Shown: positions 1-21,558 of the stretch, piece by piece
Position numbering within the stretch: position 1 is the stretch's first letter
Layout: every line of letters starts with the position of its first letter
From: an uncultured archaeon
GTDB lineage: Archaea; Iainarchaeota; Iainarchaeia; Iainarchaeales; CSSED10-239
Assembly (NCBI GenBank): GCA_964496765.1
Contig: CAZCAP010000013.1
Span: 1-21,558 of the forward strand
Reading direction: 5' to 3'
DNA length: 21,558 nucleotides
The notes under the pieces: model-generated
The model's input: the letters and a program-made list of their open reading frames with translations, nothing else
What the model was told of the DNA's origin: nothing
The model's database searches: none
Translations under genes and position numbers: made by a program

Positions 1-64
1 CGGCTAATCTGGCCTTCTAGGGTAGATGAATAAACCACTAACCAGTGAATAAATGAACCTAAAT

Positions 65-523
65 TCATTTTTCAAATCTATCCCAAGGAAAAGCAACCCA
101 AGTAGCTACTTTTTGATCATAATAATCAGGATAAAACAAACCATTTTTCTCATTTACAAAGATAGTTGCACACCTAACAGCTTTTGCAAAATATTCTTCT
201 TTAAATAATTTTAAAAGAAACTTAATTGTTGCTCCACTATCTAGGATATCATCAACAATTAGAACATTCTTATTTTTAAATAATTTTTTATCAGGAAGAT
301 TAACAACCTTTATTTCCTTTCTTGTTTTCCTATCATAGGAGCAAACCGAAATGCTTACAAGATTTTTAGTATCCAGAAGTCTTGCAAAATGTATTGCAGG
401 AAATAAACCACCAACAGAGACACCAACAATATAATCCACTTTGTATTTTGATTTGGTTATTTGTTTACAAATGCTTACGCACCTGTCTTCAATAGCTTTA
501 TATGTAAATGGTATTGGTTTCAT
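65..523 (-). CDS. gpt: Purine phosphoribosyltransferase, xanthine-guanine PRT (Gpt)-like
   Basis: 152-aa ORF with the PRPP-binding loop NVLIVDDILDSGATI. The segments CSYDRKTRKEIKV and TWVAFPWD parallel what I recall of E. coli Gpt (SSYDHDNQRELKV, TWIEQPWD), and the length class is the same. It starts 27 nt downstream of the upstream gene's stop, so the two are probably co-transcribed. Confidence 0.8.
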   Translation of the reverse strand: MKPIPFTYKAIEDRCVSICKQITKSKYKVDYIVGVSVGGLFPAIHFARLLDTKNLVSISVCSYDRKTRKEIKVVNLPDKKLFKNKNVLIVDDILDSGATIKFLLKLFKEEYFAKAVRCATIFVNEKNGLFYPDYYDQKVATWVAFPWDRFEK

Positions 524-549
524 ATATTATTCTTCCTTAAAGATTGTAT

Positions 550-1992
550 TTAGGAAAGTATACTCTCCACTTGTTTATAACTCACATTACTTGATGTGAG
601 GGTTGGTCTCAATAGCAATCTTAATGGATCCCTATTTGGATAGCGTATAACCGCATCATTATCGTCTACCATAGTGATTGTTACGTCAGTTAACTTACCA
701 TCAAAGAAATCATTCAAGTGTTTAGAAGACAAAAGGACACATATTCTTGGATTTGCACGTAGTCTATCAATAACATCTTTACCTATGAACAGATTATTAA
801 ATATGTCAGCAGACTCTGGAAGAACTACAAGAATATCCTCCCTAACTAATAATGATAAATTATTAATAACCTGGGAAACAAAATAGGGATAAATAGGATC
901 ATCAGAATCAACTGAAAGAAGCTTAACAGAACCTATGTGCTTATACCTCTGTTCAAATAAAACACTAAGATCGATTTCTCCAAACCTATTTGCATATTTC
1001 TTATCAAGCAAAATAAGCTTAGATACAAGTCTTTGTTTTTCAAAATCACTAAACTCTTCATCAATATCCTGTGCAATTATTTTCTTTCTTAAATCATTAA
1101 TAGTAATTAAATTTGAATTGTATACTTTCATTAATATTTTTTGCTCAAGAGGAGAGAGCTTGAATAAATTAATAAATGCGTTTAGAGGAATTGTTCCTAG
1201 TGGAATCTTAATTTCTGAAGTTTCAATAGGTTTAACAGGAAATCCAAAGGGATCCATTTTAAGTTTATAATCAGATAGTATCTTCAGATCCGATTGAGGG
1301 TATGCTAAAGTAACAAACGTTTTTGTGGAATCCAATATTATTACAGTCTTTGAAGACAAAAGATAGTTTTCACAAACAAGCTTAAGTGCATAGATTCTTT
1401 GATCAAAACTACCACCCAAAACAGTAACTGATTTTTGTAAATCTAGAGAGGTAGTTACTAAAACTTCGTTTTTAGTTCCCATTATTAGTTTATCAAGACC
1501 AGTTGTTTTTGAAAAATCCAAGGATGCAGGAAGATTAGACAAAACCTTAATTACTCCTGGATCTGAAAAAAAATAATTACGAGAATCTTCAGATGCTAAT
1601 TTTAGCGAAGTTAGTTTAATATTATAAGATTTAACAATTGATATTACTGAACTTACTCTTTTGTTTAATTCTTGCATTTTTTTATCCACATAAAAGGATA
1701 AAGTGCTTAATTCAATATACTCTGTTTCTGTGTTCAAAAAAAAGTATTTAAATGTATTATTTTCTCCAACACTAAAATGCTTTTCATAGAGTATGCTTGG
1801 ATAGGGTAGGGTTGAATTAAATATTTCAATATCTCCCTGTGCTTGAAATACCTTATAGACCTGAACAAGCACATTAGATTGATCTCTTAGCTTTAGATAT
1901 GAAACAAAAATATCATCCTGATATAATATAGAATATTCTGAATTACCATATTTACCCTCATATAATGTGTTCCATGTGTTTAATGAGATCAT
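550..1992 (-). CDS. Hypothetical protein with a HerA/VirB4/FtsK-like P-loop NTPase core pattern but a degenerate Walker A
   Basis: Long uninterrupted 480-aa ORF. LDLQKSVTVLGGSFDQRIYALKLVCENYLLSSKTVIILDSTKTF follows the strand / P-loop / helix / strand-acidic spacing of DUF87/HerA-type ATPases. The P-loop position reads GGSFDQRI, and no GxxxxGK[ST] occurs anywhere in the protein. DILVVLPESADIF sits where a hhhhDEAH-type segment would be. The confidence value refers to the family assignment; being a real CDS is more certain. Confidence 0.4.
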   Translation of the reverse strand: MISLNTWNTLYEGKYGNSEYSILYQDDIFVSYLKLRDQSNVLVQVYKVFQAQGDIEIFNSTLPYPSILYEKHFSVGENNTFKYFFLNTETEYIELSTLSFYVDKKMQELNKRVSSVISIVKSYNIKLTSLKLASEDSRNYFFSDPGVIKVLSNLPASLDFSKTTGLDKLIMGTKNEVLVTTSLDLQKSVTVLGGSFDQRIYALKLVCENYLLSSKTVIILDSTKTFVTLAYPQSDLKILSDYKLKMDPFGFPVKPIETSEIKIPLGTIPLNAFINLFKLSPLEQKILMKVYNSNLITINDLRKKIIAQDIDEEFSDFEKQRLVSKLILLDKKYANRFGEIDLSVLFEQRYKHIGSVKLLSVDSDDPIYPYFVSQVINNLSLLVREDILVVLPESADIFNNLFIGKDVIDRLRANPRICVLLSSKHLNDFFDGKLTDVTITMVDDNDAVIRYPNRDPLRLLLRPTLTSSNVSYKQVESILS

Positions 1993-2129
1993 ATTTCTTT
2001 CTCTGCGTCCTGTTCTTAATTCTAACTATAGATAGTATATAATATATTCCAATCTATATTTAAAACAAAACATTTTTAATAATTAACATATTATGTTTAT
2101 ATTGTATTTAGAGGACAGGATGATTAATA

Positions 2130-2750
2130 ATGGTTGATAAAAAAATAATTATTGAAACAATAACTGAGTTAATGGATGTAAATGTTGACAAGGAAACCAT
2201 TTTTTCAACATTAAGAGACATAGGTGTTGATGAAGGAGATATTGAATCAAATTACAATGAGATTTTGAATTCCAAGAAAAAAACATCCACACCCGAAGTT
2301 AAGATTGAAAAAGAGGAAAATACACAATCCACAGTTACTGAAAAAATAATTAACAATCCAAAAACAAACACACAATCCACAGTTACTGAAAAAATAATTG
2401 ATAACCCAAAAGCAAATAAGCCAAACTATGTAAACCTAGATGACATCTCAAACCCAGTTTCATCAAATAAACATGAAGAAGAACTCAAGGACACTACTTT
2501 AGAAGTTAATGATATTAATAATAAACACGAAGTGGATATCACAAAGGAAGAATTCACAAAATCAGAAACCCAGGCAGGTTCATCAGAGCCCATTTCCTCA
2601 TTTGATACTTCCGATGATACGAAAATAATTGAAAAACAAATAAGTGAGCTTGAAACAAAAATAGATGATATAAAAGCCGAGCTTACTGGACTCACAAAAA
2701 TAATGAAGGACATTCTAGAAGAAAATAGAAATATACTAAACAAACTTTAA
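2130..2750 (+). CDS. Acidic, low-complexity protein with an internal 16-aa tandem repeat and a C-terminal coiled coil
   Basis: 206-aa ORF. The N-terminal about 45 aa (ETITELMDVNVDKETIFSTLRDIGVDEGDIESNYNEIL) has a small helical-bundle, UBA-like pattern (weak). The middle is an E/T/N/K-rich disordered region containing NTQSTVTEKIINNPKT / NTQSTVTEKIIDNPKA. The C-terminal heptad-like segment is ISELETKIDDIKAELTGLTKIMKDILEENRNILNKL. A TATA-like run lies upstream (about 2055-2070). Confidence 0.6.
   Translation: MVDKKIIIETITELMDVNVDKETIFSTLRDIGVDEGDIESNYNEILNSKKKTSTPEVKIEKEENTQSTVTEKIINNPKTNTQSTVTEKIIDNPKANKPNYVNLDDISNPVSSNKHEEELKDTTLEVNDINNKHEVDITKEEFTKSETQAGSSEPISSFDTSDDTKIIEKQISELETKIDDIKAELTGLTKIMKDILEENRNILNKL
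2323..2418 (+). repeat. Two-copy 48-bp in-frame tandem direct repeat inside the 2130..2750 CDS
   Basis: Copy 1 is 2323-2370 and copy 2 is 2371-2418. The first 29 nt (cacaatccacagttactgaaaaaataatt) are identical, with 5 mismatches in the remaining 19 nt (43/48 by my hand alignment). Confidence 0.9.
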
Positions 2751-3217
2751 TCTAAAAGATATCCATGATTCTTTTTGCTTATACTTCTTATTAATGTAAA
2801 TATAATCGTTTTTCTTTTTGCTTTTGGAATTTCGCTATCAAATATTTCTGCAACCATTTTATTTACGCTCTCACTTGTAAAAATTGGATTTCCAGTTGCA
2901 ATAAGAATACACTTAACAACTTCTGGAGTATTTAATTCAGGAATTTTCTTGAAAACATATGCTGCCAATTTACCTGTTGAATACCTCATAGTATTATTTT
3001 GTTTTAACAAAAGTATTTGCTTAATATACCCTGAACCTTTAATAAATTCTGTTGGGTGAGCCTTCGCAATTACTGATTCTTTTAATTTATCAAAAATTCT
3101 TTTATTTTCAATTTTGATAATTCCCTCATGATGAATGATTTTTTCTTTCTTTTCCTTAAGTATAGCTATAAGCTTTTCCATTCTTGTTAGCTTTTTTGGT
3201 TTAACTATTTTACCCAT
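2747..3217 (-). CDS. Hypothetical soluble protein (156 aa), basic N-terminus
   Basis: ORF whose ATG (3215-3217) directly follows the stop of the upstream membrane-protein ORF (ATG-TAA-ATG junction). I recognise no family motif. Confidence 0.55.
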   Translation of the reverse strand: MGKIVKPKKLTRMEKLIAILKEKKEKIIHHEGIIKIENKRIFDKLKESVIAKAHPTEFIKGSGYIKQILLLKQNNTMRYSTGKLAAYVFKKIPELNTPEVVKCILIATGNPIFTSESVNKMVAEIFDSEIPKAKRKTIIFTLIRSISKKNHGYLLD

Positions 3218-3541
3218 TTACATTCCTCCTCCGCCACCAAATAATTTTGAAAAATCAGAAAAATCTGGTTCTGATTCATCTTTAGGTTTTTTCTTAATAA
3301 ATATATTTGAAACCAATAGAACAACAAGCAATATTACTGCAATTAAATATCCAGAGCCCGCAAGCGAACCCCCTGTCATTTCTATACTGAAAACAAAAAC
3401 TCCCACAAGGATAAGATTCCACCAGGATGGAGTCCATAAAAAATAAATTAAAAGAATAAAAGCAGCAATTATACTAAAATTATATTGTGCAGAAATAAAC
3501 AAAAGAATAACTATTATAATAAATGAAAATGAGTCAAACAC
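3218..3541 (-). CDS. Small polytopic membrane protein (107 aa) with an acidic tail ending in GGGGGM
   Basis: Three to four hydrophobic spans (FIIIVILLFISA, IIAAFILLIYFLW, LILVGVFVFSI, YLIAVILLVVLLV), then KKKPKDESEPDFSDFSKLFGGGGGM. Same strand as rpl15e and tightly spaced behind it. Confidence 0.55.
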   Translation of the reverse strand: MFDSFSFIIIVILLFISAQYNFSIIAAFILLIYFLWTPSWWNLILVGVFVFSIEMTGGSLAGSGYLIAVILLVVLLVSNIFIKKKPKDESEPDFSDFSKLFGGGGGM

Positions 3542-3558
3542 AATTCATCATTTCTCCT

Positions 3559-3822
3559 TTATATTTTAACATTATCCTTTAACCATTTCTTGAGATCGGA
3601 ACTATATATCCACCAAATTATAACAAAAATTGCAACAAGCCAAACAAGCTCCATAAATTTAATAAAAATCAAATAAACTAGAAGGATTGTAATTATTACT
3701 GCAAATGTTTTGTTTGCAACCTGGCCCTTTGACCAGGTGTAGATTGTTAAAGCAAAAACTATTAATAGAACAATCCAAATTGTTTGCTCAAATGTATTTG
3801 CAATTAAAAATCCTAAATCCAT
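3559..3822 (-). CDS. Small membrane protein (87 aa, about 3 TM)
   Basis: Hydrophobic spans IWIVLLIVFALTIY, FAVIITILLVYLIFI and LVWLVAIFVIIWWIY. It starts 24 nt downstream of the rpl15e stop on the same strand. Confidence 0.55.
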   Translation of the reverse strand: MDLGFLIANTFEQTIWIVLLIVFALTIYTWSKGQVANKTFAVIITILLVYLIFIKFMELVWLVAIFVIIWWIYSSDLKKWLKDNVKI

Positions 3823-3845
3823 CCTAGTTTAACCTCTTTTATTAT

Positions 3846-4454
3846 TTACTTTGCTTTTCTTAGATTAGCTCTGTTTGATGGTCCATTCTTTTCATGACCA
3901 GTTCCTTTCTTAATTAGGCCTCTATTTCTTCTTCCTGAAGAAGTTAGCCCTCTAAATGCTCTTCCTCTATGTTTTTCAGAAACTATCCAATTAATGTTTT
4001 TATCATTAATGATTGCTGGGTGATTAGGATCAACTAGTATAACTTCGAAATATTTTTGTTGTCCATCTTCTCCAACATAGTATGAGTTTAATACTTCAAG
4101 ACCTGGGAACTTTCTATCTGCTTTTTGTTCAGCCATTCTTTGGATTGATATTCTTCTAGTAAGTTTATTAACACCCATTCTTTTTGGATCTCTTCCAGCT
4201 GTTGGTCTTCTCATTATTCCTGAACCCTTTCTAACCTTAACGAAAACAATTACAAAACCTTGCTTTGCTTTGTAACCTAATTCTCTTGCTCTAATTGGGT
4301 TAGTTGGTCTTTCCATTCTAATAATTGAACCATCCATGTGTCTGAATTTAATAAGTTTTTCGAAATAAACTTTCTTATAATCATAGTTTGCATCTTTCTT
4401 CTTATGATATTCATTTTGGATTGTTTGCATAATATATCTTGTTGCTGTTGTCAT
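3846..4454 (-). CDS. rpl15e: Large-subunit ribosomal protein L15e (eL15)
   Basis: 202 aa. Characteristic eL15 segments: RMERPTNPIRARELGYKAKQGFVIVFVKVRKGSG, VNKLTRRISIQRMAEQKADRKFPGLEVLNSYYVGEDG, RGLTSSGRRNRGL. This family is found only in archaea and eukaryotes. Confidence 0.95.
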   Translation of the reverse strand: MTTATRYIMQTIQNEYHKKKDANYDYKKVYFEKLIKFRHMDGSIIRMERPTNPIRARELGYKAKQGFVIVFVKVRKGSGIMRRPTAGRDPKRMGVNKLTRRISIQRMAEQKADRKFPGLEVLNSYYVGEDGQQKYFEVILVDPNHPAIINDKNINWIVSEKHRGRAFRGLTSSGRRNRGLIKKGTGHEKNGPSNRANLRKAK

Positions 4455-4653
4455 ATAATCACACCATTTTTATTTATTATCTAATACACTTCTATATATA
4501 AGATATATAAAGAAACCAATTAAAAAACGTTATTTAATTAATTGTTTCATTATCATATATAATTAATAAAACAAAGGGTTTATATATAATTAGTTTAGAT
4601 AAGCAAGAATTGAGCTTATTTTCCAAAAATATAGGGATTTTGATTGATATTTC

Positions 4654-4836
4654 ATGAGAATTAAAAAAATCACAATAACGAAAGAGGATTTCAATAAAAC
4701 AATTAAAGAAATTCTAATTGGGCTAGACATAAGTCCAGAAATTGTTCTTGTTAAGATAAATGGAACATTCACTCCAATCTCTGAAGTAATCAAAAAGAAA
4801 ACAGAACTAGAAATACTACATATAATTAAGTTTTAA
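4654..4836 (+). CDS. ThiS/MoaD/TtuB-like beta-grasp mini-protein lacking the C-terminal Gly-Gly
   Basis: 60 aa. TIKEILIGLDISPEIVLVKINGTFTPISEVIKKKTELEILHIIKF follows the ThiS pattern (…L..L.l…vav.vNg.ivp……l.dgD.leI...v.GG) but ends in KF. Its TAA is immediately followed by the ATG of the ttuA-like gene. A competing antisense ORF (4590..4793) exists, so coding status is not certain. Confidence 0.5.
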   Translation: MRIKKITITKEDFNKTIKEILIGLDISPEIVLVKINGTFTPISEVIKKKTELEILHIIKF

Positions 4837-5808
4837 ATGAAAGGAATGAATATGGTTATTAAATGTAATAAGTGCAAGAACCTAGCTGTAATTTATCTTG
4901 CTTATGGTAAACATAATCTTTGTATTCATCACTTTAATGATTTTTTTGAAAAAAGATTTAGAAAAACAATTAGAATGTATAACCTGGTTAGAAGTACAGA
5001 CTATCTTGGAATTGCAACTTCTGGAGGAAAGGACTCAATGGTTCTTCTCTATCTTATGAATAAAATTTATAAAAAATCAAGAATAAAAATGTGTGCGTTG
5101 TTTGTTGATGAAGGAACTCCAGGATACTCAAATAAAACAAGAGAAGTTGTGGAAACCTTTTGTAAAAAAGAAAAAATAAAATTAGTTTCATCATCCCATA
5201 AAAAAGAGTTTGGAATATCAACAGGAGAAATTGCAGAAAAATACAATAAAAAGGAAGGAACTCTTTGCACCTATTGTGGAGTTTTAAGAAGAGATACATT
5301 AAATAGACTTGCAGAAAAAGAAAAGGTTACAAAGGTTGCAACAGGACACAATCTTGATGATGAGACACAAACAGTTCTAATGAATATGTTTACAAATGAT
5401 GCAATTAGACTATTCAGAACAGGACCACTTGCAGGAATTATTGATCTTGGAGAAGATATAAGACCAAGAATTAAACCATTATATCTAACTCCTGAAAAAG
5501 AAATTGCTGCCTATGCTCTATACAATAACATACCTTTTCATGATTGCAATTGTCCTTTCTTTTCTGAAGCTAAAAGAAATATATTCAGAACTTTTTTAAA
5601 TGAAACAGAAGTAAACTATCCAGGAAGTAAATTTTCATTAATAAGATCATTCTTAAAGATAAAAGATGTAATAAATATAGACAAGATAACCACAAACAAT
5701 CACAATAAAAGCAAACTTAGAAAATGTAAGATTTGTAATAATGTATCCAGTCAAGATATTTGTGCATCCTGTAGATTACTTAAAGAATTAAAGATTGATA
5801 AATTATGA
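4837..5808 (+). CDS. ttuA: tRNA 2-thiolation PP-loop ATPase, TtuA/NcsA family (Fe-S type)
   Basis: PP-loop GIATSGGKDSMVLL. N-terminal zinc finger CNKC…CIHH and C-terminal zinc finger CKIC…CASC. Three cluster cysteines in the TtuA positions (CTYC, and HDCNCPF). Alternative starts at M4 or M6 are possible. Confidence 0.88.
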   Translation: MKGMNMVIKCNKCKNLAVIYLAYGKHNLCIHHFNDFFEKRFRKTIRMYNLVRSTDYLGIATSGGKDSMVLLYLMNKIYKKSRIKMCALFVDEGTPGYSNKTREVVETFCKKEKIKLVSSSHKKEFGISTGEIAEKYNKKEGTLCTYCGVLRRDTLNRLAEKEKVTKVATGHNLDDETQTVLMNMFTNDAIRLFRTGPLAGIIDLGEDIRPRIKPLYLTPEKEIAAYALYNNIPFHDCNCPFFSEAKRNIFRTFLNETEVNYPGSKFSLIRSFLKIKDVINIDKITTNNHNKSKLRKCKICNNVSSQDICASCRLLKELKIDKL

Positions 5809-6497
5809 AATTATTTCACTCAAAGGAAGCAAGAAATAAATTAATTAAAGTAGTAATAATTATAATCATAATTCTTGCAATTACATTCTATTTAGGATCA
5901 AGTTTACTTTCTTATTTTAAAAATGGGGTAGAAGCAAAGGAAACCATCCAATCTTTTGGAGTATTTGCTCCACTTATTATGATTGGATTAATTGTAATAA
6001 TTGTATTGCTTGCATTTGTATCCCAAATACCAGTAATTGTGGCTAGTGGATTTGCATTTGGAGCGATACATGCGTTTTGCTACGCACTAATTGGATTTTT
6101 CATTGGTGGAACAATTGCCTTCTTTTTAGCAAGATTATTTGGAAGACCGTTTGTAATTAAAATAATTACAAAAAATGCAATAGAAAAATTAGACAACTAT
6201 TCAGGAACAAGATTAAATGTAATTTTATTTCTTTTCTTTCTAGTTCCATTATTTCCTGATGCAATGTGCTATGTTGCAGGCCTAACTAATATTAAATATA
6301 AAACATTTGTGTTACTATCCATAATAGGTAGAATTCCAACAATCATTTTGTTCATAGTAGCAGGAAATTCAATCGCAAGCACAAACTATACTCTTGGAAT
6401 TGTTTTATTAGGAGTCATAGTTATTTGTGCAACCATTATATTAATATTTAGAAAAAGAATAGAAACGCATGTTGTTAATAGATTTGAAAAAAAATAA
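5805..6497 (+). CDS. TVP38/TMEM64 (SNARE-associated, DedA-superfamily) membrane protein
   Basis: 230 aa, polytopic. Family-typical GFAFGAIHAFCYALIGFFIGGTIAFFLARLFGRPF and FPDAMCYVAGLTNIKYKTF. There is an ATGA start/stop overlap with the ttuA-like gene. Confidence 0.8.
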   Translation: MKLFHSKEARNKLIKVVIIIIIILAITFYLGSSLLSYFKNGVEAKETIQSFGVFAPLIMIGLIVIIVLLAFVSQIPVIVASGFAFGAIHAFCYALIGFFIGGTIAFFLARLFGRPFVIKIITKNAIEKLDNYSGTRLNVILFLFFLVPLFPDAMCYVAGLTNIKYKTFVLLSIIGRIPTIILFIVAGNSIASTNYTLGIVLLGVIVICATIILIFRKRIETHVVNRFEKK

Positions 6498-6540
6498 GCT
6501 TATAAAAATCTTTCTAATCTATTTCCATATATCATAATTT

Positions 6541-6613
6541 GGTCCTGTAGTCTAGTGGTCATGACGTCACATTGACATTGTGGAGATCCCCAGTTCGAAT
6601 CTGGGCAGGACCA
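6541..6613 (+). tRNA. tRNA-Val (anticodon GAC)
   Basis: Hand-folded cloverleaf. Acceptor GGTCCTG/CAGGACC is 7/7 paired. D-arm GTCT-AGTGGTCA-TGAC. Anticodon stem TCACA/TGTGG with loop TT-GAC-AT. 5-nt variable loop. T-arm CCCAG-TTCGAAT-CTGGG. Discriminator A, CCA not encoded, no intron. An AT-rich TATA-like cttataaaaa lies at 6499-6508. Confidence 0.9.
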
Positions 6614-6622
6614 TCACAATTA

Positions 6623-6627
6623 TTTTT
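6623..6627 (+). terminator. Oligo-T tract immediately downstream of tRNA-Val (candidate archaeal terminator)
   Basis: A T5 run begins 10 nt after the tRNA 3' end. Oligo-T is the usual archaeal termination signal, but T-runs are common in this AT-rich DNA. Confidence 0.3.
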
Positions 6628-6647
6628 AAAAAAAGGATTAAACAAAC

Positions 6648-8312
6648 ATGGCAGAAGATATAACGCACACAAATGAAAACACACTTGAAATTGATGAAGA
6701 AGAATTTAATGATCTTGGTAAATCCATAGAACTTAAAACACTTGCTGGACCTCTTAGATCATTAAAGTATCTTAATGAGTTTAGAGTAGCCCTAGCTAAC
6801 CCCATTAAAATACAAAAAAGTATATTACATGAAATTCTTAAAAAAAATAAAAAAACCAACTATGGAAAATTGTATGATTTTGCACACATTAAAACAATTG
6901 AAGAATACCAAACAAAAGTTCCATTGATTACCTATGAAGACATAATTCCATTTATTCAAAAAATAAAAGATGGAGAACAAAACATATTAACAAAGGATAA
7001 GGTAATTTTTCTAGCAACCACCTCAGGAACCACATCACACGTTAAACTAATTCCAGTAACAAAAGACAGAATGAAAAACTTCAAAAGAGAATTATATCTT
7101 TGGAGTGTGTATGTTCTTAAGGATCATTTAAATGTGACTAAAGGAAAGACATTGTATTTTGCTGGACCCTATATTGAAGGAAGAACCAGCGCAGGAATTA
7201 TCTGTGGAAGTATATCCGGATATCTAATTGCAAAAGCACCTTGGTATGTGAAAAGTAAGGTTGTTATTCCATCAGAAACATATAATATTTTTGATTTTGA
7301 TAAAAAAAGTAAAGAAATTGCAATAAACGCACTCATAAGTAACATAACCCAATTTGCGTTTGCATCTCCCATTGAAGCAATTCTTTTTTTAGACTACGTT
7401 GCAGAACACAAGGAAGAACTAATAATCGAACTTGAGAAAAAAGGAGAGGAAAAAAGAGCAAAAGAACTTAGAGAACTTTCTTCTTTTAGACCAATAGATA
7501 TCTGGCCTAATCTTTGTTTAATTGGATGCATTAAATCAAAGTTTAACTTACATTATCTTGATACTTTAAAAGAAAAAATAGGAAAGGATATTGAAATTAG
7601 AGATCCTGGTATATATGCTTCTGAAGGAAGATTATCCCTTGGTCTTGAAAAAGAAGGGATTGCAGGAATAATTCCTGCACACGTAACTTTTTTTGAATTT
7701 ATTGAAAAAAGAGAAAACCAAAAGGATAGAAATCCAATAACAATTGATAAGCTTGAAGTTGGAAAAAACTACGAAGTAATAATCACAACAACAGAAGGTC
7801 TTTATAGGTACAGAATGGGAGATATTGTTAAGGTAACAGGATACAAACATAAACTACCATTAATTGAGTTTGTTGATCGTGATAATTATCTAAACATAGC
7901 TGGAGAGCTTGCACATGAAAATATATTAATTTCAATAATGTATAAGGTAATTGAGGAAATTGAAATAAAAATTAAATCGTTTACATTCTTACCATATATT
8001 AAAGACCCAAGCAAGAAGCCAAGATATGAAGTTTTGATTGAACTATTTCCTGAAAGCCAGTTAGATGATGAACTTGCAATTAGATTCAAAGAACTTCTTG
8101 ATAAAACTCTAAAAGAATACATCTCTGATTATAGGCAAATGAGAGAAGAATTTGGAAGATTGGATCCACCTGTATTATCAATTGTGAAGCAGGGTGGCTA
8201 TGATGAGTTTGATAAAAAGAGAATCACTGGTGGAGGGCAACCAAAACCAATACATTTATCAAAAACAGAAAAATTCAGAGATAATTTTGAAATAATCAAA
8301 ATCTATGAGTGA
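6648..8312 (+). CDS. GH3-family acyl-acid amido synthetase-like adenylating enzyme
   Basis: 554 aa. The three GH3 (ANL-superfamily) motifs are in order: ATTSGTTSHVKLIPVT, GIYASEG, GLYRYRMGDIVKVTGYKHKLPLIEFVDR (compare plant GH3 SSGTS…K.MP, YASSE, YRVGD…V.GF.N..P.F.F). Confidence 0.85.
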   Translation: MAEDITHTNENTLEIDEEEFNDLGKSIELKTLAGPLRSLKYLNEFRVALANPIKIQKSILHEILKKNKKTNYGKLYDFAHIKTIEEYQTKVPLITYEDIIPFIQKIKDGEQNILTKDKVIFLATTSGTTSHVKLIPVTKDRMKNFKRELYLWSVYVLKDHLNVTKGKTLYFAGPYIEGRTSAGIICGSISGYLIAKAPWYVKSKVVIPSETYNIFDFDKKSKEIAINALISNITQFAFASPIEAILFLDYVAEHKEELIIELEKKGEEKRAKELRELSSFRPIDIWPNLCLIGCIKSKFNLHYLDTLKEKIGKDIEIRDPGIYASEGRLSLGLEKEGIAGIIPAHVTFFEFIEKRENQKDRNPITIDKLEVGKNYEVIITTTEGLYRYRMGDIVKVTGYKHKLPLIEFVDRDNYLNIAGELAHENILISIMYKVIEEIEIKIKSFTFLPYIKDPSKKPRYEVLIELFPESQLDDELAIRFKELLDKTLKEYISDYRQMREEFGRLDPPVLSIVKQGGYDEFDKKRITGGGQPKPIHLSKTEKFRDNFEIIKIYE

Positions 8313-8324
8313 AGTGAATCTATT

Positions 8325-9440
8325 ATGAACATATTAAAATTACCCAAAATGAAAAAAAAAGATTATACAAAATATTTTTCAAATGATTATTTTGAAGCAA
8401 GAGATAAATTCATTAATCAAACAATGGAAAAAGGAATGCAATTATCTTCTGAGGAAATAATTGATGGACTTACCTGTGATATTGCAATTTCAGAAACTAA
8501 AAAAAAAGATAAGCTTTTAATATTTGTATCAGGAACCCATGGTGTTGAAGGATACATTGGTTCTGCGTTTCAATTAATGTTTCTTGATAGATATTTTGAT
8601 AAATTAAAAGAAAGTACATCCATTATGTTTATTCATGCGCTAAATCCATATGGATTAAATAATAATAGAAGAGTAAATGAAAATAATGTGGATATTAATA
8701 GAAACTTTTGTGAAGATTTTAATAATATTAAAATAAATCCAAAAATATTAGAAATAATTAAAACAAATGAAAAAATATTTGTTTCTGGGAATCCTAGAAA
8801 AAATAGATTATATGAAAATTATAAATTATATACAACCATATTAAAGTCAGTTATAAAAAATGGAATTGTACAGGCTGTTGAGGCTGGAGTAGTAGGACAA
8901 AATCTATACCCAAAAGGAGTAAACTATTCAGGAATCGCTCCAGAAAAATCTAATGAAGTATTTTCAAATGTAATTTCTAAAGTTACAGAAGGTTATAGTG
9001 AAGCAATATTAATTGACCTGCACACAGGAATAGGAAGAAAATATGAAATGAAAGGATCTACCTATCATCCAAAGAACTCTGATGAATTTAAACTGTGTAA
9101 AAAAATGGTTCACACACTTGCAAGCCACACTGGAATACATATATACAACACATATGCTCTTGGGAAAGGATTTTTAAGATCAACAAAAGCTAAAAAAAAT
9201 TATGAAATTCTTGTTGAGTTTGGAACCATATCAGATATTTCAAGCACATTATCTGCAAATTATTTAACACACCTACTGGTTGTAGAAAATCAAATTACAT
9301 TCTATGGTCCTACAAAAAAATTAGAGCGCATTAGAAAAAAAATGAAAAAAGCCTATTATCCACAGGAAACACTCTACAAAATGTTTTTGTCTAGGCAAGT
9401 AAACAAAATTGGAAAAAGATTATTAAAAATATGTAATTAA
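8325..9440 (+). CDS. M14-like zinc hydrolase (DUF2817 / succinylglutamate desuccinylase-aspartoacylase-like)
   Basis: 371 aa. HxxE zinc motif in SGTHGVEGYIGS, third His in IDLHTGIG, plus HALNPYG and NNVDINRNF, typical of this subfamily as I recall it. It starts 12 nt after the GH3 stop. Confidence 0.72.
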   Translation: MNILKLPKMKKKDYTKYFSNDYFEARDKFINQTMEKGMQLSSEEIIDGLTCDIAISETKKKDKLLIFVSGTHGVEGYIGSAFQLMFLDRYFDKLKESTSIMFIHALNPYGLNNNRRVNENNVDINRNFCEDFNNIKINPKILEIIKTNEKIFVSGNPRKNRLYENYKLYTTILKSVIKNGIVQAVEAGVVGQNLYPKGVNYSGIAPEKSNEVFSNVISKVTEGYSEAILIDLHTGIGRKYEMKGSTYHPKNSDEFKLCKKMVHTLASHTGIHIYNTYALGKGFLRSTKAKKNYEILVEFGTISDISSTLSANYLTHLLVVENQITFYGPTKKLERIRKKMKKAYYPQETLYKMFLSRQVNKIGKRLLKICN

Positions 9441-9441
9441 T

Positions 9442-9585
9442 CTATTTTGCATAGTGTGTATTAACTATACTTCCTTTTGCACTACCAAATGCACCGGTTG
9501 GTTTTTTTGGTTCTCTATTTGTGGGTTTTGCTTTTCGTGCACATCTACTTGGCGTTATTGTTTTTTGTCTTCTAAATGGTGGCAT
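9442..9585 (-). CDS. Candidate small basic protein (47 aa), below the ORF-track cutoff
   Basis: My own translation: MPPFRRQKTITPSRCARKAKPTNREPKKPTGAFGSAKGSIVNTHYAK. It is locally GC-richer than the flanking spacer and has the SD-like ggatgtga 4 nt upstream of the ATG. I recognise no family, and it could instead be a structured RNA or non-coding. Confidence 0.3.
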   Translation of the reverse strand: MPPFRRQKTITPSRCARKAKPTNREPKKPTGAFGSAKGSIVNTHYAK

Positions 9586-9597
9586 AAAATCACATCC

Positions 9598-9640
9598 ATA
9601 AATCTTTATATCTAATTAGATATAATAAATAAAGATTTAT
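9598..9640. promoter_or_regulatory. Compound dyad-symmetry element in a divergent promoter region
   Basis: Perfect 20-bp palindrome ttatatctaattagatataa (9606-9625). It is nested in and overlaps a second inverted repeat, ataaatcttt (9598-9607) / aaagatttat (9631-9640). The element lies between the candidate minus-strand mini-ORF start (9585) and the plus-strand phosphoesterase gene. Confidence 0.4.
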
Positions 9641-9717
9641 AAACTAATGGATTGCTAGGCAAAATAAAGTTATTTAAATTATTCCATTCCTATTCCTAAC
9701 AGAAAGAGTTGTTGATT

Positions 9718-10800
9718 ATGAATGAATATTTTATAAATTATCTAATTGATATAATTGTTTTGGCAATTGTTTATTTTCCACTAACTATATTTTCGTTCAA
9801 AAGATTATTTAAATACCTTAATTTAAAATACACAAAAGGAATATTGTATTTAATTATAAGTATATTTCTTTTGTTACCAATATCATTAATTATACAACAA
9901 ACATTAAACACAAGATTTACAATTACCTTATATTATTTAGCGTATCTGTTAATTGGAACAATGCTTTATTTCATGATATTTACTATTCTCCTAGAACTAA
10001 TCAGATTATTATTTAGATTTAAGAAAAAATATTATAAATATCTAGGATATGCAGTAATCATACTCACTCTTTTTGTAAGCATCTATTCCTATGTAAACAC
10101 ACTAAGCTACAAGGAAGAAACAATTATTATTACATCTCCAAAAATAGAACAGGATATTAGATTGGTTCAATTATCAGACATTCATTTATTTGGTGCTCAC
10201 TCAAAAACCAGATTCAATGAAATTTATTTGAAAGCAATAAATAAACATCCAGACTTTATTGTAATTACAGGGGACTTTTTTGATTACCCAGGAAAAATTT
10301 CAGAAGATACAGTAAACATTGTTAATGATTATAATATCCCTGTATTCTTTGTTTATGGAAATCATGATGTTATGGTTGGGGATGAAATTGTAGATAATAT
10401 TCTATATCAAACAAATATCATAACATTAAATAATGAAACCTATTCAATAGATGGAATTACGTTAACTGGTATTAAAGACAAGGATACAAAAACCTATCTT
10501 AATGATGCATTAAATAATATAGATATAAATAAAGATGAATATAACATTCTTTTAAATCACAAGCCACAGGAAGTAGATATTGCAAGTGAAAAGGGTTACG
10601 ATTTAATGTTATCAGGGCACACCCATGCTGGACAACTTTTTCCAATGAACCTAATTGAATACCTATTTAATCCCTATTTCAGAGGGCTATACGAGATTGG
10701 TGATCTGAAATTATATGTTAACCAGGGAACCTATGTTTGGGGATTTAAAATGAGAAACTTTTCAAGAAATGAAATAACAATATTTGAACTAAAAAAATAA
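9718..10800 (+). CDS. Membrane-anchored metallophosphoesterase (calcineurin-like)
   Basis: Four N-terminal TM helices, then the full MPE motif set: LSDIHLF, ITGDFFD, VYGNHD, LNHKP, SGHTHAGQ. The ORF track starts at a TTG (9709); I prefer the ATG at 9718. Confidence 0.85.
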   Translation: MNEYFINYLIDIIVLAIVYFPLTIFSFKRLFKYLNLKYTKGILYLIISIFLLLPISLIIQQTLNTRFTITLYYLAYLLIGTMLYFMIFTILLELIRLLFRFKKKYYKYLGYAVIILTLFVSIYSYVNTLSYKEETIIITSPKIEQDIRLVQLSDIHLFGAHSKTRFNEIYLKAINKHPDFIVITGDFFDYPGKISEDTVNIVNDYNIPVFFVYGNHDVMVGDEIVDNILYQTNIITLNNETYSIDGITLTGIKDKDTKTYLNDALNNIDINKDEYNILLNHKPQEVDIASEKGYDLMLSGHTHAGQLFPMNLIEYLFNPYFRGLYEIGDLKLYVNQGTYVWGFKMRNFSRNEITIFELKK

Positions 10801-10820
10801 ATCAATTGGCAGAAGATTAT

Positions 10821-11543
10821 ATGAAATTACTGGTTACAATTCCTGCAAGGAATGAAGGTGAAGAATTAAAAAAAAAGATGGCAAGATTATATAATTATCT
10901 AATTAGTAAAAAATTTGATTTCACACTTGAAATTGTTGATAGTGCATCAAACGACAATACCTACTTGATTGCGAAGGGTCTTACTAAAGAATACGCGAAT
11001 ATTAATTGCATATCTCTTAAAAAAAAAGGTAAATGGAGAGCAATTAAAGCATCCTGGAACAAAGCAGACAAAAAATATGATATTATCTCTTTTATGGATG
11101 CGGATTTAGCAACAGACATAACCTATTTTCCAAAATTAATAAAAGTAATTAATGAAGATGGTTATGATATAGCTATTGGCTCAAGATATTCTGTTGGTTC
11201 AAAAACAAAAAGAACCTTTTTAAGAAATCTTATTGGAAAGGGATTTATATTTCTTCAAAAAATCTTATTTAATACAAGCTACAAAGACTCCCAATGTGGG
11301 TTCAAAGCAATAAAACATGATAAATACAATTTAATTAAAAAGCACCTGAAAAATAATGAATTTGGAGGGGATATGGAATTGCTTATCATCTCTGAAAAAA
11401 TATATAAATATAAGATTAAATCAATTCCTGTTGCCTGGGAAGAACAAAAGAACACAACCATAAATTTTTGTAAAACAATAACTTCCTTCCTAAAAGATCT
11501 ATGGGTATTATTTTGGTTTATTAAAATTAAAAAAAATGAGTAA
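10821..11543 (+). CDS. Family-2 glycosyltransferase (dolichyl-phosphate sugar synthase-like)
   Basis: MKLLVTIPARNEGEEL N-terminus, DxD in FMDADLATD, QCGFKA segment. The ORF track starts at TTG 10806; ATG 10821 gives the typical GT2 N-terminus. Confidence 0.85.
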   Translation: MKLLVTIPARNEGEELKKKMARLYNYLISKKFDFTLEIVDSASNDNTYLIAKGLTKEYANINCISLKKKGKWRAIKASWNKADKKYDIISFMDADLATDITYFPKLIKVINEDGYDIAIGSRYSVGSKTKRTFLRNLIGKGFIFLQKILFNTSYKDSQCGFKAIKHDKYNLIKKHLKNNEFGGDMELLIISEKIYKYKIKSIPVAWEEQKNTTINFCKTITSFLKDLWVLFWFIKIKKNE

Positions 11544-11545
11544 TA

Positions 11546-11971
11546 ATGATAATAAAATATATTAAAAAAATATTAAGTAAACTACCTTTCTTTAAAAGAA
11601 TTGAATTGATGTTTGATTATGCAACCATATCTTTATTTGCAACAATAGTCGATGTACTTCTATTGTATGCATTAACTGAATTTTTAAATATTAATTATCT
11701 AGTATCAGCAACCATTTCCTATTGTACAGGATTATTGATTTCATTTTATTTACAAAAAACATATACGTTTAAGGAACAGCACACAAAAAGAATACACCTT
11801 CAGTTTACTAAATTCACAATCATTTCTCTTATTGGATTATTGTTAAACCTAATTATTTTAAAGGTATTTGTAGAGATAGGTGTTTGGTATATATTTGCAA
11901 AAATAATTGCAATAATTATTGTTTTCTTTTGGAACTATTTAATAAATAAAAGAATAACCTTCAAAAAATAA
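11546..11971 (+). CDS. GtrA-family membrane protein
   Basis: 141 aa, four TM helices, C-terminal FFWNYLINKRITFKK typical of GtrA-like proteins. It starts 2 nt after the GT2 stop. Confidence 0.78.
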   Translation: MIIKYIKKILSKLPFFKRIELMFDYATISLFATIVDVLLLYALTEFLNINYLVSATISYCTGLLISFYLQKTYTFKEQHTKRIHLQFTKFTIISLIGLLLNLIILKVFVEIGVWYIFAKIIAIIIVFFWNYLINKRITFKK

Positions 11972-12721
11972 CTATAATTTTAATGTTCTTCTTGGTTTTG
12001 GCTTTCGTTCAACCTTTTTTATGGGTTTTGGTTCTTTGTTTGGAACAAAGGCTTTCTTTAGATGCTCTTCAAATCTAGTTATTATCTTTGCTGTTCTTGG
12101 TTTCTTTGATGATAGAATATATATTTTTTCATCAAAATACATGTTTCTTACTGTCCCATACACTCCAAGCATATTAGTATAATGGTTAATTCTTATTTGT
12201 GACATTCTAAGTTCATGTTTAATATCTTTTATTTTTCCAGTAAGTTCGTTTTTGTGAGTAGAGGTGAGAAATTGGCTCTCCAGTATTTCTAATTGCTTTT
12301 CAAGTCTTATTTCTTCTTTTTTAAAAACGCCTCTAGTTTCCTTCCATCCTTTTATCTCATGGACCAATGATTCATTAAACTTCAATTCATAGCCTTGCTT
12401 AATAAAAGGGGTTGATGCAAAAATTAGTGCTTCAAAAACAGGCTCAGTCCATGGTCTTTCATACCTGGATGTACTTTCACCAAGTTTAACCCCCTGTACT
12501 AGCCCAATTTTTATATTCTTATTTTCAACAAAATAGTTAACAACACCTATTGGTTCATTTTTATAATAGGTTACAAGCATAACTTCTGATGGTCTATGTA
12601 CATGATAGGTATCACCAACAGGAAACTTCCAATCAGTTAATGCTTTTATTGATACGTCCTTTGGGTGTGGTGTACTAATTATTATGTTTCTTATATTTCT
12701 TGCAACATTCACTTTATTCAT
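11972..12721 (-). CDS. Hypothetical protein (249 aa): globular N-domain, coiled-coil middle, Lys/Pro-rich basic tail
   Basis: Last gene of the rnhB operon, starting 7 nt after the upstream stop. Coiled-coil-like EEIRLEKQLEILESQF…IKDIKHELRMSQIRI. Tail PNKEPKPIKKVERKPKPRRTLKL. I recognise no family. Confidence 0.55.
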   Translation of the reverse strand: MNKVNVARNIRNIIISTPHPKDVSIKALTDWKFPVGDTYHVHRPSEVMLVTYYKNEPIGVVNYFVENKNIKIGLVQGVKLGESTSRYERPWTEPVFEALIFASTPFIKQGYELKFNESLVHEIKGWKETRGVFKKEEIRLEKQLEILESQFLTSTHKNELTGKIKDIKHELRMSQIRINHYTNMLGVYGTVRNMYFDEKIYILSSKKPRTAKIITRFEEHLKKAFVPNKEPKPIKKVERKPKPRRTLKL

Positions 12722-12728
12722 AGATATC

Positions 12729-13184
12729 TTATTTTATCTCAATCTTTAATTCAAGTATGTTATTATTGTGTGTAACTTCTAAACTTTCTTTTTTAACTGG
12801 GATTTTAAAATGAAATTCTTTATAGAAGGAAATATCATTTCCTGCAATTATTAAAACATTTCTATCCTCTTCAATATCAAATACAAGATTATTTATTGAA
12901 TAGGGTAGAAAAAAGGTTAAATAAAGATATTTATCTTCAACAACTATGGAATCAAGATCTTCATACACTTCTGTGAAAATGTCACCCATTCCAATTCCAT
13001 TTAATTCATCCATAATATCATCTGGTTCTTTCATAAACTGAATATTCATTGAAACAGGCATATCCTTATTTAACTTTTTGAATTCTAAAAGGTTTTTAAA
13101 AACCTGTTTTATGGACTCATCAATGAAATCCATGTTCTTCTTTATATTGTTCTTTTTTGGTTCAGATGTGTTTTTTTCAATCAT
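12729..13184 (-). CDS. Divergent alpha-crystallin-domain (Hsp20)-like protein
   Basis: The C-terminal 75 aa, IVVEDKYLYLTFFLPYSINNLVFDIEEDRNVLIIAGNDISFYKEFHFKIPVKKESLEVTHNNNILELKIEIK, follow the ACD pattern (d.y.i.~~lPg…di.v.ve.~~L.I.g……r.f.lP..v….i.a.~.nGvL.i.i.K). ATGA overlap with rnhB. The match is by pattern only. Confidence 0.45.
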   Translation of the reverse strand: MIEKNTSEPKKNNIKKNMDFIDESIKQVFKNLLEFKKLNKDMPVSMNIQFMKEPDDIMDELNGIGMGDIFTEVYEDLDSIVVEDKYLYLTFFLPYSINNLVFDIEEDRNVLIIAGNDISFYKEFHFKIPVKKESLEVTHNNNILELKIEIK

Positions 13185-13861
13185 TTAAATCCACTTAATT
13201 TCTTTTGATAAAGTTCTTTCATGACTCTATCTATGGTTTCCCAATGGGTCCTAGCAAATGAAGGTAGCTCTTTATGTTTTAAAATATATGTTTTTAGGTA
13301 CTCTATTGTTTTTGGATCACTGGAGTAACCAGAAAGATCTCCAATAAGCTCATGTATGAGCTTATCTCTCACAACCTTTGCTAAAATTGAGGCGCAGGAA
13401 ACAGAAACATGATTAACATCTGCCTTATGCTCAGATATTATATTTAGTTTTTTTGTATGTTTATATTTTTTCCTTTTAAGATCATCTAAAATTCTTTTTT
13501 TGAATTTCTCAGGAACTGTATCAGGAGAATCAACAACAATCTCTGACATCTCTGTTTTTAGATTAAAAATCATTTCACTTGCTTTTTGAGCTTCAATCTC
13601 ATTCAAAGAATAGTGGTTCATTAGGACATTTAACTCTTCTGCAGGAACTACAATTATTTTATACTCCTCTGCTTCTTTTTTTATAATTTCTGCAAGCTCT
13701 TCTCTCTTTTTTGGGGCAATAAGTTTAGAATCACGACACCCAATTCCCTTGAAAAAATCCTGTTTAGCCCTATCAATAACACAGATGCACATTACCATTG
13801 GCCCAAGAACACATCCTCTACCAGCTTCATCCATTCCTGCAGTAAATACTTGTTTGTTCAT
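13181..13861 (-). CDS. rnhB: Ribonuclease HII
   Basis: 226 aa. N-terminal catalytic GMDEAGRGCVLGPMV, DSKLI, and ADVNHVSVSCASILAKVVRD, all in the canonical RNase HII order. Confidence 0.93.
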   Translation of the reverse strand: MNKQVFTAGMDEAGRGCVLGPMVMCICVIDRAKQDFFKGIGCRDSKLIAPKKREELAEIIKKEAEEYKIIVVPAEELNVLMNHYSLNEIEAQKASEMIFNLKTEMSEIVVDSPDTVPEKFKKRILDDLKRKKYKHTKKLNIISEHKADVNHVSVSCASILAKVVRDKLIHELIGDLSGYSSDPKTIEYLKTYILKHKELPSFARTHWETIDRVMKELYQKKLSGFK

Positions 13862-13992
13862 ATATTTTCAATTACTCATGTTAATCCTATTACATAAGTA
13901 CTTAACAATTACCTTTTAAAAGAATTTGTATATATATTATATATAAAAAAACAACTAATTTTATGTTTTTATATTAAATTAAAGGTGAAAAT

Positions 13993-14256
13993 ATGATTGG
14001 AACAATACACAATAATAGAAGAGGAATATCAAAGATACATCCTAGTCAGTTTCTTATAAAGATGGATGATGAAAAGTATTCAACAAGTGCAGCAGTTGCT
14101 CCATTGTTTGGAAGAAAGGTTATCTATAAGACTATTAGTGGAAAAACAATAACAGGAAAGATAACTGGATCCCATGGTAATAAAGGAGTAGTAAAAGTTT
14201 CTTTTGAAAGATTACTTCCAGGAACAGCAGTTGGAGAAAAAATAGAGATTAAATAA
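13993..14256 (+). CDS. rpl35ae: Large-subunit ribosomal protein L35Ae (eL33)
   Basis: 87 aa, the size I recall for archaeal L35Ae. GRKVIYKTISGKTITGKITGSHGNKGVVKVSFERLLPGTAVGEKIEI parallels the family signature (…G.i.r.HG..G.VrA.F...LP..a.G..v.i). SD aaggtga upstream and strong TATA-like runs at 13925-13950. Confidence 0.85.
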   Translation: MIGTIHNNRRGISKIHPSQFLIKMDDEKYSTSAAVAPLFGRKVIYKTISGKTITGKITGSHGNKGVVKVSFERLLPGTAVGEKIEIK

Positions 14257-14278
14257 TTTTTATTTAATCTTTTCTAAT

Positions 14279-14905
14279 TTATTTATTATCAACATCTTCA
14301 AAAGAAGTTAATTTTCTAAATTTAGGCGCATCAGATTCTTTGTCCTTATCATCTGTTTTTGGTTCAGAAGTTCCAGAACCAAGGTCAACAAGAGTAGTTG
14401 CTTCTGATTCCTTTACAATTTCATCTCTTCTAACTTTTCTTTCCTCGTCTTTTACATTATCAATTGTGTTATCAATCACAAGTGATTTCTTTTTCTCAGA
14501 AACAGCAAGTGGTTCTGTAATATTTTCTACAATTAAAGACATGTCCTCGTGAGCCTTTTCTTTGATTGGTTCTGGTTCTTTCACAAAGGTTTGCGGTTTA
14601 ATTATTGGAGCTGGCTTAATTTGTGGAGCAGTACTTCCAGGAACAAACGTATTTGTAACATTGGAAGTAGCTTTAGGAATATCTTTTGATGGAATAATTT
14701 CTTTTTTACTTAAAATTAATCCAAATACAAGATACTTAAAGATCATAAACAAAAGAATAAAAGATACTAGAAAAGTAATTATTAGTAAAGCAATTATTGG
14801 CAATCCAAATAAAGGATTAGTTGATGCATTAAAATATGCATAAATGGTTCCTATCATAGCCAATACAAAGGATATTATTATTGAATTAAAATCACTTTTT
14901 TTCAT
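14279..14905 (-). CDS. Membrane protein with two N-terminal TM helices, a Pro-rich linker and an acidic C-terminal region
   Basis: 208 aa. TM spans IIISFVLAMIGTIYAYF and IIALLIITFLVSFILLFMIF. Linker PGSTAPQIKPAPIIKPQTFVKEPEPIK. The tail is rich in D/E/K. No family recognised. Confidence 0.55.
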   Translation of the reverse strand: MKKSDFNSIIISFVLAMIGTIYAYFNASTNPLFGLPIIALLIITFLVSFILLFMIFKYLVFGLILSKKEIIPSKDIPKATSNVTNTFVPGSTAPQIKPAPIIKPQTFVKEPEPIKEKAHEDMSLIVENITEPLAVSEKKKSLVIDNTIDNVKDEERKVRRDEIVKESEATTLVDLGSGTSEPKTDDKDKESDAPKFRKLTSFEDVDNK

Positions 14906-15027
14906 TATAAATCACGTTTATTTTAATTATTAATATAGCTTCAAACTATTTATAAATGGTAATATACTATAAAATATATATTGAATACATTAAAAAAACT
15001 TATTATTTCAAAAAACGCTGATAAGAT

Positions 15028-15798
15028 ATGCAAATTAATAAAAATGAAGTGCTAAAGATAACAAAAGAAAAGATAAAAGAGGAATTAACATCCCCTGATC
15101 AGAAAATCATAGCATTATCTTTGCTTTCAGAGAAAATACCAAATAATCTTAATGAATTATTCGAAGCACTAAGAATAATTACTGATCTTGAATATCCTAT
15201 GCTTGATTCTATTCTATCCATTAAAGAATATTGTTTAGTTTATAATCTAGAGGAAATAAATGATAAAAGTCTTGAAAAAGTTGGATTGGATAAAAAAAGA
15301 ATTAACCAAATCACGACTATTGTAGATTCTGAAGTTGGAATTAAATTAACAGATAAGGAAAGAAAATTAACTAAATCCCTTTCAAGCAATATACTTAACC
15401 TAATTGAAATTAAAGAAGCATTAGCAAAGGATATTGAAAAAATATTAGTGGAAACCTACCCTTGTTTTACAAAGATTGCAAGCCCACAAATAGCAACAAA
15501 AATGCTAACTATTGCAGGTGGGGTATCAAGGCTTTCAAGATTTCCAGCATCAACAATTCAACTTCTTGGATCAGAGAAATCTTTTTTTAAAGCTCTTGCC
15601 CAAAACAAGAACACTCCTAAGTATGGGGTTCTTTTCAATCATCCGCTTATTATTTCTCTTCCTGCTAAGCAGAAAGGAAAGATTGCAAGAATAATTGCAT
15701 CTAAGATAGTTATTGCAATCAAGTCTGATCTTGCTGGAAAAGATATATCTAAAGAACTTCTTGAAAAAATAAATTATAAAATTAAAAATACAAAGTGA
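15028..15798 (+). CDS. nop5: Nop5 (Nop56/58)-family C/D-box RNP core protein, short form (NOSIC + NOP domains only)
   Basis: IAGGVSRLSRFPASTIQLLGSEKSFFKAL, TPKYGVLFNHPLI and KGKIARIIASKIVIAIKSD are the hallmark NOP-domain motifs. At 256 aa, the PASTIQ motif is already at about residue 173. Same operon as fibrillarin. Confidence 0.85.
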   Translation: MQINKNEVLKITKEKIKEELTSPDQKIIALSLLSEKIPNNLNELFEALRIITDLEYPMLDSILSIKEYCLVYNLEEINDKSLEKVGLDKKRINQITTIVDSEVGIKLTDKERKLTKSLSSNILNLIEIKEALAKDIEKILVETYPCFTKIASPQIATKMLTIAGGVSRLSRFPASTIQLLGSEKSFFKALAQNKNTPKYGVLFNHPLIISLPAKQKGKIARIIASKIVIAIKSDLAGKDISKELLEKINYKIKNTK

Positions 15799-15802
15799 TT
15801 AT

Positions 15803-16597
15803 ATGGGAAAAATAGCAAATCCTAGATCCAAACCAAAAAAGTTTGGAATGGAAAGAGTACAGCAAAAAATAATCAATAGAAAATTAAAAAATCCAGATAT
15901 TAATAAACGTCAACAAGCAAAACTATTAAATTGTGAGTTCACTGAAAAATTTGCTGGAGGAAGTGATCCAAGAAAATATTCAAGAGGTAGAGGATATCAG
16001 GAATATAATCACATGATTCAATTTCTTAGCCAGAGTTCAGAGTTCAAAACAAAAAGTATATTACATATGCTTGCAGAATATTCGAAGACTCATCATAAAA
16101 AAGTTATAAAGATTCTTGATGAGGGTGCAGGGAGAGGAGCCTTCCTAACAGGATTAAAGGACATGTGGGGAACATTTAAAAAGATTGAAGGCGTCAACTC
16201 AAAACTCGAAACAACTGCAATAGTTCTTGATGTGGAAGATTTAAAACGAACAAAAATAGATCACGCATATGGGGGAGATGTAAATGGATATGTTCCTAAA
16301 GAAAAATTTGATTTCATATTTTCTGTTTTTGGAGGTTTTACATATACAACTCCTAAATTACAAAGAGAAGTTCTACTAAAGCACCTTTATTCTCTTGAAA
16401 AAGGAGGCTATGGCTTTTTTGGATTTTCTTCAGAACACAAAAAAGAATATACTGATATTTTTGTTAGAAAACTAGAAAAAATAGGATTTAAAGCAGAATA
16501 TAAAGATTATAATAATAATCAGCATAAAGAAACAAGAGCAAAATTTATTGAAGAAAACCTACCACGACAATATTTAATTGTTAAAAGAATAAAATAA
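15803..16597 (+). CDS. Class I SAM-dependent methyltransferase with a Lys/Arg-rich N-terminal extension, inserted between nop5 and flpA
   Basis: 264 aa. Motif I ILDEGAGRGAFLTGL, acidic beta-2 end VLDVED, GGDVNGYVP, motif IV-like FDFIFSVFGGF, LEKGGYGFF. N-terminal about 60 aa: MGKIANPRSKPKKFGMERVQQKIINRKLKNPDINKRQQAK. It starts 4 nt after the nop5 stop and ends 8 nt before the flpA start. Confidence 0.7.
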   Translation: MGKIANPRSKPKKFGMERVQQKIINRKLKNPDINKRQQAKLLNCEFTEKFAGGSDPRKYSRGRGYQEYNHMIQFLSQSSEFKTKSILHMLAEYSKTHHKKVIKILDEGAGRGAFLTGLKDMWGTFKKIEGVNSKLETTAIVLDVEDLKRTKIDHAYGGDVNGYVPKEKFDFIFSVFGGFTYTTPKLQREVLLKHLYSLEKGGYGFFGFSSEHKKEYTDIFVRKLEKIGFKAEYKDYNNNQHKETRAKFIEENLPRQYLIVKRIK

Positions 16598-16605
16598 GAT
16601 AAAAT

Positions 16606-17217
16606 ATGAATACAATAAAAAATTTAATTATTAAAGATGGAATGATTGGAACCATTGATCTAAATTCAGGAGAAAAAAGGACATGGGATCCTAATCACTC
16701 AAAGATTGCTGCTGGAATTAAGAAAGGCATTAAAGAACTACCAATTAATGAAAATTCAAATATTCTTTATCTTGGAGCAGCAGAGGGATATACAATATCT
16801 TATATTTCAGATATTGCATCCAATGGATTAGTTGTTGGAACTGACATTTCTGCACATTCCATGCAAAAGCTTTATCTTCTATCCCTTGAAAGAAAGAATC
16901 TTATTCCTTTTTTGGGAGATTCTAATAAACCGGAAGAATTTGAAGATATTTTTGGAAAAGAAAAGTTTGATTTAATTATTCAAGATATTGCTCAAAAGAA
17001 TCAAGTAGAAATATTAGTTAAAAATTCAAATCTTTTTTTAAAGGAAAAAGGATATGTTCTATTAAGTTTAAAACTATCAGCACTAACGCAAAAGAAGGAT
17101 TCAAATCTAAAAGAAGATCAACTAGAGTTATTTAGAAAACATTTTAACATAGTAGATCAAAGGAAGCTAGATCCATTTGAAAAGAAACACATGCTCCTGC
17201 TTGGACAAAAAAAATAA
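16606..17217 (+). CDS. flpA: Fibrillarin-like rRNA/tRNA 2'-O-methyltransferase
   Basis: 203 aa. WDPNHSKIAAGI, ILYLGAAEGYTISYISDI (canonical GAASGTT reads GAAEGYT here), IIQDIAQKNQVEIL, LDPFEKKHMLLLG. Confidence 0.9.
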   Translation: MNTIKNLIIKDGMIGTIDLNSGEKRTWDPNHSKIAAGIKKGIKELPINENSNILYLGAAEGYTISYISDIASNGLVVGTDISAHSMQKLYLLSLERKNLIPFLGDSNKPEEFEDIFGKEKFDLIIQDIAQKNQVEILVKNSNLFLKEKGYVLLSLKLSALTQKKDSNLKEDQLELFRKHFNIVDQRKLDPFEKKHMLLLGQKK

Positions 17218-17224
17218 TTTAAGT

Positions 17225-17410
17225 TTATCTGGTTCTAAAATAATTTTCTATAGTCCTATCATATGTTTTTTCTGCTGTTTTTGTAAAATAACAAGCAGGA
17301 AGTTCATTATTCTTTCTATGATAGGCAATACATTCACAACAAATTCCTTTTCTTTCACAGCGGTAGGTGCAGGGACAATCTTTTAGATTAACTTCTTTTT
17401 TACAATCCAT
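17225..17410 (-). CDS. Cys-rich mini-protein (DUF6485-like)
   Basis: 61 aa with 8 Cys: [40 protein letters not shown]. This pattern matches what I recall of the DUF6485 family (C.C.….C.R.G.CCEC..YHR…ELPACYF). It starts 15 nt after the CaCA gene stop. Confidence 0.6.
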
Positions 17411-17425
17411 ATCTAATCATTTAAA

Positions 17426-18355
17426 TCAAATTAAGATAAATACCACATATGCAACAAATATTGCATAAAAAATTATGAAAGTAATTCCTTCAGCAAAGGA
17501 TATTTTCCTATCTTGTATGAAAAGAATAAATAGAATAGTTGCAATTACTAATACCATAATTCCAATGAAAATTGTGCTTGGGATTATTATTGCCCCAAAT
17601 AAAGAAGATATACCAATAATTCCAAGGATATTAAATATGTTTGAACCAATTATATTTCCTATTGCAATATCTGGTTTTTTGTGCATTGCAGCCCTAATTG
17701 AAACTGTTAGTTCTGGAAGAGAAGTTCCAATTGCAATAAATAATACAGCAATTATTTCTTTACCTACCCCAAACAAATCTGATAGTTTTATTACTGACTT
17801 AATAAGATACTCTGCACTTAAATAAATTACACCCATGGATATTAGTAATAAAAATATGGTTTTATACAATTTTATATCTGGCCTTTTTATGGTTTTGGAA
17901 TAGTTTTTTTTACGAATTGTATAAATTATAAAATAAATAAATAAAGCTAACAATAATATTGTTTCAATAATTCCAATGGAACCATTAAAAGAACAAATAA
18001 TCAATAAAGTAATAGATCCAATTAAAAATAACACTTCAGAATATAATCTTTTTGTTACCTTCATCTCTCCAACATATAATACAGTGATACCTAGAATCAA
18101 AAGAATATTTGCTATATTCGATCCAACAACCGTTCCAATCACGATTTCTGAAGAATTGTTTAAGACCGCAATAATAGAAGTAATTAATTCTGGAAGCGAA
18201 GTTCCAACACTAACAATTAATAATCCAATAATAAATGAAGGTAATCCAAAATGAGAACCAATCTTTTCTGCATAGCTAATAAAATAATCAGAAGATTTAA
18301 CTAAAAAAAATAAGGATAATAAAAATATAATAATCCAAAAGATAATCAAGAGCAT
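17426..18355 (-). CDS. Ca2+/cation antiporter (CaCA family, YrbG/NCX-like)
   Basis: 309 aa, about 10 TM helices. Two alpha-repeat signatures: VSVGTSLPELITSIIA and IAIGTSLPELTVSIRA, each followed by GSNI(A/F)NIL. Confidence 0.9.
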   Translation of the reverse strand: MLLIIFWIIIFLLSLFFLVKSSDYFISYAEKIGSHFGLPSFIIGLLIVSVGTSLPELITSIIAVLNNSSEIVIGTVVGSNIANILLILGITVLYVGEMKVTKRLYSEVLFLIGSITLLIICSFNGSIGIIETILLLALFIYFIIYTIRKKNYSKTIKRPDIKLYKTIFLLLISMGVIYLSAEYLIKSVIKLSDLFGVGKEIIAVLFIAIGTSLPELTVSIRAAMHKKPDIAIGNIIGSNIFNILGIIGISSLFGAIIIPSTIFIGIMVLVIATILFILFIQDRKISFAEGITFIIFYAIFVAYVVFILI

Positions 18356-18359
18356 TAGA

Positions 18360-19055
18360 TCACTTGAAATATACTTTTGTAATTACTACATTATCAACTG
18401 GCCAGTCCTGATATATGCCTAACTTTGTTGAAGTGGAACTATTTTCAATAGCATAGACAACATCCATTCCAGAAATTACTTTTCCAAATACCGCATATCC
18501 TGGATTAGCAGAGCTTGTGTAATCTAAAAATTTATTATCAACCACATTTATAAAAAATTGACTGGTTGCTGAATTTGGATCATTTGTTCTTGCCATTGCA
18601 ATTGTTCCAGTTAGATTACTTAAACCATTATTTGATTCAATTGCAATTGGGGCCATTACGTCCTTTTGAACTCCATCACCAGTAAATCCTCCACCCTGAA
18701 TCATAAAACCTTTAATTACTCTATGAAACACAGTATTTTCATAGAATCCACCAGAAACATAACTTTTAAAGTTGTTTACAGTAATTGGTGCTTTAGTTGA
18801 ATCAAGTTCAATTTCAATATCTCCTTTTGTTGTAGAAATCACAACAATTGGATTCGCATTTTGATTATCCATATTTACATCCTTTTTAATTATTTGTGCT
18901 GCAGTAACATACCCACTTATTGGGGATGTACCTATATTGGTATCCGTATCCACATTTGTATTTTTGGTTGTGTTTGAATTAACAACAAGCACTAATACAA
19001 AAATTACTATAATTAATCCAACTATTGATAAAATTGGGACCATATATCTTTTCAT
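18360..19055 (-). CDS. Cyclophilin-type peptidyl-prolyl cis-trans isomerase with an N-terminal membrane anchor
   Basis: N-terminal TM VPILSIVGLIIVIFVLVLVV plus a T/N-rich linker. Then FHRVIKGFMIQGGGF, GTIAMARTNDPNSATSQFFINV and YAVFGKVISGMDVV. Confidence 0.92.
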   Translation of the reverse strand: MKRYMVPILSIVGLIIVIFVLVLVVNSNTTKNTNVDTDTNIGTSPISGYVTAAQIIKKDVNMDNQNANPIVVISTTKGDIEIELDSTKAPITVNNFKSYVSGGFYENTVFHRVIKGFMIQGGGFTGDGVQKDVMAPIAIESNNGLSNLTGTIAMARTNDPNSATSQFFINVVDNKFLDYTSSANPGYAVFGKVISGMDVVYAIENSSTSTKLGIYQDWPVDNVVITKVYFK

Positions 19056-19189
19056 AAACTTATCACCATTGTATATATAATATTATAATAGATTAAATTT
19101 AAATAATATTGTATAATTAAAAAAAGAATTATAGAAGAAAAGATGAATATTCATCTAATCCTCCAAATGTATCAGATTAAATTTGTGAT

Positions 19190-19300
19190 TTAAAAGTCAT
19201 CTTCTGCATCAGATTCTTCTTCAGAATCTTCAAAATCAGAATAATCATCATCATCATCGTAAACTTCATCTGTTGGTTTTTTATTAAATTCTTGTGGCAT
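19190..19300 (-). CDS. Candidate hyper-acidic mini-protein (36 aa), below the ORF-track cutoff
   Basis: My own translation: MPQEFNKKPTDEVYDDDDDYSDFEDSEEESDAEDDF, with 18 of 36 residues D/E. Strong SD aggaga 6 nt upstream of the ATG. Same strand as, and upstream of, the cyclophilin-CaCA operon. Confidence 0.35.
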   Translation of the reverse strand: MPQEFNKKPTDEVYDDDDDYSDFEDSEEESDAEDDF

Positions 19301-19457
19301 AATAATTCTCCTACCATTTCTTAAAAAATTCTTTTATGTATTCTTATATTTTAGAACACTTTATAATAAAATAATTAAAGAACCAGTTAACCTTTTAAAG
19401 ATTGTGTTTTTTAGAGGAAGTGGGACCTAATATATAAAGGTTTGGATTAAACAGGAT

Positions 19458-20057
19458 TTAAAGTAATTGAAGAATAATATCATATGTGATAGCATCCTCT
19501 TTATAAGAAAGATGCACCCCCACCTTGTTTCCTTCTTTAAGAGTTATTACTTGTAGATTATATTTGTTTACAAAATTTAAAATCAGAGATAATGGATGAT
19601 TATACTTATTTACACCATACTTTTCATATACCATTTTACCGGTTGCTGAATAAGATAACAAGATATAACCCTTTTTTTTAAGAGAAGAAGTAGCTTTTTT
19701 AAAAAGTAAATCAAGTTCATCTACAGTTAGATATTGAATTAGTCTAGCCATTATAATTATATCATATTTTGAAGTAAAAGAATAATCAAGACAAGATATT
19801 TTCTTGAAATTAACTAAAGATAGTAGCTCTTTTGGAATTTCTTTTAAAAAATCAAGATCAACAATATCTATTGCATCTACAAAGCACCCTTTTTTTGCAA
19901 AGTAGATTGTATTTCTTCCATTTCCACAACCAATATCAAGAACGTTACCTGATTTTGGGAAGAAATTTTCAGCTAGTTTAATTACTTCGCTTGGTTTTTC
20001 TGTATCTACTAAAAAACCATTAGAATATGCTTTTTCCCAGTCATTCATAATAATCAT
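19458..20057 (-). CDS. Class I SAM-dependent methyltransferase (TehB-like)
   Basis: 199 aa. Motif I VLDIGCGNGRNTIYFAKKG followed by VDAIDI (acidic beta-2 end), YDIIIMARLIQYL, LKKKGYILL. Confidence 0.8.
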   Translation of the reverse strand: MIIMNDWEKAYSNGFLVDTEKPSEVIKLAENFFPKSGNVLDIGCGNGRNTIYFAKKGCFVDAIDIVDLDFLKEIPKELLSLVNFKKISCLDYSFTSKYDIIIMARLIQYLTVDELDLLFKKATSSLKKKGYILLSYSATGKMVYEKYGVNKYNHPLSLILNFVNKYNLQVITLKEGNKVGVHLSYKEDAITYDIILQLL

Positions 20058-20122
20058 TTTTTAACTATATAAGTCATAGTGGGCTTAGTAGTTAGAAGTA
20101 AAAACCCTTAATTTAGATTTTG

Positions 20123-20140
20123 TTTAACAGTTAACTGTTA
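20123..20140. promoter_or_regulatory. Perfect 18-bp palindrome between the ATPase stop and the methyltransferase start
   Basis: ttaacagttaactgttaa (9/9 pairs checked by hand). It lies 38 nt downstream of the ATPase stop and 66 nt upstream of the methyltransferase ATG, so it is either a hairpin terminator or an operator. Confidence 0.35.
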
Positions 20141-20177
20141 ACTCCTGATACGATTAGACTAAAAGTTAAACACAAAA

Positions 20178-21440
20178 TCACTCTAATAACCATTTCCATA
20201 TAGGAATATATTTAATTATTTTATTATCTATTTTTTCTTCTTTTTCTAAATCTTTTGTTATTATTATCCCTTCCTTAAGCTTAAATTCATTTAATCCTGA
20301 AAGTAATCCTTTTATTTCTCTTTTTTTAGTTTTTGAATTAATTAAATCATAAGTTACTTGTATTAAAGAGGTAACTTTATCCTTTTCAGTTATTAAAAAA
20401 TCAACTTCAGAATCTAATTTATCTTTCCAAAAATATACATTTTTATTTCTTCTTTTTAATTCAATAAAAACTAAATTTTCATATAATCTACCTATATTTT
20501 CCGAAAAATTAAAAGAAATCTTATTTATCAAACCAGTGTCTATACAATATATCTTTTTTGAATAAGTATCTTGTTTTTTTAAAGAATAATCATATTTAGT
20601 TAATTCAAATAACAAATATGTGTTTGTTAAATAAGACACATATTTTATAGCAGTATGAGTACTACCTAAATTAAAATTATTCTTTAAAGAAGTGTATGAA
20701 AATTCTCTTCCAAAATTAGATATTAAAAATAAAGTCATTTTTTTAAATTCAATTTCTTCTTTTATATCATATCTGTTAAAAATATCTGTATTTATTACAT
20801 CTTGATAGATATTACCTAATATATTTGTAGTTTTGTAAACTATTACTTCTGGAAAGCCACCTTGCTTTATATAATTATTAAAATATTTAATAACTTCTGC
20901 TTTACCAGAAGTTGATTTATAATTTTTATTAAAATGATTATACCCTAAATATTCTTTAAACGAAAATGGGTATATCATTATATCAAAATGTCTACCAGTT
21001 AAATAAGTAGATATTTCTTTACTTAATAAGTCAGCATTAGAACCTGTTATAAAGAATCTTTTCCCTTCAGAATATAATCTATTTACAAATCTATTCCAAT
21101 CATACTTTTTCCCTTGTAATTCATCAAAATAAAAAACATCTTTATCTCCAAAATGTTCTAAGAATATTTCATATAATAATTGGAAATCAATTGTTTTGAA
21201 ATCAACTAATCTTTCATCAGAAAAATCTAAATAATAAAAATCAGAATTATAATATTTATGCATCCATTGTAATAAAAAGGTTGATTTACCACTTCTTCTG
21301 TGACCAGTCACAACTATGTTTATTTTATGTTTTATTAAATCAGATAATTCAGCAAGTTTGTCCCTTGAATATCCTTCTTTCATTTTAGACAATCTTTCTT
21401 GTTGATCTAAAACTATTTGCTCTAAATATTGTTTTTCCAT
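20178..21440 (-). CDS. AAA_14 / DUF4143-family ATPase
   Basis: Walker A VVTGHRRSGKST, Walker B VFYFDELQ, and a C-terminal region typical of DUF4143 proteins (YENLVFIELKRR, EVDFLI). The ORF is open to 21488, but MEKQYLEQIV (ATG 21438-21440) gives the usual family N-terminus. Confidence 0.85.
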   Translation of the reverse strand: MEKQYLEQIVLDQQERLSKMKEGYSRDKLAELSDLIKHKINIVVTGHRRSGKSTFLLQWMHKYYNSDFYYLDFSDERLVDFKTIDFQLLYEIFLEHFGDKDVFYFDELQGKKYDWNRFVNRLYSEGKRFFITGSNADLLSKEISTYLTGRHFDIMIYPFSFKEYLGYNHFNKNYKSTSGKAEVIKYFNNYIKQGGFPEVIVYKTTNILGNIYQDVINTDIFNRYDIKEEIEFKKMTLFLISNFGREFSYTSLKNNFNLGSTHTAIKYVSYLTNTYLLFELTKYDYSLKKQDTYSKKIYCIDTGLINKISFNFSENIGRLYENLVFIELKRRNKNVYFWKDKLDSEVDFLITEKDKVTSLIQVTYDLINSKTKKREIKGLLSGLNEFKLKEGIIITKDLEKEEKIDNKIIKYIPIWKWLLE

Positions 21441-21483
21441 ATTATATATAGGAATAGATATGTTTTTAAATGTGAGTTTCAAA

Positions 21484-21508
21484 TGCACAAATATCGATAT
21501 TTTGTGCA
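21484..21508. promoter_or_regulatory. Near-perfect 25-bp dyad upstream of the ATPase gene
   Basis: tgcacaaatatcgatattttgtgca has a perfect 14-bp core, aaatatcgatattt (21489-21502). The arms tgcac/gtgca are offset by one extra T. It lies about 45-70 nt upstream of the preferred ATPase start. Confidence 0.3.
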
Positions 21509-21558
21509 GTTAGCTCTAAATATGTTTTAACCAAAAAAGGTTAGAAGCCCTTGGTGGG

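Follow-up and report, generated by a model that had tools for sequence, protein, structure and literature searches.

Directly upstream of ttuA, a tiny DPANN archaeon of the Iainarchaeota encodes a 60-residue protein that is homologous to the ubiquitin-like sulfur carrier TtuB and ends in Lys-Phe where such carriers end in Gly-Gly. The reading that fits best, to which we give a probability of roughly 0.55, is that this Lys-ended (K-type) protein is a degenerate TtuB that has been retained, without thiocarboxylation, as the partner of a TtuA using sulfide or persulfide. The features on which the argument draws, all in the window (the whole 21,558-nt stretch of DNA that was analysed), are as follows.

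4579..4589, + strand: TATA-like box TTTATATATAA, about 65 nt 5′ of the small ORF, read from sequence
4654..4836, + strand: K-type TtuB/ThiS-like beta-grasp gene, 60 aa (MRIKK...LHIIKF, then TAA)
4828..4836, + strand: its tail, with Lys59 (AAG, 4828-4830), Phe60 (TTT, 4831-4833) and the stop (TAA, 4834-4836)
4837..5808, + strand: TtuA/NcsA-family [4Fe-4S] PP-loop tRNA 2-thiolase, 323 aa from ATG 4837, alternative starts at 4846 and 4852
5805..6497, + strand: VTT/DedA-type membrane protein (Pfam VTT_dom, 3e-21), its start overlapping the ttuA stop by 4 nt
6540..6615, + strand: tRNA-Val(GAC) (ARAGORN and Rfam), between the ttuA unit and GH3-M14
6648-8312, + strand: GH3 adenylating ligase (Pfam GH3 N/M/C domains)
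8325-9440, + strand: M14-like zinc peptidase, neighbour of GH3

The small gene and its junction with ttuA

The small ORF is a real, separate gene under purifying selection, co-oriented with and abutting ttuA. The identical sequence is found on 15 contigs (six of which were examined), and its 23 distinct homologues are all free-standing proteins of 59-60 aa with their own stops and no frameshifts. Close pairs have a dN/dS of 0.07-0.2 (about 0.1), with synonymous sites saturated or nearly so, and 22 columns, the new terminal Lys among them, are invariant across three genera. The antisense ORF at 4590-4793, named in the earlier note as a frame that might turn out to be the conserved one, was rejected as a gene, being open only through AT-rich codon bias, interrupted in three orthologues and unconserved at its ends. 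The TATA-like box could be an archaeal promoter serving both genes (the spacer is very AT-rich), and the two genes are presumably co-transcribed, because a promoter would not fit between them.

Much had been made in the earlier note of the fact that the TAA of the small ORF (4834-4836) is followed, with zero spacer and in the same frame, by the ATG at 4837. The observation itself is correct, and six contigs, assembled independently from several samples, share exactly the same TAAATG junction, but the emphasis was misleading, since the arrangement is not conserved in relatives, which have other frames, TGA stops or several stops between the two genes. Of the seven clade genomes, five have the small ORF in another frame than ttuA, and at the closest related locus they are in frame, but with three stops between them. 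In one genome (G109), the intact small ORF and ttuA sit on separate contig ends; no overlap was found between these two ends, and the GC-rich sequence 3′ of the small ORF had no match in Rfam. Moreover, ATG 4837 may not be the true ttuA start, judging from orthologues, whose first residue corresponds to M4 or M6, and from gene callers, which on five of six independent contigs picked 4852, a start that would lie 15 nt after the small-ORF stop. Tight junctions are also common in the window's genome (34 four-base overlaps and three abutments in 333 close pairs), and the in-frame, zero-spacer junction is incidental and specific to that genome. An in-frame ATG coming at once after a stop does invite the idea of a single fusion protein, present or recently lost, with the stop being read through, newly acquired by nonsense mutation or introduced during assembly. 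This idea is refuted by the six identical junctions, the 23 free-standing homologues and the frames and stops of relatives, with the frequency of tight junctions and the evidence for a start at 4852 also counting against it, and we consider it next to impossible. The alignment of orthologous loci that had been proposed as a check returned no fusions and no GG ends (0/23). In other families, the apparent N-terminal fusion of a carrier domain to TtuA was rejected, the long upstream open frames being non-coding read-through.

Homology, predicted fold and C-terminal tail

The ThiS/MoaD/TtuB pattern that the earlier note had seen in the 60-mer is above chance. Profile matches of the single protein are modest (Pfam ThiS, E 0.0028, 18.6 bits for a cut-off of 22.5; Pfam SAMP2, E 0.019), and NCBIfam gives the same picture (TIGR01683, 16.8 bits for a cut-off of 37.45). 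Sub-threshold ThiS/SAMP2-type matches nonetheless recur in 12-14 of 17 family members (SAMP2 in 14/17), and the family profile, run against 1.8 billion proteins, matches Gly-ended carriers (GG or SSG) at E 1e-7 to 8e-4. Structure prediction, another proposed check, returned a beta-grasp fold: the AF2 model reached a pLDDT of 88.6 with a 57-sequence alignment, a first run on a shallow 17-sequence alignment having been unusable (64.6). In Foldseek searches of the PDB, ranks 1-5 of the model's matches are all TtuB chains of the TtuA-TtuB complexes 5GHA/5ZTB (TM 0.69-0.75), followed by ThiS, MTH1743 and SAMP2 (top matches spanning TM 0.57-0.75). The family also retains the TtuB-subfamily signature L..L.I.PE.VLV, common to Thermus TtuB. 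Profiles and predicted fold thus indicate that the 60-mer is a genuine TtuB/ThiS-type beta-grasp homologue. A six-frame PF02597 scan of the window's genome found no match and is uninformative on other carriers, because it missed the small ORF as well.

One close characterised system is that of Thermus thermophilus (TtuA-TtuB-TtuC-TtuD; 5GHA, 5ZTB), whose TtuB is the best structural match, with the same beta-grasp fold, and the best, albeit non-significant, PDB sequence match, with the motif L..L.(I/L)NPE.V in common. Like the K-type gene, that of Thermus TtuB is paired with a gene for a TtuA-family [4Fe-4S] PP-loop thiolase. The closest sequence relatives (30-45% identity) are Gly-ended carriers of sister orders, Micrarchaeota and Aenigmarchaeota, which are likewise encoded 5′ of ttuA, immediately before it in most lineages but with one intervening gene in Aenigmarchaeota.

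It is at the C-terminus that the K-type protein departs from all of these. The DPANN carriers end in VVSGG, VFGG or SSG, and the nearest outgroup carriers all end in Gly (34/34). The earlier statement that the 60-mer ends in KF without a GG, terminal or internal, holds and extends to the family: all 23 members share the invariant Lys, end in [IVT]K or in K plus one residue (F, N, I, M, V or none; mostly hydrophobic) and have no internal GG to expose. Since the ThiS and SAMP2 matches extend to the profile ends, K59 and F60 would occupy the x-G of x-G-G; on this alignment, the K-type tail is one or two residues shorter than a carrier's, x-G-G being replaced by the invariant Lys and zero or one variable residue. 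There is also no Cys in the entire 60-mer. With no GG, no Cys and no E1 (see below), the K-type protein is therefore unable to act as a thiocarboxylate carrier or protein modifier in the conventional way. In T. thermophilus, by contrast, the E1 TtuC thiocarboxylates the Gly-Gly end of TtuB, whose C-terminus is a ligand of the unique Fe in the TtuA cluster (PMC7138817). The SAMP2/NcsA/UbaA system of Haloferax volcanii, which follows Urm1/Ncs6/Uba4 logic, combines an archaeal ubiquitin-like protein and an NcsA-type U34 thiolase, as here, but SAMP2 requires both GG and UbaA for thiolation and protein conjugation, and neither was found in the K-type clade. The suggestion that the small ORF is not a carrier at all was thus half right, in that nothing it would need for carrying sulfur (GG, Cys or E1) is present, and half wrong, in that it is a real homologue with the carrier fold. 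We found no report in the literature of a GG-less TtuB in DPANN.

The thiolase, its sulfur source and the distribution of the pair

The downstream enzyme is complete, as had been noted. It has the PP-loop S62GGKDS, two zinc fingers (C10/C13/C29/H32 and C297/C300/C309/C312) and three Fe-S cysteines (C144, C147 and C239) that align with those of Pyrococcus horikoshii TtuA (PH0300). R151, the basic residue at +4 from the second of these cysteines, is equivalent to Lys137 of T. thermophilus TtuA (C133+4), a position that is Arg in Thermotoga maritima (PMC7138817). Pfam recognises ATP_bind_3 (2.5e-20), with TtuA_LIM_N and zn-ribbon_14 sub-threshold. The best NCBIfam match is NcsA (9e-59), which at 199 bits is under its equivalog cut-off of 500, as is Pyrococcus TtuA at 166 bits (cut-off 450). 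An NcsA-like (U34) function would be likelier than a TtuA-like (U54) one, because the window's genome has no other PP-loop ATP_bind_3 gene and encodes the U34 substrate tRNAs tRNA-Lys(UUU), Glu(UUC) and Gln(UUG).

In the PDB, the enzyme matches PH0300 (2e-44) and MmNcsA of Methanococcus maripaludis (1e-39), both carrier-free sulfide users, more closely than T. thermophilus TtuA (5e-34). Both TtuA and NcsA function with inorganic sulfide (PMC7138817, PMC10067955), and here too the sulfur probably comes from sulfide or persulfide bound to the [4Fe-4S] cluster, since no thiocarboxylate pathway was found (PMC10067955, PMC7138817). A search for cysteine desulfurases, which had also been proposed, found SufS- and IscS/NifS-type enzymes above cut-offs in the genome. 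No TtuB-like gene adjoins those of P. horikoshii PH0300, T. maritima TtuA or M. maripaludis NcsA, whereas the K-type clade maintains one under selection.

A phyletic survey of the class (151 genomes) placed the K-type carrier in only seven, and within its family these are precisely the genomes with ttuA; the K-type family is confined to this one Iainarchaeota subclade. In six of the seven, ttuA immediately follows the small ORF, either abutting it or at close spacing. Sister orders keep a GG carrier, TtuA and E1 (of 16 sister-order genomes with GG carriers, 12 have a true ThiF), and the remaining families of the order have TtuA alone. The search for E1 (ThiF/MoeB/UbaA/TtuC) that the earlier note had called for found no PF00899 match in the window's genome; as this is only 86% complete, the case for absence depends in part on relatives, and in the 12 further genomes of the family no true ThiF/E1 scored above cut-off. 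In a single-contig, 840-kb genome of the family, the search gave only a 19.8-bit Rossmann-motif match, and controls were positive in 12 of 14 known genomes. The TtuA of the clade is sister to that of the rest of the order (98/96 support) and was therefore inherited vertically. In one genus (g3), exactly two genes, the small ORF and ttuA, are missing between rpl15e and the VTT gene, which is retained there and is probably not part of the TtuA system.

Possible roles of the K-type protein

How might such a partner work? The ancestor of the K-type protein would be the Gly-Gly sulfur carrier whose gene precedes ttuA/ncsA throughout DPANN archaea, and the protein would still bind TtuA non-covalently, as an accessory subunit in the old TtuB site. 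The free iron of the [4Fe-4S] cluster in TtuA would accept sulfide or persulfide, while the K-type partner would stabilise or shield this oxygen-labile cluster, or gate the active-site channel, with the long side chain of Lys59 perhaps filling the channel once occupied by the Gly-Gly tail. There is precedent for stabilisation, since TtuB-COOH on the unique Fe stabilises the cluster (PMC7138817). Of the alternatives put forward in the earlier note, a carrier that outlived the E1/thiocarboxylate pathway and stayed on as a non-covalent partner best fits (i) the missing E1 together with the GG carriers and E1 of sister orders, (ii) the vertical inheritance of TtuA, (iii) purifying selection and (iv) the joint absence of the small ORF and ttuA in genus g3. 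Against it, most of the order manages with TtuA alone, and a partner is therefore not generally required; the shorter tail may also leave the cluster out of reach. A test of TtuA columns for partner-type constraints gave a weak signal (8 versus 2 columns, mostly conservative: Y/F, T/S, A/G).

Other fates for the gene are harder to reconcile with these data. Having lost the tail that defines carrier chemistry, and being gone altogether from most of the order, the small ORF could be taken for a decaying ttuB relic with no function left, a very improbable reading in view of its dN/dS at synonymous saturation or close to it, its fixed length and intact frame in 23 sequences and its invariant columns, terminal Lys included. 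Recruitment to a role unrelated to TtuA (e.g. RNA binding or another partner), with the upstream place a mere inheritance of gene order, is unlikely. Beta-grasp domains are versatile, the G109 ORF is intact at a contig end with no adjoining ttuA, and the protein is basic, with a pI of about 9. However, the proteome median is 8.9, and no charge shift hinting at RNA binding was found relative to GG-type relatives or the proteome. In addition, the K-type gene never occurs without ttuA in the same genome, both are lost in g3, they are tight or abutting in six genomes, and the TtuB-subfamily signature is kept.

A more exotic scenario, suggested by gene content, would have the K-type C-terminus activated by a non-E1 route, the M14 peptidase trimming residue 60 and the GH3 ligase adenylating the exposed carboxylate for thiocarboxylation or conjugation. 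GH3 and M14 are found in exactly the same 7/151 class genomes as the K-type carrier and are syntenic just 3′ of ttuA in five of them, g3 lacks both the small ORF-ttuA unit and GH3-M14, in two separate gaps flanking the retained VTT gene, and the variable, mostly hydrophobic residue after the invariant Lys would suit trimming. Yet the whole neighbourhood is syntenic in the clade, so that adjacency and a clade-limited distribution weigh little. A tRNA gene separates the two units (tRNA-Val(GAC) is in the same position in G013, G076 and G097), GH3-M14 is on another contig in G097, and the second g3 gap removes further genes too, from 9709 to 12721. GH3 orthologues in Woesearchaeota/Nanoarchaeia (47-57% identity) occur in unrelated contexts, without TtuA, M14 or carrier, and the known substrates of GH3 enzymes are small acyl acids. 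We hold this scenario to be a long shot, which, if true, would amount to a new non-E1 way of charging a ubiquitin-fold protein.

To our knowledge, the only functions attributed to TtuB, SAMP2 and Urm1 have been thiocarboxylate donation to tRNA thiolases and protein modification. That a carrier fold has long been under selection after losing its GG and, apparently, its E1 argues for a second, thiocarboxylate-independent job on the enzyme, possibly cluster protection, gating or assembly. The K-type protein and its TtuA would thus be a simple two-protein system for probing what TtuB does beyond sulfur delivery. Moreover, one archaeal class offers three states side by side, namely (i) a GG carrier with E1, (ii) a Lys-ended carrier without E1 and (iii) the enzyme alone, a series that would provide a natural, testable view of how a ubiquitin-like sulfur relay is dismantled in reduced genomes.

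A small beta-grasp gene ahead of ttuA

Two genes of the window are at issue here:

4654-4836, + strand: small ORF, from ATG 4654 to TAA 4834-4836, with the 60-aa product MRIKKITITKEDFNKTIKEILIGLDISPEIVLVKINGTFTPISEVIKKKTELEILHIIKF
4837-5808, + strand: ttuA, 323-aa ORF from ATG 4837, in frame with the small ORF and without spacer

The small ORF is a real gene. A search of 5.8 billion proteins returned 17 homologues of 59-60 aa and one 78-aa call, which a profile round extended to 23 distinct sequences (the Lys-ended, or K-type, family); their alignment has 22 invariant columns, and pairwise dN/dS is 0.07-0.2 in closer pairs, with synonymous sites saturated or approaching saturation. Named relatives are from Iainarchaeota MAGs (DPANN). 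The exact 60-aa protein is present on 15 contigs from several samples, six of which are identical to the window over the 1.2 kb around the junction with ttuA, TAAATG included, and since independent assemblies agree there, an assembly error is very unlikely. The antisense ORF 4590-4793, which the earlier note had kept in view as the possibly conserved frame, is open only where AT-rich codon bias permits and is interrupted in three orthologues.

The product is a beta-grasp protein of the TtuB/ThiS type, as its sequence pattern had suggested at first reading. Profile matches are sub-threshold for Pfam ThiS (E 0.0028, 18.6 bits, cut-off 22.5), Pfam SAMP2 (E 0.019) and the NCBIfam ThiS and SAMP2 profiles, but an HMM of the family picked out 12 proteins among 1.84 billion cluster representatives, eight of them outside the family (carriers of 62-66 aa, plus one 112-aa protein with a C-terminal carrier domain), all Gly-ended (VFGG, VVSGG, IISGG or SSG; E 1e-7 to 8e-4). 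AF2 gave a poor model on a shallow alignment (pLDDT 64.6) and the strand-helix-strand order of a beta-grasp on 57 sequences (pLDDT 88.6); the latter alignment takes in Gly-Gly carriers, a fair choice for homologues, though one that tilts the model toward them. Foldseek against the PDB places TtuB chains of Thermus thermophilus TtuA-TtuB complexes (5GHA, 5ZTB) at ranks 1-5 (TM 0.69-0.75), followed by ThiS (2CU3, 1F0Z, 1ZUD), MTH1743 and SAMP2. TtuB is also the best, non-significant match of the family profile in a PDB sequence search, with the common motif L..L.(I/L)NPE.V. The closest Gly-Gly-ended relative (P0021, L055 365-553; 62 aa, ending IVFGG) has the same short N-terminal hairpin and may represent an intermediate lineage; it lies on a 1.1-kb metagenome contig, where ttuA does not adjoin it.

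Downstream, ttuA encodes a complete enzyme of the TtuA/NcsA family, in which all the motifs listed by the earlier note could be located: the PP-loop (S62GGKDS), the cluster cysteines (C144, C147, C239) and both zinc fingers (C10/C13/C29/H32 and C297/C300/C309/C312). Its nearest solved relatives are Pyrococcus horikoshii TtuA (2e-44), Methanococcus maripaludis NcsA (1e-39) and T. thermophilus TtuA (5e-34). No other PP-loop ATP_bind_3 gene is present in the genome (738 kb, 26 contigs, 86% complete), whose tRNAs include the U34 substrates Lys-UUU, Glu-UUC and Gln-UUG. At its other end, ttuA stops at a TGA that overlaps the first codon of the DedA-type membrane gene VTT (ATGA, 5805-5808; L059), and one public gene call (JGI contig) runs ttuA through that TGA to 330 aa, probably a gene-calling quirk.

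The TAA followed directly by an in-frame ATG is present as first described, and this junction is incidental. Five of the six other clade genomes have the two genes in different frames, where the stop is TGA or TAA and the genes overlap or are a short spacer apart; G109, the sixth, has them at two separate contig ends. L001, the most closely related locus, keeps the frame, but its F*I*G*MEIV contains three stops. Orthologous TtuA N-termini (MNIKC, MVKC) correspond to M6 of the window's ORF, and the start is called at 4852 on 5/6 independent contigs, so that 15 nt, with AAAGGA among them, separate the two genes; the genome is, moreover, compact, and junctions this tight are common in it. Together, these observations rule out a fusion, read-through or a recent nonsense mutation. 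In G109, whose genome is otherwise AT-rich, the small ORF is followed by some 110 nt of GC-rich sequence that extends to the contig end (L004 3181-3311; G109:C27) and has no Rfam match; the two G109 contig ends do not overlap.

Loss of the Gly-Gly end and history of the pair

The missing Gly-Gly is a family trait. All 23 K-type members end either in [I/V/T]-K or in K and a single variable residue (F, N, I, M, V), whereas the 34 nearest outgroup carriers are all Gly-ended (21 GG, 10 SG, 3 RG), so the loss is ancient and fixed. Profile alignments of the 60-mer (itself free of GG and Cys) stop 2-3 positions short of the profile ends, which makes K59 the x of x-G-G and F60 the first Gly, the last Gly being absent; the new invariant Lys thus sits just ahead of the former GG. 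A conserved Cys is found in no K-type member. Elsewhere, a subgroup of TtuB-like carriers ends SSG or SRG rather than GG (P0024, P0033-P0037, P0042-P0049), and in the sole context read for it (L064 5001-6710, an Aenigmarchaeota-type contig) an HD-domain gene lies between carrier and ttuA.

Of 151 genomes sampled evenly across the class, seven have the K-type gene, all of family f1 (genera g1, g2, g4). TtuA is found in 131/151, within f1 in exactly those seven, and the K-type gene never occurs without ttuA. A true ThiF/E1 (above curated cut-off) is encoded in 15/151 genomes and in none of f1, nor was one found in the window's genome; in a single-contig 840-kb f1 genome the sole match is a 19.8-bit Rossmann motif. 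In the sister orders (f25, f26, f28) a carrier that aligns through to the last position of the profile is present in 16/16 genomes and a true E1 in 12/16. The 14 carriers retrieved from them end VVSGG or VASGG, 13 abut or overlap ttuA, and one genome (G005) has its carrier, ttuA and thiF in a cluster. In the remaining families of the window's order, TtuA comes with neither an upstream carrier nor an N-terminal fusion, and GG- or SSG-ended relatives also lie near ttuA in Micrarchaeota and Aenigmarchaeota.

In an ML tree of 47 TtuA proteins the f1 clade (100/100) branches as the sister group (98/96) of the order's other enzymes, with sister-order enzymes outside, and the pair has therefore been inherited vertically. 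The simplest account would start from an ancestral, E1-served ttuB(GG)-ttuA pair; the order would then have lost E1 and most families the carrier too, with f1 keeping one that lacks GG. One genome (G000) encodes a 132-aa ORF with an intact JAMM/MPN+ motif (HSHP...S..D; C2:92606-92878, L009), a weak match to Pfam Prok-JAB (E 4e-4) and to nothing in NCBIfam; neither an E1 nor a ubiquitin-like protein with Gly-Gly is encoded in this genome.

A proposed partner of TtuA without carrier chemistry

The K-type protein shares its fold with TtuB, is maintained by selection as a gene of its own that abuts ttuA, and has none of what thiocarboxylate or persulfide chemistry calls for (GG, Cys, E1). This favours the first of the alternatives in the earlier note, a carrier kept as a non-covalent partner after loss of the thiocarboxylate pathway; that it is "not a carrier at all" holds for its chemistry but not for its descent, fold and profile matches being those of a TtuB/ThiS homologue. 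In TtuA/NcsA, the free iron of the three-Cys [4Fe-4S] cluster binds sulfide, and inorganic sulfide can serve tRNA thiolation; in Thermus that iron is ligated by the C-terminus of TtuB, whose binding stabilises the cluster (PMC7138817; PMC10067955). Cysteine desulfurases of the SufS and IscS/NifS families are encoded (above NCBIfam cut-offs), so a sulfur supply exists. We propose, with a probability of about 0.55, that the K-type protein would still dock on TtuA as a non-covalent subunit, stabilising or shielding the cluster or gating the channel, with the long Lys59 side chain in place of the Gly-Gly extension, and that TtuA would take up sulfur as sulfide or persulfide. Two sequence comparisons are weak or neutral on this point: eight TtuA columns are common to carrier-partnered enzymes and f1 and lost in the partnerless clade (mostly conservative changes), against two with the opposite pattern, and no charge shift separates the K-type from its GG relatives.

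Two further neighbours could suggest a different chemistry:

6648-8312, + strand: GH3 adenylating ligase
8325-9440, + strand: M14-like peptidase

M14 might trim the variable last residue and GH3 adenylate the exposed carboxylate in place of E1. Both genes occur in exactly the seven genomes with the K-type gene and its TtuA, downstream of ttuA in five (with VTT and/or tRNA-Val or a short spacer between), and genus g3 lacks both the small ORF-ttuA unit and GH3-M14, which leaves a separate gap on either side of a retained VTT gene (L090-L091). The neighbourhood is, however, wholly syntenic within the clade and the distribution is that of a single clade, G097 has GH3-M14 on a different contig, and GH3 orthologues (47-57% identity) in Woesearchaeota/Nanoarchaeia lie in unrelated contexts without TtuA, M14 or carrier, all of which makes such a replacement very improbable.

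The K-type protein descends from TtuB/SAMP2 and would work like it; the two defining features of that family, a Gly-Gly end and a cognate E1, are both missing. The label "sulfur carrier ThiS" given by some sources is inapt, and "TtuB-derived, non-carrier beta-grasp protein" should be preferred. GG-less ThiS/MoaD-like families are reportedly known in general from the beta-grasp surveys of Iyer, Burroughs and Aravind; full-text searches for TtuB-like partners of TtuA/NcsA in DPANN turned up no account of any that lack GG.

Genus g3 has neither K-type gene nor TtuA (0/5 genomes), and at its syntenic site rpl15e is followed directly by VTT, so the two genes are absent as a unit. With no TtuA/NcsA found in G093, G104, G115, G123 and G126 (L090, L091), these organisms would live without 2-thiolation of wobble uridine.

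Follow-up and report, generated by a model that had tools for sequence, protein, structure and literature searches.

Nop5 of the Iainarchaeota (DPANN) archaeon studied here is without its fibrillarin-binding N-terminal α/β domain (NTD), the coiled-coil being intact, and its gene is parted from that of a shortened fibrillarin by an inserted methyltransferase gene. We attribute these features, with a probability of about 0.6, to two independent events, namely a clade-wide loss of the NTD and the later insertion, in one subclade, of a stand-alone methyltransferase co-expressed with its neighbours. In the window, by which we mean the whole stretch of 21,558 nucleotides that was analysed, nop5 (15028-15798, + strand, 256 aa) is followed after a gap of 4 nt by the class I SAM methyltransferase gene (15803-16597, + strand, 264 aa) and, after a gap of 8 nt, by flpA, which encodes fibrillarin (16606-17217, + strand, 203 aa). 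These ORF sizes, coordinates and gaps match exactly those given in a preliminary description of the DNA, and the motifs quoted there were found as well: LRIITDLEYPMLD from Leu48 and PASTIQ at residues 173-178 of Nop5, ILDEGAGRGAF at residues 104-114 of the methyltransferase, and GAAEGYT at residues 57-63 of fibrillarin. The same three-gene order is present at loci L001, L005-L010 and L090, and because it is seen repeatedly in independent assemblies and metagenomes, the arrangement is no assembly artefact but a real nop5-methyltransferase-flpA operon, the genes of which are presumably co-transcribed.

Upstream of nop5 lies an AT-rich intergenic spacer of 122 bp (14906-15027), which contains no ORF and presumably holds the operon promoter; spacers of 116-124 bp occupy this position in the relatives L001, L005, L009 and L010. 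The spacer is bounded by a membrane-protein gene divergent from nop5 (14279-14905, - strand), beyond which the gene for ribosomal protein L35Ae (13993-14256, + strand; PF01247) is a conserved neighbour. Because the spacer stops at the start of the divergent gene, an NTD cannot hide upstream of nop5, and a split gene or frameshift concealing it is thereby ruled out, as the preliminary description had argued.

Sequence alignment, profile searches and structure modelling agree that Nop5 has lost the domain. The protein matches the Pfam Nop domain (PF01798; E = 2.9e-39, 135 bits against a cutoff of 25.4) over profile positions 2-227 of 228; on the NCBIfam aNOP56 equivalog model (NF011121) it covers only positions 124-377 of 417 and scores 176.9 bits, below the cutoff of 452. 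Neither of the NTD domains PF21572 and PF08156 was found in it by Pfam search, and in precomputed annotations these domains are present in many long homologues and absent from all short ones. Using phmmer, residues 9-253 aligned almost gaplessly with residues 122-372 of Sulfolobus solfataricus Nop5 (E = 2e-33), so that only eight residues precede the coiled-coil. Both remaining domains are retained, the coiled-coil at approximately residues 9-145 (aligned to Sulfolobus residues 122 to ~260) and the L7Ae/K-turn-binding Nop domain at approximately residues 145-253. The AlphaFold model (pLDDT 89) is all-helical with no β strand, and shows the two long helices of the coiled-coil at residues 23-55 and 109-143 (pLDDT >90). 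The earlier suggestion that the truncation leaves little room for a coiled-coil is therefore wrong. With the archaeal Nop5 structures from S. solfataricus (3ID5, 3PLA) and Pyrococcus furiosus (2NNW), on the C-terminal domains of which Foldseek superposes the model, the window protein shares the coiled-coil and Nop domains along its whole length (TMq 0.85), the PASTIQ-LG-EK motif and the association of its gene with flpA; it differs in the absence of the entire ~120-aa NTD and in the extra gene that separates nop5 from flpA.

To our knowledge, the NTD of Nop5, Nop56 and Nop58 is the sole tether of fibrillarin to guide RNA in characterised archaeal and eukaryotic C/D RNPs, and its deletion in vitro is a standard means to abolish fibrillarin recruitment. 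When Foldseek matches are ranked by target-length normalisation, the closest to the window Nop5 are such engineered NTD-deleted proteins (3NVI chain A and 3ICX chain A, the latter representing Sulfolobus Nop5 135-380; TMt 0.86-0.89), together with human Prp31 (TMt 0.75-0.79). As the 3NVI structure ('N-terminal truncated Nop56/58 with L7Ae and box C/D RNA') illustrates, a protein of this kind still binds L7Ae and C/D RNA, and by analogy the NTD-less Nop5 should still dimerise and bind L7Ae and K-turn RNA. However, 3NVI and 3ICX are laboratory truncations, chosen for their inability to recruit fibrillarin, whereas the Iainarchaeota truncation is natural, conserved throughout the clade and paired with flpA. 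Prp31 of the U4 snRNP (2OZB, 3SIU; TMt ~0.78) likewise consists of a coiled-coil and a Nop domain without an NTD, and binds a composite surface of K-turn protein and RNA. Nevertheless, in phmmer the window protein is nearer to Nop5 (E = 2e-33) than to Prp31 (E = 1.4e-13), does not have the C-terminal extension of Prp31, and is encoded in an archaeal operon with flpA. Most simply, then, the NTD loss in Iainarchaeota is independent of, and convergent with, that in Prp31.

We also looked for the missing domain elsewhere, with searches that covered loci around nop5-flpA and a sequence database; a separate NTD gene or a second, full-length Nop5 could still be encoded outside these loci. An HMM built from 76 NTDs, of low sensitivity, detected no stand-alone NTD gene in the window, at the short-Nop5 loci or at related loci of Iainarchaeota (best E = 1.3). 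A database search with an NTD profile, likewise of low sensitivity, returned seven matches only; the five examined proved to be either Thermoplasmatota-like fragments or genes with a frameshift. No NTD-like ORF was found in the window or in approximately 25 related loci. Several candidates were set aside on inspection. First, same-strand mini-ORFs upstream of nop5, which might have been split-off NTDs (L012, L014, L015, L017, L021, L023 and L024), encode L35Ae; in several relatives the L35Ae gene immediately precedes nop5 in the same orientation. Second, two conserved upstream proteins of 151 and 249 aa show no similarity to Pfam families or to the NTD. Lastly, an apparent Nop5 of 299 aa at locus L026 is an artefact, in which a masked run of N joins L35Ae to nop5.

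The distribution of the truncation was surveyed with one genome per species and a custom ORF/HMM script. An NTD-less Nop5 together with a shortened fibrillarin was found at approximately 25 Iainarchaeota loci, where Nop5 of 244-273 aa is encoded beside fibrillarin of 197-229 aa; Aenigmarchaeota and other archaea have a Nop5 of 326-405 aa with the NTD present. At approximately 20 of these ~25 short-Nop5 loci, nop5 and flpA are direct neighbours or overlap, without an insert; one such locus is in the complete genome of Ca. Forterrea multitransposorum, and the overlaps amount to 4-17 nt at L011, L016, L018-L020, L023 and L034. Because these ~20 loci have an NTD-less Nop5 and no methyltransferase, loss of the NTD is older than the insertion and independent of it, which contradicts the proposal that the extra enzyme compensates for the lost domain. 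In searchable literature on Nop5, fibrillarin and sRNPs of DPANN, Diapherotrites, Iainarchaeota and Nanoarchaeota, we found no account of an NTD-less archaeal Nop5, consistent with the preliminary description of an undescribed variation; a preprint on IS110 and Nop5 evolution mentions NTD loss for Prp31 only.

Fibrillarin from the window is short (203 aa) and carries a variant motif I, as had been pointed out, and the changes extend to the interface with Nop5. It matches PF01269 (E = 1.5e-48, 165 bits against a cutoff of 27) and NF003276 (185.7 bits against a cutoff of 113), the latter over profile positions 39-225 only, and aligns with residues 42-225 of Methanocaldococcus jannaschii fibrillarin. 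Compared with the archaeal structures (M. jannaschii 1FBN, P. furiosus 1PRY), the full catalytic domain is present (E = 4e-44) with its SAM-binding motifs and a predicted catalytic triad, K33-D127-K156, at the positions of M. jannaschii K58, D150 and K179. In contrast, approximately 25 N-terminal residues containing the 'NLxPGxxVYGE' hairpin are gone, motif I reads GAAEGYT, as it does throughout the clade, in place of GA(S/A)(S/A)GTT, and 'KLSALT' replaces 'KxRSIDV'. A conserved Tyr (Y102 in M. jannaschii) that packs against helix α6 of the Nop5 NTD (PMC7962484) aligns with Val77. All 23 fibrillarins from loci with a long Nop5 have an aromatic residue at this position. The short-Nop5 group was classified by script, and its 27 members include two truncated long-Nop5 loci; here Tyr occurs in 10 of 27, Ile or Val is common, and 23 of 27 have lost the hairpin. 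Fibrillarins at L083, L085 and L088 are of intermediate form. The K-D-K triad is retained in every fibrillarin of both groups. All members of the insertion subclade have Val or Ile at the Y102 position, and so do lineages without the insert. Both partner genes are strongly constrained, with dN/dS of 0.08-0.2 for nop5 and 0.06-0.12 for flpA.

In our reading, the first event was old and clade-wide, and in dropping its NTD Nop5 became a Prp31-like protein of coiled-coil and Nop domain. Fibrillarin changed in step, losing the hairpin, taking on the GAAEGYT motif and relaxing the interface Tyr while keeping its K-D-K triad. Strong purifying selection on both genes, together with their persistent adjacency or overlap, leads us to infer a continued partnership. 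Fibrillarin could be brought in by some non-canonical contact, for instance through the Nop domain or coiled-coil of Nop5 or through the guide-target duplex, or it might associate only transiently. Alternatively, the Iainarchaeota C/D system might be no canonical guide RNP at all, Nop5 acting only as a scaffold of K-turn RNPs or as a chaperone in rRNA processing and fibrillarin working untethered or guide-free, with gene adjacency a historical relic. The absence of the canonical tether and the relaxed Tyr would fit such an uncoupling, as would a Nop5 architecture equal to that of Prp31, which recruits no methyltransferase. The search for guide RNAs is compatible with it too, although it separates the clade from its controls in no way: a box-pattern regular expression matched nothing in the clade loci (298 kb) or in the control loci (571 kb). 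In the window, the pattern matched once, within a coding ORF of 36 aa (acidic), Rfam at gathering thresholds returned a tRNA-Val only and no C/D sRNA, and no L7Ae gene was found. We nevertheless consider uncoupling unlikely, given the adjacency or overlap (4-17 nt) and strong constraint of nop5 and flpA and the retention of the K-D-K and SAM motifs; moreover, fibrillarin of characterised archaea has little activity without Nop5. The fibrillarin-Nop5 heterodimer is reported to be needed even for guide-independent activity (PMC5558902).

The inserted gene encodes a class I SAM-dependent methyltransferase of an uncharacterised family of ~260-aa proteins. Its Pfam matches were all below threshold (Methyltransf_25 and Methyltransf_23, E ~0.01-0.02; best 16.5 bits against 27), as were those to NCBIfam (best E = 0.027), so that no curated cutoff is reached; for other family members, too, Pfam finds only the generic Methyltransf_23/25/31 models, and the family profile finds at best an uncharacterised methyltransferase among PDB sequences (E = 1.5e-4). 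In the AlphaFold model (pLDDT 73), residues 1-60 form a basic helical extension at the N-terminus, which precedes a Rossmann-fold core that starts near residue 100, with strands and helices alternating from residue 101. Foldseek, suggested earlier as a check, placed this core with many class I methyltransferases at probability 1.0 and with no specific family, its matches including BioC (8X8J), TehB (3M70), NodS (3OFK), MnmM (8H27) and a putative rRNA methylase (3EEY). The enzyme shares with these the Rossmann fold, the GxGxG motif I, whose glycines (G108, G110 and G112) vary little or not at all across 40 family members, and a 'D-x-I-F-S' strand 4 motif; it differs from them in the family-specific basic extension and in a 'W..R.Y..YN' pre-motif. 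The extension showed no match to an HTH family, and comprises two helices predicted at low to moderate confidence. The N-terminal motif KKFGME..Q is invariant among the operon copies.

The placement of this gene between nop5 and flpA, reported in the preliminary description, is conserved in every member of the subclade, with spacers of 4-16 nt. A survey of nop5-flpA loci showed the insertion to be shared by the subclade but not by the rest of the NTD-less clade, and at no other locus examined does a family member lie within 6 kb of nop5. Close homologues are a handful only, in a family that comprises 211 representatives at 50% identity. A neighbour-joining tree unites the operon copies in one clade (82 of 100 bootstraps), whose sisters are copies linked to aminoacyl-tRNA synthetase genes. 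One such copy (P0127) sits between genes for a class I aminoacyl-tRNA synthetase and RelA/SpoT, and GCA_037441475.1 has two copies in tandem upstream of genes for the tRNA synthetase and RelA/SpoT, the nop5-flpA pair of that genome (L011) being uninterrupted. Other members are found near deoxyhypusine synthase or near HerA. The methyltransferase was thus inserted once, in a narrow subclade, after NTD loss. That subclade has diverged to 42-62% identity, and the methyltransferase evolves 3-5 times faster than Nop5 or fibrillarin (dN/dS 0.2-0.6): between L001 and L090 its identity is 46%, against 89% for each of the other two proteins, at comparable dS. In other archaea the nop5/flpA junction holds unrelated genes, for a DUF429 protein, a NUDIX protein and a coiled-coil protein, and it is a site that accepts passenger genes.

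In the proposed two-event history, the second event was recent and restricted to the subclade, one member of this fast-evolving archaeal family having been inserted between nop5 and flpA. The enzyme most likely acts alone, presumably with RNA or some other part of the translation apparatus as its substrate, and would simply share the expression of the operon. Given the insert-free loci, the relatives linked to synthetase and RelA genes and the fast evolution, it is most likely a co-expressed stand-alone enzyme and no substitute for the lost Nop5 domain; of three alternatives raised earlier, the one that fits best is a methyltransferase that works on its own and is co-regulated with the RNP genes. 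As a counterpoint to its being a passenger, purifying selection (dN/dS <1) has maintained the insert precisely between partner genes, and such retention would be compatible as well with a functional tie to the RNP. It could, for example, be a new stoichiometric subunit or adaptor that tethers fibrillarin to the NTD-less Nop5 through its N-terminus or Rossmann core, in line with its exact position and short spacers in all subclade members, the invariant KKFGME..Q motif, and the Val or Ile at the NTD-contacting Tyr of all subclade fibrillarins. We find this distinctly doubtful, however. Some 20 loci share the short fibrillarin and the NTD-less Nop5 but have no gene of this kind in the neighbourhood, insert-free lineages also have Val or Ile at the Tyr position, and the enzyme has fallen to 46% identity where its would-be partners remain at 89%. 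Its nearest relatives are linked to tRNA synthetase and RelA/SpoT rather than to nop5, and it bears no resemblance to the Nop5 NTD. Still harder to credit is a second catalytic subunit that brings another methylation chemistry to the same guide-selected targets: the intact motif I, conserved Rossmann core and operon setting would suit it, but the same arguments from distribution and rate apply, no docking element is recognisable, and the varied genomic contexts of the family favour an activity independent of the RNP. Overall, there is little chance that Iainarchaeota build a C/D-type RNP on the NTD-less Nop5 with an undescribed fibrillarin interface and, in the subclade of the window, with the methyltransferase as an integral third protein, whether adaptor or second catalytic subunit; a new mode of fibrillarin recruitment alone, with the methyltransferase uninvolved, is considerably more likely, at somewhat under even odds.

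The inserted methyltransferase is of lesser weight, but draws attention to an uncharacterised, fast-evolving family of archaeal methyltransferases. The Nop5 truncation bears on the RNP itself. Prp31 is thought to derive from a Nop5 ancestor, and Iainarchaeota provide a natural and independent parallel to that step, with the intermediate forms at L083, L085 and L088 as stepwise material for studying Nop5-fibrillarin co-evolution. That a whole clade has discarded the NTD while nop5 and flpA remain constrained implies either a so far undescribed route of RNP assembly or an uncoupling of scaffold and enzyme.

The window DNA is AT-rich (GC about 28%) and encodes, among others, ribosomal proteins L15e and L35Ae, RNase HII and a TtuA-like enzyme. 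Its three-gene operon consists of nop5 (15028–15798, 256 aa; Nop-domain protein, PF01798, 2.9e-39), an inserted class I methyltransferase gene (15803–16597, 264 aa; generic methyltransferase matches, all sub-threshold) and flpA (16606–17217, 203 aa; fibrillarin, PF01269, 1.5e-48, with NF003276 above cutoff), separated by spacers of 4 and 8 nt, respectively; these coordinates agree exactly with the layout in the preliminary description. Its claim that no frameshift conceals the missing Nop5 N-terminus also holds, since only 122 bp separate nop5 from the divergently transcribed membrane-protein gene on its upstream side.

The window Nop5 is without the N-terminal, fibrillarin-binding domain (NTD): none is recognised in it, and the NCBIfam aNOP56 model is covered over positions 124–377 of 417 at 177 bits, below the equivalog cutoff of 452. 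Against PDB sequences, residues 9–253 align almost gap-free with residues 122–372 of Sulfolobus solfataricus Nop5 (E 2e-33), and only eight residues precede the coiled-coil. The AlphaFold model (24 homologues, pLDDT 89) consists of helices alone, two of them long (H23–55 and H109–143). In Foldseek this model matched full-length Sulfolobus Nop5 with a TMq of 0.85 and a TMt of only 0.60; its top target-normalised matches were laboratory NTD-deleted constructs, namely 3NVI (‘N-terminal truncated Nop56/58 bound with L7Ae and box C/D RNA’, TMt 0.86) and 3ICX (Nop5 135–380, TMt 0.89), and Prp31 was matched at a TMt of about 0.78. The protein belongs to archaeal Nop5 by sequence, while its architecture is that of the laboratory NTD-deleted Nop5 and equals that of Prp31. 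These sequence and structure comparisons bear out the absence of the N-domain proposed earlier, but not the proposed reduction of the coiled-coil: that domain is complete. The literature searched yielded no account of an archaeal Nop5 that lacks the NTD, and a 2024 preprint on the origins of Nop5 refers to NTD loss for eukaryotic Prp31 only.

A database search with the window Nop5 returned about 90 clusters of 217–273-aa proteins, all lacking the Pfam domains of the NTD, followed by Nop5 proteins of 297–398 aa, many with PF21572 or PF08156. We then scanned one genome per species; HMM annotation of the resulting 80 loci covered Nop5, the methyltransferase and fibrillarin. The genomes with a short Nop5 (244–273 aa) carry the labels Candidatus Iainarchaeum, ainarchaeum or Diapherotrites, and a further one is Ca. 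Forterrea multitransposorum (CP045477.1; phylum Iainarchaeota), whose genome is complete. In Aenigmarchaeota, Thermoproteota and other groups, Nop5 bears an NTD and has 326–405 aa, and fibrillarin has 217–235 aa. At about 20 short-Nop5 loci flpA follows nop5 directly with no gene between, frequently with overlaps of 4–17 nt. Searching the window and related Iainarchaeota loci with an HMM of 76 NTDs revealed no NTD (best E = 1.3), and a profile search of the database for the NTD, of low sensitivity, retrieved unrelated fragments only. On the 978-kb contig with P0013, the short Nop5 is the only one shown by the Nop5 database search. Several relatives have small ORFs upstream of nop5 and on its strand; considered as detached NTDs, these proved to be L35Ae. 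An apparent 299-aa Nop5 (L026, 1966–2865) is an artefact of a masked N run joining the L35Ae ORF to nop5. A pattern screen for C/D sRNAs gave no positives in the clade loci, and none in control loci either. The DNA of an extremely acidic 36-aa mini-ORF (MPQEFNKKPTDEVYDDDDDYSDFEDSEEESDAEDDF; 19190–19300, minus strand), downstream of the cyclophilin gene, fits the C/D-box pattern at 19209–19257, a chance match; small genes of 39–47 aa are called at this site in three relatives (L001, L005 and L009).

Fibrillarins were aligned in groups according to the neighbouring Nop5, 27 from short-Nop5 and 23 from long-Nop5 loci. The N-terminal ‘NLxPGxxVYGE’ hairpin is deleted in 23 of the 27 short-Nop5-group proteins and absent from the core Iainarchaeota clade, motif I reads GAAEGYT (Glu in 24/27, Tyr in 22/27), and the ‘KxRSIDV’ segment has become ‘KLSALT’ or ‘KTTAIS’ in the core Iainarchaeota proteins. 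The position of M. jannaschii Y102, P. furiosus Y102 and S. solfataricus Y105 is aromatic in all 23 long-Nop5-locus fibrillarins; only 10 of the 27 in the short-Nop5 group have Tyr there, Ile or Val being common, and the fibrillarin of the window has Val77. In all archaeal complexes this Tyr nucleates a conserved aromatic cluster with helix alpha6 of the Nop5 NTD (PMC7962484). The catalytic K-D-K triad is kept in every aligned fibrillarin. Three deeper-branching genomes with short Nop5 have intermediate states: in L083 and L085 fibrillarin still has its hairpin, together with GAAEGTT and an Ile in place of the Tyr, and in L088 it has lost the hairpin and kept ‘KARSVDV’. These intermediates suggest that NTD loss came first and fibrillarin remodelling later. 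Strong purifying selection acts on both genes (dN/dS of 0.08–0.2 for nop5 and 0.06–0.12 for flpA); the Nop5–fibrillarin system has undergone remodelling rather than decay.

The inserted methyltransferase has only five close homologues (42–62% identity) among 5.8 billion clusters, and all those with readable context are flanked by a 255–256-aa Nop5 and a 203-aa fibrillarin, as is the copy in L010. An exhaustive profile search extended the family to 211 representatives at 50% identity, mostly of 240–280 aa, with the motifs ‘W..R.Y..YN’, ‘ILDDGAG.G.FL..LK’, ‘D.IFS..G...Y’, ‘LLKY.YSL.KGG’ and ‘KRGF’; it specifically matches no family in Pfam, NCBIfam or PDB. The AlphaFold model (pLDDT 73) places two low-confidence basic helices before a Rossmann core and matches generic class I methyltransferases only. 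The inserted gene changes far more rapidly than the two genes flanking it: between L001 and L090, two loci carrying the insertion, identity is 46% for the methyltransferase and 89% for both Nop5 and fibrillarin. The dN/dS of the methyltransferase gene is 0.2–0.6.

The nearest relatives outside the operon (P0127) adjoin genes for a 950-aa class I aminoacyl-tRNA synthetase and a RelA/SpoT-TGS protein. In GCA_037441475.1 two tandem family copies occupy this position, and the nop5–flpA pair (L011) is overlapping and insert-free. Tandem duplicates upstream of the same two genes are present at the Iainarchaeota loci L095 (6001–7594) and L093, and the synthetase–methyltransferase–RelA/SpoT linkage recurs in L091, L092 and L095. 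Remoter members have deoxyhypusine synthase and Sec61-beta, or HerA, in their vicinity, and at no other locus did a family member turn up within 6 kb of nop5. In a neighbour-joining tree the operon copies are monophyletic (82/100 bootstraps) with the synthetase-linked copies as sister group, which indicates insertion in a single event.

Unrelated genes occupy the nop5–flpA junction in other archaea: DUF429 (L032, 6732–7331), NUDIX (L040, 6737–7162), a 117-aa ORF of unknown type (L086, 6672–7025) and, in a short-Nop5 Iainarchaeum, a 184-aa coiled-coil protein (L088, 6807–7361) that could be a candidate adaptor. A second, unrelated class I methyltransferase (MT2; 224–266 aa, Methyltransf_25-like) lies downstream of flpA in L009 (4797–5597), where it follows immediately to give the four-gene string nop5-MT-flpA-MT2, and in L005 (5383–6057), after a 113-nt gap; a different, TehB-like one in the window (19458–20057, minus strand) is shared with L010. 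Methyltransferase genes seem to gather around flpA. The gene for a Cys-rich DUF6485 protein of only 61 aa (17225–17410, minus strand), convergent to flpA and beginning 8 nt past its stop, is also kept in L009 and L010. Elsewhere in the window (6648–9440, plus strand), a gene of the GH3 family (acyl-acid amido synthetase-like) precedes one for a DUF2817 protein (succinylglutamate desuccinylase/aspartoacylase-like), an unusual pairing in a small DPANN genome. Two conserved proteins of 249 and 151 aa without Pfam match (11972–13184, minus strand) form an apparent operon with RNase HII, which the 151-aa ORF overlaps by 4 nt; all three genes are syntenic in L005–L008, and in L001 and L009 a 150- or 154-aa ORF precedes RNase HII.

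What had been described as one finding is two events merged, one old and one recent. In the older, the Nop5 NTD was lost across Iainarchaeota with fibrillarin co-evolving; in the more recent, a fast-evolving, uncharacterised methyltransferase was captured into the operon of one subclade. The best reading of the insert is the third originally offered, a stand-alone enzyme co-expressed with ribosome-biogenesis genes, given the insert-free lineages and the relatives in other contexts; its basic N-terminus and translation-related neighbourhoods weakly suggest RNA or the translation apparatus as substrate. The same two observations leave unsupported the proposal that the insert compensates for the lost Nop5 domain, which we consider improbable even in the window's own subclade. 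To our knowledge, the NTD is the only known fibrillarin tether. The more interesting question is how fibrillarin reaches its substrate without it: possibly through a new interface with the coiled-coil, the Nop domain or the guide duplex, or possibly with scaffold (Nop5) and enzyme (fibrillarin) uncoupled.
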